Below, one piece after another: positions 1 through 64,000 of a stretch of 64,000 nt of DNA (the first letter of the stretch is position 1; each line of letters starts with the position of its first letter). Below the pieces are notes generated by a model. It made no database searches. It was not told the DNA's origin and worked only from the letters and a program-made list of their open reading frames with translations. The DNA comes from a virus (lineage: Duplodnaviria > Caudoviricetes). The position numbers and the translations under genes are program-made. The DNA is taken from IMG/VR virus record IMGVR_UViG_3300028738_000008; one strand, 5' to 3'.

Positions 1-723
1 ATTGGCATCCAGTTTGTATCAGATATTGATCTGACTAAAACAGAAGCTGAGATTGTTCGTTTTAATAATGACAACAATTCGGATTATTGTGAAAGCTATA
101 ATATTTTGATTCAGGACGTTGAAACGCTTGGTGAACATCTAATGAGTCAGGTTTACAAGATTAGGGCATTTTCAATCCTTAAGCCTGAAACCTGCACAGA
201 AGATAATATCATGTCAGAGTATGATTTTTATTCACACATATGCGACGGAGAAGTTAGACGAGGACACCCAGAAGGTGCAATTGTATATCATATCAAAGAG
301 GTATTCGACAATATCGACAAGTACAACGAAGGCGATAACGAGAGATACGTGTTGAGGGAAATTGCACTAGTTCATGACAGCTTTAAGTATAAGGTCGATA
401 GATCACAGCCTAGAGTCGGCGATAATCATCATGGAGCAATTGCAAAAAACTTTGCAATGAAATTCATAAACGAATTACGAATACTGCTTATAATTGAAAC
501 ACATGACGATGCTTACAATGCATGGAATAGCGGCTCACGCAATGGCGACTGGAAACGTGCCACAAGCAGAGCATTGGATTTGATAAGGAAACTAATTGTA
601 TTTGATGCACTTGATTTATATGTTAAGTTTTATAAATGCGACAATGAAACAGGCGATAAAACGCAAGAATGCCTTAAATGGTTTATCGATTTAATTAAAG
701 AATATAAAGAAAGAGCAATATGA
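1..723 (+). CDS. HD-domain phosphohydrolase (possibly 5'-truncated by window edge)
   Basis: Frame is open from position 1 (track start 106 is TTG; in-frame ATG at 142). Motifs GHPEG..H, LVHDSFK, HHG, THDD fit an HD metal-dependent phosphohydrolase. Confidence 0.6.
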   Translation: MGIQFVSDIDLTKTEAEIVRFNNDNNSDYCESYNILIQDVETLGEHLMSQVYKIRAFSILKPETCTEDNIMSEYDFYSHICDGEVRRGHPEGAIVYHIKEVFDNIDKYNEGDNERYVLREIALVHDSFKYKVDRSQPRVGDNHHGAIAKNFAMKFINELRILLIIETHDDAYNAWNSGSRNGDWKRATSRALDLIRKLIVFDALDLYVKFYKCDNETGDKTQECLKWFIDLIKEYKERAI

Positions 724-1154
724 AAACACCAATCTGTTCCATTAAGCATTTTGAAAAACTGCTTAGACAATTCGAAAAAATGGCAAATAAGCAAATCGTT
801 GCGAACATAGTCCATGAAGAAACATACCAGCCAAAAGCAGGTACATACCTATCATTACCAGAATACCTGAGTTCAAAGGAAACTTTTAACACCGATGTAT
901 TGCACATAGCATTGTTTGATTCGTTGTTACCGAGGTTTAAGGCTGATAAGTTCAAAACAAAATCTGAATTTAAGATTAGCTACGGCGAAACAAGGTTCTT
1001 TGTGTCATATACGGTCGAAGACTCAAATCATAACAGAATGTTTATGAGCGACGAAAATTACGACATAATCGACAAATTTATTGTTTTCAGAGTATATTGT
1101 CAATATTCACAAAAAAGATTGCTGGCACGATGGAGTATCCCAATAACTTGGTAA
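720..1154 (+). CDS. hypothetical protein
   Basis: 144-aa ORF, ATGA-coupled to the upstream gene; no recognised motif. Confidence 0.6.
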   Translation: MKTPICSIKHFEKLLRQFEKMANKQIVANIVHEETYQPKAGTYLSLPEYLSSKETFNTDVLHIALFDSLLPRFKADKFKTKSEFKISYGETRFFVSYTVEDSNHNRMFMSDENYDIIDKFIVFRVYCQYSQKRLLARWSIPITW

Positions 1155-1642
1155 AAGAGTGGTTCGTATTCACAGACATTGATGGAGTACTTTCAACAAG
1201 TAAACAATATTTCATGAAAAATCTCCATCCAAAATATCAATGTTACAAATTTGATCCTGAGTGCTCAAAAATTTACAATGATATAGTCAATGTTATGAAT
1301 GCGCACATTGTACTTACCAGCGATTGGAGAGAGCAATTTACAATTGACGAAATGAATGATATTTTTCATTGGTCTGGAATTAATCATACTATATCAGATA
1401 TTACGATTTCGTTAATGGGTGCAACATATTTCATGGAACAAGAATTGGCGATTTGTAGAGCACATGAAATATTGGAGTATGTGCATCGTTTCAAGATTAA
1501 AAAATTCATCGTCATCGATGATCTCGATTTATCGCCTTGGCTGAAAAACAATTTTGTACAATGTCCCAGATACGGCGAAGGCATTAAACAAACAGGAATA
1601 AAAGAAAAGATTTTAAATAAGTTTTTAAGTAATGATATCTAA
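1130..1642 (+). CDS. HAD-family phosphatase (Swiss-Army-Knife RNA-repair-like HAD)
   Basis: Motif I FTDIDGVL, motif II VLTSDWR, motif IV IVIDDLD. ATG at 1130 preferred over the track's TTG at 1097. Confidence 0.75.
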   Translation: MEYPNNLVKEWFVFTDIDGVLSTSKQYFMKNLHPKYQCYKFDPECSKIYNDIVNVMNAHIVLTSDWREQFTIDEMNDIFHWSGINHTISDITISLMGATYFMEQELAICRAHEILEYVHRFKIKKFIVIDDLDLSPWLKNNFVQCPRYGEGIKQTGIKEKILNKFLSNDI

Positions 1643-3011
1643 ATTGAATAACATGAATGTAGATTTGAGCGTAAACAAGTTAGTTGTTTATCAGACAAAA
1701 GACAGTGAATTTAAAGGTTTTTTGTTGAAAGACAATGGCAGTTACAGTATTAAGGTAATTGAAACCACACGTGGCATTGTAAAAGTTGGCGACGTATTCG
1801 AAATGATGGAAAAGGATTTGACGAACATTGTCCAGTCTGAGTATCCCAAACTAATGGCGGTTAGCATGAAATCATGGCATTATCGTCTTGTAAAGTATGT
1901 GCTTGGGAGCAATGCTCCTACGCCGAAAACAATGCATAATGGCTGTCCTTATTTCTGGTTATTGATTTTCTCATTGATTACCTGCCCATTTGTTTTACTT
2001 GGGAGTGTTATTTCGAAAGTTTTCGGTTTTATCGGAGCAGGTATTGAATACGTAATGAATGCTTTGGTAGATCATTGGCTTGAAAATTTGAATGATTCAG
2101 AGATTTATGACTACTCGCAAAATGATGGCGACTATTATAAACCAAATGCACTTACGAAAGCCATATCAGGTAATAAATATAATGCATTTGACCGTTTCGT
2201 ATTTTTAAAATATGGTATTGATAAAGATACTAACTATGCTAAATATCGTGAACAAACGACAGTTATTTTTAACAAATGGCGTGAATGGCGTAACGAATTA
2301 AATGAAAAAGAAAGCCTATATCGTATTCAGTATCAGAAGAATTTAGCTAAGAAAAGAATTAGCGATGAAAAATGGAGAAAAAGAACTCAACCAATTAAAG
2401 ATGGTATTGCCAATGCAATGTCGAGTATTGTCGATTTCTTTACGAAAATACAAAAATCCTTTACTGGTAATAATAATCTTGTAAAAAGAACTAAAGAATT
2501 CGTTGGTTTTTTTGTTACAGGACTCATGTTAACAATAACATTAGGTATTGTGTCTGGAATTGCCGCATTAATTATTTTACTCTCAGATGTATTGTCGGGT
2601 AGTTGGGGAACAATTTTCGTGGTATTTATGTATATACTTGCAATCGTTGCCGCTGTATTCGCAGTATTTTTCTTAGCAACATTAGTAGCGGGCTTTATTG
2701 ATAAATGTAAAAGTAATAGGAATGCATGGTATTCGAAAATATTATTATCAGCAGTTTTCGCCCCTATTGTTAATATTGGTAAGTTTGTTGCATATTGCGT
2801 ATTTTATATAGTGTTTATTCCATTAAAGTTTATTATCTTTGACGTTATCTGGAAAATCGTTTGTGTAAAGATCATCGCAGGTACTTGCATTGGATTGTTT
2901 AATGTTACAATTAACTCTGGTGGTATATTTACAGAATACTTTAGAGCAAGTTACAGTGACTACTGCCCTGGAATTGAATGGATTGATACCGATGAAAAGA
3001 AAAAAATTTAA
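1632..3011 (+). CDS. multi-pass membrane protein, unknown function
   Basis: 459 aa with several long hydrophobic segments separated by a charged, helical-looking region. Confidence 0.65.
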   Translation: MISKLNNMNVDLSVNKLVVYQTKDSEFKGFLLKDNGSYSIKVIETTRGIVKVGDVFEMMEKDLTNIVQSEYPKLMAVSMKSWHYRLVKYVLGSNAPTPKTMHNGCPYFWLLIFSLITCPFVLLGSVISKVFGFIGAGIEYVMNALVDHWLENLNDSEIYDYSQNDGDYYKPNALTKAISGNKYNAFDRFVFLKYGIDKDTNYAKYREQTTVIFNKWREWRNELNEKESLYRIQYQKNLAKKRISDEKWRKRTQPIKDGIANAMSSIVDFFTKIQKSFTGNNNLVKRTKEFVGFFVTGLMLTITLGIVSGIAALIILLSDVLSGSWGTIFVVFMYILAIVAAVFAVFFLATLVAGFIDKCKSNRNAWYSKILLSAVFAPIVNIGKFVAYCVFYIVFIPLKFIIFDVIWKIVCVKIIAGTCIGLFNVTINSGGIFTEYFRASYSDYCPGIEWIDTDEKKKI

Positions 3012-3026
3012 TTAAAAATAAGAATC

Positions 3027-3614
3027 ATGTATACATTTTTAGTAGTTTCCATAGTAACAATTTTGATCTCAATATGCTTCTTCAAAGGCAATACATGGGA
3101 TAAAAGACTTTTCATCCTTGGCGTTATAGCCATCTTAACAATGGTATCATTTGTCGTAATTGACTTATCGACGAGAGACAAAAACAAGGTTAAAATAAGT
3201 TATGACACAAAGCTCGAATTAGTCAGTCTAAAATTTGGTGGCGATACAATTGACATCATTAAGAAATATGCTGTTTACGATATTTATAAAATCTATAACA
3301 AGATTATCTATAAAAAAACGTATAACACACATTTAGTGTTTATGATCAGCGGTGGCGATACAACTGTTTATTATTCGACGAACGGAAAGGATGTTTTGTC
3401 AAAAGAAATCTCAAAGGTATATTTTCGCAAAAACCCTGATAATAATGATGCCTTTTCAATCATAAAGATCGTCGAATATGACAGGAATCGAAATAGGTTT
3501 TATAATCCGTTTGCTCTTAACAGATATCTCACCCATACCGTACTTGTATTGCCAAAAGCTGAATTTGATATGATTCCAAAAAGCTTTATCAGACCTGAAA
3601 TATTCTTCAAATGA
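3027..3614 (+). CDS. membrane-anchored hypothetical protein
   Basis: Two N-terminal hydrophobic helices followed by a soluble domain. Confidence 0.6.
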   Translation: MYTFLVVSIVTILISICFFKGNTWDKRLFILGVIAILTMVSFVVIDLSTRDKNKVKISYDTKLELVSLKFGGDTIDIIKKYAVYDIYKIYNKIIYKKTYNTHLVFMISGGDTTVYYSTNGKDVLSKEISKVYFRKNPDNNDAFSIIKIVEYDRNRNRFYNPFALNRYLTHTVLVLPKAEFDMIPKSFIRPEIFFK

Positions 3615-3862
3615 AAACAAGTCTACTAAAAGTCGTCCTTTGCAAAGAAAAATTGCACTGGCACAGGATTATCGAAATCTACGGTAAATTTGACAACATT
3701 TTTGCAAGTGTTATAGCTGGCACAATTGTATCGATTTTGTTCTCTATAGGTCATTATTGCCACGTTGTTATGCATGTTTTATTTGAATCCTTCTTGTACG
3801 TATTCTATCGTAGCATGTTTAAGAGTAATTTAATAAAACTCTCAGCAACCTGTAAGTTTTAA
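3611..3862 (+). CDS. small hypothetical protein (one hydrophobic segment)
   Basis: ATGA-coupled to the upstream gene; 83 aa. Confidence 0.45.
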   Translation: MKTSLLKVVLCKEKLHWHRIIEIYGKFDNIFASVIAGTIVSILFSIGHYCHVVMHVLFESFLYVFYRSMFKSNLIKLSATCKF

Positions 3863-3894
3863 GAAATGCACATTGTACATGATTTATAAATTAA

Positions 3895-3929
3895 GAAACG
3901 CTGATGGTTATAGTGATCATCAGCGTTTC
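3895..3929. terminator. stem-loop, probable intrinsic terminator
   Basis: gaaacgctgatg (3895-3906) / catcagcgtttc (3918-3929): perfect 12-bp inverted repeat followed by a short T run. Confidence 0.55.
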
Positions 3930-3948
3930 CTTTAAAATACAAAATATA

Positions 3949-4179
3949 ATGAAATCAATACTTATTTATATAGCACTGCTATTTGTAGAATCAATAGCTG
4001 TCGCAGGTGTCATATTCGCAATCTATTTCTACTATGTAAAAACGAAATACAATATATCGATTGAGTATATCGATATGGTCTACGTTGTATTCTCAATAAA
4101 AATAATAACAACCAATTTCATTGCATTTATAAGTGCTGTAAATGATATTGAACCTGAACAAGTTGATACAAAACAATAA
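3949..4179 (+). CDS. small two-helix membrane protein
   Basis: ATG at 3949 (MKSILIY) lies after the hairpin; the track's extension to 3904 runs through the hairpin. Confidence 0.55.
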   Translation: MKSILIYIALLFVESIAVAGVIFAIYFYYVKTKYNISIEYIDMVYVVFSIKIITTNFIAFISAVNDIEPEQVDTKQ

Positions 4180-4183
4180 ATAT

Positions 4184-4399
4184 ATGTTATACCACAAGGA
4201 CAATTCAAGAATCACCGTCAAGTATATCGACGCTGACACCGAAGAAACAATCTTCGAGATTCCTAACAGGAATCACACAAATATTGGAGAGTTATTCTCC
4301 GATTTCTATGCTAGTTCAATAATGCAGAATGAGATCAAGGACGGTAACTTTCCCAAAAAAATAATTATATTAGCAGCTATTGAATTAACACACGAATAA
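4184..4399 (+). CDS. hypothetical protein
   Basis: In-frame ATG at 4184 (MLYHKD) just after the upstream stop; track start is 4142. Confidence 0.55.
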   Translation: MLYHKDNSRITVKYIDADTEETIFEIPNRNHTNIGELFSDFYASSIMQNEIKDGNFPKKIIILAAIELTHE

Positions 4400-4400
4400 T

Positions 4401-4715
4401 ATGATAAACGAAGAAAATTATAGCCGATTTGTCTTTTTTAAGAATGAACATATGCGTGACGGCGGCAAATTTCCATTAGAAACTGCTTTAACTGAATTAG
4501 TGAAAATATGTATTATGACTAAAGAGTATAAGCTTTATTATGGTGGTGGCTGTGAATATGAGACAATAAATCCCATAAGCGTATATGATGTTGTCTGCTA
4601 TTTTGGAATAACAGGAGACCCCTACTTTATGGTGTGTATGGATAATGAGCAAGGTGATTGCTGCGACTTATATCGTTGCAATGCTAACTGCAAGATTGAG
4701 AATAAATTAATATAA
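4401..4715 (+). CDS. Cys-containing hypothetical protein
   Basis: 104-aa ORF tightly packed in the operon. Confidence 0.55.
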   Translation: MINEENYSRFVFFKNEHMRDGGKFPLETALTELVKICIMTKEYKLYYGGGCEYETINPISVYDVVCYFGITGDPYFMVCMDNEQGDCCDLYRCNANCKIENKLI

Positions 4716-4723
4716 TAAATCAT

Positions 4724-5053
4724 ATGAGAACAAAATTAATAACTGGTCACGTGGAGCATTATTCTCCAGAAGACCCTAGCAAAGAGCTTGGTGTCTTTAT
4801 CAACTATAACATCGATGGAACTAATTTAAAATTCGAAGCCTCTATTCCATACATTTTTAAAAACGGAAATTATATCTTCTTTGAAACATTGATGGTGATG
4901 TTTGACTACTTCCTAAATGGCAACGTTTATTTGAAACGAGCCTATTTGCCAGAAGATGAATTCGACGCATTGTATGACGCTAAATTCATTGACGGCTTAT
5001 TTGTCGATAAGCTAGACTGGATAGACGGTTCAAGTGCCGAAAATCCGAACTAA
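4724..5053 (+). CDS. hypothetical protein
   Basis: 109-aa ORF ending immediately before a terminator. Confidence 0.6.
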   Translation: MRTKLITGHVEHYSPEDPSKELGVFINYNIDGTNLKFEASIPYIFKNGNYIFFETLMVMFDYFLNGNVYLKRAYLPEDEFDALYDAKFIDGLFVDKLDWIDGSSAENPN

Positions 5054-5088
5054 AAAAAGGGAAGCAAATTAAATTTGCTTCCCTTTTT
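5054..5088. terminator. bidirectional intrinsic terminator
   Basis: aaaaagggaagcaaatt / aatttgcttcccttttt: perfect 17-bp inverted repeat with A and T tails, between convergent genes. Confidence 0.8.
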
Positions 5089-5108
5089 CATTTGTACAAT
5101 GTACCGAA

Positions 5109-5858
5109 TTATAATTGACTAAGTTCATTCATAATTCGCAATGCAACATTAACCTTTGTCATGGATTGCATTGCCACCCATTTAATAGTTTTATCATGAT
5201 CTATAGCAATGTTTCCCCAAAAATGCTTTGATAAGTCCTGATCATCATAGATTTCAACCGTGTTCTTTAAACCTAAGAATTCTGAAATTACAGAGACTGT
5301 GCTTGTAGCACTTCCACCGAACTTCCAAACTTCCTCAACGTCAATAACCAAATCGCCTTCCCAAGGTTTTGACGACAACATTTCCTTTATGACTACTGGC
5401 AATTTAACAGGCTTGCTAAACGTAGCCTTGTTAACTAGATATCGTTTGATTAGAAGCGGAATCTTATGTTTAGACAAACCGAATCCGCATAATATCGGTG
5501 CTTTATTGCCTGTAGCTTCTAAATCATTCAAATAAGTTAAAAATGTTTCAATGATCAAATCTTCACCAGAACCTGCAATTTTTTGGAAGTTTCTTTTTAT
5601 CTCTCCGTTAACCATTCCCATTGTGCCATAAGATATGGCGACAATTTTACAAAATTCAGGATACTTCACAGCAGATGTTTCGTAGGGAAAACTGAATTCA
5701 TCCCTGTAGCCACTCCTGATCTGCATCCACTGATCATACATGCCTTTGTTGCCACTTTCAAGGGCATCTAGCGTGGGATACTCTAACACACTATCTATCG
5801 ATACAAATAACATCTGATAGATGTTTGCACGATTAAAAACCGTTTTAATTAAGTCCAT
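5109..5858 (-). CDS. PolB-exonuclease-like (DnaQ-fold) protein, catalytic acidic residues apparently lost
   Basis: PEFCKIVAISYG, LCGF..., KPWE...IDVEEVWKFG and LGL match the stand-alone 3'-5' exonuclease family, but ExoI/II/III read SID, HK and TK. Start reassigned to ATG 5858 (MDLIK) below a host-type promoter. Confidence 0.6.
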   Translation of the reverse strand: MDLIKTVFNRANIYQMLFVSIDSVLEYPTLDALESGNKGMYDQWMQIRSGYRDEFSFPYETSAVKYPEFCKIVAISYGTMGMVNGEIKRNFQKIAGSGEDLIIETFLTYLNDLEATGNKAPILCGFGLSKHKIPLLIKRYLVNKATFSKPVKLPVVIKEMLSSKPWEGDLVIDVEEVWKFGGSATSTVSVISEFLGLKNTVEIYDDQDLSKHFWGNIAIDHDKTIKWVAMQSMTKVNVALRIMNELSQL

Positions 5859-5884
5859 ATTATTACAATTATTTATATTTTTTA

Positions 5885-5915
5885 CAAAGATAGGGTATTT
5901 ATATGAAATGGACAA
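5885..5915 (-). promoter_or_regulatory. Bacteroidota-type primary-sigma promoter
   Basis: Minus strand reads TTG-N20-TATCTTTG, upstream of the gene starting at 5858. Confidence 0.55.
5895..5903 (+). promoter_or_regulatory. putative phage late promoter (GTATTTATA)
   Basis: Same motif as before many - strand genes, here on the + strand 4 nt before ATG 5908. Confidence 0.55.
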
Positions 5916-6372
5916 GAAAATTACGCCTACACCGACAAATATTTCCAAAGGTTTTTGGAATGATATTATGACAGATAATAATTCAACTAGATATAGCATG
6001 ACTAAGGTTGGATCATTGATGGGTATGCTTATGATGTTTATCGTCATAATGGCATCTACGATAATCATGGTTGGTAAGCAAGAGATTGATCACGTGTTAA
6101 TCGTAGAGATAATCGGGTTTACTCTAACAGCGGTTGGCTATAAAAACGGCTTTGGGTTTAATGTTAGTAATAAAATTGGTAGTATGGACGCCGAAACCAT
6201 AAATGCCATCAATGCTATAAATAATAACAATAATGGCGTAGCAGGTGTCAACAACGTGATGCCAAAAATGCCTGATGTTCCAGCAATGCCTACGATAGCA
6301 ACGATACCAGTTGTGGCAGTTGCAGATATGCCGCCATCAAATTCACAGATAGAAGAAAATCCCCAGAATTAA
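5908..6372 (+). CDS. two-TM membrane protein, holin-like candidate
   Basis: YSMTKVGSLMG followed by two closely spaced hydrophobic helices and a low-complexity Asn/Pro/Met tail. Start at ATG 5908 after the late motif. Confidence 0.5.
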   Translation: MDKKITPTPTNISKGFWNDIMTDNNSTRYSMTKVGSLMGMLMMFIVIMASTIIMVGKQEIDHVLIVEIIGFTLTAVGYKNGFGFNVSNKIGSMDAETINAINAINNNNNGVAGVNNVMPKMPDVPAMPTIATIPVVAVADMPPSNSQIEENPQN

Positions 6373-6785
6373 CCAAGTATAAACTTGATTAATTTGAGGA
6401 TTATTGACTTGTTTTGCTCCTTTACTTTTGCGTATATCTCACTGATTTCAATAAGATCATAATTAAGTAAACTATATTCCTGATAATCCTTTGAATGCTT
6501 TAGAATGTATTCAATACATTCCATGCGTTTCTGTTCGCTTAATTGACGTTTAAGTTCCATGTTTTTAACCAAGTCATCGCCATAGCCTTCAATATCTCTG
6601 GCAAACATCGTCATAGACCTCTCATTTTCGCTTTTTATTTGCTTAATCTCGGCAACGTACATGCTTTTTGAAACTGGCTTGTCTGCGCCAATTTCTATGA
6701 CTTCTTCCAATAATTCCCTATCTTCGTCGCTTAAGGTATTAGACTTCTGGTTTTGGTTTAACTGGTTTTGGTTTTTTTGTGTCAT
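6369..6785 (-). CDS. hypothetical protein
   Basis: 138-aa charged, helical-looking ORF in the - strand run. Confidence 0.6.
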   Translation of the reverse strand: MTQKNQNQLNQNQKSNTLSDEDRELLEEVIEIGADKPVSKSMYVAEIKQIKSENERSMTMFARDIEGYGDDLVKNMELKRQLSEQKRMECIEYILKHSKDYQEYSLLNYDLIEISEIYAKVKEQNKSIILKLIKFILG

Positions 6786-7164
6786 CGGCTTTAAATGAAT
6801 TTTCTCTCATTTCGTCTAATTCTCTATAAAATTGCGATGCTTCCTCTTGTAAGTCCTTTTTTATGTTTGCCATTTTTGCTGCGAACAATGCTTCCTTTTC
6901 AGCAATCTTTTTATTTGTTTTTATAAGCATCTTAACAAAATCAACAAGCGTATCGAGTCCTATGTCTTGCTTGGTCGGTGAAACAACAATAAGCTTGCCT
7001 TCTTCTGACTCGCCCACAATCTCACAATTCACCATTGGGTTTCCAACGATAGCCCATTTAGCTGGAACGCCTATTTCTAATTCGTACCATCCCTCGACAG
7101 TATTTCTACTTATTGTAATAAGGACGCCTTCCAAAGGTTCTAATAACTTTTCTAGTCTATCCAT
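6739..7164 (-). CDS. hypothetical protein
   Basis: ATG 7164 (MDRLEK) follows the upstream stop at 7167; C-terminal coiled-coil-like and Lys/Pro-rich tail. Confidence 0.6.
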   Translation of the reverse strand: MDRLEKLLEPLEGVLITISRNTVEGWYELEIGVPAKWAIVGNPMVNCEIVGESEEGKLIVVSPTKQDIGLDTLVDFVKMLIKTNKKIAEKEALFAAKMANIKKDLQEEASQFYRELDEMRENSFKADDTKKPKPVKPKPEV

Positions 7165-7166
7165 AA

Positions 7167-7367
7167 TTAAAATATATAGCTTAGGAAAATTCCAATGGAA
7201 AACCATAGAATTAATTTTTCGTATACAGATAAAATAAACTTGGTATCATTGCCCATTTTAATTTTACTATATGCTTTAACGGAAATGTCAATAACGATAT
7301 GCACTAAAAAAATAATTGACATAATAAATGCCAATTGATATGCCTCTTTCAAAATTTGTATAATCAT
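7167..7367 (-). CDS. small two-TM membrane protein
   Basis: 66 aa with two hydrophobic segments. Confidence 0.55.
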   Translation of the reverse strand: MIIQILKEAYQLAFIMSIIFLVHIVIDISVKAYSKIKMGNDTKFILSVYEKLILWFSIGIFLSYIF

Positions 7368-7383
7368 TTTATATATTTTTAAT

Positions 7384-7611
7384 TTATTTTTGGTCTTCTT
7401 GATAATTTTCTGGTTCGTTTTCCAAAAAATACTGATCTACCATTCCGATTTTTGAATTTATTAAAATAATTTCGCCAATAATGTGTAAAATGTTTTCAAG
7501 TTTTGCACGATAGCTAAGAGTTTGCGAATTTGCGCACTCATTTAATTCGATTTCTGCTAAATATTTTTCAGAAGATAGCTTACTTAGTAAATCATATTTT
7601 AAATTATCCAT
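7384..7611 (-). CDS. hypothetical protein
   Basis: 75-aa ORF. Confidence 0.55.
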   Translation of the reverse strand: MDNLKYDLLSKLSSEKYLAEIELNECANSQTLSYRAKLENILHIIGEIILINSKIGMVDQYFLENEPENYQEDQK

Positions 7612-7656
7612 TTTTTTTGTAAAAGTATAAATAATTTATAACAATTGCAAGTTGTT

Positions 7657-8088
7657 TTAAACTTTTTCAAGAATTTCTTTTTTTGGATTTAGAGATTTGT
7701 TAAAAATATTATAAATTTCGATCAAAATATTCATATCATTGCTATTTTTTTGATTTTTATAATTAAAAATGCCTCGCCAAAATTTATCTAACTTATGAAT
7801 GTCAATAGAATCCTTATCGGTTCGACCATCTGTTTTATAAACATGATGAATATAGAACGAATAGAAGTAGGACTTTAAATCAGCATTGTCCGAAAAAATG
7901 ATTTTCTCTTTTTCGAAACCTTTACACACTTCGTTATAGCACCAATTATAATGATTACACATATCGTCGCTATTACTTAGAGTTTTTACGTCTAAATAAT
8001 AATCATATATTTTATGTAATAAATTTATTGTGAAGTCACGATAAAGTTCCGCCCTAATTATTACGATTTTTACTTTCTGATCTGCCAT
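7657..8088 (-). CDS. hypothetical protein
   Basis: ATG 8088 (MADQK) lies downstream of the host-type promoter at 8119-8149; the track's start at 8148 overlaps that promoter. Confidence 0.6.
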   Translation of the reverse strand: MADQKVKIVIIRAELYRDFTINLLHKIYDYYLDVKTLSNSDDMCNHYNWCYNEVCKGFEKEKIIFSDNADLKSYFYSFYIHHVYKTDGRTDKDSIDIHKLDKFWRGIFNYKNQKNSNDMNILIEIYNIFNKSLNPKKEILEKV

Positions 8089-8118
8089 TGTTCTTATAGT
8101 TATTAAAATATTCTGATG

Positions 8119-8149
8119 CAAATATACTACAAATATCGATACCACCAAA
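8119..8149 (-). promoter_or_regulatory. Bacteroidota-type primary-sigma promoter
   Basis: Minus strand reads TTTG-N19-TATATTTG. Confidence 0.65.
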
Positions 8150-8180
8150 TTTTATATTCTAAAAAATGTTTTGTATAAAA

Positions 8181-8226
8181 AAACAGGATATCTAAGTATA
8201 AATAGTCATACTTAAATATCCTGTTT
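8181..8226. terminator. 19-bp stem-loop downstream of the 985-aa gene, overlapping a late-motif variant
   Basis: aaacaggatat-c-taagtat / atactta-a-atatcctgttt (one mismatch); tataaatag at 8197-8205. Confidence 0.6.
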
Positions 8227-8250
8227 CAAATAAAGTTTATGCGACAATTA

Positions 8251-11208
8251 TTAAATTCTCGTATTGTTTTTAACGTTTACGAAGTCAGACGCTTTGTATT
8301 CGAATAAATGTTTCATTTTATCGAAATCACCGTTAACGACTTCCTTACCCACAGTGTTTTCGCTAAGCATTTTTTTGCTTTTCTCTACAGTGAAGATATT
8401 CTTGTTAGCGTCAACGTAGTACTCAAACAATGAAATGATTTCAGAAATGCCTTCGTTAATGCCAATTTTATGAGTGGTTGTATCAAGTTTATTGGTATAA
8501 GCATTTCCAAGTCCGTTTAAATTTAATGGAAACCATGCTTCGTCAATCTTTGTCATTTCCTTGGCTTCGCTTAATGTAAAGTCAATGATATGTGATTTGC
8601 CGAATTCATCAAAGAATTTGCCGCTAATATAAGATTCATTAACCTTTTTAGCATTAGCTGTAGGCTGAGTGTCTTTGTTATACATCGGTTGATTGTGACG
8701 CATATCCAATTTACGTAATCTCATTGCATAATTCTTATCGCCCATATCCTTTTTCATTCTGTCTTCGAACTTCTGATCAGGTTTGATTGAATAGTCATAG
8801 TCGCCAAGTCCTAGTCTGTAGCTGTCAACCTCGTCTTGTTCCTCAGTGCTCAAGTTTCTCTTAGGTACTTCATCGCCACTTTCATTAGCTGAATTACCAA
8901 CGTTCTTCAAAGCAACACCCTTAGTTTTCTTAAGTTCTTCTTTTTCAATGTCTGAACTAAGTTTCTTAGGGTCTTTGATTTCGGTTTGCTGATCTTTCCA
9001 CTGCAATTCTTTCTCAACGTCGATAATTTCCTTTGTTCCGCTGTGCTGCATATCCTGTTTAAAGTTTTTGCTATTGTCGTTACCCAATCTGTCAACATTT
9101 ATAAGCGATGGAGTTCTCTTGTCCTCTGAAATGCTTTTCAAATTTGATTGTAAGTCTGATAGTTGTTTCAACTCCTCATTTAATTCTGAGAATATCTTAT
9201 TTTCTTCCATATTGTCCTCTCTGTTATCTCTATCCATTTGTCTTTGCTGATCACGTGGATGGTTCTTAATCGCCTTGCGATACTGTGTTGCTAGCGTTCT
9301 CAATGTGGGAATACCATCATATTCCATGTTACGTTTAAGAATAACTTCAACCTCTGGTTTGCTGTTATAAACGCTATGACTTGTTATTTTTAACTGACCG
9401 TTTCTATATTCAATTGGCTCATAAATATAAGGTTCTTGCCAAGTGCTCTGACTATCGACAACGCCAATAGGGTCACCATCGGAATCCTTTGCCATGTTTA
9501 TCAGGGCATTAACGATATTAACCAGTTTCTGAACTCTAGGATCAGCCTTAATTATTCCGCCTTCGCTCATATCGCCTTCACTCATGCCACTTGAATTCAT
9601 TGTATCATCCATTTCGCCACCCGAACTCATGCCAGTATCCATTCCGCCACCGCTACCAGCTTTTACTGACATACTTGCTGGGTTATCATCTATCATTGAT
9701 GTTTCTTCGATATTTTTCATATTATTTTCTTTTACTTTTTCAGGTAATTTATTGGTTTTTGTCGATGCAAAATCCTTTACATCGTTAGGCTTCATAGAAC
9801 TAGCCGCTTTTTCAACTGACGAACCAACTTTACTTGGTTCAATTTCGCCAGTCTGTACGGCTCTAACCATGCCCATAAAACGTTGCTGTGCTTTTGAAAC
9901 AGCCTTTTCATCCATTATACTTTCTTCCAAGTCTCTTAGATTATATCCGTCAGCGGCTAAACGTTTGTTTACTGCTCTTTTAACGGCTTTCATCAGACTA
10001 TCAAAAGTCATTCCGCCATTTGGTTTAAGATAATCATACATCGAATTAACATCAGATAAATCATCCCAGCTTATAGGCAACATTTTATTAGCTAAAGTCA
10101 TGGCAACGCTATATAAAGCTTCGCCAGTTAAGTTTGGAATATCTTCTTTAGTTAATTTTCTACCCAAAGCCTTAACATCTTCTCTGGTACTAAGTTTTTT
10201 ACCCATTGGTGCAACAGATTCCGTTTCAATGTTTGCTGTATCGAACTTATGTGACTTCATTTGATTGTCAATCACATTAAGATCAGAATTGCTCATGTTT
10301 TTTGTCTCATTTCCATAAGCATCTGACTTATCGGATATATCGGATAATTCGGCTTCTCTATCGAGTTGTTCATTTTTTACACCTGATATTCCGTCCTCTG
10401 GTAAATTTTTGTTTTCAGGATGTGGAAAGTATGAATGAGGTTGAGTCATATCATTGTGTAATAAGTCAACGTCTTTGGGTCTCATTCTCGCAATATCTTG
10501 ACCAACATATAATGGCGAATTGTCATCAATATTTTTTATTTTTTCATTTGTTTTTTTTGATGCTGGTAATTCGCTAACACCAATACCGTGATTACTTCCT
10601 GTATGCGATGCTTTATAGTCTTTGTTCAATTTATCATACATTGAGAAATCCTGTTCTTCATTCAACTGGTCATAAACTTTTGCAAAATAATCAGCCTCTG
10701 CCAAGTAGTTTTCCTGAATCACTGTACCCTGCGGAAAGATAGGTTTACGAATTGGTGATTTAGATGAATTTCCTAATAGATCGCCGTTAGCTGCCCAAGC
10801 CGAGGGGCCCGCATATGCTCCAGAACTAGATGAATTTGTTTCTTCGTCAAGTTCGGTGGCTGTTTTGCCTGCTTTATCTGCTACCTTTTCAATTGCATCG
10901 TTTTTCAGTTTATTTATACCTGATTTGTCACGACGTTTCTTTTCTTTTGGTCTAGCCATTTTATATTTCTGGAGAAACTTAGGACTGTTAAGAATATAGT
11001 CATTGAAGATGATATTCATAATGGTTTCATTATAATGATAGCCGTAACGCTCCTCTCCATTGATAGCCATATCGTTATAGAGATTTGTTAGCTTGGGGTC
11101 TGAAAAAACTAGAGTCTCCATTTTACCTAATTTAAAGATTTTTTTCTTTAAGGATATCTCTCTTTCATTTAGTAAATTGTCAACCTCATTTAAATTAGTT
11201 ACACTCAT
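8251..11208 (-). CDS. large modular acidic protein, probable virion head/internal protein
   Basis: 985 aa, acidic, built of short modules (SKAQQRFMGMV...KDFASTK; EETNSSSSGAYAGP) and a Met/Gly/Ser linker, with many [ILV]-x-E sites. Confidence 0.5.
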   Translation of the reverse strand: MSVTNLNEVDNLLNEREISLKKKIFKLGKMETLVFSDPKLTNLYNDMAINGEERYGYHYNETIMNIIFNDYILNSPKFLQKYKMARPKEKKRRDKSGINKLKNDAIEKVADKAGKTATELDEETNSSSSGAYAGPSAWAANGDLLGNSSKSPIRKPIFPQGTVIQENYLAEADYFAKVYDQLNEEQDFSMYDKLNKDYKASHTGSNHGIGVSELPASKKTNEKIKNIDDNSPLYVGQDIARMRPKDVDLLHNDMTQPHSYFPHPENKNLPEDGISGVKNEQLDREAELSDISDKSDAYGNETKNMSNSDLNVIDNQMKSHKFDTANIETESVAPMGKKLSTREDVKALGRKLTKEDIPNLTGEALYSVAMTLANKMLPISWDDLSDVNSMYDYLKPNGGMTFDSLMKAVKRAVNKRLAADGYNLRDLEESIMDEKAVSKAQQRFMGMVRAVQTGEIEPSKVGSSVEKAASSMKPNDVKDFASTKTNKLPEKVKENNMKNIEETSMIDDNPASMSVKAGSGGGMDTGMSSGGEMDDTMNSSGMSEGDMSEGGIIKADPRVQKLVNIVNALINMAKDSDGDPIGVVDSQSTWQEPYIYEPIEYRNGQLKITSHSVYNSKPEVEVILKRNMEYDGIPTLRTLATQYRKAIKNHPRDQQRQMDRDNREDNMEENKIFSELNEELKQLSDLQSNLKSISEDKRTPSLINVDRLGNDNSKNFKQDMQHSGTKEIIDVEKELQWKDQQTEIKDPKKLSSDIEKEELKKTKGVALKNVGNSANESGDEVPKRNLSTEEQDEVDSYRLGLGDYDYSIKPDQKFEDRMKKDMGDKNYAMRLRKLDMRHNQPMYNKDTQPTANAKKVNESYISGKFFDEFGKSHIIDFTLSEAKEMTKIDEAWFPLNLNGLGNAYTNKLDTTTHKIGINEGISEIISLFEYYVDANKNIFTVEKSKKMLSENTVGKEVVNGDFDKMKHLFEYKASDFVNVKNNTRI

Positions 11209-11211
11209 GAT

Positions 11212-11379
11212 TTATATTTTTATTAAATTTTGCTTAGGATAAAATTCATCAAGCCATCCATTTTCCCATGAATTATTATACGCAGATACACATGTAGATC
11301 GAAATTCCATTCTTGTATCACAAGTCAACGAAATTTCCTTACAGCGTTCCTTAGTCCAATAATTTGGTGCTTTTCTCAT
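11212..11379 (-). CDS. 55-aa microprotein: single copy of a homing-endonuclease-associated repeat (not in ORF track)
   Basis: Hand translation: MRKAPNYWTKERCKEISLTCDTRMEFRSTCVSAYNNSWENGWLDEFYPKQNLIKI*. Fills the gap exactly; pattern PNYWTKERC...AY...GWLDE. Confidence 0.6.
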   Translation of the reverse strand: MRKAPNYWTKERCKEISLTCDTRMEFRSTCVSAYNNSWENGWLDEFYPKQNLIKI

Positions 11380-11404
11380 TATTTTATAATTTATTCATTA
11401 TCAA

Positions 11405-11617
11405 TTAGTTAATTCCAGTTTTCCAAAACTCTTTCTTCTGCCATAATACCTTGAATATCTGCTCCATAGAGTCTTTAATAGTCCTTATCAACTCGCTTCT
11501 AGCAGCACCGCTTTTATTGCTGAGAGCCTTGCCAACTTCTTTATTCAGAGATTCTTCTGAGAATTTGCGCAATTCGTCTTTTACAATTTTCTTTATATCG
11601 TTTTCGGTAAATTCCAT
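11405..11617 (-). CDS. small hypothetical late protein
   Basis: 70 aa, preceded by the late motif at 11637-11645. Confidence 0.6.
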   Translation of the reverse strand: MEFTENDIKKIVKDELRKFSEESLNKEVGKALSNKSGAARSELIRTIKDSMEQIFKVLWQKKEFWKTGIN

Positions 11618-11629
11618 AATTTATAAGTA

Positions 11630-11678
11630 TTCAATATATAAATACGTTAATAATGAATAAACGTATTTATATATTGAA
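11630..11678. repeat. perfect 19-bp inverted repeat containing the late motif on both strands
   Basis: ttcaatatataaatacgtt (11630-11648) / aacgtatttatatattgaa (11660-11678); 11-nt loop. Confidence 0.85.
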
Positions 11679-11696
11679 TTTAAATGCTATGTGATA

Positions 11697-12482
11697 TTAC
11701 TTTAGTGCTCTGCCTATAAAGTATCCACCCACAAGTGCTGTTGGCGTTATAATGAGCATCTTATTCTTTCCAATGGATATACCCACTCGCTGAATGAAGT
11801 TAGGTTTTACGGTTACTTTATCTAACTGAGGTATGGCATAACTGGAAATATCAAATGTTTTAAAATATGGATTACTATTTGACACACTAAATGCCACTGG
11901 AAATCCTTCCTTGCGATTATCCTTCCAAAAGAAGTCTACAAACTGAGTGTTGATTAAATCGAACTGATTAAACATGATTGCAGGCTTAACTGTGCCCTTT
12001 AAAGCCGTCACATTCTTCACATCAATGTTGAACTTAAGATAGTTCGTGCTATCCTTAAAATTGACTGTATTATGCAGAGAATCGACTGTCACTTTTGGAT
12101 TGCTAAGAGAGTCTATTATTACATGTGTTTCAATCAATGCTGCTGTGATCACAGTATTTTCCTTCTCAGCTTTCTTTACCCTTGCAAGCAAATTCTTTTC
12201 ATTTGATGATAGATTATTGTTCTTATCGGTCAAGTCCTTTACTTTGCCTTGTAATGTTAATTTCTCTGCTACTATCTCATTATATGCGTTCGTTGTAAAG
12301 GAAATGCTGTCAACCAAGGCATTTTTCAGCTTAGTTTCATTTTCCAGTTTATCCTTTAGATTTCCGACCTTATTGGAGTATAGCATCCAGCCACCGCCAA
12401 TTAATACTATGAGAGCAATGACAATTATAATTATCTGCCCTATGTTTATCGTGATTACACGTGTTGTTCCTGATTCTGCCAT
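11697..12482 (-). CDS. membrane-anchored coiled-coil protein, spanin-like candidate
   Basis: N-terminal TM, coiled coil, beta-rich region and C-terminal hydrophobic helix; near an amidase-like gene. ATG 12482 (MAESG) preferred over TTG 12533. Confidence 0.45.
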   Translation of the reverse strand: MAESGTTRVITINIGQIIIIVIALIVLIGGGWMLYSNKVGNLKDKLENETKLKNALVDSISFTTNAYNEIVAEKLTLQGKVKDLTDKNNNLSSNEKNLLARVKKAEKENTVITAALIETHVIIDSLSNPKVTVDSLHNTVNFKDSTNYLKFNIDVKNVTALKGTVKPAIMFNQFDLINTQFVDFFWKDNRKEGFPVAFSVSNSNPYFKTFDISSYAIPQLDKVTVKPNFIQRVGISIGKNKMLIITPTALVGGYFIGRALK

Positions 12483-12493
12483 GATATTGATTT

Positions 12494-12967
12494 TTATTGA
12501 TTGTTGTTGGTATCGCCTAAATTTTCGATCCAATATTTATTAAATTCGTCGTAATTTGCTTCGAGCCTACTTGTTATCTCGCTATTTTCCTCATTATCCT
12601 TGTTAAAGTTTTCAGAGTATTTGAATTCCACACCAGTTGAATTATTCACTGGTGGTACAGTGTAAGTGAATTCCAATTCATTGTTCACAACTCCGCCCCA
12701 GAATACGAAATCGTCATAGACTTCGAGATCATAATATTCGATATTCACATTTATGTCTTGAAATAAGCCATTTATAATACCTTCCTCACGCTCCTGATCA
12801 TTTTGAGTTGCTTTATTAATCCTATCATTGTCGCTGGTGCTAATTTCAACGTCCTCATTAAGCTTTCTGGTTATTTTAAGCATTTCACGCATGGTCATGT
12901 CTGATTTTTCAACCTTGTGAAAGTGTTGCATTATTCTGGAAATTTTGTCTGTATTAAAAGAGTTCAT
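12494..12967 (-). CDS. hypothetical late protein
   Basis: 157 aa, acidic; preceded by the late motif. Confidence 0.6.
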   Translation of the reverse strand: MNSFNTDKISRIMQHFHKVEKSDMTMREMLKITRKLNEDVEISTSDNDRINKATQNDQEREEGIINGLFQDINVNIEYYDLEVYDDFVFWGGVVNNELEFTYTVPPVNNSTGVEFKYSENFNKDNEENSEITSRLEANYDEFNKYWIENLGDTNNNQ

Positions 12968-12979
12968 ATTATTTTTTTA

Positions 12980-12988
12980 TATAAATAC
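12980..12988 (-). promoter_or_regulatory. putative late promoter
   Basis: GTATTTATA on the - strand, 12 nt before ATG 12967. Confidence 0.55.
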
Positions 12989-13588
12989 TTATATTGTAAT
13001 TTGTTTTATAAACCTTGGTATGTTGAAATGTGGTACGCAGAAGGTGTCCACGTCGTAATAGTTGCTCATGAAAACGATTCCGCCACTCTTATTAATGTCC
13101 TTATGATAAAAATCAAATTCGACACATTTAAGATTTATTCCATATTTTTCACATAAATGCTTTGAAAGTTCTGCCAGCGAGTCCATTTGTTGGTCTGTTA
13201 TAGTTTCCCAATAATAATAACCATAATACTTCATTTCGGTTATTTCGCCTTCACAGACTTCGTTAAGTTGGTTATTAAAGATATGATCGCCTTTCATTAA
13301 AGCACCCATATTTTCTAACACAATACTTATGTTATTCTTATTATAAGCATCAATACCAAGATACTTGCTATAATATTTAGGGTCATAATGCTCAAATATT
13401 TCGCCATTTCTAGCGATTGTATAGGTATTCCATTCTTTACAAACGCCATTATCCTTATTAGCAAGTCTGATAAGATGGTTGTGATCTTTACGATTGGAGA
13501 TATTCACAATTATTTGAGTCTTTTTAGTTTCGGTGCTGATATAATTTTTGCACGTCGCAGGGTAGTCTTCAATATTTATATTAATCAT
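12989..13588 (-). CDS. N-acetylmuramoyl-L-alanine amidase-like protein (Amidase_2 fold), Zn ligands apparently degenerate
   Basis: YTIARNGEIFE, NISIVLEN and QQMDSLAELSKHLCEKYGI match amidase architecture; the expected His ligands are absent (IIVNIS; VEFD). Confidence 0.55.
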   Translation of the reverse strand: MININIEDYPATCKNYISTETKKTQIIVNISNRKDHNHLIRLANKDNGVCKEWNTYTIARNGEIFEHYDPKYYSKYLGIDAYNKNNISIVLENMGALMKGDHIFNNQLNEVCEGEITEMKYYGYYYWETITDQQMDSLAELSKHLCEKYGINLKCVEFDFYHKDINKSGGIVFMSNYYDVDTFCVPHFNIPRFIKQITI

Positions 13589-13590
13589 AG

Positions 13591-13848
13591 TTAGCCTCTT
13601 TCTTTATAGAATTTTAGTATTGATTCATAAACTGATATATCATCCGATCCGCCAGATATCCATATAATATCTGTGTATTTTAATTCGTATCTCGGAGTTT
13701 CAAAAGGTATAACCACTGTATCAATGCTGCCGCCCATTAAATAGCTAGGCTTTTTACGACCTATCACATATCCAGTCTTCTCTTGAAAATGGTCGTGGTA
13801 GACATCAATACCGTCCACCACGCCAATTTTATTTAGTTCTGTTTCCAT
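13591..13848 (-). CDS. hypothetical protein
   Basis: 85 aa, coupled to the SbcCD stop codon. Confidence 0.55.
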   Translation of the reverse strand: METELNKIGVVDGIDVYHDHFQEKTGYVIGRKKPSYLMGGSIDTVVIPFETPRYELKYTDIIWISGGSDDISVYESILKFYKERG

Positions 13849-16800
13849 TATAATGCATTTATTGTTAATGACGATATATCGTTCTCGTCTAATTGAACGT
13901 CGATAATATAGTCTGGATTAATCTCATGATTATGCTCTATAACTAAAACCTTTCGCATATTGCTCTTAATCAGCTGTAGAATCTCGTTAAATTCCTCAAT
14001 GCTATCGGCACTCAATTTACCCATAACTTCATCGAGCATGAATATAGTTGGCTTTACCTTAGCATTTATTTGATTTAAAGCGAATTTTAAAACAATCGCT
14101 GAAAATGTGCGTTCCTTTCCAGATGCGCTAATACAGTCAATGATAGACAACGGACGGCTATTATAAGCCAACTTCGGTCTCAAATCATCCAAATCAAGCC
14201 ACACTTTAAACGTTGATACTGATAGTATATTCGCTAGAGTATTATTTATTTTTGGTATGATATAATTCACAAGCATTTGTCTTGGAATACCGTCTCTGTG
14301 AACGCATTTAATATATAAAGCATATACATTATCAACATGTTCCTGTGCCTTAAATTGTTTAACAAGCAATTCAATTGAAGCTATTTTACCATTAGCTTCG
14401 CTAATGCTTAATCGTTTACTATATATTGAGGCTTGCTTGATCTTAAGATCGTCAGCATATTTAGCTATCTTGGCGTCAGCCTGTACAATTCGTTCAGACA
14501 GCTTACGATTTTCTTCGATCTGACTAATACTTTCGCCGTATCTAACTATCTTTAAATTGATAATATCTAATTCCAATTCACTTGCGTGAATATGTAATGG
14601 GATTGTTTGAAGTTCGGCGGCAAATTTTTGACGTAACAAAAAGTCATTTTTCTCGTTTGCCAAAACGCCAATTTCATCAAGAATTCCGACCATTTGAAGA
14701 TTAAGGTCTTTAATGGTTTCTCTGATTACGTCAATATCTTTGTTATAATCAGCAATTGAAGCCTTAAGCAAAACAATATCATTCTTTTCATATATATTAA
14801 TCTGATCAGCTATAGCATACATATCTGTTTTCAATTCAGACATTTTTAATTTAATGTGTTCATTGTTATCATCAACATGCTGCTGACATAACGGACATGT
14901 GTGACCGCTTGTCCCTTTATTAAAGGCTAGTAATTCGTTCTTTTTCTGTGAACCGTCTTTTTTTAGATTATGTATTTTACCATTAATTATTTCAATCTCG
15001 TGATCTTTTTTACTAATATTTCCATCGATGTCCCTAATTTTTAGATTTAAAGCATATTCATTGGTTCTATGAGCATCTTTCATGGCGATTAATTCGTCAT
15101 ATCTTTTTTCGTCGTAAGTATCTTTCAACACTGACATACTGGTTGTAACAGTGTCGATTCTTTTCTGATAGTCCGCAATATTGATTTTATGCTTATCGAC
15201 AGTTCTATTAGCCTGTTCAATATTCATATTATATATTTCATCGTCTATCTTATGCATGTCCTTATGTAAAGTATCGACATACTTTCTGCCCTCTACCATA
15301 GATTTCTCAATACCAGCAACTTCAATGTTTTCAAGCTCCTCGATCTGTAGAGTTAATTCGTCAATCAAATTCTTTAGTCTAATTGTTTCATTCTCAGAAT
15401 TTTCGACATTACAATTAACACGACCTTTTTCGGCGAGTCGTTTTTGATTCTTTTTACATGCGTCCAGTTTCTTATCAAATATATCCAAGCCGCTATCAAA
15501 TAACAGGGAATCAATGAATGTTGCCATATCATTCGACAGAATCTTATTCAGGGTATCGGCTGTTGTAACGACTATACGCATAAAGTTGTCATAGCTTCCG
15601 ATTAAGGATTCAATGATTTTCTGGGTCTTTGATCTTTGTTCGTCGCTCATTTTATCCAATGAATTCTGATCGTCCATTTCATCGTCAGGATTTTGCATTA
15701 AATAATAATTCAATGTCGTTGGAGCACCATTAATCGAACCGTCTTTAGCTTTGGTGATAGTGGTTCTTTTCTTTATACCGTAATATTCTGAATTGTATTC
15801 GAATACCATATAGCCATCACAGAATGTCGCACCGTTTCTATTATTAACATATCTTGAGTCGCCATATTTAACACGACCCTCGGTCTCAATGGATTTATTA
15901 TATAAAAGATATGATATGAGCTTTATAAGAGTTGTCTTTCCAGCTGTATTCTTGCCTGTGATCTGAAATAGACCATCTAGTTGTCGCCAGTCAATTTCAA
16001 TCTGTTCATATGATGCAAAGTTTGTACCGCCGAATTTAATAATATTAAAGTTACCACCGATATCATCCGTATGATCTATCTCCAAAGATATTTCATCATC
16101 TAAAGCTATTACATCAGCAATTGTGGCATTCTCTACGCCCATAGCGTCCAAATGCTCAGTGAAAATGGTTTGCTGTACGTTTGTGTCATTCACATTTAAT
16201 AGTGTCACATCTTCACCCACATTGATTTTACTATCAACAATAAATTCGTTTTTATTGGAGATTGATGTAACGCTTGGGTACTTAGTCTTAATGAATGCTA
16301 CCAGTTTATTTTCATTGACAGTATTTCTCACATATGGTAATGTTTTCCATATGAATCGAACTTTCATGAATTTTGTCGGTTCGTCTATGTCGATATCAAT
16401 ATCATCAAAGTCAATGAATGACGATATGTCGATATTTTTGAAAGAATAGTCGTTAGCCAGCGGCTTTTCAATGATTGTACCAGTTTCAATATTCCACTGC
16501 AAATAACCATGAAAGTTATCATCGCCTTCGCCAAAATTCTGTGCAATTGGCGAAGAAGGATATGCTCCAAATAATTTTGAACCTGAAACAGTATCCTTAT
16601 AGAAATATTGTTTCTTATGAATATCGCCTGCCATTAAGAAGTCGCCATTAAAGTCTCCGATGTTTCTTAATGACTTCTTAGTCATTTCAAAGCCAGCGAA
16701 TGTTTGCGAGCCGCTGATAGGGTCGTGGAAAAGATCGATATATGTTCTGCCAGCAATTTTTTTACCAGCAAGTTCAATACCTTTTTTACTTAGCCAAGGC

Positions 16801-17210
16801 GAGTTCTTGAATCCGCCATGATGCCAAACGCACCATGTGACATTTTCATCGTCATAGAAGTCAGTGGTATCGTAATATATAATGTTTTTATTGTGAAGAG
16901 TCTCCACAATAGCTTTAACCGAATCAATTCTATTAATATTTACTTTACGAAAATCGTGATTACCTCTGGTAATTCTAACTGGTGCGATAGCTGCTAGTTT
17001 ATCCAAAAAATCAGATGCTAATATCAGCTGTTCGCCCTGCAAATCAAGGTAATCATGAACTAAGTCGCCGCCAATCAAAATACGATCAGGGACGTCAGCC
17101 ATCAAAGCGATATATAAATTGTTGAATACGTTTATATATTCCTCATTTCTGGTCGGCAACTTTCTAAGATGTATATCCGCAAGGTGTGCAATCGTTTTTA
17201 TTTTACTCAT
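13848..17210 (-). CDS. sbcCD: fused SbcD/Mre11 nuclease - SbcC/Rad50 ATPase (gp47-gp46-like)
   Basis: Phosphoesterase motifs ADIH, GGDLVH, GNHD, GDIH; Walker A GKNTAGKTT; coiled coil with CPLC zinc hook; signature SASGKE; Walker B FMLDE; IEH. ATG 17210 lies below a host-type promoter. Confidence 0.9.
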   Translation of the reverse strand: MSKIKTIAHLADIHLRKLPTRNEEYINVFNNLYIALMADVPDRILIGGDLVHDYLDLQGEQLILASDFLDKLAAIAPVRITRGNHDFRKVNINRIDSVKAIVETLHNKNIIYYDTTDFYDDENVTWCVWHHGGFKNSPWLSKKGIELAGKKIAGRTYIDLFHDPISGSQTFAGFEMTKKSLRNIGDFNGDFLMAGDIHKKQYFYKDTVSGSKLFGAYPSSPIAQNFGEGDDNFHGYLQWNIETGTIIEKPLANDYSFKNIDISSFIDFDDIDIDIDEPTKFMKVRFIWKTLPYVRNTVNENKLVAFIKTKYPSVTSISNKNEFIVDSKINVGEDVTLLNVNDTNVQQTIFTEHLDAMGVENATIADVIALDDEISLEIDHTDDIGGNFNIIKFGGTNFASYEQIEIDWRQLDGLFQITGKNTAGKTTLIKLISYLLYNKSIETEGRVKYGDSRYVNNRNGATFCDGYMVFEYNSEYYGIKKRTTITKAKDGSINGAPTTLNYYLMQNPDDEMDDQNSLDKMSDEQRSKTQKIIESLIGSYDNFMRIVVTTADTLNKILSNDMATFIDSLLFDSGLDIFDKKLDACKKNQKRLAEKGRVNCNVENSENETIRLKNLIDELTLQIEELENIEVAGIEKSMVEGRKYVDTLHKDMHKIDDEIYNMNIEQANRTVDKHKINIADYQKRIDTVTTSMSVLKDTYDEKRYDELIAMKDAHRTNEYALNLKIRDIDGNISKKDHEIEIINGKIHNLKKDGSQKKNELLAFNKGTSGHTCPLCQQHVDDNNEHIKLKMSELKTDMYAIADQINIYEKNDIVLLKASIADYNKDIDVIRETIKDLNLQMVGILDEIGVLANEKNDFLLRQKFAAELQTIPLHIHASELELDIINLKIVRYGESISQIEENRKLSERIVQADAKIAKYADDLKIKQASIYSKRLSISEANGKIASIELLVKQFKAQEHVDNVYALYIKCVHRDGIPRQMLVNYIIPKINNTLANILSVSTFKVWLDLDDLRPKLAYNSRPLSIIDCISASGKERTFSAIVLKFALNQINAKVKPTIFMLDEVMGKLSADSIEEFNEILQLIKSNMRKVLVIEHNHEINPDYIIDVQLDENDISSLTINAL

Positions 17211-17228
17211 TATTAAATATATATTTTG

Positions 17229-17259
17229 CAAATATATGCAATTAATGCGAAATAATCAA
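17229..17259 (-). promoter_or_regulatory. Bacteroidota-type primary-sigma promoter
   Basis: Minus strand reads TTG-N20-TATATTTG, upstream of sbcCD. Confidence 0.55.
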
Positions 17260-17270
17260 TGATTTTTTTG

Positions 17271-17816
17271 CTAATCGTATATTAAATGCTTATTAGCTCT
17301 CAATCTGGTCTTTATATAATTAATCTTGTTTGAAATGCGGGTACTTGTGGTATTAAACTCTTTGCCTATTTCGTTATAATTATAGCCGTCCATATATTTC
17401 ATGCTAAGCATTATGAAGTCCTCATTAGAAATTTGCTTTGATAGAAAATCTAAAGTATTATTTGTCTCGTATGCAATAGATGCATTTGTGCTCGTGCAAT
17501 TTACATATCTATCCTCACTATTTGCTTTTCGAGTACAATTACTTTTAATTACATTTTTCATATAATTATTGGCAATGTTATAAACCCATGTGCTAAAGTC
17601 TGATTTTTTATCATCAAATTTACTTAGATTGACGAATATGCTTACCATTATGTCTGCAACATAATCATCAATATTGTCATCGGATTGATTATATCGATCA
17701 TACTTGACGTGAATCAATTTTTTAATAAGCTTCTTGTACTTAAAATAAATATGTTGTTCTGAATTCTTATTTCCTTTTAAAATATTTTGTATATGGATCG
17801 TATCTGTCTGATTCAT
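17271..17816 (-). CDS. ECF-type RNA polymerase sigma factor
   Basis: Region 2-like DDYVADIMVSIFVNLSKFD..KSDFSTWVYNIANN and region 4 HTH-like KYMDGYNYNEIGKEFN. Confidence 0.8.
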   Translation of the reverse strand: MNQTDTIHIQNILKGNKNSEQHIYFKYKKLIKKLIHVKYDRYNQSDDNIDDYVADIMVSIFVNLSKFDDKKSDFSTWVYNIANNYMKNVIKSNCTRKANSEDRYVNCTSTNASIAYETNNTLDFLSKQISNEDFIMLSMKYMDGYNYNEIGKEFNTTSTRISNKINYIKTRLRANKHLIYD

Positions 17817-18801
17817 GCATTCTAGTTATAAAATAGTCATCAATAGTTAATGCTCTCAATGTAAATAAGGCTTCAACTACTCTTTCATCACCTTCATACC
17901 TACGCAACTCGTCCAAATCATCGTTATTTGGCAATGCAATTATTTTAACACGTTCCTCACAGTCAATATATATAGATTGTAATTTATAAAATAATTCCAC
18001 GCTGTTTTTATAGGCATCGGGGTCTAGCAATATTACAATATTTGGTTTCAGTTCTTTTATTTTAAAGAATAATGCCTCGGAAATTGTTTTTCCAAGCATT
18101 GGTATTGTGTTTATAGGCAAACTTAGCATTTCAAATGCACCTTCTACAAGGTATACGGTCATATCCCAATTTATTAAACCCTCATTGAAAATGATCCTAG
18201 ATTTATCGGATTTAGGATTATCGTAAGGCTTAATTTTTTTATTACCTATGTCATAATTTCTTGCAACAAAATAGTTTACTATACCATTTTTATCATATGA
18301 CGGGATTATAATTCTTTTTTTGTATTTACCTTCAATGCAAAATCCTATGTTATATTTGATCAATAGTTCTCTACCAATTTTTCGAACATTAATCATATAG
18401 TTGTATGCTTCAAAATGAGCAACATTTCCAGCTTCCATCTGGGAAAATAGTATCATTTCTTTGGGCAACTCAACTGGAACATATTCAATTTCTTCTTCAT
18501 ATTCGTCAAAACCATCATATGACGCATTATAAATTTGAAACATTTCGTAATCAATTTTCGATCCGTATAAGTATATAAGTTTACCGAGGCTTCCACTAAA
18601 TTTTGGGTCGTCGCACTTCCAGCATCTAAACATACGCTTAGCGGTGTTTATTTCAAGGTTGCTCTTTCCGTCAGAGTGTGACAGACCTTCGTTTTCCTGA
18701 CAGCGTGGGCAATTCACCTGAACTTGTTCAGATACATTTAAGCCTTGGGCGTCAGGGAATACGTTTTGTATTAAACTATGAAATTCTTGACCTCTAATCA
18801 T
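17767..18801 (-). CDS. dnaG: DNA primase (Zn-finger + TOPRIM)
   Basis: CPRC...CWKC zinc finger; RIIIP; YFVAR; VYLVEG and LLDPDA TOPRIM motifs. Confidence 0.88.
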   Translation of the reverse strand: MIRGQEFHSLIQNVFPDAQGLNVSEQVQVNCPRCQENEGLSHSDGKSNLEINTAKRMFRCWKCDDPKFSGSLGKLIYLYGSKIDYEMFQIYNASYDGFDEYEEEIEYVPVELPKEMILFSQMEAGNVAHFEAYNYMINVRKIGRELLIKYNIGFCIEGKYKKRIIIPSYDKNGIVNYFVARNYDIGNKKIKPYDNPKSDKSRIIFNEGLINWDMTVYLVEGAFEMLSLPINTIPMLGKTISEALFFKIKELKPNIVILLDPDAYKNSVELFYKLQSIYIDCEERVKIIALPNNDDLDELRRYEGDERVVEALFTLRALTIDDYFITRMHESDRYDPYTKYFKRK

Positions 18802-18805
18802 GCCA

Positions 18806-18836
18806 CAAACTTAAACAAAAAATGCCGAAAAACAAA
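18806..18836 (-). promoter_or_regulatory. Bacteroidota-type primary-sigma promoter
   Basis: Minus strand reads TTTG-N19-TAAGTTTG, ending 4 nt before the primase ATG. Confidence 0.65.
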
Positions 18837-18864
18837 ACGAATTCCAGCATTTTTATCTCTTATC

Positions 18865-19458
18865 CTACATATCGCTAAATGTCTTATAATCTTTTAAATA
18901 CGGAAAAATTTCGATCAATCTGTTCATAAATCCGACTGGATATATTTTAAAGTTAACCCCCCATCGTTGATGCATGTCCTGTAATTCCGAAAATAGCTCA
19001 ATAGTTTTCTGCTTTAGTCCATCTGAATCGTCGGAAACATTGTAATCATTGTAAGTAATACCGTCGCTATTGACAACTGGTTGCGGCGCATTTGGTAAAC
19101 CTGCTAACTGTGCTCTTAACTGCTCTGATTCTTCCGTCAATCTTGCTACCTGTTCTTCAAGCCATAATTTATTATCATTGCTTTTGTTTATGATTTTCGA
19201 TTCGTCTGGCGTGTTAATGGATGTTTCCTTTACTACTTTAACATCAATATCTGCTAGTAGGTCTTCCACCATATCAATTGCCTTTTTCTGACGTTCATGT
19301 TCAGCATCTATTACTACTGGCTTAGCAACTGTCTTAATAACTGGTTTAGTCACTGCTGCCTTAGACACTTTCACTTCTTCCTTTTTTACAGGCTTATTGT
19401 CTGTTTTTGGCTTAGCTAATTTTAATAAATTTTTATTACTGGTAATTCCTGTCTTCAT
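18865..19458 (-). CDS. hypothetical late protein (Lys-rich N-terminus, coiled coil)
   Basis: 197 aa; ends in TAG; late motif upstream. Confidence 0.6.
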   Translation of the reverse strand: MKTGITSNKNLLKLAKPKTDNKPVKKEEVKVSKAAVTKPVIKTVAKPVVIDAEHERQKKAIDMVEDLLADIDVKVVKETSINTPDESKIINKSNDNKLWLEEQVARLTEESEQLRAQLAGLPNAPQPVVNSDGITYNDYNVSDDSDGLKQKTIELFSELQDMHQRWGVNFKIYPVGFMNRLIEIFPYLKDYKTFSDM

Positions 19459-19476
19459 TTTTATATAATTTTATAA

Positions 19477-19483
19477 TAAATAC
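19477..19483 (-). promoter_or_regulatory. putative late promoter
   Basis: GTATTTA(TTATAAAA) on the - strand, before ATG 19458. Confidence 0.5.
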
Positions 19484-19517
19484 TATAAAAGTATAAAAAG
19501 TGTATTGTTAGCAATAA

Positions 19518-19551
19518 AAAACCCATCATATATCTCTACATGATGGGTTTT
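19518..19551 (-). terminator. intrinsic terminator
   Basis: aaaacccatcat / atgatgggtttt: 12-bp inverted repeat; the A-run on + gives a U-tract for the - strand transcript. Confidence 0.7.
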
Positions 19552-19576
19552 GGTTTGGGGATAAATCTACGAATAT

Positions 19577-21112
19577 TTATTCTGGTATGTTTGCGTTTAA
19601 GTGAGCAGTCATACCTAACTTGTCATTCCAAATAAAGGCATCAGCAGCTTTAACAGCCCCAATAAATCCTTTCTTGTGATGCCATTCCTCTGTGCCTGTT
19701 AAAGACGAAAGATATCTTATGATAACACCGTTTTCTTCATTGATAAGAGTGTCCTTATTAAAATCAACATTATGTCTATAAGACTTTTTTCTGTGTTGGT
19801 GACCCAAATGCCATTCATGGAATCTGGTTTGACTCCATAATTGTTTCGATTCGATATCATTAGCCATTATAAGCGGTAACGATGTTTCCTTTTCTTCGCT
19901 ACCATGCGTGAATCCAAGTAGAACCTCATGGTATCTATAGTATTTCCTTGGAGAAGCACCATTGTCAATAGTGACTTGTGGATCATTATTGAACCAAGCA
20001 CTAAGCACTGAACCTAAGTAAAAACTTCTCTCAAAGTCATGATTTCCAGGAATTACCAATACATCAACTGGAACATTCTCCAATTTCAGTAAATTAATGG
20101 CATCGGCAAGCAATGCTACACCAACCTCAAATGTTTTCTGCCAGCGTAAGTCTTCATCCTGTGGTGTGCCATGCGTTGTAGTATTATTCATATTATCGGA
20201 ATTGAAGAAGTCATTTCCAATTGGAAATAATATCCTCTCGTAATTGAACGATGATGCCCTTTTTAGAAGGGTTGTTAATGCCGTTACAAATCGATCACGT
20301 GCGATCTTTGTGTCGTAATTTTCGCCTGTTTCGCCATTCCAGCCCAACTTACCGATATGTAAGTCAAATAGTGAAAGCTCTAATAAGTTATGTTCGCCAT
20401 GTACGTTTTTTTCAAATAAACTTGGTTGAACTTGTGGTAACTTGTAGCTTTTAACAATGTTTTCAAGAATTTCGCCAAGGTTTACAGCTTCAAATAAGGG
20501 ATTGTTTCTTTCGAGTTCCAGCTTTACCTGAAAGTTTTGAATAGTTATAGGATCAACAGACTTAAACGATGTAACGTCCCATTTATTTACTATCTGCTTT
20601 TTGATCTTCCACATCGCATTGTCGATCTCCGCTGCCAGTAGTAATTGCTCAGCAGTTTTGATGTGACCATTTGGGTAATTACTGCCGTTTTTCCATTCGA
20701 TATTAGCTACTTTACCCTGTATTTCGAATTTAAGCTGCTCGTTTTGAGACTGGTTGAATTGTGCTGTTTCTGGTGGATTTGCTTGAACCCTTATCTGAGA
20801 ATTATCTGTAAACGTGACTGTTTGTGCGCCAGCATATACTTTATCCGCACATATTTTAGAATTAGCCAAGCTTATAACAATCGGTTCTTGTTTGGTGCAT
20901 TTGGATAAATATTCATCGTATTTATCCATAAACAACACATAATCCTTAATATCTATAGTTTTTTTATTGAATTTGTCAACGACTTTACGCTTTACGTTTT
21001 TAACGTATGTGTCAGCATATCCTGATTTAACCGATGCTATTGTTAGTGACGTGTTATTATCGATAGCGTAATCGATAACTTGCATTCCCTTTAATATTCT
21101 ATCTCTAATCAT
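19577..21112 (-). CDS. calcineurin-like metallophosphoesterase with long N-terminal extension
   Basis: FDLHIG, GNDFFN, PGNHD, FTHG and GHQH motifs. Confidence 0.8.
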   Translation of the reverse strand: MIRDRILKGMQVIDYAIDNNTSLTIASVKSGYADTYVKNVKRKVVDKFNKKTIDIKDYVLFMDKYDEYLSKCTKQEPIVISLANSKICADKVYAGAQTVTFTDNSQIRVQANPPETAQFNQSQNEQLKFEIQGKVANIEWKNGSNYPNGHIKTAEQLLLAAEIDNAMWKIKKQIVNKWDVTSFKSVDPITIQNFQVKLELERNNPLFEAVNLGEILENIVKSYKLPQVQPSLFEKNVHGEHNLLELSLFDLHIGKLGWNGETGENYDTKIARDRFVTALTTLLKRASSFNYERILFPIGNDFFNSDNMNNTTTHGTPQDEDLRWQKTFEVGVALLADAINLLKLENVPVDVLVIPGNHDFERSFYLGSVLSAWFNNDPQVTIDNGASPRKYYRYHEVLLGFTHGSEEKETSLPLIMANDIESKQLWSQTRFHEWHLGHQHRKKSYRHNVDFNKDTLINEENGVIIRYLSSLTGTEEWHHKKGFIGAVKAADAFIWNDKLGMTAHLNANIPE

Positions 21113-21128
21113 TCTAATTAATTTTTCG

Positions 21129-21159
21129 CAAAAATAACTTATTTATTTGTATAATGCAA
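21129..21159 (-). promoter_or_regulatory. Bacteroidota-type primary-sigma promoter
   Basis: Minus strand reads TTG-N20-TATTTTTG. Confidence 0.5.
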
Positions 21160-21173
21160 GTGAATATTAATAC

Positions 21174-21479
21174 TCATATAAATATGTTTCCCATAGACTT
21201 TAAAATATTTATAGCTTTATCAATAATCTTACAATTTGTTAAAAAGTCAACTTCCTCAGATATGGACAGATCAAACCACTCGCCGTTTTGTCGGGCATAC
21301 ATATATCTATTATGCAAACTCGTTTCTATTTTAGACGCATTAACAGATTCATATGATTCGATTAGTTCTAATTTCTCTGGGTTGCCAGTGTTTAACTGAT
21401 CAATCCGTTTACTAGGATTGATAGATATACCTATTTTGTACTTACCATCGTTAGACCTTATTAAGTATACCTTTTTCAT
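21174..21479 (-). CDS. GIY-YIG nuclease (T5orf172/Mug113-like)
   Basis: VYLIR...YKIGIS...RIDQLNTGNP...IETSLH...GEWF. Confidence 0.85.
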   Translation of the reverse strand: MKKVYLIRSNDGKYKIGISINPSKRIDQLNTGNPEKLELIESYESVNASKIETSLHNRYMYARQNGEWFDLSISEEVDFLTNCKIIDKAINILKSMGNIFI

Positions 21480-21482
21480 AGA

Positions 21483-22091
21483 TTATTTAATAATTCCCAA
21501 TAATTTTAATCCAGCATATCCAACACAATAGGAGTCACTTAAGTCAAAATTGGTATCCTTTAGCTTACCATTTTTGTCTACCATCCACTCAATATGTGGT
21601 TCAAGTTTTGCTACCTTTTTTCTAATAGCTTCTTTTTTATTATCCTTTAATTCAGCAGGCCATGACATGACTTCAACAAGGATACCTTTCTTTTTCTCGG
21701 TGTGCACGAATTCAGATAGAAATGATTTTCTACTATCGCTAACAGAAATCTTTATAGGAAAAACATCGAAAATCTCGTGTAGAATGAAACGTGCCATACC
21801 ATTAAATGCATGTAGTAAAGCCACTGTGAAAGCATTATTACTTCCACCGATAGGTTCTTCAATAATTATATTGGTAATAACGCCATTCAACTCGGTTTCA
21901 ATTCGTTGTTTGTATTGAATGCAGTAATTCTTAAAATTATTGGCTTTATGAATGTCTCTGGTTTCTTTAGGCACATCCTTGTTAGCAGTTAAGGCTAAAT
22001 GCTTCATTTCGATTAACTTGCCTTCTGAGTTCCATAATGAAGACCCGACGTTTGTAGTTGACAAATCTAATGACCATATATATTTTTCCAT
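21483..22091 (-). CDS. ruvC: RuvC-like Holliday junction resolvase
   Basis: SLDLST, IIIEEP and DLSDSYCVG acidic catalytic pattern. Confidence 0.75.
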   Translation of the reverse strand: MEKYIWSLDLSTTNVGSSLWNSEGKLIEMKHLALTANKDVPKETRDIHKANNFKNYCIQYKQRIETELNGVITNIIIEEPIGGSNNAFTVALLHAFNGMARFILHEIFDVFPIKISVSDSRKSFLSEFVHTEKKKGILVEVMSWPAELKDNKKEAIRKKVAKLEPHIEWMVDKNGKLKDTNFDLSDSYCVGYAGLKLLGIIK

Positions 22092-22093
22092 GT

Positions 22094-22294
22094 TTAGATT
22101 TTTTTAGTTTTGTCTAGTCCGTCAATCAACTCATTACAGTGTTTCGGGTTATTTATGTATACAGCTATCAAATCAGTAACAACTGATCCGATTTTTAAGC
22201 CCTTTCCAAGGCAATAAAGCTTTAACTTACTGTGTAGCTTACCATCAATAATAATTGACTTCTGCTTGCCTTTATCGTCGTTTACAATGCTCAT
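22094..22294 (-). CDS. ribbon-helix-helix-like small DNA-binding protein
   Basis: KSIIID.KLHSKLKLYC...GLKIGSVVTDLI: beta-helix-helix pattern. Confidence 0.6.
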   Translation of the reverse strand: MSIVNDDKGKQKSIIIDGKLHSKLKLYCLGKGLKIGSVVTDLIAVYINNPKHCNELIDGLDKTKKI

Positions 22295-22309
22295 CTTTTA
22301 TATTTTTTT

Positions 22310-22318
22310 TATAAATAC
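22310..22318 (-). promoter_or_regulatory. putative late promoter within an AT-only hairpin (22296-22345)
   Basis: GTATTTATA, 15 nt before ATG 22294. Confidence 0.5.
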
Positions 22319-22353
22319 TATCACTTTTATAAAAAAATATAAAAATTTACAAT

Positions 22354-22896
22354 TTATTTCAAATATAATAATTTTCTTAATTTCCTTTCCACCTCTGGAC
22401 AACGATTATATGCGTCTATCTCGTATTTACGTTCCTCATAAGGCACTTCAAATAATTTAACGGTATCATTCATCCATATGTTATACTTATAGCCGACAGC
22501 TGGCTGTACCAGTAAACCCTTTTGCATTTGATCAAAATGAATGAATTCATGCGAAAGCAATGTAAATAAATTATATGAATCATTCTTTGCTATAAACAGG
22601 TTATATGAATTAGACTCAAATTCGTTTTTTGTTATAAAGCCAAATATTTGCGTATCATTCTTATCAAAAGATAGCGGCATATAATATATATTAATTCTGG
22701 CTGTATCATATCCAAAAATACGATTAATCAAAACCTTTATAATCGTATCGGCATCATCTATACTAGTATAATTATTAACTATAATCGTTTCTGGAAATCT
22801 AAAGGAATTCATTTTTTTAGGCTTATGCGTAAAAATTAAGAAAAAAACAATAATCACTATTACGACTGCGATTATCACATACCAAATTTTCTTCAT
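22354..22896 (-). CDS. membrane-anchored HExxH zinc metalloprotease-like protein
   Basis: N-terminal TM; LSHEFIH; downstream YEIDAY. Confidence 0.65.
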   Translation of the reverse strand: MKKIWYVIIAVVIVIIVFFLIFTHKPKKMNSFRFPETIIVNNYTSIDDADTIIKVLINRIFGYDTARINIYYMPLSFDKNDTQIFGFITKNEFESNSYNLFIAKNDSYNLFTLLSHEFIHFDQMQKGLLVQPAVGYKYNIWMNDTVKLFEVPYEERKYEIDAYNRCPEVERKLRKLLYLK

Positions 22897-22905
22897 GCTT
22901 CAATA

Positions 22906-23613
22906 TTAAAAGTCAATTCCAAATACCAAAGTTCTAGCAAGTGTTGAGTCCTTAGATATCGGGTTATTTAATTTAGCAATTGCCACAAGCTCGTGATCAG
23001 CATTATAAATTCCAATTTCTGAAATCATTAACGGTGCTAATCCGTCCCATGTCTTATTTGTTGATGTATTGAATTCATCTAAGGGTAGATGAATATCAAT
23101 TTCTGTTGAGTGTGCAATGGCTTCAATGCTTGTAGTCACATTCCCCAGAAATACTTCTTCGTCACCGAAATTCAATGTGCTATCATTTTTTAAAGGTGCT
23201 GAGTAGTTCATATACTCCAAGTTATAGTTTGCTTTGGAGTTATATATATTCAATGGTAGCTTAAAAACAGTTGCTACAAGATTTATACCTGTTATTTGAA
23301 TTCCAGCGACATAATTTCTAATTTGATCAGTAACATCATATATTTTCCATTCATCGGATATTGGCGTTACACTTGTCAGATCATTATAGGTTGAATTATC
23401 AATAACCTGTAGAAGTATTTGCATCTTAGTTGCCCCATACACAGATGCTAAGAATTTGAAATCATTAACACTTGTAAAGTATAGATTAACTTCATTATTT
23501 AGCACAGACGGTATCTGTAAGCTATTAATATAGTTACAATGAACTGCATCGCTGTAACCAAAGCTAGTGTCAGTCAGAAATCTATATGTGAAAAATACTG
23601 TATATCCTATCAT
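22906..23613 (-). CDS. tail/baseplate structural protein (tail-collar-fibre-like C-terminal motif)
   Basis: ISEIGIYNADHELVAIAKLNNPISK; located in the structural block. Confidence 0.55.
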   Translation of the reverse strand: MIGYTVFFTYRFLTDTSFGYSDAVHCNYINSLQIPSVLNNEVNLYFTSVNDFKFLASVYGATKMQILLQVIDNSTYNDLTSVTPISDEWKIYDVTDQIRNYVAGIQITGINLVATVFKLPLNIYNSKANYNLEYMNYSAPLKNDSTLNFGDEEVFLGNVTTSIEAIAHSTEIDIHLPLDEFNTSTNKTWDGLAPLMISEIGIYNADHELVAIAKLNNPISKDSTLARTLVFGIDF

Positions 23614-23627
23614 TTTTATTTAATTTA

Positions 23628-25628
23628 TTAAGAATTAATTGCAAGTGTTATATTTAACGGATATATAACTGGTACTGGTAATGTAATGTATACAGGCGCA
23701 TCGCTTGTATAGTACGGTGTTCTCGATGTTGTTGGTGTCGGCAATGTGTCAATTGTCATATCAACATATATAGGAAAAGCTGGTAATGTACCTGATAATG
23801 TTACATTTAGCGTTCCACCTGATACCACTGGCGTATACATTGATGTCCCGCTTAATACAGGGAATGTGAAGGCAGGTACACCAGATGCTCCGCTAACGTC
23901 ACTGAATGACATTCCATATGCTGGACTCAAAATGAAATTATTTGAAAATGGTGGCAATGTTGTCGTGGTCGTAGTACTTGTAGTGGTCGGCGGCAATGTT
24001 GTTGTCGTGGTCGTAGTACTTGTAGTGGTCGGCGGCAATGTTGTTGTCGTGGTCGTAGTTGTAGTGGTTGTAGGCTGGATAATTGTAATTGTATTGCCTG
24101 TAGCTACGCAATTAGGTGCTCCAAGGTCATATAAACGTGTACTATATGTTCCGCCTGATAGTCCACTGACAGTTATACCAGCGTCGGTTATTGGCTGATA
24201 ATATACTCTATCAGTACCATTTAATATCTCAAGAATAAGCGTAGACCCCAATATATTATTAGCAATATCATATATGGTTATTTGACCATCGTTATATATT
24301 GTCGGCGTATTACCGCTAGCACTGAATGTGAGTGTACATATAGGACAATCGGTTAATGCATTATTAACGCCAATACTATAATTTGGTAATGTCCATGATC
24401 TATTTGCCTTGTATGACATGGCAAATAGTAATTCCTGATCTTCAATTATGAACATTTTTAGCTCATTTAATATTTTTCCGACTATATTACCACTCTCGTC
24501 AGCTAAGTCATAGTATAACGTGTTTAATCCAGCTAAATGTTTTTGTACGCCTAACGCTGTCAATTTCACGCCCAATGTAGTTCCGCTTGATTTATGCCAC
24601 ATTATTGTTGGGATAAATAACTCAGGAGTATTATTATAAAAACCCTCACCATATCGGTTTGACGGCGATGAATTTGTGTAATGAATTGCTCCGACTTTTC
24701 TTAGTACTGCACTTTGACTTTGAATATATGATACAAAACCAGCATATTCGGCAGTCTTAAACTCAGGGTATTTAGTATCGCCAGCAATTGTACCAGCAAT
24801 ATCTTCGGTGTATAATATAGACATTTTCCAAAAAGGAAATATAGGCATATCACACTGACTATTACTATAGAATGATAAAACGGCGTCAGATAAATAATCA
24901 ACAGAGTCATATACAGTTGTGCCACTATAGTTACTATAAAATGTTAATGCTGCTGCATAATCGCTTGTAACACCTGTTATGCATGGCAAGAATTTATCAA
25001 CAGTGACTTGTAAATTATTTGCAGCCAATGTTCCGCCGATAATACTTTCAATTTTATAAAAAATATATGGCTTAGGACTGTTAATGTCTATAACATCATT
25101 TAATGTGTCGCCACTATAGCCATTCCATTTAATCAAAACTATGTCATTAACGGATGGCTCATACGATCCAGTGGCATAATTAATAGATTGATATAAATTA
25201 AGCGTTGTGTTGCCTGTTGTTGTCATTTCAGATAGACTTACTTTAGCATTAGGCTGCTTCATATATTCGAGTCCTGTGTTAATAGTAACAGTTCCGCCGC
25301 TATTAATAATAAAAAATCCTAATGAAGATATATCATTCTGTATAACCATTGGTATAGACGGTACGCTAGTTATTGGGTTATATTCAGTTCCGCCACTAAC
25401 ACTTTTTATAAAAGATATTAGTTTTGGGTTCTTATCGGCAGGTCTTAGAATTATTGGCGAATAATTTGGATCGAAACTAGTCACAGCTTTGATTAAATTA
25501 TAATCGATCTCGCTATCGCCAATTGCAAAATAGTTAAATGTCAACTGTCCCTTAGACAATAGCTCTCTACCCTTTGTTGTTATCTTTATGTTTAAAACTG
25601 TTGGATCGTTCTTTTCGATGAATGCCAT
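23628..25628 (-). CDS. tail/baseplate structural protein with mucin-like Thr/Pro repeat
   Basis: N-terminal ITTKGRELL...FAIGD (tail-collar-like), Ser/Thr/Gly-rich beta segments, (LPPTTTSTTTTTTT) repeats; late motif upstream. Confidence 0.6.
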   Translation of the reverse strand: MAFIEKNDPTVLNIKITTKGRELLSKGQLTFNYFAIGDSEIDYNLIKAVTSFDPNYSPIILRPADKNPKLISFIKSVSGGTEYNPITSVPSIPMVIQNDISSLGFFIINSGGTVTINTGLEYMKQPNAKVSLSEMTTTGNTTLNLYQSINYATGSYEPSVNDIVLIKWNGYSGDTLNDVIDINSPKPYIFYKIESIIGGTLAANNLQVTVDKFLPCITGVTSDYAAALTFYSNYSGTTVYDSVDYLSDAVLSFYSNSQCDMPIFPFWKMSILYTEDIAGTIAGDTKYPEFKTAEYAGFVSYIQSQSAVLRKVGAIHYTNSSPSNRYGEGFYNNTPELFIPTIMWHKSSGTTLGVKLTALGVQKHLAGLNTLYYDLADESGNIVGKILNELKMFIIEDQELLFAMSYKANRSWTLPNYSIGVNNALTDCPICTLTFSASGNTPTIYNDGQITIYDIANNILGSTLILEILNGTDRVYYQPITDAGITVSGLSGGTYSTRLYDLGAPNCVATGNTITIIQPTTTTTTTTTTTLPPTTTSTTTTTTTLPPTTTSTTTTTTLPPFSNNFILSPAYGMSFSDVSGASGVPAFTFPVLSGTSMYTPVVSGGTLNVTLSGTLPAFPIYVDMTIDTLPTPTTSRTPYYTSDAPVYITLPVPVIYPLNITLAINS
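23953..24074. repeat. in-frame 42-nt tandem repeat encoding the Thr-rich tract
   Basis: Unit ggcaatgttgttgtcgtggtcgtagtacttgtagtggtcggc: 39-nt copy at 23953-23991, 42-nt copy at 23992-24033, diverged third copy from 24034. Confidence 0.85.
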
Positions 25629-25644
25629 AAATTCTATTTTTTAA

Positions 25645-25651
25645 TAAATAC
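25645..25651 (-). promoter_or_regulatory. putative late promoter
   Basis: GTATTTA(TTAAAAAA) before ATG 25628. Confidence 0.5.
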
Positions 25652-25691
25652 TATAAAATTTAATAGTGTTAAAAAACTATTAACTATGATA

Positions 25692-25946
25692 TTAAGTTAT
25701 AACATCAGCAACCAATGAATCAATAATAGCTTGAGACTCGATGCCCAGAAACATTAGGAATTTAATGCATCTATTTTCGTATTCTAAATCTGATAAATTA
25801 TACGCCACTTCCTCTGTTATCTGAGCATATGTTATTTCGTTATATGTAAATTCATTCAATAAGTTGTAGGTGTTATCATTATGATTGCTTCCCACACCGT
25901 AACTACGTGCATCAGTTATTCGTAATAAGTATTTTCTATTTGACAT
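25692..25946 (-). CDS. hypothetical protein
   Basis: 84 aa, directly downstream of the glycosyltransferase. Confidence 0.55.
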   Translation of the reverse strand: MSNRKYLLRITDARSYGVGSNHNDNTYNLLNEFTYNEITYAQITEEVAYNLSDLEYENRCIKFLMFLGIESQAIIDSLVADVIT

Positions 25947-25951
25947 TTTTA

Positions 25952-26872
25952 TTAAAATATTAAATTTTTCAATGATATCTCAGTTTCTTTTATTTCTTTT
26001 ACATAATTATATGAACAAAATTTATCACTATACTCAATTGACTTGTTAAAGGGAGACAACTGATGTGCCGTTTTCATAAATAATATGCCATTATTTTCCG
26101 TAACGCCAGCATTATGAAATATTTGACATTCTCCCCATCTATTAATGCTATCAGTAGCCCATGCAAAATCGAGTCCCTTATCAATTTTAACTTCATGATT
26201 AAAATAAATTGCATTCCATAAAACCGCCCACATATCTGCCGTCCAAGACTGTATAGGAAATTTTGGACAATATATATTAGATGTTGATACCATGTATTCA
26301 TATAGCAATTCTGAGTCCTTTTCGCATTTTCGCCAAAATGTAGCATCAACATTTTTCATTATATACTGTGCTCCACCAGCGTTTTCATCATTTTGCTCAA
26401 TAACAGAAGGCGAAACGCCAACAATATTACACATTCCTTTGAATAATTCAACGCCCTTACTTTTTATATAATCACTGTTAATATATGATCGTGTGTCACT
26501 AAGATACCATATATTATCATTCTCGTACTTAGTAAAATCCATTTTTTTCGTAAAAATAACATCTGGGTCAGTGAATAAGAATGTTTCCTTATTTAAAAAC
26601 GGATATTTATCAAAAAATTGAGCCAAAATATTATGCCTGAATGATACGCCATATTTCAAATTTTTGCGTTGATCCTCAAAAAAATGAAAATTACATTTAA
26701 TTGATCGATCAGCAGCTATTTTTAATATATTACTATTATATTGACACCCTCGATGCTTTCCGACCACATATATAACGTCATTCTCAATTCCCATTTTTCT
26801 GAAATTGTTTATCTGAACCATGATTTGCCAAACATAGTAATTATTATCGGGTAATGCTATTAATATTTTCAT
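25952..26872 (-). CDS. GT-A fold glycosyltransferase (resembles peptidyl O-glycosyltransferase families)
   Basis: DxD motif FLFTDPDVIF, GGAQYIMK, FWRK, WTADMWAVLWNA, IFHNAG. Confidence 0.65.
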   Translation of the reverse strand: MKILIALPDNNYYVWQIMVQINNFRKMGIENDVIYVVGKHRGCQYNSNILKIAADRSIKCNFHFFEDQRKNLKYGVSFRHNILAQFFDKYPFLNKETFLFTDPDVIFTKKMDFTKYENDNIWYLSDTRSYINSDYIKSKGVELFKGMCNIVGVSPSVIEQNDENAGGAQYIMKNVDATFWRKCEKDSELLYEYMVSTSNIYCPKFPIQSWTADMWAVLWNAIYFNHEVKIDKGLDFAWATDSINRWGECQIFHNAGVTENNGILFMKTAHQLSPFNKSIEYSDKFCSYNYVKEIKETEISLKNLIF

Positions 26873-26882
26873 AAATTATATG

Positions 26883-29800
26883 CTATAAAGGTAATGGCGG
26901 TATCGTATTAATGCCGTCTATGATTCCAACGCCTGTTGAAATCGTATATGTTAGGGTAGCAACTCCTTCGCCACTACTTAAATTTTTCGCGCCACGTTCT
27001 AACCCTACAGACGTTATTATTGTTGAAGCCGATGTAATGTTTAAGGTACTTGTATATCCAGTATTTATAAAATTATATCCACTACCCAAATCCGCTTCTC
27101 GGATCATTGTGCCGCCTTTATATAAGGTAGCAGCAACATTAACTGGAAGCACTCCCAACGTCGAGAACCAGAAAGCTCTTGCATCCATTACAATTGTATC
27201 TTCTAAAGGATACAATGTTTTAAAATTTGTTAAATTAATCAATACAGCCTCATAACCGTTTCCTGTATTATCGCCACCCCATGTCAATATTGGAGCACCT
27301 GACGGTGGATAATTCGTTATCGAGCTACCTGACGGTATTCCCCATCCAAGATATTGTTGTTGGGATATTTGACCGATATTTGGAGTTTCCATTCGTGTTC
27401 TTGTATCCAAATCTATACCGTCATTAAATTGGTATGTTAGAACTATGTAATCAGCGTCGAATGTAAATTCGCCGACAACTGTTGAACCTGTTATGACGCA
27501 CCCCATATCATCTGCAATCATTATGGAAATATTTGTCCCACCAGATAAGCCTGTAGCCGTATTACCAGTTAATACACTATTTAAAGTATATTGTCCGTTG
27601 CTCCATATATAATCATAAGGGACAACGCCGCCAGTAACACTCACTGTAGCAGTTCCATCCGTAGAATCTACTGCAGTGGCATTTGTAGATGTAAATACCA
27701 ACGTCATAGGATTACTCAGACACGGATATATTGTGGTCGTAGTGGTCGTAGTTAAATTGTTATCAAGCCAAGCATATGTCGGCAGTGGCTGGAGCTTCTT
27801 TATAATGCTACCATCATCACCTAAATACATTAGATTATCATTAGTTGTAAAATCTGTCGAAGTATCAGTTCCACCATATGTATTTATCTTTCCCATATAA
27901 ACGCCACGTTTGTATGCAAATTTTTGCTTTGTAAACATAGTATTTCTAATAATCATGCCGCTTTTTCTCAATATAATTGTTGGCGATAATAATGTATCTA
28001 TAAACTTATTAAAGAATGCATTATACTTATTCAGGAACGGATATAAGTTTACAAAGGTGTAACCATTTGAGTGCGAAGGGTCATTATCAGGTAATAAGCC
28101 ATTTTTCAAATAATCTAAATACACTTTTAATAACGTTGGATACCATCCGCCTCTACCATCCGTAATAGTTTTTCTGTTCTTAGCGTTTATCAATTTCCTT
28201 TGAGCAATATCTATAAATTCTAAGAATGATAAACTGGATACATTATCAATTCCGAAAATGGTGTATGATTTCAGATAGTATACGCTTAAAACACTGTAAT
28301 TCGGCATCGCCACCGATAGAACAATCTTATAAGGATCAACCAAGTCCAGATAATAATCGCTAACAGGATTCAGACTAATACCATTTATTAACATTTTTAC
28401 TTCATTTGCATTGGCAACTCTGGTATTAAGCATCGCAACATATTTCCCAATATTCACATCATAATATATTTTTGCGTTATCAGTTGTGTTACGATATAAT
28501 AGCTCATTTGTCATATTCAACGTATTTTTTGAAACAACAACAAACGACACCTGTACAATTGGGTCAACTATAAGATATTCGGCAAACACCTCGTTAAGAA
28601 TTATTAACTGTGTAGGGTCTGTCGGATTCAATCTAAAGTCGCCGTCAATACCATTTCCAGCATTAACAAGTTCGATACCATTTACTGTTAGCTGAACATC
28701 ACCATTCGGTGCGGCAGGTAGTTGTATATATGTTCCGTCAAGACTAGCTGATACTCTAGTTGAAACGTATCTCACAAGTAAATCACCTGTAGCCGTACCG
28801 TCAGCATAAATGTATGTGATCTCAATAATGTCATTACTTCCGCTTACAGCGTTATTTAGCGTAATAACATTTCCAGTTAAAGAATAATCAACCTCATACG
28901 ATGTTGTGCCAGTATCGCCGCTTCTATTAGTGCTTAACAGTATTCCATTAAATCTCACTTCAACATCACCCTCTGGGGCATATGGTAAAGTATATGTTGT
29001 CGTCATTGAGCTATGATCCATAGACAAATTAATATAGAAATGCGATTCTATGTTAACATTATTTGCTTTAGCGTAATTGAAGGCGTCGATTTCAATGGCT
29101 TGAGCTATATCAAGACCCACATCAACCTCTTTAGTATTTAGAACTAGTCTACTATCCTCTTGATAATAAGATGGACTTGATTCAGATATTCTTGTTGTAG
29201 CACCTGATTGAACCCATGATTTTTTATTGTCAACGGTTTGATATAAGTCGAAACCAGCTTGTCTAAAGACATTCATATATTCCTGACCACTATCAGTGTT
29301 TCCAGATACTTGAAAATAAAATGCATTCGTTTCTAAAGGTGCTTGCGGATAACCATTTGCGTCATATGGAAATGAATTTGTGGGGTAATCAATTGCTGTT
29401 AAAACGTCCTCAGCTGGATTTATTTTACCATCAACAGTGTAGACATATTCCGTTATATTTATAAATTGCTCTGGAATGCCTATCAGCATAAATATTGACT
29501 TAATTGCATCCCTTGTACCCTTCGACTTCCAATAGTAATTTGTGTTTATAAGTATTCTTCTCCAAACCTCAATATCAATCTCCAAAGGAAGCAAATCTGT
29601 AGATAAGTTTCTCTCGATACCATCTGTGGATAATAAGTTACTCATTAAGTCATTTTCATCGGTAACTGGAAAGTAATCCCATCCGAATGTATTTGCAAGA
29701 TTTGCCACAAATGCATCTGGAACATTATCTTTTTTATCATATGAAATGCTATTAACGTATTGTAGAGAATCTATAAAAATTCTAAGTTGGTCAAACTCAT

Positions 29801-30851
29801 AGCCATAAATTCTTAAAAGCTTTGTGATCTTACTATTCTCAGTTAAGTCATAAGCCTTTAATGATGATGTTGTTAAAAATCTGGCGATTAAATCGGTTTT
29901 TATAACGTCAAATTTGTTACCTATGTTTAGCAATGCTTCCAAGAACTGCTTATACATCATGTTCCCGAAGTCAATATTATAGCCATCGAGTGTGGGCCAT
30001 ATCATTATGCTATTTATATACTCAATTTCTCCGTCATCATTTACCGAAGGATTTTTTATAACGAATCTAAATCCTTTATCAATTCTCTCAGAAATCATAT
30101 ACCTTTCATAATCCCTTAAACCCATTCTAAATTCTTCGAATATTGATGCATTAGGCTTTATGTGAAAATCGAAAGCACCCGTTACAGAGCCATTGGTAAA
30201 TGGAAATGGATTACCCTCAACAGCAATCGATACATAGTTTGTCGTGGCATTATAACCTGTGAAACCCTTTAAAACGTATGCATTATTTGAGTCAAACGAT
30301 GACCATATAACATATTTATCAAAGGATAAATTAATGTTATTCAATTCATTAACACCAAATAGAGTTGTATAGTCGCTATTAAATACCAGATTAAATTTAT
30401 TATCAATAAATGACGCAGGTATTTTAAATGTGGAAGTATTTGTAAAAGAATCATATACGAAATCATAATATGTTGTGTTTCCAGCTATAATCTTATGAGA
30501 ATTAACGTATAAACTGCCTGGAAAACTGGTTATTATATTTTGTATTGCGAATCTAAAATAGTCGTAGGCTGACCCGAATCTAAGGTATTTATTTAAATCC
30601 GACTTTTCTAAATTTAATTTAATCTCATTTGTGCTAGAGTAAATTAAATCTGATTGAGGTTTAGTAATACCCAATGAATTCAAGCTGATTGGCGCAACAA
30701 ATGAGCTTAGTTTATTGACATGATCAACCGATCTTTTATTATCAAAGTTGGTTGTTACATTGAATTTACCAAATGAAAAAATGGTCTCAGAAGTAACGTT
30801 TTTAAAATTACTTCTGCCAATACTGTTTTTAATTACGATTTCTTTAGCCAC
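26883..30851 (-). CDS. large baseplate wedge/tail protein (gp7/P2 gpI-like segment) with SprB-like repeat and Thr tract
   Basis: WRRILINTNYYWKSKGTRDAIKSIF; Ig-like ..RFNGILL.. repeats; TTTTTTT; DGTATVSVTGGVVPYDYIWSNG. GTG start. Confidence 0.6.
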   Translation of the reverse strand: MAKEIVIKNSIGRSNFKNVTSETIFSFGKFNVTTNFDNKRSVDHVNKLSSFVAPISLNSLGITKPQSDLIYSSTNEIKLNLEKSDLNKYLRFGSAYDYFRFAIQNIITSFPGSLYVNSHKIIAGNTTYYDFVYDSFTNTSTFKIPASFIDNKFNLVFNSDYTTLFGVNELNNINLSFDKYVIWSSFDSNNAYVLKGFTGYNATTNYVSIAVEGNPFPFTNGSVTGAFDFHIKPNASIFEEFRMGLRDYERYMISERIDKGFRFVIKNPSVNDDGEIEYINSIMIWPTLDGYNIDFGNMMYKQFLEALLNIGNKFDVIKTDLIARFLTTSSLKAYDLTENSKITKLLRIYGYEFDQLRIFIDSLQYVNSISYDKKDNVPDAFVANLANTFGWDYFPVTDENDLMSNLLSTDGIERNLSTDLLPLEIDIEVWRRILINTNYYWKSKGTRDAIKSIFMLIGIPEQFINITEYVYTVDGKINPAEDVLTAIDYPTNSFPYDANGYPQAPLETNAFYFQVSGNTDSGQEYMNVFRQAGFDLYQTVDNKKSWVQSGATTRISESSPSYYQEDSRLVLNTKEVDVGLDIAQAIEIDAFNYAKANNVNIESHFYINLSMDHSSMTTTYTLPYAPEGDVEVRFNGILLSTNRSGDTGTTSYEVDYSLTGNVITLNNAVSGSNDIIEITYIYADGTATGDLLVRYVSTRVSASLDGTYIQLPAAPNGDVQLTVNGIELVNAGNGIDGDFRLNPTDPTQLIILNEVFAEYLIVDPIVQVSFVVVSKNTLNMTNELLYRNTTDNAKIYYDVNIGKYVAMLNTRVANANEVKMLINGISLNPVSDYYLDLVDPYKIVLSVAMPNYSVLSVYYLKSYTIFGIDNVSSLSFLEFIDIAQRKLINAKNRKTITDGRGGWYPTLLKVYLDYLKNGLLPDNDPSHSNGYTFVNLYPFLNKYNAFFNKFIDTLLSPTIILRKSGMIIRNTMFTKQKFAYKRGVYMGKINTYGGTDTSTDFTTNDNLMYLGDDGSIIKKLQPLPTYAWLDNNLTTTTTTTIYPCLSNPMTLVFTSTNATAVDSTDGTATVSVTGGVVPYDYIWSNGQYTLNSVLTGNTATGLSGGTNISIMIADDMGCVITGSTVVGEFTFDADYIVLTYQFNDGIDLDTRTRMETPNIGQISQQQYLGWGIPSGSSITNYPPSGAPILTWGGDNTGNGYEAVLINLTNFKTLYPLEDTIVMDARAFWFSTLGVLPVNVAATLYKGGTMIREADLGSGYNFINTGYTSTLNITSASTIITSVGLERGAKNLSSGEGVATLTYTISTGVGIIDGINTIPPLPL

Positions 30852-30852
30852 A

Positions 30853-30890
30853 AGTTTTGCTTTTAAATAAATACATAAAAAAGCAAAACT
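30853..30890 (-). promoter_or_regulatory. late promoter in the loop of a 12-bp hairpin abutting the GTG start
   Basis: agttttgctttt (30853-30864) / aaaagcaaaact (30879-30890); taaatac at 30868-30874. Confidence 0.6.
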
Positions 30891-30906
30891 TTATGGCAGG
30901 TATCTC

Positions 30907-31818
30907 TTAAGAATTAGGGTCTTTAGCATTAGCGATTGTTTGAGTAATATCGATATCAGTTCTCTTTTCCTTAACTTCGAATAATTGAGTGCCTGTGATG
31001 CTATCTTTGATCTGGTATACATCATACTGCTCTCTGATCTTTTCATTGCTGTCAAACAACGTTAAAATGCCATTGTCAGCATCTTTTAACTGGTTGCCGA
31101 TTAAAACGTCCGCAAGTGTTTGAACGGTATCCTTTACAAACTCAACCTCAATAGCCAATGGTGTGAAATTAGTATTGGATAGTATTATTTGTTGTGTTGG
31201 TATACCAATAAACGGAAGAACATTTGGCTTAACCTCTGATGCACTGCTTGGAGTTAATTGTAGAAAGATTAGTGATCCAGAATCGTCAAGACGGTATCTA
31301 ATTGCTTTTTGGGATGTATTACCAACATTTTCCTGAACTGGAACAACCTTATTAGATGTTATAACAAATCTAACAACATTGCGCATTTTTGTGTTATCCT
31401 GATTAATATACTCTATTTTATATCCCTGCATAGCATTATTTGATCTTAGCGATTGTGGTAATAGATTTGAATCAAGTATTATTCCTTTGGTCGTTGGCAT
31501 TGCTGATAATACTCCGCAGTCTAAAATGGTTGTTGTATGTCCAGTTGGCTTAATATAAATGGTGTAAAATCCTATCTGATTAAACGTTGTGGCTGGAAGG
31601 GTTAAATTATATAATCCTTCAAGTATATTTTTGTCTGTACCAATTTCAACCAACTGTTCATCAGCTGGCAAATAACAATAGGTTAGAACATCACTAGCTT
31701 TTATATTGATCATTGCTGTGCTGCTAGTCTCTCTATCCTTTGCATAATTATAATAAACGCAAATGTCGTCAATTTTAACGTCTGATGGTCTTACTGTTCC
31801 GACTATACCTATACTCAT
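30907..31818 (-). CDS. putative structural protein (baseplate block)
   Basis: 303 aa, beta-rich; late motif at 31837. Confidence 0.5.
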   Translation of the reverse strand: MSIGIVGTVRPSDVKIDDICVYYNYAKDRETSSTAMINIKASDVLTYCYLPADEQLVEIGTDKNILEGLYNLTLPATTFNQIGFYTIYIKPTGHTTTILDCGVLSAMPTTKGIILDSNLLPQSLRSNNAMQGYKIEYINQDNTKMRNVVRFVITSNKVVPVQENVGNTSQKAIRYRLDDSGSLIFLQLTPSSASEVKPNVLPFIGIPTQQIILSNTNFTPLAIEVEFVKDTVQTLADVLIGNQLKDADNGILTLFDSNEKIREQYDVYQIKDSITGTQLFEVKEKRTDIDITQTIANAKDPNS

Positions 31819-31836
31819 AAATTATTCCTTTTTTAA

Positions 31837-31843
31837 TAAATAC
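31837..31843 (-). promoter_or_regulatory. putative late promoter
   Basis: GTATTTA(TTAAAAAA) before ATG 31818. Confidence 0.5.
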
Positions 31844-31851
31844 GTTAATTA

Positions 31852-32448
31852 TTATATATTGTTGACAATATTAAAGAATCCTCCACCAGCATAGGTCTCT
31901 AATTGTAGAATGCTATCCATGTGTTCAAGTCGAAAAACAGTATCAAAAACACTAATAGCTTGTCTATCGATGAAAATATCCTCAACGAATCGAACGTTTT
32001 CAACCAATCCTACGATTAAATCGTCTTGCAACAATGGTTGATATTGAAAATCTGGAGAAGTATACCCCGTGCCTGTATAATTTGCTGTTGTTGCACTTAA
32101 AGACAAATTATCATTAAACTCAATATCATCAATCCAATAGTTTATATTGGTACTATCGCCAGACACAACACCTGTTCCACCAGTAATTGGACGCATAATA
32201 TATTTTTCATTTAATGTTGTAGCAGATTCTGGTGAGTACCTTGATAATTCCACTAGTCTGGATTGAACAGTAACACCTGAAATATATCTTGTAGAGCCAG
32301 ATATAAAAGCAGGCTCACAATCGGTTAATCCAGATGTTAAACATATTTTTAAATATGTGTCAACCAGATTATACTCCAATGTTGAAACGCCTTGGTCATC
32401 AGTTACAATTTTAGTGGTTCTTAATATTTGTTTCTTAAGTATTTGCAT
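31852..32448 (-). CDS. putative structural protein (baseplate block)
   Basis: 198 aa, coupled to the gp6-like stop codon. Confidence 0.5.
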   Translation of the reverse strand: MQILKKQILRTTKIVTDDQGVSTLEYNLVDTYLKICLTSGLTDCEPAFISGSTRYISGVTVQSRLVELSRYSPESATTLNEKYIMRPITGGTGVVSGDSTNINYWIDDIEFNDNLSLSATTANYTGTGYTSPDFQYQPLLQDDLIVGLVENVRFVEDIFIDRQAISVFDTVFRLEHMDSILQLETYAGGGFFNIVNNI

Positions 32449-34283
32449 TACATGTCAGTTCTTTTTCTCAAATAAACCCTAATATCTTGTTCTGGAAATT
32501 TGATTTCAAACATTGAATCGGGGTCTGAATACACCGTATTATTAACAATAACAATCTCGCCAGTGGAAGTGTCTGAAATTGCTTGTGAAACAGCATTAAC
32601 GGAATAGTTTCCACCAACCTTGTTATATATTTTCAAACCTATAACATTATTAACACCGCTAATTGCAGCTACAATATTGTTTAATTTACCTATGAATATA
32701 TCTTCATTCATATCATGATTATTCACATTGAAGTAGGAGCTAATTGCATTTATAATATTGTTTGCTATTTGATTATCTGAAACCGTATTAACATATACGT
32801 CAATATCAATAGCAATGTTATAAATTCTACCATCTCTAATCTCAATAAAGTCGTTAACCATTCGATAGCCACTTAAATATTCGGCAATGTTCTCTTTTAG
32901 CATCGCATTGCTAGTATTTGACAATTTACTATCAGAACCGACACCTATCATACTAACAATCACCTTATTATTCATTTCGTAAGTGTTAGCTCTAAATGGA
33001 GAACCGAATTTACCCTGCATTTTATATAACTGTACTAAATAGTCTTTCAAAGCAACACATCTATTTTGACTTGAAAAGTTATAGCGAATAAGTTCTCTAA
33101 TCTGATCAATTGATAATCCGTCGTTACCGCCAATAGCTGCTATAGGATTCGTTACTTTTAAGCTACGAGTAACAGCATTATTAAAGTCTTGTCGTGATCC
33201 ATTTGCTTTCAAAGTATATGAACCCAATTGAGTCAGAACATTTGCGCCAATGTTTGAGCTAACGCCTCCACCAGTTCTATATTTTACATATAATGTATAA
33301 TTTTCCTTTAATTTATCACCAAGAGCAGTATTGCTTAGAAAATTATCAAGAAAGCTTTTATTTGTAATGCCGTTTTTGATAAAACCGTTTTTAAAGGTAT
33401 CAACGTCACTATCGCCAGAACCAAAAATAATTTTACAATATCCTGTTGATGTGAACTCCTTAATAAATTTTTTAGAAATATCTATCCATTTACCGCTTTT
33501 TATATCGCCAACTGATACACTGGTATTCTCAACAAATATTTTAGGCTGTGCAAGATAGTCAACCTCATAATATCTAAACATACCCACAGCATCAGCACTG
33601 TTAAATTCATCGTTTGTTGGGTTGGCGGCGTTATTAGTACCCTCCTTAAGTATAATACTTTCAATTTCAAGAATATCCTGATCTGGAAGTGTTATGCTAA
33701 AAAATGGTATAACATCTGAGCTATTTATAACACGTTTAAAAATATTTGAAGAGCCATTTAAAACAACCTCTCTCTTTGTGATACTATAATTTAGAATATT
33801 TCCATTGGCATTATAGTTAGGAATGATTGATCTATTTGGGTCGCCATTATTACTAACTGGTATGCTCCAGTCTATTACATCCTGTGTCTCGAATATCTTT
33901 CCGCCGCCCATAATCTGAGCACCTATCGCCAATGTTGGGTAATATGATGGATCGGGTGCGTCACCCAAGACAGGCACACTAACAGTTAAATCAACAATGG
34001 TTACTGATGGTCTCTTATTTGGAACATTGAAACCAAGATTTTTTGCAATGTCGATCATGGACTTTCTAAGTTGAGCATTTTCAAGAGTTGTTTCCTGATA
34101 AGCCCTATCAATATTCATTGATAAATTGTTATTCACGCCTGCATTAATATCTATTAACATAGAGCCAACGCTTGAATCTGTAAAATCGCTAAGGACTTCT
34201 GGATACTGCTGTTTAATGTATGCGATCAAGTCTGTTTTAATGTCGCCGAACGTTCTGCTAGAATATCTTACAATATTTGTCAT
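32448..34283 (-). CDS. gp6: baseplate wedge protein, T4 gp6-like
   Basis: RTFGDIKTDLIAYIK...SDFTDSSVGSMLID...AQLRKSMIDIAKNLG; YRTGGG..SNIGA; GGNDG.SIDQIR. Confidence 0.8.
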   Translation of the reverse strand: MTNIVRYSSRTFGDIKTDLIAYIKQQYPEVLSDFTDSSVGSMLIDINAGVNNNLSMNIDRAYQETTLENAQLRKSMIDIAKNLGFNVPNKRPSVTIVDLTVSVPVLGDAPDPSYYPTLAIGAQIMGGGKIFETQDVIDWSIPVSNNGDPNRSIIPNYNANGNILNYSITKREVVLNGSSNIFKRVINSSDVIPFFSITLPDQDILEIESIILKEGTNNAANPTNDEFNSADAVGMFRYYEVDYLAQPKIFVENTSVSVGDIKSGKWIDISKKFIKEFTSTGYCKIIFGSGDSDVDTFKNGFIKNGITNKSFLDNFLSNTALGDKLKENYTLYVKYRTGGGVSSNIGANVLTQLGSYTLKANGSRQDFNNAVTRSLKVTNPIAAIGGNDGLSIDQIRELIRYNFSSQNRCVALKDYLVQLYKMQGKFGSPFRANTYEMNNKVIVSMIGVGSDSKLSNTSNAMLKENIAEYLSGYRMVNDFIEIRDGRIYNIAIDIDVYVNTVSDNQIANNIINAISSYFNVNNHDMNEDIFIGKLNNIVAAISGVNNVIGLKIYNKVGGNYSVNAVSQAISDTSTGEIVIVNNTVYSDPDSMFEIKFPEQDIRVYLRKRTDM

Positions 34284-34294
34284 CGTATATTTTA

Positions 34295-34687
34295 TTAAAA
34301 TTTTAATTCAAGTGTGTCCTTCTGAGAAAATGAGTCTTCTGTATAAACAAAATCAATGTTAACTGTTAACTGATTCTCGTCCATAGTTGGATCAGTATCG
34401 CTTCTCGTAAAAGTTACATTTTTTATTGATATGTTTGGAAGATACAATGCCACTGTATTTTTTATATCATTAATCACATCCGAAGAGGTTATTCCATCAT
34501 TTGGTTCAAATATAAATTTCTCTAAATCTGTGCCATAATCAGGCTCATAATATCTCTCGCCCTTTTGGGTTAATAATAGCAACATTAAGTCAGATGTATA
34601 TGCATCCTTTGTCACTTTTGTAAGTTCAAAAAATGTATTTGTAATATTATCATCAACAATAGGAAATTTTATATTATATGTGCCCAT
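34295..34687 (-). CDS. gp25: baseplate wedge protein, gp25/GpW-like
   Basis: LLLLTQKGERYYEPDYGTDL...I..YLPNISI; adjacent to gp6-like. Confidence 0.85.
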   Translation of the reverse strand: MGTYNIKFPIVDDNITNTFFELTKVTKDAYTSDLMLLLLTQKGERYYEPDYGTDLEKFIFEPNDGITSSDVINDIKNTVALYLPNISIKNVTFTRSDTDPTMDENQLTVNIDFVYTEDSFSQKDTLELKF

Positions 34688-34701
34688 TCACTAGTTTTTT
34701 A

Positions 34702-34710
34702 TATAAATAC
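34702..34710 (-). promoter_or_regulatory. putative late promoter
   Basis: GTATTTATA(TAAAAAA), 14 nt before the gp25 ATG. Confidence 0.6.
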
Positions 34711-34717
34711 AAACAAA

Positions 34718-34754
34718 AAAAAATCCTTATCTATAAAATAGATAAGGATTTTTT
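34718..34754. terminator. intrinsic terminator separating early-type genes from the baseplate block
   Basis: aaaaaatccttatctat / atagataaggatttttt: perfect 17-bp inverted repeat. Confidence 0.8.
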
Positions 34755-34773
34755 AATGATATGCGTGTGTGTT

Positions 34774-35238
34774 TTACGCTTTCGGCTTACGACCACGTTT
34801 AATGCCCTTTTCAGCTTTCAACTGTGCTTCTTCATCCCTGATTTTATCAAAGACGCTTTTAACAGATTCCTTAAAGGCAATTACCTGATTGTCACCAAAT
34901 TTCTTTAATACTCCAGTGAATGTTGTGAAGTCTGGTTTGTTTAAAGAAACCACATCTGTATCTGATACAGAAATACCTGCCAAGCATTCATGCAATGCTA
35001 ATTTTTGAAATTCGGGAGTTAGCATATCGAATGCCTTCTCATTAACAACAATGGCGAAATCAACGCCCTCTGATAATAGAACGACCAATTCATTGTTGCG
35101 AACAATTTTAGCCAATTCTTTCTGATTAACATTACAGAGTAATTTAAATACGAGAAATTTTGCTAGAGTGGTTTCATCACGCACTATATCAAATAATTCT
35201 TCTAATTCATCACTAGCTTTTTCAAAATGTGTTGCCAT
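34774..35238 (-). CDS. phage metallopeptidase-like protein with incomplete HExxH
   Basis: FAIVVNE.AFD.L...QKLALHECLAGI...KPDFTTFTGVLKKFG. Confidence 0.45.
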   Translation of the reverse strand: MATHFEKASDELEELFDIVRDETTLAKFLVFKLLCNVNQKELAKIVRNNELVVLLSEGVDFAIVVNEKAFDMLTPEFQKLALHECLAGISVSDTDVVSLNKPDFTTFTGVLKKFGDNQVIAFKESVKSVFDKIRDEEAQLKAEKGIKRGRKPKA

Positions 35239-35270
35239 ACTAATATATTTTTAATTAAAATTTAACAGTA

Positions 35271-35301
35271 CAAAAGTAGGTAATATTTTGAATAAATCAA
35301 A
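35271..35301 (-). promoter_or_regulatory. Bacteroidota-type primary-sigma promoter
   Basis: Minus strand reads TTTG-N19-TACTTTTG. Confidence 0.65.
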
Positions 35302-35746
35302 GCAAATTTTCGTATTTCTTTTTTATTTCCGCAATTGATTCCTTATATTCAGCTCCAACGCCTTCCAAATCAGATGTTAACGTTTCGATAAACACTAATA
35401 AATCTTTTGTTAGTGTTTTAACACTGATCTTGGCAGCATCAATGGCTTCGATTTCATTTGTTAAATCTTCATCCAATTGAAATGCCTGTGCTAACTTAGC
35501 CAACACAGCATCAGCTGCTTCAAGCTTCTTAATTTCATCAGCATATGCTGCATTCTGAGCATCAGCAACCACTTTTTCAACTGGTGCTATTTTGCTATTA
35601 ATTACTTCAAGTCTTTCACGAATAGCGTCAAGTCTACCCATTTTGCTTTCAGCCAATTCGGAGATTTTGTTGATATTCGCAGCACCTTCTGAATTGAAGT
35701 CGCCATTATCTAAAGACTCCTTCAAATTGTTTAAAAAATCGCTCAT
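35297..35746 (-). CDS. coiled-coil hypothetical protein
   Basis: 149 aa, Ala/Glu/Leu-rich. Confidence 0.6.
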   Translation of the reverse strand: MSDFLNNLKESLDNGDFNSEGAANINKISELAESKMGRLDAIRERLEVINSKIAPVEKVVADAQNAAYADEIKKLEAADAVLAKLAQAFQLDEDLTNEIEAIDAAKISVKTLTKDLLVFIETLTSDLEGVGAEYKESIAEIKKKYENLL

Positions 35747-35751
35747 AATGT

Positions 35752-36192
35752 TTACTGTATGAAATTACTTAAAATCGCAACGGCGTCATAATTCAGTTCA
35801 ACATTAGGACATAACGACATATTAATGTTGTTAACCTTAATGTCACTCTCCATTTCAAGAAACTTTATATACTCTGCATAAAGAACTGCGTGCTTCTCTT
35901 TATCGGCTTCTGTCAATTCCTTATATCCGATCATAAAGACATTGTTAAGATTCGTTTTCTCTTCTTCGGTCATGTCAACCAATTTTTCATTTGCTATTTC
36001 AAATGCTTTTTTCTCGATCTCTTTCAAATCGGCAGACACGCTGTCGTCAATCAGCTTAATTTCGCTGGTTAGAATTTTCTCGATCTTATTCAATTCCATG
36101 TTAAAATAGGTATTAACTATTTTACTTTCTCTTACGATTCCTTTTAGAACCTCAAAATCCCTGCCCAATCGCTGTACTTCTGAATACTTCAT
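35752..36192 (-). CDS. hypothetical protein
   Basis: 146 aa. Confidence 0.6.
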   Translation of the reverse strand: MKYSEVQRLGRDFEVLKGIVRESKIVNTYFNMELNKIEKILTSEIKLIDDSVSADLKEIEKKAFEIANEKLVDMTEEEKTNLNNVFMIGYKELTEADKEKHAVLYAEYIKFLEMESDIKVNNINMSLCPNVELNYDAVAILSNFIQ

Positions 36193-36202
36193 AATTGTTT
36201 TT

Positions 36203-37093
36203 TTATTTTACTTCGCCTATTTCTTTAGCCATGAACTTATAAACCTCGAAAGTATCATCGCCATTTTTATCCTTTATTATTATTCTTTTTACAAAATTTT
36301 GAATATTATATCCAATTAATTTGCCATAAGTATCTTTAATGAAAACCTGATCAATACCTATAATTTCCTTTAAAATTTTAGAATCATCTGGCAGACTACT
36401 AGTTTTATACTTAATCGGAATGAAAAACTCAAGTCTAAATAGTTCAGTTCCAACTATTTTTACATGTAATACCTCAGACAATTGTTCTATTTTATTAACT
36501 GAATCATTTTCTCGAAGGCATTTGATTGGAAACTCCAATTGCTTTGACATTGATACTGAGTCGTTTAAAACAAACTTATCCTCAATCTCTGTCATAATAT
36601 TAACAGCCTTGGCGAACCCTATTTCAATGGGTGTATTATTGAAGATGTGAACTATTTCATAGTCATCATCGTCAGTTTTTCGTTCCTTATATTCATTGTT
36701 AATAACTTCACCAACTGTTTTACCAGCATTTTTACTTTTTTCATCGAAGAAACCATAATGCTCATATGAACGACCCCATTTGTCTTTCTTACCATAATTC
36801 ATTCCATGACGGTCTGTGGCTGCTGCCATCTTATGTGCTGTGGCGTTTCGCATAAACTTATCGCCCTCTTTAAGAATCTCGTAATACTCCTGAGTATATT
36901 TTTCATCTTCCTTTCCAGCATAAAACGATTCCAAGGTGTTATTTCTATGTCGATGCCTCTGAATTTTCTTATCCTTTTCAGAACCAGCATGATTAATAGA
37001 CTTGAAGATTAGCTCGTCAGCATAACTTAATGCCATGCCGATTCTAATTGCAATGCTATACGATAAATTCTTAATATATTTTGATACAGACAT
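36203..37093 (-). CDS. hypothetical protein
   Basis: 296 aa; no recognised motif. Confidence 0.6.
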   Translation of the reverse strand: MSVSKYIKNLSYSIAIRIGMALSYADELIFKSINHAGSEKDKKIQRHRHRNNTLESFYAGKEDEKYTQEYYEILKEGDKFMRNATAHKMAAATDRHGMNYGKKDKWGRSYEHYGFFDEKSKNAGKTVGEVINNEYKERKTDDDDYEIVHIFNNTPIEIGFAKAVNIMTEIEDKFVLNDSVSMSKQLEFPIKCLRENDSVNKIEQLSEVLHVKIVGTELFRLEFFIPIKYKTSSLPDDSKILKEIIGIDQVFIKDTYGKLIGYNIQNFVKRIIIKDKNGDDTFEVYKFMAKEIGEVK

Positions 37094-37103
37094 TATTTGA
37101 TAG

Positions 37104-37451
37104 CTAGTTATTTTTCATTTTTGTCTTATCTATAAGACTTTTTATTTTTGCATCCTTTTGAGCAATAACTTTATTAAGTTCAACGAAATGTTTCTCAACC
37201 TGATCCTTAATGGCATTGGTCAATTTTAAATTCTCGCTTTCATCATTTTTAAGTTTTGCTGCCCTAACCTCTGCATCGACAGCCTTAGATGCCTTAAGCA
37301 AGCCATTTAACAGATGATTAAACTTTGGAACATTCGTATGTAAACGAGCATCAGCATAAGCCTTTTTCAACTCAACCCTGATTTTGTGTTTCAAAATAAG
37401 ATCAAGAACATATGTCTTGACCTTGTTATACATTTTCTTAAATAGATTCAT
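37104..37451 (-). CDS. basic hypothetical protein
   Basis: 115 aa, overlapping the glycosyltransferase stop codon. Confidence 0.55.
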   Translation of the reverse strand: MNLFKKMYNKVKTYVLDLILKHKIRVELKKAYADARLHTNVPKFNHLLNGLLKASKAVDAEVRAAKLKNDESENLKLTNAIKDQVEKHFVELNKVIAQKDAKIKSLIDKTKMKNN

Positions 37452-38814
37452 TTTTGTTTAGTAATTTTTTATAGACCTCGACTCTAGCCTTAGTCACTTC
37501 TTCAAGATTATAACTAATTTTAAAATCGTTATGTAATTGTGCGCCCAATCCCTTACGTAATCCTTCATCTAGGATTAGTCTCTTTAAATACTTCGCCCAA
37601 AATTTATTTGAATTTGTTTTTGACGGAATGAGAATGCAATTTTCCATATGTCTGCCATCGACATTATAAGGAGCGACATCACTACATATAATTGGTAGGC
37701 TTCTAGTCCAACATTCAACCTGTTTTAAATTGGATTTCATGTTGTTAAAAGTGTTATCAGCTAACGGCGCAATAACAATGTCAGTCTCATTTAAAACATT
37801 TGCATAAGTATTAACCTTTTGCGTCCAACGTCTAGCATAATTACCCTCATTTGGATATGTGTGAACTCTGTCATATTTGTTGAGGAATGTCAGATAATTC
37901 TTATCTTTAATGATTCTATGGTTATCAGATAATATATTTTCATATAGATAATATGACGATTCTTTGGGTTCGATAGCCCTTTCTGTTTTGATAAAAACGT
38001 TATCCTTATAACGATCACGTAACTCCTGTGGAAGCTGTGTAATACCGCTAATATCGCCTTTACCTTCATTAATTAATTTAATGATCTTGTTGTTATATAG
38101 CTTTTTCTCCTGTAATTCTTTACCAAGTTCTTGATTAAACTTAACCTCGGTTGTATTACCGTTAATATCCCATCCAGCTAAAACCATTTTAAATTTATCC
38201 CTTGTTAGAACGTCATTATTCAAAATGTTTATAACACCCTCCATTTGAGTTAAATCACCTAAATGCGACGAGCCGCCCATGTAAGTAATTCTAACCCTTC
38301 CGTCTGTGCTTGGCGTCCAATTGTTTTGAAACTGATCCATTGAGTTCGGGTCGATTGAATTTGGCATGACGAACACATTATCCAGACCGCTAACTTTTCT
38401 AATTTCGGCGGCGAATAATTCGGTTGTGGTTGTGATGTAGTCGGCATTCTTTATAGCTAGCTCAATATGCTGTTGAAGCCTATTATGAATGTAGAATGCA
38501 TACAAAGGGTGCGACTTTGGTAATTGCCAGTAGTCATCCATGTCTAAAATAAGTATAGTCCCAGCGTCTCGTAATGCTTTACGGAAACTAGGATACTTTC
38601 TAGCATTATATAATTCCTTGTGATAGTGAATTATATCAAATGATGTAAGATAATTTATAATTTCTGGTTCTTCGAAGTTTATATTCGGATTTATCTCTAC
38701 GAAGAATTCGTCGCTATGATTTTTATCAACCTCCATAGCTGGAGTCAATGTTCTATAGTAATTAACGCCTGCGACGTCGGTGTTATAGAATAATATTCTG
38801 ATTTTTTTTTCCAT
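37438..38814 (-). CDS. GT-B fold (GT4-like) glycosyltransferase
   Basis: ILDMDDYW, ADYITTTT, VMPNSID, ITYMGGSSHLGDL, DIVIAPL..NTFNNMKSNLK, PIICSDVAPY. Confidence 0.8.
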   Translation of the reverse strand: MEKKIRILFYNTDVAGVNYYRTLTPAMEVDKNHSDEFFVEINPNINFEEPEIINYLTSFDIIHYHKELYNARKYPSFRKALRDAGTILILDMDDYWQLPKSHPLYAFYIHNRLQQHIELAIKNADYITTTTELFAAEIRKVSGLDNVFVMPNSIDPNSMDQFQNNWTPSTDGRVRITYMGGSSHLGDLTQMEGVINILNNDVLTRDKFKMVLAGWDINGNTTEVKFNQELGKELQEKKLYNNKIIKLINEGKGDISGITQLPQELRDRYKDNVFIKTERAIEPKESSYYLYENILSDNHRIIKDKNYLTFLNKYDRVHTYPNEGNYARRWTQKVNTYANVLNETDIVIAPLADNTFNNMKSNLKQVECWTRSLPIICSDVAPYNVDGRHMENCILIPSKTNSNKFWAKYLKRLILDEGLRKGLGAQLHNDFKISYNLEEVTKARVEVYKKLLNKNESI

Positions 38815-38820
38815 AATTAA

Positions 38821-38877
38821 AAAATAATACTGTGTCTTTAGAAATGCAAAGTAACAGTATTATTTTGTTATATCAAA
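38821..38877 (-). promoter_or_regulatory. host-type promoter variant overlapping a 13-bp hairpin
   Basis: TTTG-N19-TTACTTTG (38877 to 38847); aaaataatactgt (38821-38833) / acagtattatttt (38854-38866). Confidence 0.5.
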
Positions 38878-38904
38878 GTGTTTTTATAAAAAAATAAATA
38901 ATTT

Positions 38905-39237
38905 TTATATTGCCTTACTCTTTTTTGTTATAATAGCTTTTTCGACGGCGACTAACTCAGGAATAACTACTTTTGGCTTACTCTTATTTGCCTTTATTGT
39001 TGAGTCTGAATTCATCTCATTTCTACTGGCTTCTATGACAGATATCAAATTTTTTGCTCTTAGTTTATGAATCGAAACTGGTAATGACACTATATCCATG
39101 AATAATACTTCACCTGCACGCAGCACGATGTTTTTTTTCTCCATGTTATTCACATACTCGATTTCAACAGAGCTATTATAGCTATTTTGTCTTCTCTCAA
39201 TTCTGTTTGTTATGTTTGTTATTTTATATATTCCCAT
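38905..39237 (-). CDS. hypothetical protein
   Basis: 110 aa. Confidence 0.55.
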   Translation of the reverse strand: MGIYKITNITNRIERRQNSYNSSVEIEYVNNMEKKNIVLRAGEVLFMDIVSLPVSIHKLRAKNLISVIEASRNEMNSDSTIKANKSKPKVVIPELVAVEKAIITKKSKAI

Positions 39238-39248
39238 GATAAATTTTT

Positions 39249-40043
39249 TTAAAATCCCTGAATTAGAGACTCGCCGTATTTGATTCCGTCGAATCCGTAT
39301 TTTTTAGCCTTTTCAGCTATTGCCTTACATTTTAAATTAAATTCGCTAATATTATTTTCTTTAGAAATTGCATTAAAATTCACGTGCGGAAACCATATAT
39401 TTGCCAGAACATCTATAGGATTTTGGCTATTCTTATAAGAAATACCCATTTTATCCGTATCCATGATATTATCAAATTCAATTTCATATTTTTTCATACC
39501 TTCTTTAGGCTGCAACGAAAAGAAATTACCGTTACTGGAATTATTTTTAAAATCATCCCTTCTATATCCAATTAGCTTTACAGCATTTCCAGATTCTTCA
39601 CCATTTTCATTTTCATCTACGCCTGACTCAATACTATCCAAGAAATTATTTGGTATAGTATTGCTCTCAGCCTCTTTTTGCTGCTCATAATCATATATGT
39701 CTTGAACCTTATTTAAGGCTCTGCAAGCGTTTTTATGATCGAGATCAACAATTATAGCTCTTATAGTCTTACGTCCCTCATACAGTGCTTTTACAAGCCT
39801 ATGATGACCATCTAAGACGAATAGTTCACTGTTAATCCATATTGGTTTTTGTTCGTCATCAATATCAGCGTTATCAACCTCATGTGAAAATGTAATTCCC
39901 TGCAAGACTCTCAATATAGCTGGATTAATATCTATAACTCTGCTATTAACGCCATCGGCATTGAGTTTATCAACGACAATCTCAAAAGGTGCATTTACTT
40001 GTGGTAAATAAGCTGGTCTATGCTGCATATCTATTGTACTCAT
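39249..40043 (-). CDS. ParB/Srx N-terminal-like domain protein with unknown C-terminal domain
   Basis: PIWINSELFVLDGHHRLVKAL; C-terminal KAKKYGFDGIKY. Confidence 0.6.
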   Translation of the reverse strand: MSTIDMQHRPAYLPQVNAPFEIVVDKLNADGVNSRVIDINPAILRVLQGITFSHEVDNADIDDEQKPIWINSELFVLDGHHRLVKALYEGRKTIRAIIVDLDHKNACRALNKVQDIYDYEQQKEAESNTIPNNFLDSIESGVDENENGEESGNAVKLIGYRRDDFKNNSSNGNFFSLQPKEGMKKYEIEFDNIMDTDKMGISYKNSQNPIDVLANIWFPHVNFNAISKENNISEFNLKCKAIAEKAKKYGFDGIKYGESLIQGF

Positions 40044-40046
40044 GCT

Positions 40047-40055
40047 TATAAATAG
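40047..40055 (-). promoter_or_regulatory. putative late promoter variant (CTATTTATA)
   Basis: 3 nt before ATG 40043. Confidence 0.4.
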
Positions 40056-40061
40056 TTTATT

Positions 40062-43000
40062 TTAAATTTTAAATTCAATCTCTTTAACAGAACCTATAAG
40101 AAATAATGGTTTTCTGTAAGTTATCCAATTTTTTAAATTATTAGACATTTTTGCTGTTGCTCCATTTGACTTATTAACACCAATAGTTATATGTCTTTTG
40201 TCATTAATCGAACCAAATCCAGAAACGCCTACAGCCATAGTGTTATCGTCCATAGCATAACTATCGACCTTCAATCTTACGGTGTATCCTAGATATTTCT
40301 TATAAAAATCATCTATTTCACCAAAATTAATTGTCATATGATCGCCCACAAATTCAAATCCCTCTGGAAGCATACTAGCAAAGCTATCGTATAATTTCTT
40401 TTTAGATCTATCATCCAGCACAATAGCTGAATATGCTATAAATTTTTTACTCATAGGTTTAGTTTGTTCGGGTCTGTTTAGTACTTCATCAATTGGTTTA
40501 TCTTGCGGCGTTACGTCCTTGTAAAAATCGAGGTAGTATTTGTATTGAGGACTTTTTGATTTAATTCTTCTAAGATTTGCCATGATTGAGCCATCATTAG
40601 CATTTTCATCATTAAGGATTTCAACCTGTGCATCGCCAAGTCCAAAAGAGCTAGTGTTCCCGACTCTATGTAATAATGAGAATCTGTTTAAATTTTCTTC
40701 CGAATATAGGGCATAATTGTTGTCAAACATCCCAAGTGCCTCTGACATTCCACCATGAACAAACCATGAGTTCTTACCAGCCACATATAAATCGCCATTA
40801 GGATCGCCAATAGCTCTTACGTCCGCATCGAAATTATCCAATGATTTTGGATTTTTATAAATTGGTATACCCTTACGTTCAGTATCAACAACATATGCGA
40901 CAGGTTTTTCCAATTGGGTCTGTTTGTGTGCCTTAAAATCTCTCTCAAATTCTTTCTCTGGGTCTGGAATGCCAAATCTTTTTTCAGCATACTTATCACC
41001 AACGCCTTCATCCGTTACTGGCAACAATTTGTTTTTATCAAATGGCTTATTTAAGTCTATTCCGTCGCCGTCATAATATTGCTCATAGTATTTAAATTGT
41101 GGATTTTTTGTCGATAATTTATCAAACAATTTATCAATATCTGCACGTGCTGCTCTATTAACTCTCATATAGCCTTCGCTTGAATCGCTTAGTCCGAATG
41201 AATTTAGCTCACCCATTCTGTGCAATAAAACATATTTATCATAGTTTCTATATAATTCATAATTGCTATCTGCAAAAAATAATGATTGACCTATATTGCC
41301 GTGTACAAAATTACCATTTTTTTGTGCTACATAAAGATTACCGTCAGCATCAGACACTGCTCTAACATTATACTCAAAATTTGCAAGAGATTTCGGGTTT
41401 TTATAGATCGGTACTTTTTCTATCTTGTCATGACCATCAGCACTATAATCATAAATTGTTGAGTCAACAAACGCAACAGGTGTATTAGTCTGCGCTAACT
41501 GATTAGCATTATATTTTCTGTTGAACTCGCCCTCTGGGTCTGGAATGCCAAATCTTTTTTCGGCATACTTGTCAGCAACGCCCTCGTTTGCAACACTATC
41601 GTCTTTAATTGAGGTATCTTTGTCAATAGAAACATTTGTAAAGAGATTACTATAATATTTAAACTGAGGATTCTTTTTCATCAGATTCTTAAATATTGTT
41701 AAGCCTTCAATACGTCTTTCCTTATATGCATTCATGTAGCTGAAACTAGTATCGCCTAAGCCGAATGAATTAGTATTATCAACCCTATTGAGCAATAAAA
41801 ACTTATCCATGTGATCATAAATGTCATTTCCGCCGATTCTCAACGCTTTTGCCATATTCTCATGAACAAATGATCCATTTTTCTGTGCGACGTATATATT
41901 TCCGTCATAATCGGCAATTGCTCTTGTAGCTGGTTCAAAGTTACTTAAGGACTTTGGATTTTTATATATTCCGACATTCTCACGAGTGTTGTAAACATGA
42001 TTAGTGCTTCTAACATATGCAGCAGGCTGTTCTAATGTTGATTGTTTATGAGCATTGTATTTACTCTCATATTCGTTATCGGAATTTGGAATACCGAATT
42101 TCTTTTCAGCATATTTATCGCCGACGCCTTCCTGTTCAAGAGATTCAGATACCTGATGTAAATTAAAATTTTCACTTGTGGCATCTGGAATCGCTTCGCC
42201 AGAATTAGGATCAGTCGAGTTGCCAGCATTGAGATAATTAATAATATCCTCACGATTGTTTTTCAGCTTGTCAGTATATATTTTTAATAAAATTTCCTTA
42301 AACTTGTTCTTAATTTGTTCGCCTTTAAATCCTAGATTCATAAGGTCATTACCATTAACAGGTAAATCGGCATTTGACTTAGGGTATTTACCAGACAATA
42401 ATTCATCACATGCTATTTTTACAGGCATTGGAATTATATCCGATTTTAAAGACTCTGGATAAACGGCATACATGTTATAAGCAACTGATCTGGCTTTATA
42501 TATGTTGGCTGCGTCGTCCTTTGAGTCGAATGCTAGCTTCAATGCTTTTATTTCCTTATAGGTGTTGATATCGCCACGCAGTTTTGTTTTAAAAAATTCG
42601 TCAGGTGTATCGATTGTTTTGTCTAACAATAAGTAAATAAACTCGCCCATTGTTTTAGCATTTCTAAACAATTCAGCCTCAGAGTTAAAATTAACAACTG
42701 GATTAGTTCCAAATAATTGCTTATAAATGCCTGTTTCTACTAAAAGATTTGCACCGACTAAATGGTCACCCTTTTGAACTATCTTATCGAACTCTGTTAG
42801 AATCCTTTCAGACGGAATCTCTCTTATTTTCACAGCACTTCCCTGAATAGCTTTCATTGTTTCAGGTTCAATTGTGAACCCGAATCTTGATGCCATTTGA
42901 ACTGCTCTAAGCATTCTTAAAGGGTCTTCGGTAAAAGCTGATGGATCAACCATCCTAATTATCTTATTTTTTATATCGTTAACTCCTCCGAAAGGATCGA

Positions 43001-43931
43001 TTATATTTCCTTCGATATCGGTAGCAATTGCGTTAATCGTCAAGTCACGTCTTTTCAAGTCGTCTTCAATTGGCAACGTATGATCGGATTTTGTTTCAAT
43101 ACCTTTATGACCACCAGCACCTGTCGCTGTATCTGTTCTTGGAATTGCCACGTCTATATCCTCGGTGCTTCCTTTTGGTTTAAATTTCAATACTCCAAAA
43201 GACTTTCCTACAAGGTTTACCTGACCGTATTTACCCAAAATTTGTTCAAGCGTATCCATTGGGACGCCTGTAATCATTATGTCAAGGTCTTTAGATTCTT
43301 TGCCTAGATATTTATCACGCACAGCACCGCCGACAGAGTATATTTTACCACCCAGCTTCTCGATTTCGGCTGTAAAGGGAATCTGATCTAAGCTATAGAT
43401 TTCGGCTTCATCCAAATGATTAAAGTCGTCAGCAGTTCTCGTGTCAACAGGAACATTATTATAATGCTTTTTAATAAAATCGTCTATAGATTTTTTTGAA
43501 TAGCCAAATATTTCGCCGATTTCTCTGGCTTCCTCTGGCGACTTATCAGAAGCATATCCGCCATGACTGTTCATTATGTCACGAAGTCTCAAAGCCTTTT
43601 CTTTATTCGTATAAATAATATAAGACTTCTGGTCGCCTCTCTGAATTGGGAGAACATTGATATTATTATCGTTCAATTTCTTAATAATGTCTCTATTCAT
43701 GTCAACGATCAAGCCGACTTCCCTTTTACCATTAATAAGAGTATTCAAACTACCGTTTAGATCATAAGCGTCGCTAGCATCTATTTCTTCATTAACAATA
43801 GATTTTATAGTAAGATTACTGATATCGCCCTGATTACAAGCGGCTGACTTACCATTAAGTTTACCTAATTTACATTTGTCTTTTACTTCAACAGTTGAAG
43901 CACCCTTCATCCACGATAGTATTCTTTTCAT
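40062..43931 (-). CDS. cca: multidomain tRNA nucleotidyltransferase (CCA-adding, class II) + three repeats + 2H phosphoesterase
   Basis: VGGAVRD..LG..SKDLD, RRDLTINAI, EDPLR; three repeats beginning EGV.DKYAEK.FGIP; C-terminal HMTI and HITI (two HxT motifs). Confidence 0.85.
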   Translation of the reverse strand: MKRILSWMKGASTVEVKDKCKLGKLNGKSAACNQGDISNLTIKSIVNEEIDASDAYDLNGSLNTLINGKREVGLIVDMNRDIIKKLNDNNINVLPIQRGDQKSYIIYTNKEKALRLRDIMNSHGGYASDKSPEEAREIGEIFGYSKKSIDDFIKKHYNNVPVDTRTADDFNHLDEAEIYSLDQIPFTAEIEKLGGKIYSVGGAVRDKYLGKESKDLDIMITGVPMDTLEQILGKYGQVNLVGKSFGVLKFKPKGSTEDIDVAIPRTDTATGAGGHKGIETKSDHTLPIEDDLKRRDLTINAIATDIEGNIIDPFGGVNDIKNKIIRMVDPSAFTEDPLRMLRAVQMASRFGFTIEPETMKAIQGSAVKIREIPSERILTEFDKIVQKGDHLVGANLLVETGIYKQLFGTNPVVNFNSEAELFRNAKTMGEFIYLLLDKTIDTPDEFFKTKLRGDINTYKEIKALKLAFDSKDDAANIYKARSVAYNMYAVYPESLKSDIIPMPVKIACDELLSGKYPKSNADLPVNGNDLMNLGFKGEQIKNKFKEILLKIYTDKLKNNREDIINYLNAGNSTDPNSGEAIPDATSENFNLHQVSESLEQEGVGDKYAEKKFGIPNSDNEYESKYNAHKQSTLEQPAAYVRSTNHVYNTRENVGIYKNPKSLSNFEPATRAIADYDGNIYVAQKNGSFVHENMAKALRIGGNDIYDHMDKFLLLNRVDNTNSFGLGDTSFSYMNAYKERRIEGLTIFKNLMKKNPQFKYYSNLFTNVSIDKDTSIKDDSVANEGVADKYAEKRFGIPDPEGEFNRKYNANQLAQTNTPVAFVDSTIYDYSADGHDKIEKVPIYKNPKSLANFEYNVRAVSDADGNLYVAQKNGNFVHGNIGQSLFFADSNYELYRNYDKYVLLHRMGELNSFGLSDSSEGYMRVNRAARADIDKLFDKLSTKNPQFKYYEQYYDGDGIDLNKPFDKNKLLPVTDEGVGDKYAEKRFGIPDPEKEFERDFKAHKQTQLEKPVAYVVDTERKGIPIYKNPKSLDNFDADVRAIGDPNGDLYVAGKNSWFVHGGMSEALGMFDNNYALYSEENLNRFSLLHRVGNTSSFGLGDAQVEILNDENANDGSIMANLRRIKSKSPQYKYYLDFYKDVTPQDKPIDEVLNRPEQTKPMSKKFIAYSAIVLDDRSKKKLYDSFASMLPEGFEFVGDHMTINFGEIDDFYKKYLGYTVRLKVDSYAMDDNTMAVGVSGFGSINDKRHITIGVNKSNGATAKMSNNLKNWITYRKPLFLIGSVKEIEFKI
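40490..42132 (-). repeat. three diverged tandem repeats of about 180-190 aa within the cca gene
   Basis: Repeat starts near 42132, 41585 and 41009; shared YKNPKSL.NF, RA..D.DG..YVA, FVH, SFGL.D and PQ.KYY. Confidence 0.8.
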
Positions 43932-43940
43932 GCGATTAAA

Positions 43941-44594
43941 TTATTTCTTTGCCTTCTGATTGTTCTGAATTTCTCTGATAGCCTCTATTACCATTGTGCG
44001 AATAGTGTCACGATTTTCCTGAATACCTTTCTTAATTCTCTCATTACTATACATTTCAAGCAATGTTGAGTTGATAGTATCTTCCATCAAGACTTCAAGA
44101 TTTTCTGCCAAATATGCCGCAACTAATTTCTCAATGTTTGCACTGGTTGTACCAGCATTAGGACTATTGACGATCTTTTCCTTTATTTCAGGAGAAGCGA
44201 ATTCGGTAATACTTTCAGCTAGAGTTCTATTTGATTTCTTTCCAAAATTTTCAAACAATTTTTCGTCTCTATCTCTATTATCAATGTTGACAGGTGGTCT
44301 TGTTGCTGCCCTTGGTGTAGGTGTCGTATTTGATATAATATCGGGCGATTCGTTTACAATCTTCCTGTAGTCATTTTGCAATTCATTAGGATCTTTTTTC
44401 TCAGCCAAAAGTTCAATTACTTTGGTTGCATGTGATGGACGACCAGAGTCACGTGATTTCAATAAACTATTTAAAAAGAAGTCTTTAGGTGTCCCTGTTG
44501 CTTCCGTTATTCCCAATGACGCATTTCTTGCGGCTTGGCTTTCATCGATTGCTTTACGTAAACCGTTTAAATCGATATTACTGTTCTTTGCCAT
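43941..44594 (-). CDS. hypothetical late protein
   Basis: 217 aa, in the late operon. Confidence 0.6.
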   Translation of the reverse strand: MAKNSNIDLNGLRKAIDESQAARNASLGITEATGTPKDFFLNSLLKSRDSGRPSHATKVIELLAEKKDPNELQNDYRKIVNESPDIISNTTPTPRAATRPPVNIDNRDRDEKLFENFGKKSNRTLAESITEFASPEIKEKIVNSPNAGTTSANIEKLVAAYLAENLEVLMEDTINSTLLEMYSNERIKKGIQENRDTIRTMVIEAIREIQNNQKAKK

Positions 44595-44620
44595 AAAATA
44601 TTCTATTAATTATTTTGCTG

Positions 44621-45490
44621 CTATTTCTTCAAACTATCGAAATAAGTCACAGCTTTATTATGCATGTTGTCACGAAAGCTTTTATCGTTAATTACCTTCG
44701 GGGCATTTAATTTAGCGTAAAGATCAGCGAGATTTCCTATTATGGATTCTTTAGGAACTCTAGTATCGTTAGCATTTCGCAAAGATACACCATTTTTATC
44801 ATTTACCACTATATAATTTCTTGCAGGCTTATGTTTTACTTTAGTTACTGCATTATAAAAATCCTTTATATCATTTGGATTTGACGTTGGCTTTTGCATA
44901 TCCAATGGCTCTTGTGTTTCAGGTGTAATGGTTGCCGCTGTTGTAGCAGGCTTGACCTTATCTATATTGCTACCATTAGGTGTCTCAGTTTCAGGCGCAT
45001 TTGTTACGCCGCCTATCTTAACAGACGCCATTACGCCACCCATCATTTGCTTATCATTCGGGTTATACACGTCAGGGATATCCTCTGGCGCAACGCTAAA
45101 ATGCTTACCAGTTGGTAATGCCGATGTTATATAATCTAATCTGAATAATCTCCATGCTGGTTTTTCACCAGACTTATTCGTTTTTGTGTCTGTATGATTC
45201 TGAAATTCGTGATTATTTCTACGTCTCTTACCTAATCCGCTAAAAGAATCGCTTGATCCACTTTCTTGCCATGCCCTAACAACTAAATCGCCATTCCTTG
45301 TCTTTCCTATAACAAAAGGCTTAATAATTCTATAGCCTTTCAATGTCGTATCTGGCGATGCATAATAAATGTACAGGTATTTATTATTCTCGATAGCATC
45401 AATAAATATATTGGCACTAACGGACTCATTCAGGATACCACGAAAGGTGTGAATGTTTTCGAAAAATATTTTTAGTTCATTAAGAAACAT
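44621..45490 (-). CDS. stand-alone WYL-domain protein
   Basis: AIENNKYLYIYY...RIIKPFVIG...VRAWQ...WRLFRLDYIT; no HTH seen. Confidence 0.7.
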   Translation of the reverse strand: MFLNELKIFFENIHTFRGILNESVSANIFIDAIENNKYLYIYYASPDTTLKGYRIIKPFVIGKTRNGDLVVRAWQESGSSDSFSGLGKRRRNNHEFQNHTDTKTNKSGEKPAWRLFRLDYITSALPTGKHFSVAPEDIPDVYNPNDKQMMGGVMASVKIGGVTNAPETETPNGSNIDKVKPATTAATITPETQEPLDMQKPTSNPNDIKDFYNAVTKVKHKPARNYIVVNDKNGVSLRNANDTRVPKESIIGNLADLYAKLNAPKVINDKSFRDNMHNKAVTYFDSLKK

Positions 45491-45492
45491 AA

Positions 45493-45735
45493 TTAAGCGT
45501 TCGATTGATTATACTCGTTTGCGCCTGACTTATACTTACTTCTGGCAAGTAATTTTTTTCTGGTTTCAATATCAGTTTTACTTCCAATTGATCCATTCAA
45601 TTCACCCTTACCCTTTTCATCGCCGTCAGATAATGCATTCTTATTTGTTAAATTGTACTCACTATTCTTAGTGTAGGTACTTTTATTTACGTTTTCGTTT
45701 CTAAACGAAGTGCTCATGTCTTCTAGTCTGCTCAT
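45493..45735 (-). CDS. small hypothetical late protein
   Basis: 80 aa, hydrophilic. Confidence 0.6.
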   Translation of the reverse strand: MSRLEDMSTSFRNENVNKSTYTKNSEYNLTNKNALSDGDEKGKGELNGSIGSKTDIETRKKLLARSKYKSGANEYNQSNA

Positions 45736-45749
45736 AATGTTTTTGTTAT

Positions 45750-46451
45750 TTAATTATAATTTTTAAAGCATATTGTTATGTATTCAATCAAATTTGGAAC
45801 TGTGTCCAAATGTTTCATGCCCTCAATGGTATACCAACCAAAAGTCGAATGTTCATCATTCAGTTTAATTTTGTCAATATCGCCAGTATATCTGCTTGCA
45901 AATATGTGTTCACAATTAATTGTGTTATCATATATTCTTTCAAGCGTTAATCTTTTTATAAAATTGTCGAGAGCTATACCAGTTTCTTCGAATGTTTCCC
46001 TTTTGCATGCCTGCTCAGGAGTTTCGTCATCTTCAATTTTTCCACCTGCCAATCCATATTTATTAGCTGCCCAACAATTATTCCCACGTTTAAGCAATAG
46101 AAATTCATTGTTTTCGTTAACAATGATTGCCAACGCATTTTCCTGTTTTTGAAAATCATCACTTTCATTTAATGCACCTATTTCAATTTTTCTTGCCGAT
46201 CCCAATGCTGTATCAACGAAATTTTTCATATCTTCGCCGCCAGCTAATAGATACTGAACATCGTTTGCGCCCATGCTTGCTAAATCATGTTTCAGTCTTT
46301 TTAATGCCTGATATGTTAATGATCCATTTTTCAGAATGAACTTAGCTCTACGAATTCCATCACTGTCAGGATATCTTGTAATAGCAGCACTTATAACGTT
46401 TAATACATTCTTTGGCACTGCAAAATTTTTACCGTATAATTCGCTATTCAT
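45750..46451 (-). CDS. Nudix hydrolase with N-terminal extension
   Basis: Intact Nudix box GKIEDDETPEQACKRETFEETGI. Confidence 0.9.
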   Translation of the reverse strand: MNSELYGKNFAVPKNVLNVISAAITRYPDSDGIRRAKFILKNGSLTYQALKRLKHDLASMGANDVQYLLAGGEDMKNFVDTALGSARKIEIGALNESDDFQKQENALAIIVNENNEFLLLKRGNNCWAANKYGLAGGKIEDDETPEQACKRETFEETGIALDNFIKRLTLERIYDNTINCEHIFASRYTGDIDKIKLNDEHSTFGWYTIEGMKHLDTVPNLIEYITICFKNYN

Positions 46452-47050
46452 TATTTACTAACCTCTATTAGATTCTTCAATTTATTTTTTGAGCCATTGT
46501 CTAGCTTGTTAATCAGACCAGCTATCTTTGTAACACTTTTGTCCGTAATATCCCTATCATTAGATTTTGCTGATAGAAAATTATCAATCTTTTTATCGAC
46601 GATGGTATCTTCATCTACAATAGACTCGTCCACACTTGAAGGCTTATCGCCGAATTTTTTTACAATCTCTTTAGCATACACCTCGAAGTACTTAACGACA
46701 TCCTTTGATATGGTTTCCTTTTCGGTATAAATTCTAAAATCGTTTTTCAAGCTATTAGGGTTCTTATAGTAATGTTTCATAAGTTCCTCATAGAATTTAC
46801 GGAGAATTTCAAGCGTATCTGTTAAGTCTTTATTCTTCTCGTCAGAGCCTTCGCCCTCAAAAAATGGTAGCATGACAGAACCAAAATATCCCATCATGCT
46901 ATCACCGAAAGGTTGATGCCCTACAGCCATATTATAGTCAGTAATTTTTTTAGAAACTGTGCTCATATTTGGGCCAGTTTTTGGTACATTATCGCTGCCA
47001 ATAAGACCGCCGTCAGCATCTATAACTTCATTTATAAGAATAACTTTCAT
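46451..47050 (-). CDS. hypothetical late protein
   Basis: 199 aa; first gene after the late motif at 47070. Confidence 0.6.
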   Translation of the reverse strand: MKVILINEVIDADGGLIGSDNVPKTGPNMSTVSKKITDYNMAVGHQPFGDSMMGYFGSVMLPFFEGEGSDEKNKDLTDTLEILRKFYEELMKHYYKNPNSLKNDFRIYTEKETISKDVVKYFEVYAKEIVKKFGDKPSSVDESIVDEDTIVDKKIDNFLSAKSNDRDITDKSVTKIAGLINKLDNGSKNKLKNLIEVSK

Positions 47051-47054
47051 GATA

Positions 47055-47084
47055 ATTCGAGTAATTTTATATAAATACTCGAAT
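47055..47084 (-). promoter_or_regulatory. late promoter embedded in a hairpin between polB and the late operon
   Basis: attcgagta (47055-47063) / tactcgaat (47076-47084); tataaatac at 47070-47078; ATG at 47050. Confidence 0.65.
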
Positions 47085-47099
47085 CAAAATAATAATTCA

Positions 47100-50000
47100 T
47101 CAAATTGAGTCAACATCAATAGCATCTGGATCATCTGGCTGATTGGCTGTTTCAAGACCAGTGATATAGCCGTCTAGCATATCCAAAGATTCTTCGCCAA
47201 ATTTTGCTACAAATGCATCCAAATCCATTTTTGCATCAATATTAAATTCCTTTTTAAACTTTTTAAAATATCGAGTCCTTTTATTCAGTTTATTTTCGAG
47301 AAATACCTCTTTATCAGTCTTTTCCTTCGAAGCCACCTTGAGATTTTCAAGTTTATTTTCGATTGCTTTGCGCTTTTCTTCTATCAGTAATTCAGTCTCG
47401 GTTTTAGGTATATCCTTAACCTCTTTGATAATTTTTATATATGTGCCATTAAAATGACCGACTAAATATTTGAGACTGTTTTTTATCAGAATGATATCGC
47501 CCTTTTCATGTTTCTCATTAATCGATTTGATTAACGGTAAATTTGAGGCGATCATTTTATCATTAAGATATTTTAATGCACTCTCATAGACTTCAAAATA
47601 AACCTGATTCTCAGGGGTCATGATGAATCCATCCCATATTAATCGAGGGTCATAGCCTGTTTTATTCCAGAAGATTGCTTCACGATCTTCAAGCTGTAAA
47701 GCTTCTTGAACACTATCCAAATCATATGAGCCTAAAGTCAATTGCTCGTCAGTGAAAACATTTCTACTCAATTCAGTTACGACAACATTTTCGCCAAAAC
47801 TGTTTTTCATTTTTTTAGTCACTATTTTCGATAAAATTTGACCAACGATCTCAGGATTGAATCCAGCAAACAGTATTTCAGCTCTTTTATTGAAAGCAGC
47901 AAGGTATTTCTGAACATTATAAGAACCTGTCATATCTGGATTTAAAGCCAAATCTTTAGCATTGATCAACTTAGAGTATAGTTTGCCTGTAACTTTATCC
48001 CTTCCAGAACTGCTATCAGCGGCTTTCAAACCTGTATTAATTTGATAAACAACGCTATCAATTTCAGGTTCTGGCGGCATATAATTCGAAACAAGTTTCA
48101 TCTTATCGTCGATAGTAAGACCTTCTTCCGAAGTTTCTCCCAGCAACTCTGCTTTATGTAGCTCGAATAAATCAGAGGCGATCTTTTCACGTTCTTCAAT
48201 CAAGAGTTCCATATGCGCTTGCATACCCTTCTTACCACCGTTCTTATTGCATCCACGATTAATATATTGCTCAAGTTTAACCTTGACCTTATTTTTACTA
48301 GCAATCTTCTTCAATGGTATGCGTTGATAATAAATCATATCAACGTAATCATAATAATAATTAACAAATTCAGGGCCCTTACCATGTAATACCATGTCCA
48401 TGCCTTTGTCAATAAAGTCCTCAATATATTCAGGCATTACCTTTGATTTAATGGTAACTCCAACCATTTTAATCTTTTCCTTTGTCTTACCAGTTTTCTT
48501 ATCCTTGTATTCGGACATGATAGCATAATTGTTTCTCGACAAATTTAAGCATGAAACATATTCGCCGTCATTATCAACGCTGATATGACTCACCTTGTCT
48601 CTGGCTTTAGCTGCAAGTTGTTCTTGATCGTTATATTTATCGATCAAGGCAGTGATACCAGTTTTGCCTTTGAATTTCCACGCTTCCTCAATAGGAATTT
48701 CTACCTCTGAAATATAGTCGGCAACTTCCAAATTATCACCAATAATAATATTGCTTACGTCAGGAATCTGAAAATTGATACCATCAGTGATTGCAAGCAG
48801 CGGTACGCACTTATAATCGCTAAACCATGCCATTGCATGTCTTAAGTGTAATCGTCCAGTACAAGTGATCCTAGCGGCACAAACGTTATCCGACCAATTG
48901 AATGAAACACCTGAACCCAACGCACCGAATAGTGAGTTATTAAGAATCTTGATAGGCAACTGTTTAATCTTAAACATGGCTCTATCATGTTCAGTTAGTG
49001 TACCGTCGATGAACTTTTTATAGGTATCATGGTCAAGTTCACTCAGTAACATAATTTCTTCCTGATTAATTTCGTCGCTATTAGCCAATTTTTTATAAAT
49101 ATTTCTGGTTGTTGTCATATAGAACAACATTTTTTTAATAACGCCAGTAATGTCAAAAATTGGGAATATATCATCTGTCAACTGAATCATCGGGTACAAT
49201 GAAGCGTAGTCAATCTTAACCCATCTTTTTGTAAAGCCTGTTTTAAAACATCTTGATAAACCGCCAGAGAAGCCGTCTTTCTTTTCAGAATACGGAATCG
49301 CCACGCCATTATCATTACTCCATGCAGTTAGCAATAGATTCCAAATAGAAGCTGTTCCCATCGTACAAACACGTTGATATGTGGTTGGCACGATCTTGGC
49401 AAGCATGAACGACGATTGATTATACAATTCATCGACTTGCTCCGTTTCCCATAAGTCATCAAGAAGATACTGCTTAATCAAATTTTTACCATTGATTAGC
49501 TTAAGCATCTTATTAGGAATTGCAGTTGCTCTAAACCACTCAACAAAGGCTTTGTTCTCAACGAACAGTTTTTTCTTTGTTTCATTGTATTGTGTTTCAG
49601 AAAACTGATCCTTATATGCCTGTAATTTATACAGATTCTTTGCAACGTCCTGAAATTCGTCTGGAACTACTTCATATTCGTTTGTTTCGCCAATGATAAA
49701 TATTTTGTTCTGAAAGTAAAAATTCGAGATATTGTTACCCTCGCCTTCAACATAAGTTCTATTCGCTTTGGCGATACCCTCATGTTTTGCGATGTATTTC
49801 AATTTGGTATTCTTTATTTCGGTATTCACAGCGGCAGTTCTTTTTGCTGCATGCATAATATCTATTATGGAGAATCCCCACATTTCCGTAGCTGTAAATC
49901 TGTCAGACGTGTTACCGTATTTAACAGAAACATTTGGTCTTCTTCTGATCGGAACGTTTCTTCTATCAACAGACGTTGGAATCGCCGCTAAATCCATATT

Positions 50001-50798
50001 CAATATCTCTGCTCTACCGATAATAAAGTCAAAGTCAAATTGTTCTGAGTTATATCCGCAAATAATCGCTGGATTCAAATGTACCAACAAGTTAAAGAAA
50101 TCCTGTAAAACCCTTCTCTCGGATTCATCGTCATCTTCCAGTTTCACTTCAAGAATAATCTCAAAGCCTCTGTTGTCCCTGACGCCAATTGCAAAAACCC
50201 TTTTCAACTGATATTTCAAACCAGTTGTCTCAATATCGAATACGACCTTATGAACATTTTTGTATTCCTCAAATCCCTTGAAAAGCCTTGATTTTGTTGA
50301 CATAAAAAATTGCTCAGTCGTCCTAGGCGAATAGAATAGATCACGATATAAGAAAGTAGGCTCACCTCTTTCGTCTTTAACGATCTTGCCATGAGCGTCT
50401 TTAAGTTTTTCGTACGGATTAATGTTGCCTTCTTTCAGAAAGTTAACAATATGATTATACGATTTGGAACTGGAAATCTTATAACAATAACCGTCGATAA
50501 GCCTTTTCTGATTACCAGTTTCAAGCTTTTTCATTGTTATGCCATATTGTGCCATTTTGTTTTCAAGCAAATCTGGTATCTGATCGAACAGATGAATACC
50601 GTTCTGTTTTAAGTCTTTACAGAACATGAAAGGTTCATAATGAATCTTAACTACCTTTGGGGCAGTATCTGGCTCATGTATTACACATTCAGCATAGTTA
50701 AAATTAGGATTGGTCTCGACATTGACCAAATATTTAATGTCTTGATTATAGCCTTCAAGAAAGCCTTTTATCTCATTTAAGACAGCCGCTTTATCCAT
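47100..50798 (-). CDS. polB: family B DNA polymerase with 3'-5' exonuclease
   Basis: ExoI FDIETTG, ExoII GYNSEQFDF, ExoIII YLLDD; motif A DYASLYP, motif B KILNNSLFG, motif C variant AITDG. Confidence 0.92.
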   Translation of the reverse strand: MDKAAVLNEIKGFLEGYNQDIKYLVNVETNPNFNYAECVIHEPDTAPKVVKIHYEPFMFCKDLKQNGIHLFDQIPDLLENKMAQYGITMKKLETGNQKRLIDGYCYKISSSKSYNHIVNFLKEGNINPYEKLKDAHGKIVKDERGEPTFLYRDLFYSPRTTEQFFMSTKSRLFKGFEEYKNVHKVVFDIETTGLKYQLKRVFAIGVRDNRGFEIILEVKLEDDDESERRVLQDFFNLLVHLNPAIICGYNSEQFDFDFIIGRAEILNMDLAAIPTSVDRRNVPIRRRPNVSVKYGNTSDRFTATEMWGFSIIDIMHAAKRTAAVNTEIKNTKLKYIAKHEGIAKANRTYVEGEGNNISNFYFQNKIFIIGETNEYEVVPDEFQDVAKNLYKLQAYKDQFSETQYNETKKKLFVENKAFVEWFRATAIPNKMLKLINGKNLIKQYLLDDLWETEQVDELYNQSSFMLAKIVPTTYQRVCTMGTASIWNLLLTAWSNDNGVAIPYSEKKDGFSGGLSRCFKTGFTKRWVKIDYASLYPMIQLTDDIFPIFDITGVIKKMLFYMTTTRNIYKKLANSDEINQEEIMLLSELDHDTYKKFIDGTLTEHDRAMFKIKQLPIKILNNSLFGALGSGVSFNWSDNVCAARITCTGRLHLRHAMAWFSDYKCVPLLAITDGINFQIPDVSNIIIGDNLEVADYISEVEIPIEEAWKFKGKTGITALIDKYNDQEQLAAKARDKVSHISVDNDGEYVSCLNLSRNNYAIMSEYKDKKTGKTKEKIKMVGVTIKSKVMPEYIEDFIDKGMDMVLHGKGPEFVNYYYDYVDMIYYQRIPLKKIASKNKVKVKLEQYINRGCNKNGGKKGMQAHMELLIEEREKIASDLFELHKAELLGETSEEGLTIDDKMKLVSNYMPPEPEIDSVVYQINTGLKAADSSSGRDKVTGKLYSKLINAKDLALNPDMTGSYNVQKYLAAFNKRAEILFAGFNPEIVGQILSKIVTKKMKNSFGENVVVTELSRNVFTDEQLTLGSYDLDSVQEALQLEDREAIFWNKTGYDPRLIWDGFIMTPENQVYFEVYESALKYLNDKMIASNLPLIKSINEKHEKGDIILIKNSLKYLVGHFNGTYIKIIKEVKDIPKTETELLIEEKRKAIENKLENLKVASKEKTDKEVFLENKLNKRTRYFKKFKKEFNIDAKMDLDAFVAKFGEESLDMLDGYITGLETANQPDDPDAIDVDSI

Positions 50799-50848
50799 TT
50801 ATATTATTTAATTTATTGGTTACTAATTAATTCGAAGTACATTTGCAA

Positions 50849-51817
50849 TCATAATTCGTCGTCGCCTTCGTCACTCACAATAGATGAATGAGATTTTGTT
50901 ATCATCACGCTAAATGGCTTAACTGACTCAACTGAATTCCATTTACCTATTGATGGTGCTTTAAACTTATCGAATGAAATAATATCGTCACACTTGCTTT
51001 TTTCAGGTTTATTAAATTCCTCAAATGGAATTTCCAACTGTGTACCATCATAAGATTCCCTGTATTTACGATACTCATAAGCATTCTTATTAACGATCTT
51101 ATTACCATCACGGTCAGTCATTGAATAGCCTCTGCTGAACATTGCTTCAAGTTGTTTATCAGCTATTTTATCCTGATAAACTTTTGGTAAGTCCATTCCA
51201 AAATACTCTGTTGTTATGATAGTTTTACATGGTACACATTCGCAACAAGGTGTATATCCCAAAATTCCATCATGTTCACAGTCATCCAGCCTAGGATTTT
51301 CGCAAGATACAACTAAATCACGATATTTGGAAGGTAATTTATCAGCCATTTGATATTTTTTCATCTTTATAATCGGAAACTTCAATGGTACAAGCGATTC
51401 GCATATTGCTCCATATGACTTATAAATGTTTTTAATATCCTTAAGGTATGAAATCGCATCGTCGTTTGACACATATCCCACCTGAATTTCCTCGACTCCA
51501 CGAATACCTTGGCTAAATATCATTGCCATAATCCAAATAGGAACTTGCTTAAAATATAGGCTTCCCTCATTGGCGTCAACATGTGCCGTTAAAACATACT
51601 CAATGTGATTTAACTTGGAAGGGTAATCCTTGTTAAATTCGTTCGAGAATAATTTATACAGCAACTCAATACGGTTCTTTTCCAGCTGTGCCTTATGCCT
51701 GTTATTCTCAATTGTCACATAAATCGGCGTAACGGTATTACCGTCCATAAGATTTTTCCATACAAGATAAGTAGAATCAAGTCCACCTGAAAACAAAATA
51801 GCAACATTCTTACTCAT
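50849..51817 (-). CDS. queC: QueC-like PP-loop ATPase (7-cyano-7-deazaguanine synthase family)
   Basis: ILFSGGLDST PP-loop; C-terminal SCENP...PCCECVPC zinc cluster. Confidence 0.75.
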   Translation of the reverse strand: MSKNVAILFSGGLDSTYLVWKNLMDGNTVTPIYVTIENNRHKAQLEKNRIELLYKLFSNEFNKDYPSKLNHIEYVLTAHVDANEGSLYFKQVPIWIMAMIFSQGIRGVEEIQVGYVSNDDAISYLKDIKNIYKSYGAICESLVPLKFPIIKMKKYQMADKLPSKYRDLVVSCENPRLDDCEHDGILGYTPCCECVPCKTIITTEYFGMDLPKVYQDKIADKQLEAMFSRGYSMTDRDGNKIVNKNAYEYRKYRESYDGTQLEIPFEEFNKPEKSKCDDIISFDKFKAPSIGKWNSVESVKPFSVMITKSHSSIVSDEGDDEL

Positions 51818-51823
51818 TGGTTA

Positions 51824-53614
51824 TTATTTATATTTGTTTTTAATCCTATTGATAACATCTGATATAACTGCTTCCGACGTTGTTGATACGTAATCCTCAT
51901 TATCCATTACCTTTGTAATCTCTCTACGCTTACCTTCAATCGCATCGTAAACATATTCGTCAATACTGTCCTTAACAATCGTCGGGTAGATGTTTACAGC
52001 ATCTTTCTGTCCGATTCGGTGGCATCTGTCAGCAACCTGATCATATTCTCCAACAGAATATGGTAATGTCATAATAATCATTTTGCTTGCCGCAGTTAAC
52101 GTAAGTCCGTAGTTTGCAGTTTGTATTGAAGCCAAAAATATCTTAATCTCGCTATTAGGGTCTTGAAAAGTCTTTACCAACTCTGCCCTTTCCTCTACTG
52201 ACTGATCGCCTGTATGAAGGGCTGCAATATTACCAAAAATTTTCTTAAATTCATACAAACTTTCTTTAAAATTGTCAACAATAATTACCTTTTCACCTGT
52301 TTCAAGTATATTCTCGATGATCTCAACAACAGATTCAATCTTAAATTTGGCGGTTAATTGCCTAAGCCTAAGCATTGTTGTTAATGCATTTTGTGCCAGT
52401 CCAGAAAACAAATCGTTAGCAACATTTTTCTCAACATCGTCATATATCTTCTGATCAGCATCACTCAATTCGAATATAATTTTCTGATATGTCTTATCAG
52501 GAAGATCAGTTAAAACCTCAGCCTTTCTTTTTCTGTGCGTGTATGGCGATATTTTGAAGTAAAGTTCTTCAAGCCTTTTCTCGCCATCTTCGTCAACCTT
52601 CCAACCGAATCCGTCTATCTCGTAAACCATGCCACAATAATACTCGTAAAAGTATTTTTTGGTTGCAAAGTCTAAAGGAGATATCTGATTAAGCACTGAA
52701 TATAATTCGAATGCTCTATTAGGTGCTGGCGTTCCTGATAAATATATTTTACTAGGCTTACCGTCGATAAAAATATCTTCGTTAAATAGCTTTTTATAAT
52801 TCTTATAAGTATTTGAGTCAGTATTCTTTAACTTTTGACATTCGTCACATATAACAGCGTTTATGTTTCCAACCTTAAGTTTTTCCCATTTTTTCGCCAT
52901 TTTTGCCTTGTCGCTGGGATTGAAATAATCGTAATTAACGATAATGTATTTAGCCTCGGCAATTGTACATGTATTCTTTTTCCAATTGATAATATATGCC
53001 TTACTGTTGGTGAACGTCGAAACCTCATTATAATAATTGAATTTTAATGAGTTTGGCGTCACCACGATAACTTTTTTGAAGTTATTCATTTCAACATAAA
53101 GAATTGAACTCAACGTTTTTCCTAAACCCATTTCATGCGAAATTAATGCACTTCTGGTTTCATTCATAAACATTGCTGCGATTATCTGGTGAGGATATAG
53201 TTTGATAGGAATCTTTATCAACGCATGAAGGCGTTGAGAGTAATCGATATACGTTGTTTCGAGTTCGAGTTTATATTTGTCCCATTTTAGCTTTTTCTCA
53301 TTAAGTTCTTTGAGTAAATTTACCTTATCGGTTTCAGCTTTCTCATGTTTTTTAAAAAGATCGACAAAAAGCTTTCGACTATCAATAGTGCCAAAGTCAA
53401 AGTGTATGTACTCAGAGCCTTTAAAACTTTTGATAAGTTCTATTAAGCCTGATACACTCACTTCCCAACATATTTTTGAGGCATTCCATTTTCTATTGGT
53501 CTGATCTAATGATTTGATCTTATCCTTTAGCTCCTCATTATATATGAATTTTGTGTAGTACCACGCTCTACGTGGAATTCTCTCACAGAATACTATTAGT
53601 TTAAAATCACTCAT
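51824..53614 (-). CDS. SNF2-family helicase (SMARCAL1/HARP-like)
   Basis: HEMGLGKT, ICDECQ, LSGTP, LLRLRQ, QVADRCHRIGQ; N-terminal RKWN...WEV HARP-like segment. Confidence 0.88.
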   Translation of the reverse strand: MSDFKLIVFCERIPRRAWYYTKFIYNEELKDKIKSLDQTNRKWNASKICWEVSVSGLIELIKSFKGSEYIHFDFGTIDSRKLFVDLFKKHEKAETDKVNLLKELNEKKLKWDKYKLELETTYIDYSQRLHALIKIPIKLYPHQIIAAMFMNETRSALISHEMGLGKTLSSILYVEMNNFKKVIVVTPNSLKFNYYNEVSTFTNSKAYIINWKKNTCTIAEAKYIIVNYDYFNPSDKAKMAKKWEKLKVGNINAVICDECQKLKNTDSNTYKNYKKLFNEDIFIDGKPSKIYLSGTPAPNRAFELYSVLNQISPLDFATKKYFYEYYCGMVYEIDGFGWKVDEDGEKRLEELYFKISPYTHRKRKAEVLTDLPDKTYQKIIFELSDADQKIYDDVEKNVANDLFSGLAQNALTTMLRLRQLTAKFKIESVVEIIENILETGEKVIIVDNFKESLYEFKKIFGNIAALHTGDQSVEERAELVKTFQDPNSEIKIFLASIQTANYGLTLTAASKMIIMTLPYSVGEYDQVADRCHRIGQKDAVNIYPTIVKDSIDEYVYDAIEGKRREITKVMDNEDYVSTTSEAVISDVINRIKNKYK

Positions 53615-53648
53615 TATTGTATAGAAATGTAAAGTACAAAGAAACGAA

Positions 53649-53683
53649 AAAAAAACGTAAGCTGCAAGAGTTTACGTTTTTTT
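53649..53683 (-). terminator. possible intrinsic terminator
   Basis: aaaaaaacgtaa / ttacgttttttt; weak stem. Confidence 0.4.
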
Positions 53684-53705
53684 AGTTCGATTTAATTCGA
53701 TATAC

Positions 53706-54095
53706 TTAATAAAGTGATGTTTTTGTTAAAGAATCAAAAACAGTCATATCAATGTATCCGCTATTGGGAATGCTAATCTTCATCGGAAAATTTACATTAA
53801 GAAAATCCAGCTTGAATTCGCCATAATAGTTGCCGACAACAGCTGTATCGCCCAATTTAAATTCATACTCGATTGAGTACTTTGGAACAGCTAAATAATC
53901 ATTGTCATTTCGATATTTGATCTGACCACTCACATTAGCAATGTGATATTCTTCCGTATCCACATTATACATGGAAAATGTTACAGCTGCATCATTCATA
54001 TCTTCGTCAGCCAAGCCGTATTTGTCCAAGAACTCTTGATCCAATGAATACTTTAGTGTTGGCAAAGTACTGTCCTTCTTTATATAAAAATTCAT
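53706..54095 (-). CDS. BppU N-terminal-like / Ig-like putative structural protein
   Basis: FYIKKDSTLP.L...AAVTFSM...DTAVVGNYYGEFKLDF; own late motif. Confidence 0.5.
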   Translation of the reverse strand: MNFYIKKDSTLPTLKYSLDQEFLDKYGLADEDMNDAAVTFSMYNVDTEEYHIANVSGQIKYRNDNDYLAVPKYSIEYEFKLGDTAVVGNYYGEFKLDFLNVNFPMKISIPNSGYIDMTVFDSLTKTSLY

Positions 54096-54111
54096 ATTAA
54101 ATTATCTTTTA

Positions 54112-54120
54112 TATAAATAC
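54112..54120 (-). promoter_or_regulatory. putative late promoter
   Basis: GTATTTATA(TAAAA), 16 nt before ATG 54095. Confidence 0.6.
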
Positions 54121-54124
54121 GTCG

Positions 54125-55900
54125 CTATACGTTTGTAGGATCAATATTTTTTACGATATTTTGCCTTTCTCTATCAGCCATTAACAAACTGATCATGTCC
54201 TTATTATTGCTATTAGTATCTGGGTCACCAAGACTGTCAAAATCAATTGTTTGACAAATATTTGCATGAATTTCATTTACTATAGACCTATCGATAGGCT
54301 CATTATCAGTCGATTCAGGATTAACATAAACTATATCTGGCGTAACTTTATCAAGTTCAGCAAATTCGTCTGGAATAACAGGTTCTAAGACAGGTGCTAT
54401 GTCTTCAACAACTTTCTCCAAAGCATCGACAAACTCATTATGTTCAAAGTCATTCCCTCTCTGGTTTTCGCCGTCGAATGTCGTGCCTTCCAATTTTTTA
54501 TTGAATCTCTCAATACTACTATCTGTTACTTTGAGAGATTTACTGTATTTGTACATGTAGTCCTCGTCATTAATAACAATTTGCATTTTATCATTATCAA
54601 AAATACAGTCTTTAAAAGTCTGACCATCTTTAGCAAACCTTGCCTTAATAATACGAATATTTGCCAAGTTAGCGTCTTTAGATGCTGGCGGTTTAGCTAC
54701 AGACATGAAGAAGTGAGCTTTCTGCAATCTCTTAATACTACCACCAGCCTGACTAGCTTCAACAAATTCGCTATCTAATCCAGCACGTGAACTCTGAATC
54801 GCCGACCATGCAGGTATATCTAAATCCGCAGATATAGCAAGAAAAGATTTAACAATCTGTAATTCAGCCTCTGTCCTATCTGGCGACTTTTTATTCGGTT
54901 CAAGACAGTCTAAATAGTCTAGTACGAGCAATTCGAATTTGATACCATTTTTCTTTTCATATCGTGATATGAAATTCTTCACATCATTCATTGTGGTATT
55001 TTCCTGACTCATTCGTTTTATAACGATTTTACCGTCATGTTTATCTTTTACAAAATCATAACACTTTCGCTTAACCTCGTCACTCCTATCGTCCATTTCA
55101 CTTAAAGGGATGCCAGACCAAATAGCATAATGCTTTCGCTTTATTTGCGCCTCAGTATCTTCGAAAATTATTTGTAATACCTTTTTACCCTCAGCATATC
55201 CAGTACTAGCAATTTTTGTGAGCAATGTACTTTTACCAACGCCTGACGGTGTTAATATAAGACCTATTTCGCCCTTTCCAAGTCCGCCGCCAGTCAAAGC
55301 ATCCAATACAACTACGCCTGTTGGAATTACCTCTCTAAACTCTTTGCTAAGAACACTGTCAATGTCATCCATTGCCTCAGTCCCATAATCTTCAACATCA
55401 CCGATCTCAGATATGTCTCTGATTTTGTCTTCAATATTTACTAATGCTTGCTTTTGGCGTATTTCGCCGTTCTTCGTCATGTTAATGATGAATTCACCAA
55501 GCTTTCTATACTCCTGTTGTTTTATAAAAAACGTTGTTTCTAACTGAATAGCTTCGCCATTGTGATCAATATTTCTATTAATAACCCGATCATTCCAATT
55601 AAGAATTCTTTTTACTATGGCAAAAAGTAATTCTTCTTCGATTAAATTGTTTGGTGTTTTGAATTTGTTAATAGCTAATATTATGCTATCATTTTGAAGA
55701 TTTGGTGGCTTGGCAAATTCATTGAAGTAATTAGTCATTATGATGAACAACCTTTTCATTGTAGGGTCATCAAAATACATTGCGCTTAGTCTTGGGAGAG
55801 TTCTTACGGCAAACTCAGGTTCTACGAGTAATTGCCACATTAAATGCTGCTGAAATTCAGACCCCAAGTATTTGCTCAGGGTATTTTCTACTTGTTCCAT
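54125..55900 (-). CDS. dnaB: replicative DnaB-like helicase with acidic C-terminal extension
   Basis: GGGLGKGE, Walker A PSGVGKST, Walker B LLVLDYLD, WSAIQSSR, KARF. Confidence 0.9.
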   Translation of the reverse strand: MEQVENTLSKYLGSEFQQHLMWQLLVEPEFAVRTLPRLSAMYFDDPTMKRLFIIMTNYFNEFAKPPNLQNDSIILAINKFKTPNNLIEEELLFAIVKRILNWNDRVINRNIDHNGEAIQLETTFFIKQQEYRKLGEFIINMTKNGEIRQKQALVNIEDKIRDISEIGDVEDYGTEAMDDIDSVLSKEFREVIPTGVVVLDALTGGGLGKGEIGLILTPSGVGKSTLLTKIASTGYAEGKKVLQIIFEDTEAQIKRKHYAIWSGIPLSEMDDRSDEVKRKCYDFVKDKHDGKIVIKRMSQENTTMNDVKNFISRYEKKNGIKFELLVLDYLDCLEPNKKSPDRTEAELQIVKSFLAISADLDIPAWSAIQSSRAGLDSEFVEASQAGGSIKRLQKAHFFMSVAKPPASKDANLANIRIIKARFAKDGQTFKDCIFDNDKMQIVINDEDYMYKYSKSLKVTDSSIERFNKKLEGTTFDGENQRGNDFEHNEFVDALEKVVEDIAPVLEPVIPDEFAELDKVTPDIVYVNPESTDNEPIDRSIVNEIHANICQTIDFDSLGDPDTNSNNKDMISLLMADRERQNIVKNIDPTNV

Positions 55901-55936
55901 TATAAATTTTTGTGAAAGTTAGAAATAAAAGGTAAC

Positions 55937-55976
55937 AATTCTAGCAACTGTTATTTTATAAACAATTGCTAGAATT
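55937..55976. terminator. stem-loop between the 183-aa gene and dnaB
   Basis: aattctagcaactgtt / aacaattgctagaatt: 16 bp with one mismatch. Confidence 0.55.
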
Positions 55977-55995
55977 ATCATAATATAACTTTCGA

Positions 55996-56547
55996 TTAAT
56001 TAACAGCAGCGTATGACTGCGACTCAAAACTTTTCGAAATGAACTCCAAATCGCATCGTTTAATGTGATTATAAATTTCATTTGTCACTGATTTTACAGC
56101 GTCAACAACATCTACAGAATATCTGCAAGTCGGGTTGAAACCATTCACGTAGAATGTTCTTTCAACAATGGTTTTTCCATTGACATAAAAACCTATTGAA
56201 CATGGAACGCCTTTTATAACTTTGTCCTCAATCTGATAAGACACAATTGAAGGGTCATAAATAAGGTCATTACGAATGTCGTCCTCATACGAGTCGATTA
56301 TGTCATTAGCATAATTAAACAGTTCATAATGTTTTTCCTCACCCACATATGCAAATGTTTCATAATACCTTTTGGATAAGGTCTTTTGAAACATACCAAT
56401 CGCCTTGGGTAGAATATGACGAATGTTAATAGGATACCTAACTTCTGGGCTAAAATCCGATGAATCTATCATCTTTTCACAAAGCAGAACATCGCCCTGA
56501 TGAAGCGAGAATTTGAAGATTTTACCAAACTCGTTATCGTTACTCAT
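55996..56547 (-). CDS. hypothetical protein in the replication cluster
   Basis: 183 aa, between the 5'-3' exonuclease and dnaB. Confidence 0.6.
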   Translation of the reverse strand: MSNDNEFGKIFKFSLHQGDVLLCEKMIDSSDFSPEVRYPINIRHILPKAIGMFQKTLSKRYYETFAYVGEEKHYELFNYANDIIDSYEDDIRNDLIYDPSIVSYQIEDKVIKGVPCSIGFYVNGKTIVERTFYVNGFNPTCRYSVDVVDAVKSVTNEIYNHIKRCDLEFISKSFESQSYAAVN

Positions 56548-56576
56548 TTTTTCTTATGTTTAAAATTATTACACTG

Positions 56577-56607
56577 CAAAACTACATATTTTTTTCTGAT
56601 AATGAAA
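56577..56607 (-). promoter_or_regulatory. Bacteroidota-type promoter (weak -33)
   Basis: TTTC-N19-TAGTTTTG. Confidence 0.45.
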
Positions 56608-56619
56608 GCCTTTTTAGAT

Positions 56620-57666
56620 TTATTTTCTAACTTTATTATAATTGTCTAAAAGCTGCTTCTCAAACATAACCACTGTATAGAAAGGTTCGAGATAATTGAC
56701 GAAATTACCGCCATTGAATATAGTTAGAAATCCGTCTTCGATCATTAGCTTATATAGGTTCTTACTACCCCTATTTTCAGGTGATAAAGGCATTTCCAAC
56801 TGAGCTAATTCCTCCACAGCCTGTGCATTAAGAAAGGGTCTTGAAAGGTCTGTCAACTCATAATTAAGCTTTAATCTGGGGATGTTTGCCAATAAACTCT
56901 CGAATATTTTTAAAGGTTTTTTCTTCTCAAGTATTCTATTTTTATTGATTTCATCAGCACGTCCACATATCTCTCTAACAGTTAGCTTTCTAAATTTAAT
57001 ATCAGGAAAATGTTTTATTAGAACGTCTTCTTTTATACCTGCAATACCCTTAATGTTATCCGAAACATCACCGCCAATTATTTTTACAATTAAGCCATTA
57101 GAATAATGATACTTGAAGTCATAGAAAAATGTGGCTTTAGTCACAGGATGATCAATATTGCCAAATAATATTGTTATGTCAAGTTCGAGCAATTGAATGA
57201 AGTCCCTATCGTTAGTAAACAAAAAGATTATTTCCTTCTTTGAATTCGATTTGCAATACGACGCAATCAGGTCATCTGCTTCAATTTCATCAACTTCTAT
57301 CTGGCGAATAAACAATTCTTCGATGTATTGCTGAATACGTTTCTTATTTTTTAAAATGGACTCGTCTTTAGCTTGTTCACGTCTTATTTCGGCATCAGTC
57401 ATTTCAATTTTACTGTGCCACGACTTATCCTTTCGATTTGCTTTATACTCAGGATCGAGTTTATGCCTATCAATTCCGCCGTTCTCACCATCCCAACACA
57501 CCACAACCTTATTGATCTGATGTTCTTTAATTAGCTTTCTAATGGTCGTTAGAAAGCCATATAGACCACCGATCGATCCGAAAGACGCTGTATAAGCATC
57601 TTTCGCACCGAAGAATGATCTTTTTAGAAGATAGTTTCCGTCAACTAATAGGGTTCTGATTTCCAT
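56620..57666 (-). CDS. 5'-3' exonuclease / flap endonuclease (PolI N-terminal, T4 RNase H-like)
   Basis: LLVDGN, CWDG, YKANRK, EADDLIA, NDRDF, GDVSDNIKGI. Confidence 0.9.
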   Translation of the reverse strand: MEIRTLLVDGNYLLKRSFFGAKDAYTASFGSIGGLYGFLTTIRKLIKEHQINKVVVCWDGENGGIDRHKLDPEYKANRKDKSWHSKIEMTDAEIRREQAKDESILKNKKRIQQYIEELFIRQIEVDEIEADDLIASYCKSNSKKEIIFLFTNDRDFIQLLELDITILFGNIDHPVTKATFFYDFKYHYSNGLIVKIIGGDVSDNIKGIAGIKEDVLIKHFPDIKFRKLTVREICGRADEINKNRILEKKKPLKIFESLLANIPRLKLNYELTDLSRPFLNAQAVEELAQLEMPLSPENRGSKNLYKLMIEDGFLTIFNGGNFVNYLEPFYTVVMFEKQLLDNYNKVRK

Positions 57667-58748
57667 TAGCTTTCTTCGCTAAATTCTACGTCATGAGCCT
57701 CAAATGTTAAATCATCGGAAGTCATTGTATCGTCATTGAAGATATTCCTAAAGAATAGAATATATTTCTTCTTATAGATTTCAAGATCGTCAGGATAAAC
57801 AAAACCATGAGGCGTTGAGATAATTTTCCCCTCCATTGAGATACCTCCAAGTGGGCCGTCAATATGGTTCTTAGCTACATTGATTCGAGCCTCAATTCCG
57901 TAGTTCACATCACGTTTCTTGCTGGTTGCCATAATCTTTTTAGTTCCATGAGCAATAATACCACCGAAATGATAAATAAGCCTTGAACCGAAATAGAATG
58001 TTTCACCACCTTTATGTTTTACTCCTCCGCCGTTCATATTGTCAATCCATATTTTCTGAACAGCGATAACAGTATTAATATATGGCTTATCAATCTTTCT
58101 ACTGTTTGGAATGGTATTGTTTAGCATTGATAGAAAACATGTTTCGTAAGCTTTTGCATTCCACATGTTATTCGCAGTTGTTTCTTTAACCTGTGCATTA
58201 ATTGTGGCAATACAGTTTAGTGTACCAATCGAGTCAATAGCAAACGTAATATTACGATCAAGATTACCATCATTCTGTTCATCCATAAAATAGTACATAC
58301 ATTTAGCTAAATCTTCAATAGACGCTTCGTTTCGATCCTTATCCTGTTTTTTACCAAAATTTGTTAACAAGTATTCGTTATCAATCAGAATATATTCGCC
58401 GTTTATGTCAAAACCCATTTTTACAAGCCTTTCCATACCCATATTGTTTTCAGTATCAATAATGATTACTAAGTCGCCATCTTTCTGTGCTGCAACAATG
58501 CCTTCACATACAGCTGTCGATTTTCCTGTGTTAGAGAAACCTCTACATAGATTTACATAACCTTTAGCAAAACCTGGAAGTCCTGTTGCCTTTTCCATTG
58601 CCGCTGAGGTTCTTAGCCATGTTAAAGGCTTATCAGGAACGTCTTCACAGCCAGCTTTTTTCTTAAAATCTGCTAAAGAAAATGTTTTTTTTGCCGTAGC
58701 TTTTCTTACCACCACGTTTGGCGGTACTATATTTGTATTATCTTTCAT
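57666..58748 (-). CDS. recA: RecA/UvsX-like recombinase
   Basis: Walker A GFSNTGKST, IIIDTE, Walker B FAIDSIG, KHKGG, VAKNH. ATG 58748 preferred over 58796. Confidence 0.8.
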   Translation of the reverse strand: MKDNTNIVPPNVVVRKATAKKTFSLADFKKKAGCEDVPDKPLTWLRTSAAMEKATGLPGFAKGYVNLCRGFSNTGKSTAVCEGIVAAQKDGDLVIIIDTENNMGMERLVKMGFDINGEYILIDNEYLLTNFGKKQDKDRNEASIEDLAKCMYYFMDEQNDGNLDRNITFAIDSIGTLNCIATINAQVKETTANNMWNAKAYETCFLSMLNNTIPNSRKIDKPYINTVIAVQKIWIDNMNGGGVKHKGGETFYFGSRLIYHFGGIIAHGTKKIMATSKKRDVNYGIEARINVAKNHIDGPLGGISMEGKIISTPHGFVYPDDLEIYKKKYILFFRNIFNDDTMTSDDLTFEAHDVEFSEES

Positions 58749-58809
58749 ATTTAATTTGTTATTGAAAATAATATGGGATACCTTACAGCATCCCATATTT
58801 TATTTTGAA

Positions 58810-60063
58810 TTAGAACGGTAAGTCCTTGTATTCTTCTTCATCTGAATCTGGTTCGGCATCTGGTTCGTTAGAATCAGCTTCCTGTGTAGTTTCAGTAACT
58901 ACTGGCTCATTTGAGGGAATAACAGAGGTATTAACTTCGGTAGGTTTCTCAGCATCATGCTGTTGAATCAAAGCTGCTGCAACGTCAAGAGAGTTGTCGG
59001 TATATGTTCCGACGTCACTTTTAGTAACATTAGTAATATTTACGTTACTATTGTCTTCAAGGTCAGAAGCATATTCAAAGTTTTCATCCTCTGTATCTGC
59101 ATTAACCTTTCTTGTGTTAGCCAATGCTTCAAGATCAGGATGATTAGGAAATACCCAATGTTTGCTACTTGGGTCAGAATCTTCCCAATATGGACTGTTA
59201 CCTTCAACAATCAATTCTAGGAATTGTAATGCTGTGATAGCTGGCGCATTTTTTGGTTTGAATACTTGTCTCCAAGTGATTGTGTCATCAAGCCATTGCT
59301 GTGCAACGATTGGGTCTTGGTGTAAAGCCGATTTACCCTTTGTTGTGATAGCTGATACAGCTTTGTAGGTTTTGCCTTTGAATTCGCTATCGCCCATAGT
59401 GATAGAGATATCTGTCCCAACGATAGGATCAGCAAAATTGACTTTGTTCTGGTCGTAAAAGTCTTCAAGTGGTGGCATTAATTTGTCGAACACACCCTGA
59501 CGTTTGTAATTGAATTTAAATCTCCAAAACTTAACGCCATCTTTTTCCTGACCTTTGTCTATACCACGAACGATATAGAATTTCTTAGCTTCCCATGAAG
59601 TAGCTTCTTTGTAGATCAAGTCATTGCTTTCTTTAACCTTAAGCTGAGCAGGTGTCATGTTATCCTTTTTTACATACTTGATAGAAGGGTCTTGCTTATC
59701 AGCATATTTCTTAGCTTGCACACATAAAGGACATGGTGCTGGAATCATAACTTGTTTACCATTAAGGTCTTTTACAAGATCGCCATTTTTGTCTACCTTT
59801 GGTACGGGTGGATCATTGTGGGCTGGACAGTAAACAATTGTATTAAATTTTTTGGTGTTGCCAACGGCATTTGTGGTAACCACGTGGAAATACGCTTCGT
59901 CATAGAAGTTCTTACCTTTATAAGGTAGAATACGAAATATTTCTTTAGGTTTTCTGGGAACGAAATACTTGGCTAGTATTTCTTCGGCTGTTTTCTTTTT
60001 GTTTAGATTCTGACTTTTTTGGTAGTCAGCGAACATTGCCTTTAAATCATTTGAGTTTTCCAT
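58810..60063 (-). CDS. ssb: single-stranded DNA-binding protein (gp32-like)
   Basis: IFRILP, CPAH...CPLC zinc site, FYIVRG...VKFWRF, acidic tail ending DEEEYKDLPF; next to recA. Confidence 0.75.
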   Translation of the reverse strand: MENSNDLKAMFADYQKSQNLNKKKTAEEILAKYFVPRKPKEIFRILPYKGKNFYDEAYFHVVTTNAVGNTKKFNTIVYCPAHNDPPVPKVDKNGDLVKDLNGKQVMIPAPCPLCVQAKKYADKQDPSIKYVKKDNMTPAQLKVKESNDLIYKEATSWEAKKFYIVRGIDKGQEKDGVKFWRFKFNYKRQGVFDKLMPPLEDFYDQNKVNFADPIVGTDISITMGDSEFKGKTYKAVSAITTKGKSALHQDPIVAQQWLDDTITWRQVFKPKNAPAITALQFLELIVEGNSPYWEDSDPSSKHWVFPNHPDLEALANTRKVNADTEDENFEYASDLEDNSNVNITNVTKSDVGTYTDNSLDVAAALIQQHDAEKPTEVNTSVIPSNEPVVTETTQEADSNEPDAEPDSDEEEYKDLPF

Positions 60064-60167
60064 TTTCTGTGTTATTACAATTTATTTATTTATTTCAATT
60101 AATGTTTCAATTCTTGTTCCAGTAATTTGTTTACTTTAACCAAAAAATAAACTTATTTGAATTGATA

Positions 60168-60197
60168 CAAAGGTAATGCTTTTTTATCAATTCGCAA
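60168..60197 (-). promoter_or_regulatory. Bacteroidota-type primary-sigma promoter
   Basis: Minus strand reads TTG-N19-TACCTTTG, about 100 nt upstream of ssb. Confidence 0.65.
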
Positions 60198-60209
60198 GCA
60201 ATTTATTTT

Positions 60210-61565
60210 TTATTTTGCTATAATCCTGAATTTAATAACATCTTTTATAACGCTATTATTTCCAGATATTTGTCTAATTTTCAAATAATAGTCTTGAGGT
60301 ATTAACCATATTGTATTCAAGTCAATAGAGTATTCACTACCGATTTTGTTTACCTTTGTGAATGGCAATATTTCAAGTTGAGCATCTACCCCGATCTGCG
60401 TAAACACGCCGTATTCGTAAATCAGATTACTATTCTTTGCCTTGTAAAGCTCTCTCGATCTTACAGCAATTTTTTTAATGTCTCCCTGAGTAATGACCTC
60501 ATTTTCAAATAAGCCATCAACAGTTACATGGTAGTTATCAAGATTTATATAACTCGTATATAAATACTCAGAAAAAGATTTTAAATAGAATTTATTCAAA
60601 ATTTTATTGCTATTTCCGTTAATATTTACGTCCCATTCATCATGAAAAATAACTGCATCTGGATACGTTGAAGAGCTAATAATAATTGGGATACTAAACA
60701 GTCCCTTTGTTATGGTTGTGACAGTTGCGCCAGAAATGTACTCTATAACATTATTCTCATAGTCATATATTTTTACGCTATTAATAGTTATATCGCTAGG
60801 CACATTTCTAAGGTCTAAAAATAGCTTATTATTCTTATCCAAATAAAAATTGCTTCTATCATCATCGACATCATAAACAAATTGCGTTTCGATATATGGT
60901 TCATAATATGTATTAGTATCCTTAGCATGAAATGCCACTGACTGCATATTTGTGGTCGTACCTGTTTCAATGATTTCGGAATATTTTATGCCTATACCAT
61001 AAAAGTCCTCGATACCATCGATTATTAAATTAATGTATTCTGTGATATCTAAATTAATATCCTCAGTGCCATTATTAAAATCCTGATAGCCTAGAACATC
61101 GCCACTATTGCCGCTAAATGATCCACTGTAATTCCAAGACTCTCCATTTTTTGCATTATTCCAATTACTAACTTCGTCATCTGGTTTCAAGTATTTTAAA
61201 ATGTCGAGATTGAAATTGTATTTAGAACCGTTCGACCAATCCTGTTTTATCTTGAAAAATTCCAATCTAAAGCCAGATGCTCGTTCCATGTTCTCTATAT
61301 ATGTTCCTTTCCCAGCATATTGTGTAGCATTCCTAATTGTATTTGTCATATGTAAAACATGACTAGTAATGTTACTTCTTATGTATGTGCCGCCACTCAT
61401 TGCAGATTGTAAATTTGTAAGGTCAACACTAAATATATATCTGGTAACAATATTATCAAATCCCCCATGAATTAATTCAGTGACAGGGTTTAATGAATTA
61501 TTGGAACTGTTCATGCTTATTAACGTGTTATTCTTATTAAAATATGATCTGAAATTTATAGACAT
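60210..61565 (-). CDS. putative structural protein, beta-rich
   Basis: 451 aa, Asn/Ile/Tyr-rich with Ig/beta-sandwich-like segments. Confidence 0.5.
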   Translation of the reverse strand: MSINFRSYFNKNNTLISMNSSNNSLNPVTELIHGGFDNIVTRYIFSVDLTNLQSAMSGGTYIRSNITSHVLHMTNTIRNATQYAGKGTYIENMERASGFRLEFFKIKQDWSNGSKYNFNLDILKYLKPDDEVSNWNNAKNGESWNYSGSFSGNSGDVLGYQDFNNGTEDINLDITEYINLIIDGIEDFYGIGIKYSEIIETGTTTNMQSVAFHAKDTNTYYEPYIETQFVYDVDDDRSNFYLDKNNKLFLDLRNVPSDITINSVKIYDYENNVIEYISGATVTTITKGLFSIPIIISSSTYPDAVIFHDEWDVNINGNSNKILNKFYLKSFSEYLYTSYINLDNYHVTVDGLFENEVITQGDIKKIAVRSRELYKAKNSNLIYEYGVFTQIGVDAQLEILPFTKVNKIGSEYSIDLNTIWLIPQDYYLKIRQISGNNSVIKDVIKFRIIAK

Positions 61566-61588
61566 TCCTTTTATATTTAATTAAATGC

Positions 61589-62032
61589 TTATTTTAGCGG
61601 AAAGTCACTTCCGAGTTTGTTTGACTTAAATCCTAACAGTACGTCTGTTAATTGATCGTCTTCGGATTTAGGTTCTTCCTCAACCTTATTGGCATCAACC
61701 ATTGCTTGGCATTGTGCCATTTTTTCAGGATTAGCATTTGTGCCATAATATTCAGGGTCTTCGGTTAAATGATCGAAAACAATATCTAATGCTACCATCG
61801 GGTCATCGCTATGTTCCCTTTCAACTTCTAAACCCTTTTTTATCTGTTCCTTACTAAATTTTGATATATTAGCATTATCACCAAGTCCGCCTTGAAGTTC
61901 GTCGCCAACTTCTTCTTTATCGGCAACAACTGAATCAACGTCGTCATTAAATGAAACGTTATTTACCTTACCCATCATTTCGAGCAATAGTTCTTTAGTT
62001 CCTTTATTAATTTTACTCATAGATATTGTCAT
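61589..62032 (-). CDS. DUF5661-like protein
   Basis: EQIKKGLEVEREH.DD...ALDIVFDHL.EDPEYY. Confidence 0.6.
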   Translation of the reverse strand: MTISMSKINKGTKELLLEMMGKVNNVSFNDDVDSVVADKEEVGDELQGGLGDNANISKFSKEQIKKGLEVEREHSDDPMVALDIVFDHLTEDPEYYGTNANPEKMAQCQAMVDANKVEEEPKSEDDQLTDVLLGFKSNKLGSDFPLK

Positions 62033-62432
62033 TTATTTTGCCAAAATTCCTTAATAATATGCCTGCCTTGGCATTTGCCTCATTTTCTTCGTCGCTGCCT
62101 GTCTCACCAGACTGTGCGTTTATTTTGCCTTCAAGATTCTGTTTATGATGAACTAATTCATGACCTAGAGTCCTCAATATATCTGCAAGATTTCTGTTTG
62201 CGCCAATGATATCAATTATCATATCGTTTGGGACATAACCGCCGAACGATTTTGATTTCTTAGCCTCGTCATCATTATATGAAATATTAATCTTAGGTAT
62301 ATTTCCGCCTAGATTAAGTTCAGTGTCGGCAAAGGTAATAAATTGTTTTATTATTTCGTCTCTTTTATCCTGATCATTATCCAAACTAATATGATTAACC
62401 TTTTCGAATATTTCAAACAGTTTATTCTTCAT
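62013..62432 (-). CDS. HExxH zinc metalloprotease-like protein
   Basis: RTLGHELVHHKQ; ENEANAKAG. Confidence 0.7.
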   Translation of the reverse strand: MKNKLFEIFEKVNHISLDNDQDKRDEIIKQFITFADTELNLGGNIPKINISYNDDEAKKSKSFGGYVPNDMIIDIIGANRNLADILRTLGHELVHHKQNLEGKINAQSGETGSDEENEANAKAGILLRNFGKINDNIYE

Positions 62433-62433
62433 G

Positions 62434-63123
62434 TTATGTTAGTCTATTAAAACTATCCTTTATATCATCGTTCTCAGGTAAATCATCGAAATTTGCAACA
62501 TATGTGCCATCTTCCAATTGTTTAATACCCTTGTCCTGATTATTTTTATCAAACCATGAATCCGACCAGAAATCGTTAAGATTGAAGTAATATGGATATG
62601 AAACTTTTGACTTGCTCATTAATTTCTCCGAATTCGTAGGCTCTCTGACTTCGGCAACGTCGGTATCAAGCACATTCAGCTTTCCAGTAATCTTACTAAC
62701 CTCATTATTTAAGCTTTCCATTTGATCATGAATAGCCTTCATTGCAATGATGTTGCTTTTGATAACCTCATTCTGCAAACTATTAATATCAGGTTCAGGC
62801 TCAGCCATTGGAGCATCAACTGGTGGCATTCCACCCATGTCAGGTTCTATCTGGTCTTCTGGTGCGACTTGTTCTGGTTCAGGCTCTACCTGATCCTCTG
62901 GAGCAACCTGTTCTGGTTCTTCAATCGGCGGAACATTTGCATTTGGTTTTAAACCTTTTTGTGCTTCGTCGCCTTCCTCATTCGATTCCTCATATAATTC
63001 ATCTGGAAAATTGTCAAAGTCGTCGTCTTCACCCATTACTGCCGTATATTTGGGTGATTCGTTTACAACATAAGTCATCTTGTGGATAATTTTATCCAAA
63101 TTAATAATATTTTCTTTTTTCAT
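62434..63123 (-). CDS. acidic protein with EPEQVAPEDQ repeats and coiled coil
   Basis: Duplicated (E)PEQVAPEDQ(V/I)EP; Pro/Glu-rich; downstream coiled coil. Confidence 0.6.
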   Translation of the reverse strand: MKKENIINLDKIIHKMTYVVNESPKYTAVMGEDDDFDNFPDELYEESNEEGDEAQKGLKPNANVPPIEEPEQVAPEDQVEPEPEQVAPEDQIEPDMGGMPPVDAPMAEPEPDINSLQNEVIKSNIIAMKAIHDQMESLNNEVSKITGKLNVLDTDVAEVREPTNSEKLMSKSKVSYPYYFNLNDFWSDSWFDKNNQDKGIKQLEDGTYVANFDDLPENDDIKDSFNRLT

Positions 63124-63133
63124 ATCTCGAATA

Positions 63134-63328
63134 TTAATATTGTTCTCTCTCTTGTTCTCTCAATAATTGACGTCCGTCTTCTGTAACGAAAACCTTATCA
63201 ACTCTTTCGATAAGCGAATGGTTTTGAAGTACTACTTCTTTCCTTTTCTTTCCGTTCTTTTCAGAGCTAGTCAACATGCTGTCGCCTCCCATGAAGTCGT
63301 CTAAAGCATTTTCTAAATTGTTGTCCAT
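63134..63328 (-). CDS. small hypothetical late protein
   Basis: 64 aa; late motif upstream. Confidence 0.55.
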   Translation of the reverse strand: MDNNLENALDDFMGGDSMLTSSEKNGKKRKEVVLQNHSLIERVDKVFVTEDGRQLLREQEREQY

Positions 63329-63343
63329 AGCATTATATTTTTA

Positions 63344-63352
63344 TATAAATAC
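63344..63352 (-). promoter_or_regulatory. putative late promoter
   Basis: GTATTTATA(TAAAAA), 15 nt before ATG 63328; 7-bp inverted repeat 63345-63366. Confidence 0.55.
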
Positions 63353-63362
63353 TATCAGATAT

Positions 63363-63992
63363 TTATTTAGCAATCATGGTAACAACAAATCTTTTAAGTG
63401 ATTCGAATCTATCATAGATTTTATAATACTTCATGTATTCGTCGCCATTAAGATCGTCGATATAATTGGGGCATCTGGATGATAATTCTTTAAAGAAAAT
63501 TTCCTGATCAAAGTTTAGAAACTTGATCAATCTTAAATTAATACCTATTATCTCATTATCATGTAATAGGTAAATACACTCATTTTTATACTTGTAAATC
63601 CTATCAATACTTTTTGGGAGAACATCGAGAAAATCAATCGATGTTCTTATATTTAGGAACGTCGGGTCAATATTAACATAATTATATCTTGATCGAAAAT
63701 ATAGATCGGGTGCTTTCGCAACAAAGCTATAAACGCCAATAATATTTAAAGACTTATACTCATTAAAGGAAAATTCCCAATACAATTTATTGGGAATAAT
63801 ACACTTAGTCAGAATATCTGCATCCATGATCTTTTCATTATTATTACATGATTTCATAAAACGCCACCCCACATATAATGTGGGAAGCGTATTATCAATT
63901 TCATTGTAGTTTACAGATTTATTAATATAATTAATATAATCCGATTCGATGTGGTTTACCAATTCTTCGTATACCACGTTTGCGATTTTCAT
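63363..63992 (-). CDS. hypothetical protein
   Basis: 209 aa; LPTLYVGW...LYWEFS. Confidence 0.6.
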   Translation of the reverse strand: MKIANVVYEELVNHIESDYINYINKSVNYNEIDNTLPTLYVGWRFMKSCNNNEKIMDADILTKCIIPNKLYWEFSFNEYKSLNIIGVYSFVAKAPDLYFRSRYNYVNIDPTFLNIRTSIDFLDVLPKSIDRIYKYKNECIYLLHDNEIIGINLRLIKFLNFDQEIFFKELSSRCPNYIDDLNGDEYMKYYKIYDRFESLKRFVVTMIAK

Positions 63993-64000
63993 CTATGTTT

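Follow-up and report, generated by a model that had tools for sequence, protein, structure and literature searches.

The window, that is, the whole 64,000-nt stretch of DNA analyzed here, derives from a T4-like jumbo phage from peat. On its minus strand, positions 40062..43931 form a single intact ORF of 1289 aa with zero internal stops (P0001), in which five types of domain were recognized: a leader, an NleE-like domain, a nucleotidyltransferase (NTase), a domain present in three copies (R), and a 2H domain. In the public collection, the same protein begins at M8 (1282 aa) and is carried by 24 contigs, the longest of 237.6 kb; the DNA of the gene was whole in 13 peat sequencing runs (all sampled words matched), and no RNA dataset with the gene was found among the sequencing runs listed. 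An artefact or gene-fusion error was rejected, since the protein is identical on the 24 contigs, the gene is complete in the 13 runs, and the architecture is common to the syntenic orthologs, which lie on contigs of 312 kb and 328 kb. The features discussed below are as follows.

40062..43931, minus strand: whole ORF (P0001), 1289 aa
43782..43931, minus strand: leader or junction motif N-a, from an alignment of 31 copies, with two Cys and a CNQGDI core
43422..43781, minus strand: domain N-b with an NleE-like fold, aa ~51-170
42225..43373, minus strand: class II CCA-type NTase with head, neck, body, and tail, aa ~187-569, from Pfam, PHROG, PDB, and motifs
41586..42131, minus strand: repeat R1 of a ~185-aa domain family, aa 601-782
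41010..41585, minus strand: repeat R2 of the same family, aa 783-974
40482..41009, minus strand: repeat R3 of the same family, aa 975-1150
40065..40454, minus strand: compact 2H domain of the CNPase/Trl1-CPD type, aa ~1160-1289
40329..40340, minus strand: first HxT motif, HMTI, aa 1198-1201, at least 90% conserved
40182..40193, minus strand: second HxT motif, HITI, aa 1247-1250, at least 90% conserved
1097..1642, plus strand: HAD_SAK_2 phosphatase gene, 181 aa (PF18143)
47071..47078, minus strand: GTATTTAT motif, 20 nt upstream of ORF 46451-47050

The preliminary description of this locus had read the ORF as an NTase joined to a 2H domain, and this architecture held; however, it left unmentioned ~55% of the 1289-aa protein, which lies outside these two domains in aa 1-185 (leader and NleE-like domain) and aa 601-1150 (the three repeats).

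Judged by its motifs and profile matches, the phage protein carries a complete class II CCA-type NTase. Both the head domain (PolyA_pol, PF01743; 89.1 bits, cut-off 23) and the RNA-binding neck (PolyA_pol_RNAbd, PF12627; 51.6 bits, cut-off 22) scored above the Pfam gathering scores, and the catalytic motifs A (GGxVRD...DxD), B (RRD), and D (EDxxR) are all intact, with GGAVRD at aa 201, DLD at 215, PRTD at 264, RRD at 294, and EDPLR at 335; of these, DLD, PRTD, RRD, and EDPLR had been named in the preliminary description. The NTase matched PHROG 2244 "tRNA nucleotidyltransferase" (2e-64) and, with the catalytic motifs aligned, the CCA-adding enzyme of B. stearothermophilus (PDB 1miv, 3e-27). 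The NCBIfam model NF009814 was aligned over positions 13-392 of 396 (E 1.3e-49), although its score of 169.3 bits lies below the equivalog cut-off of 290 that marks a CCA-adding enzyme proper. Among class II enzymes, sequence alone does not reliably separate those that add CCA from those that add A or from poly(A) polymerases; here, an end-to-end alignment that included the tail domain was obtained with the CCA model NF009814 only, with a hint of PF13735 at the tail. The absence of an HD domain, also noted before, was borne out by the Pfam scan and by the match to NF008137 (NTase plus HD), which is confined to positions 2-206 of 409.

The C-terminal domain is a compact 2H domain of the cyclic-phosphodiesterase (CNPase/Trl1-CPD) type, with a predicted activity. 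Its two HxT motifs lie in the C-terminal 130 aa, exactly at the coordinates first assigned to them. In an alignment of 64 homologues, conservation reaches 90% or more in the H/M/T and H/T columns, and the AF2 model (pLDDT 93.9) has the 2H fold; thus, the HxT motifs are no chance occurrence. Against Pfam tRNA_lig_CPD (PF08302, cut-off 23), the domain itself scored 19.2 bits, below the cut-off, which the C domains of relatives passed (P0008, 24.0; P0011, 25.2; P0157, 23.3 bits). The alignment profile of the domain found nothing significant among PDB sequences, and the domain alone as a query in IMG/VR returned zero close relatives. The phage 2H domain is small (~125 aa, against ~210 aa in CNPase), a spacing of 49 aa separates its HxT motifs, and its partner is an NTase instead of a ligase or kinase, which sets it apart from the fungal/plant tRNA ligase domain Trl1 CPD (PF08302) and from vertebrate CNPase. 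The phage anti-CBASS 2H nuclease Acb1 (PF23474; PDB 7t26) is a more distant structural neighbour.

The remainder of the protein consists of less familiar modules. N-a is a conserved leader or junction motif of ~45 aa that ends in [ILV]-x-E; its structure was predicted with low model confidence. As many as 29 of the 31 aligned copies end in [ILVM]-x-E, and in relatives the motif also occurs at internal positions, preceding other domains; the 112.8-kb genome fragment has one copy only. A further junction of this kind, I-D-E at aa 1146-1148, precedes the 2H domain. N-b has an NleE-like fold but, compared with the NleE/OspZ cysteine methyltransferase (PDB 4r29; PMC4239114), it is missing the first 80 NleE residues; in AFDB, it lies closest to small "hemocin immunity" proteins. 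The three tandem R repeats of ~185 aa are 45% identical among themselves and share an invariant His/Arg/Arg set, the invariant or near-invariant residues of R3 being E975, G976, D979, N1027, P1028, R1039, G1046, H1059, R1089, and F1096. No Pfam family was consistent across all 125 R copies, the R alignment profile found nothing significant among PDB sequences, and ESM Atlas feature searches with R and N gave no usable match. From its conservation, the His/Arg/Arg set of R looks catalytic, with a putative activity.

The family in which the NTase and the 2H domain are kept fused or adjacent is large, with 838 cluster representatives and 147 IMG/VR contigs, and it is essentially restricted to phages, hardly any members coming from cellular genomes. 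The search for the NTase plus 2H architecture that had been suggested as a check showed the pairing to be real and recurrent: at 67 of 80 IMG/VR loci, the two were either fused (36) or adjacent (31), the latter with the NTase ORF at most 2.1 kb upstream and, in some gaps, homing endonucleases. At the other 13 loci, seven of which have about 8 kb of upstream flank, the NTase was absent nearby. Such frequent fusion or adjacency argues for a functional pair. Homologues had been collected with aa 590-1289 as the query; since this query excluded the NTase, its presence, in either order, in 37 of the 63 C-domain-bearing proteins among the best 150 cluster representatives supports the linkage. Domain order and copy number vary among relatives, which may also carry ART-PolyVal, GNAT, Acb1-type 2H, Nudix, or HAD domains; ART-PolyVal was recognized in the syntenic ortholog P0002 and in 17 of the 117 segments of relatives that had been left unassigned. 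Relatives with the second, Acb1-type 2H still retain the CPD-type 2H, so the two types are non-redundant. No publication on this NTase plus 2H family was found.

The addition of ART-PolyVal, Acb1-type 2H, Nudix, and HAD in relatives places the family among "polyvalent" types, and several distinct effector domains indeed share one phage polypeptide and are shuffled among relatives. The polyvalent proteins described by Iyer, Burroughs, Anand, de Souza, and Aravind in 2017 (PMC5512222) are likewise large, with several effector domains strung together, shuffled, and duplicated. Unlike these, the window protein has no ART-PolyVal by Pfam, and no MuF or portal fusion was seen; the same paper leaves CCA-adding enzymes unmentioned (0 occurrences of "CCA") and states that the 2H domains treated there are never found together with RNA repair enzymes. 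The NTase is homologous to the stand-alone phage CCA-adding enzymes of PHROG 2244; these have ~400 aa and a single function, whereas the NTase of the window protein is one module beside 2H, NleE-like, and R domains. For a stand-alone enzyme, restoration of CCA has been proposed in a survey of jumbo phages (PMC7824862).

A cellular parallel is the E. coli-type Cca (NF008137), which, like the phage protein, combines a class II CCA NTase and a cyclic-phosphate-opening domain in one polypeptide with a heal-then-rebuild logic at the tRNA 3' end. In the phage protein, however, the HD domain is lacking and its role falls to an unrelated 2H domain that is metal-independent and should not remove the resulting monophosphate, with the NTase and 2H 550 aa of repeats apart within 1289 aa. 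The HD activities of the E. coli-type Cca were reportedly described by Yakunin et al. 2004.

Relatives are T4-like phages of 310-365 kb, and all five complete relatives that were checked have 36-55 tRNA genes per genome. No tRNA genes were found in the 64,000-nt window or in the 112.8-kb fragment, which is 34% complete. In the same 34% complete fragment, RNA ligase (PF09414), Tpt1/KptA (PF01885), and a gp21-type protease (PF03420) were not found either, results that hold for the fragment and do not imply absence from the phage as a whole. Replication genes lie upstream and baseplate genes downstream of the CCA/2H gene, which belongs to a co-directional block whose first gene is ORF 46451-47050. 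The GTATTTAT 8-mer ahead of this block, a putative promoter, had 20 matches versus 7.2 expected and also precedes baseplate and tail genes; a scan for sigma-70 promoters gave 83 matches where 82 were expected by chance.

The cutting of tRNA is recognized more and more as an immune strategy of bacteria, and the responses known from phages are to repair the anticodon loop (T4 PNK and RNA ligase) or to supply replacement tRNAs. Cleavage of the tRNA tail is a real immune strategy, as with Cas12a3 (PMC12851939), and CdiA-CT EC869 provides an example of such cleavage (PMC9071432). We proposed that this multidomain protein serves the T4-like jumbo phage in maintaining tRNA 3' ends, with 2H healing and NTase rebuilding, and we regard this reading as reasonably probable; the two domains probably mend and rebuild clipped tRNA tails. 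In this route, metal-independent RNases would leave tRNA acceptor ends with a 2',3'-cyclic phosphate, which the 2H domain would open first. Enzymes of the 2H type that act on RNA>p leave a 2'-phosphate (PMC9503650), and this would probably be the product here, as for CNPase and Trl1-CPD. A separate phosphatase would then take off the monophosphate, and the NTase would rebuild C-C-A, besides completing the tRNAs encoded by the phage itself, most of which lack CCA; the three R repeats and the NleE-like domain would be accessory modules. For the second step, the HAD that had been suspected near position 1130 proved to be a genuine HAD_SAK_2 phosphatase of the RNA-repair type (PF18143, E 7.5e-20; 72.2 bits, cut-off 27.5), which is a candidate for clearing the monophosphate after the 2H step by a putative functional link. 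Alternatively, the step could fall to a host enzyme or to the HAD domains of relatives (HAD_SAK_1 and HAD_PNKP), which either are part of the protein or are encoded two genes downstream of an ortholog. Against the repair route, a 2'-phosphate product alone would give the NTase no clean end, and metal-dependent cuts of the Cas12a3 type need no 2H step.

We considered it rather unlikely that the protein serves housekeeping, with the NTase mainly adding CCA de novo to the many CCA-less tRNAs of the phage, the 2H domain trimming or healing processing intermediates or being incidental, and host defence playing no part. The abundance of tRNA genes in all five complete relatives fits this account, as do the lack of an encoded CCA in 77 of the 85 tRNA genes (91%) checked in two complete relatives and the finding that, in the four complete relatives searched, the gene for the multidomain protein was the only one of the PolyA_pol family. 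However, standard tRNA 3' processing yields a 3'-OH, so the conserved 2H partner is left unexplained; a host without CCA in its tRNA genes already depends on a CCA enzyme of its own; and in relatives the pair is embedded among conflict-type domains (ART-PolyVal, Acb1-type 2H, Nudix). The housekeeping account overlaps with the best explanation and does not exclude tRNA-end repair. Counter-defence, the role put forward in the preliminary description, would be one possible use of the protein beside maturation of the tRNAs of the phage.

The gene may lie in a late operon and its product be delivered in the virion, as the preliminary description suggested. The multidomain protein may, furthermore, be cut at the conserved [ILV]-x-E junctions and packaged, in which case the "one-chain" reading might not hold. 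The GTATTTAT motif, the [ILV]-x-E junction motifs, and the gp21-type proteases encoded by relatives hint at packaging. The fullest form of this idea, which we hold to be unlikely, is a capsid-packaged polyprotein cut by a T4 gp21-type prohead protease at [ILV]-x-E after N-a and before 2H, and coinjected with the DNA, so that a full kit for tRNA-tail repair would be in place ahead of all phage gene expression; in this form, R would be a new His/Arg/Arg enzyme that removes the 2'- or 3'-phosphate remaining after the 2H step, and the NleE-like domain a Hen1-like protective methyltransferase or a nuclease inhibitor. We judged it quite improbable that independent effectors merely share one chain, with the 2H domain degrading host nucleotide signals (cyclic oligonucleotides or 2'-5' oligoadenylate-like) or acting as a USB1-like 3' exoribonuclease, and with no mechanistic link to the NTase. 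It is most improbable that the NTase marks RNAs of host or phage by adding poly(A) or other tails to 3' ends that the 2H domain prepares: the head and neck are matched by PcnB models and E. coli PAP structures nearly as well as by CCA enzymes, but the alignment runs end to end and reaches the tail domain with the CCA model only, and the association with tRNA-rich phages indicates tRNA.

If tRNA 3'-end maintenance is the true role, this widespread and unstudied family would represent a repair route dedicated to the acceptor end of tRNA, in which the HD domain of the cellular Cca was swapped for a minimal 2H domain. At ~125 aa, the latter would be the smallest scaffold of a 2H enzyme and is directly testable, as is R, a conserved new domain with catalytic-looking residues. 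Whether tRNA repair enzymes travel in the virion can likewise be tested with this family.

The CCA/2H gene is one open frame of 1289 codons (40062-43931, minus strand) that begins 9 nt past the preceding gene's stop codon, its own end falling 18 nt short of the next start. Its parent IMG/VR virus record comprises 112,823 bp, with a CheckV completeness of 34%. Because the protein (read from M8) was present on 24 contigs, the longest of 237.6 kb, and the whole gene DNA (all sampled words) was recovered in 13 peat-metagenome runs (at least 91% of it in six more), an assembly artefact was ruled out; this is a genuine gene of an uncultured peat jumbo phage.

The class II CCA-type nucleotidyltransferase (NTase) recognized in the preliminary description was confirmed at residues ~187-569 by Pfam (PolyA_pol, 89.1 bits; PolyA_pol_RNAbd, 51.6 bits), by PHROG 2244 (2e-64), by its best solved relative, the CCA-adding enzyme of B. 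stearothermophilus (1miv), and by motifs A (GGAVRD...DLD), B (RRD) and D (EDPLR), all of which aligned. The CCA model NF009814 was the sole NCBIfam model to match it end to end (13-392 of 396, E 1.3e-49, with a score under that model's curated cut-off), and the PcnB and A-adding models covered the head and neck only. As had also been claimed, no HD domain was found in the protein with Pfam and NCBIfam models. The two HxT motifs proposed for the C-terminal domain (C) lie exactly at 40329-40340 and 40182-40193, and in an alignment of 64 homologues of this domain H-M-T and H-x-T were kept in at least 90% of sequences. The top structural matches of its AlphaFold model (pLDDT 93.9) were 2H enzymes without exception:

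Structural matches to the C domain, with scores
CNPase catalytic domain, 13.4 (rmsd 2.1 Å over 124 residues)
Fungal tRNA-ligase kinase-CPD, 11.2
RICH, 10.8
Acb1, 7.4
LigT, 6.4

Its own sequence scored a sub-threshold 19.2 bits against tRNA_lig_CPD, a cut-off exceeded by the homologous C domain of three relatives. From the conserved HxT motifs, the structural matches and the tRNA_lig_CPD affinity, we conclude that C is a 2H phosphoesterase of the cyclic-phosphodiesterase (CPD) type and, at ~125 aa, very small.

An exhaustive search with residues 590-1289, a query without the NTase, yielded 838 representatives, and domains were mapped onto the best 150 of them. Among these 150, domains were freely shuffled: the ~185-aa repeat domain R occurred alone or in up to five copies, C stood alone (122-150 aa) or fused, and an NTase was carried, on either side of C, by 37 of the 63 C-bearing proteins. 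The remaining segments of these proteins contained ART-PolyVal (17 segments), a second 2H of the Acb1/2_5_RNA_ligase2 type (11), and also Nudix, GNAT, HAD_SAK_1, HAD_PNKP and ankyrin domains. The C domain was encoded on 147 IMG/VR contigs, and at 67 of the 80 loci examined it was fused or adjacent to an NTase, either in one frame (36 loci) or with an NTase-bearing ORF in the same orientation no more than 2.1 kb upstream (31); no NTase was found at the other 13, six of which have a short flank. The NTase-2H architecture is therefore recurrent. In several relatives, GIY-YIG/NUMOD3 homing endonuclease genes lie between the NTase ORF and a stand-alone 2H ORF, which suggests that a fused gene was secondarily split by mobile endonuclease insertion:

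L039:7309-7980, GIY-YIG/NUMOD3 gene
L019:5111-5485, GIY-YIG/NUMOD3 gene
L020:7398-7772, GIY-YIG/NUMOD3 gene
L063:7312-7983, GIY-YIG/NUMOD3 gene

Since just seven loci, all in MAGs or a SAG, occurred among 185,579 cellular species genomes, the family is essentially phage-borne. One of the seven sits on a contig deposited in GenBank under a 'Candidatus Paceibacterota' MAG (L087; JBAZIW010000001.1, 362,763 bp). This contig carries the same 2H gene, is exactly as long as the IMG/VR jumbo-phage record behind locus L005, and probably represents a phage genome that was placed in a bacterial bin. The CCA/2H protein has two catalytic domains with intact motifs, and these are evolutionarily linked.

Over half of the protein lies outside what the preliminary description covered. 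The leader N-a (residues 1-50) is strongly conserved and has a CNQGDI core and a pair of Cys residues; [ILVM]-x-E closes this motif in 29 of 31 copies, and in relatives it also occurs at internal positions, ahead of other domains. It is followed by an NleE-like fold domain (N-b), whose own sequence gave weak NleE HMM matches and whose AFDB neighbours labelled 'hemocin immunity protein' are 30-33% identical; it may be a methyltransferase or a binding module. Residues 601-1150 hold three tandem R copies with 45% mutual identity. Across 125 copies, P and H were invariant and E, G, D, N, L, R, G, R, F and P were at least 90% conserved; the R copies scanned gave neither a Pfam nor a PDB sequence match, and R is an uncharacterised conserved domain. 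Elsewhere in the phage, outside the window, G000:C1:101896-102222 (minus strand) showed a weak R match (28% identity over 118 aa, E 6e-4) and may encode a diverged R domain that stands by itself.

Orthologs on two contigs, of 328 kb and 312 kb, occupy the same place in a shared gene order (SNF2 helicase, PolB, x, Nudix, three small genes, the CCA/2H gene, gp25-like baseplate genes). Their domain content varies: one has gained ART-PolyVal, and HAD_SAK_1 is encoded two genes downstream of the other. The separate HAD phosphatase suggested near position 1130 proved real, because the window encodes a domain that Pfam describes as 'HAD domain in Swiss Army Knife RNA repair proteins':

1097-1642, plus strand, HAD_SAK_2 phosphatase of 181 aa (Pfam, E 7.5e-20, above cut-off)

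The neighbouring plus-strand ORFs (1-723, 720-1154 and 1632-5053) had no Pfam match. Directly downstream of the CCA/2H gene, the 264-aa product of 39249-40043 (minus) carries a DGHHR motif of the ParB-like nuclease type, with weak PHROG matches to ParB-like partition proteins; this type of domain is frequent in polyvalent proteins too. The co-directional block of the CCA/2H gene also includes 45750-46451 (minus), which encodes a Nudix hydrolase with an N-terminal extension of ~100 aa, the Nudix part of which also matches a PHROG with Nudix fused to a portal protein. The genes for the SNF2 helicase and PolB flank one for a QueC-like PP-loop protein (50849-51817, minus; weak Pfam QueC match).

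The 8-mer GTATTTAT occurs in the window more often than expected (20 matches versus 7.2), the matches including:

47071-47078, minus strand
34703-34710, minus strand
31836-31843, minus strand
30867-30874, minus strand
25644-25651, minus strand
19476-19483, minus strand
12981-12988, minus strand
54113-54120, minus strand

It lies 13-20 nt upstream of eight minus-strand start codons and may be a phage promoter or translation-start signal. The proposed late operon was supported only in part: the 8-mer precedes several baseplate and tail genes as well as ORF 46451-47050, with which the co-directional block containing the CCA/2H gene opens, but it also precedes one gene inside the replication block. 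The [ILV]-x-E motif is the cleavage consensus of T4 gp21; besides closing N-a, it lies at most 30 residues upstream of C in 33 of 42 multidomain relatives versus 42% expected (binomial p 1.5e-6), and the protein's own site is I-D-E (residues 1146-1148). Together with the T4 gp21-type prohead protease found in all five complete relatives checked (320-365 kb), these sites fit a putative processed, head-packaged cargo.

In the mechanism that we propose, the 2H domain would open RNA 2',3'-cyclic phosphate ends, 2'-phosphate being the end left by 2H enzymes (PMC9503650). A HAD-type phosphatase would then remove the monophosphate, and the NTase would rebuild CCA. The same heal-then-rebuild logic is seen in E. 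coli Cca, but there the healing step is supplied by the HD domain, as Yakunin and colleagues reportedly described in 2004, whereas here an unrelated 2H domain would supply it. Among the five complete relatives, RNA ligases were present in four and HAD_SAK_2 in three. All five carry tRNA genes (36-55 per genome); encoded CCA was absent from 77 of the 85 inspected in two of them (G004 and G001; L083-L086), and four relatives searched had no PolyA_pol-family gene besides that of the multidomain protein. ARAGORN also reported one CUA-anticodon tRNA ('Pyl', amber-suppressor-like) in each of G004 and G001. Maturation of the phage's own tRNAs that lack CCA would be a further task of the same NTase; we treat it as overlapping with repair and inseparable from it by computation. 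A signal-degrading, Acb1-like role of C is less likely, because its structure and Pfam affinity are of the CPD type and relatives retain a separate Acb1-type 2H beside it. For end repair, plausible targets would be ends made by acceptor-end nucleases, such as HEPN-type toxins. Other such nucleases are CdiA-CT EC869 (PMC9071432) and Cas12a3 (PMC12851939); ends made by Cas12a3 are a plausible target for which the 2H step would not be needed.

The domain mix of the family bears the same signature as polyvalent proteins (Iyer et al. 2017), but their paper makes no mention of CCA enzymes. Our literature search, which did not extend to Burroughs and Aravind 2016, found no paper on this family or on a CCA NTase linked to a 2H domain. 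We regard the CCA/2H protein as a new form that combines known kinds, the Cca-type repair enzymes and the polyvalent proteins.
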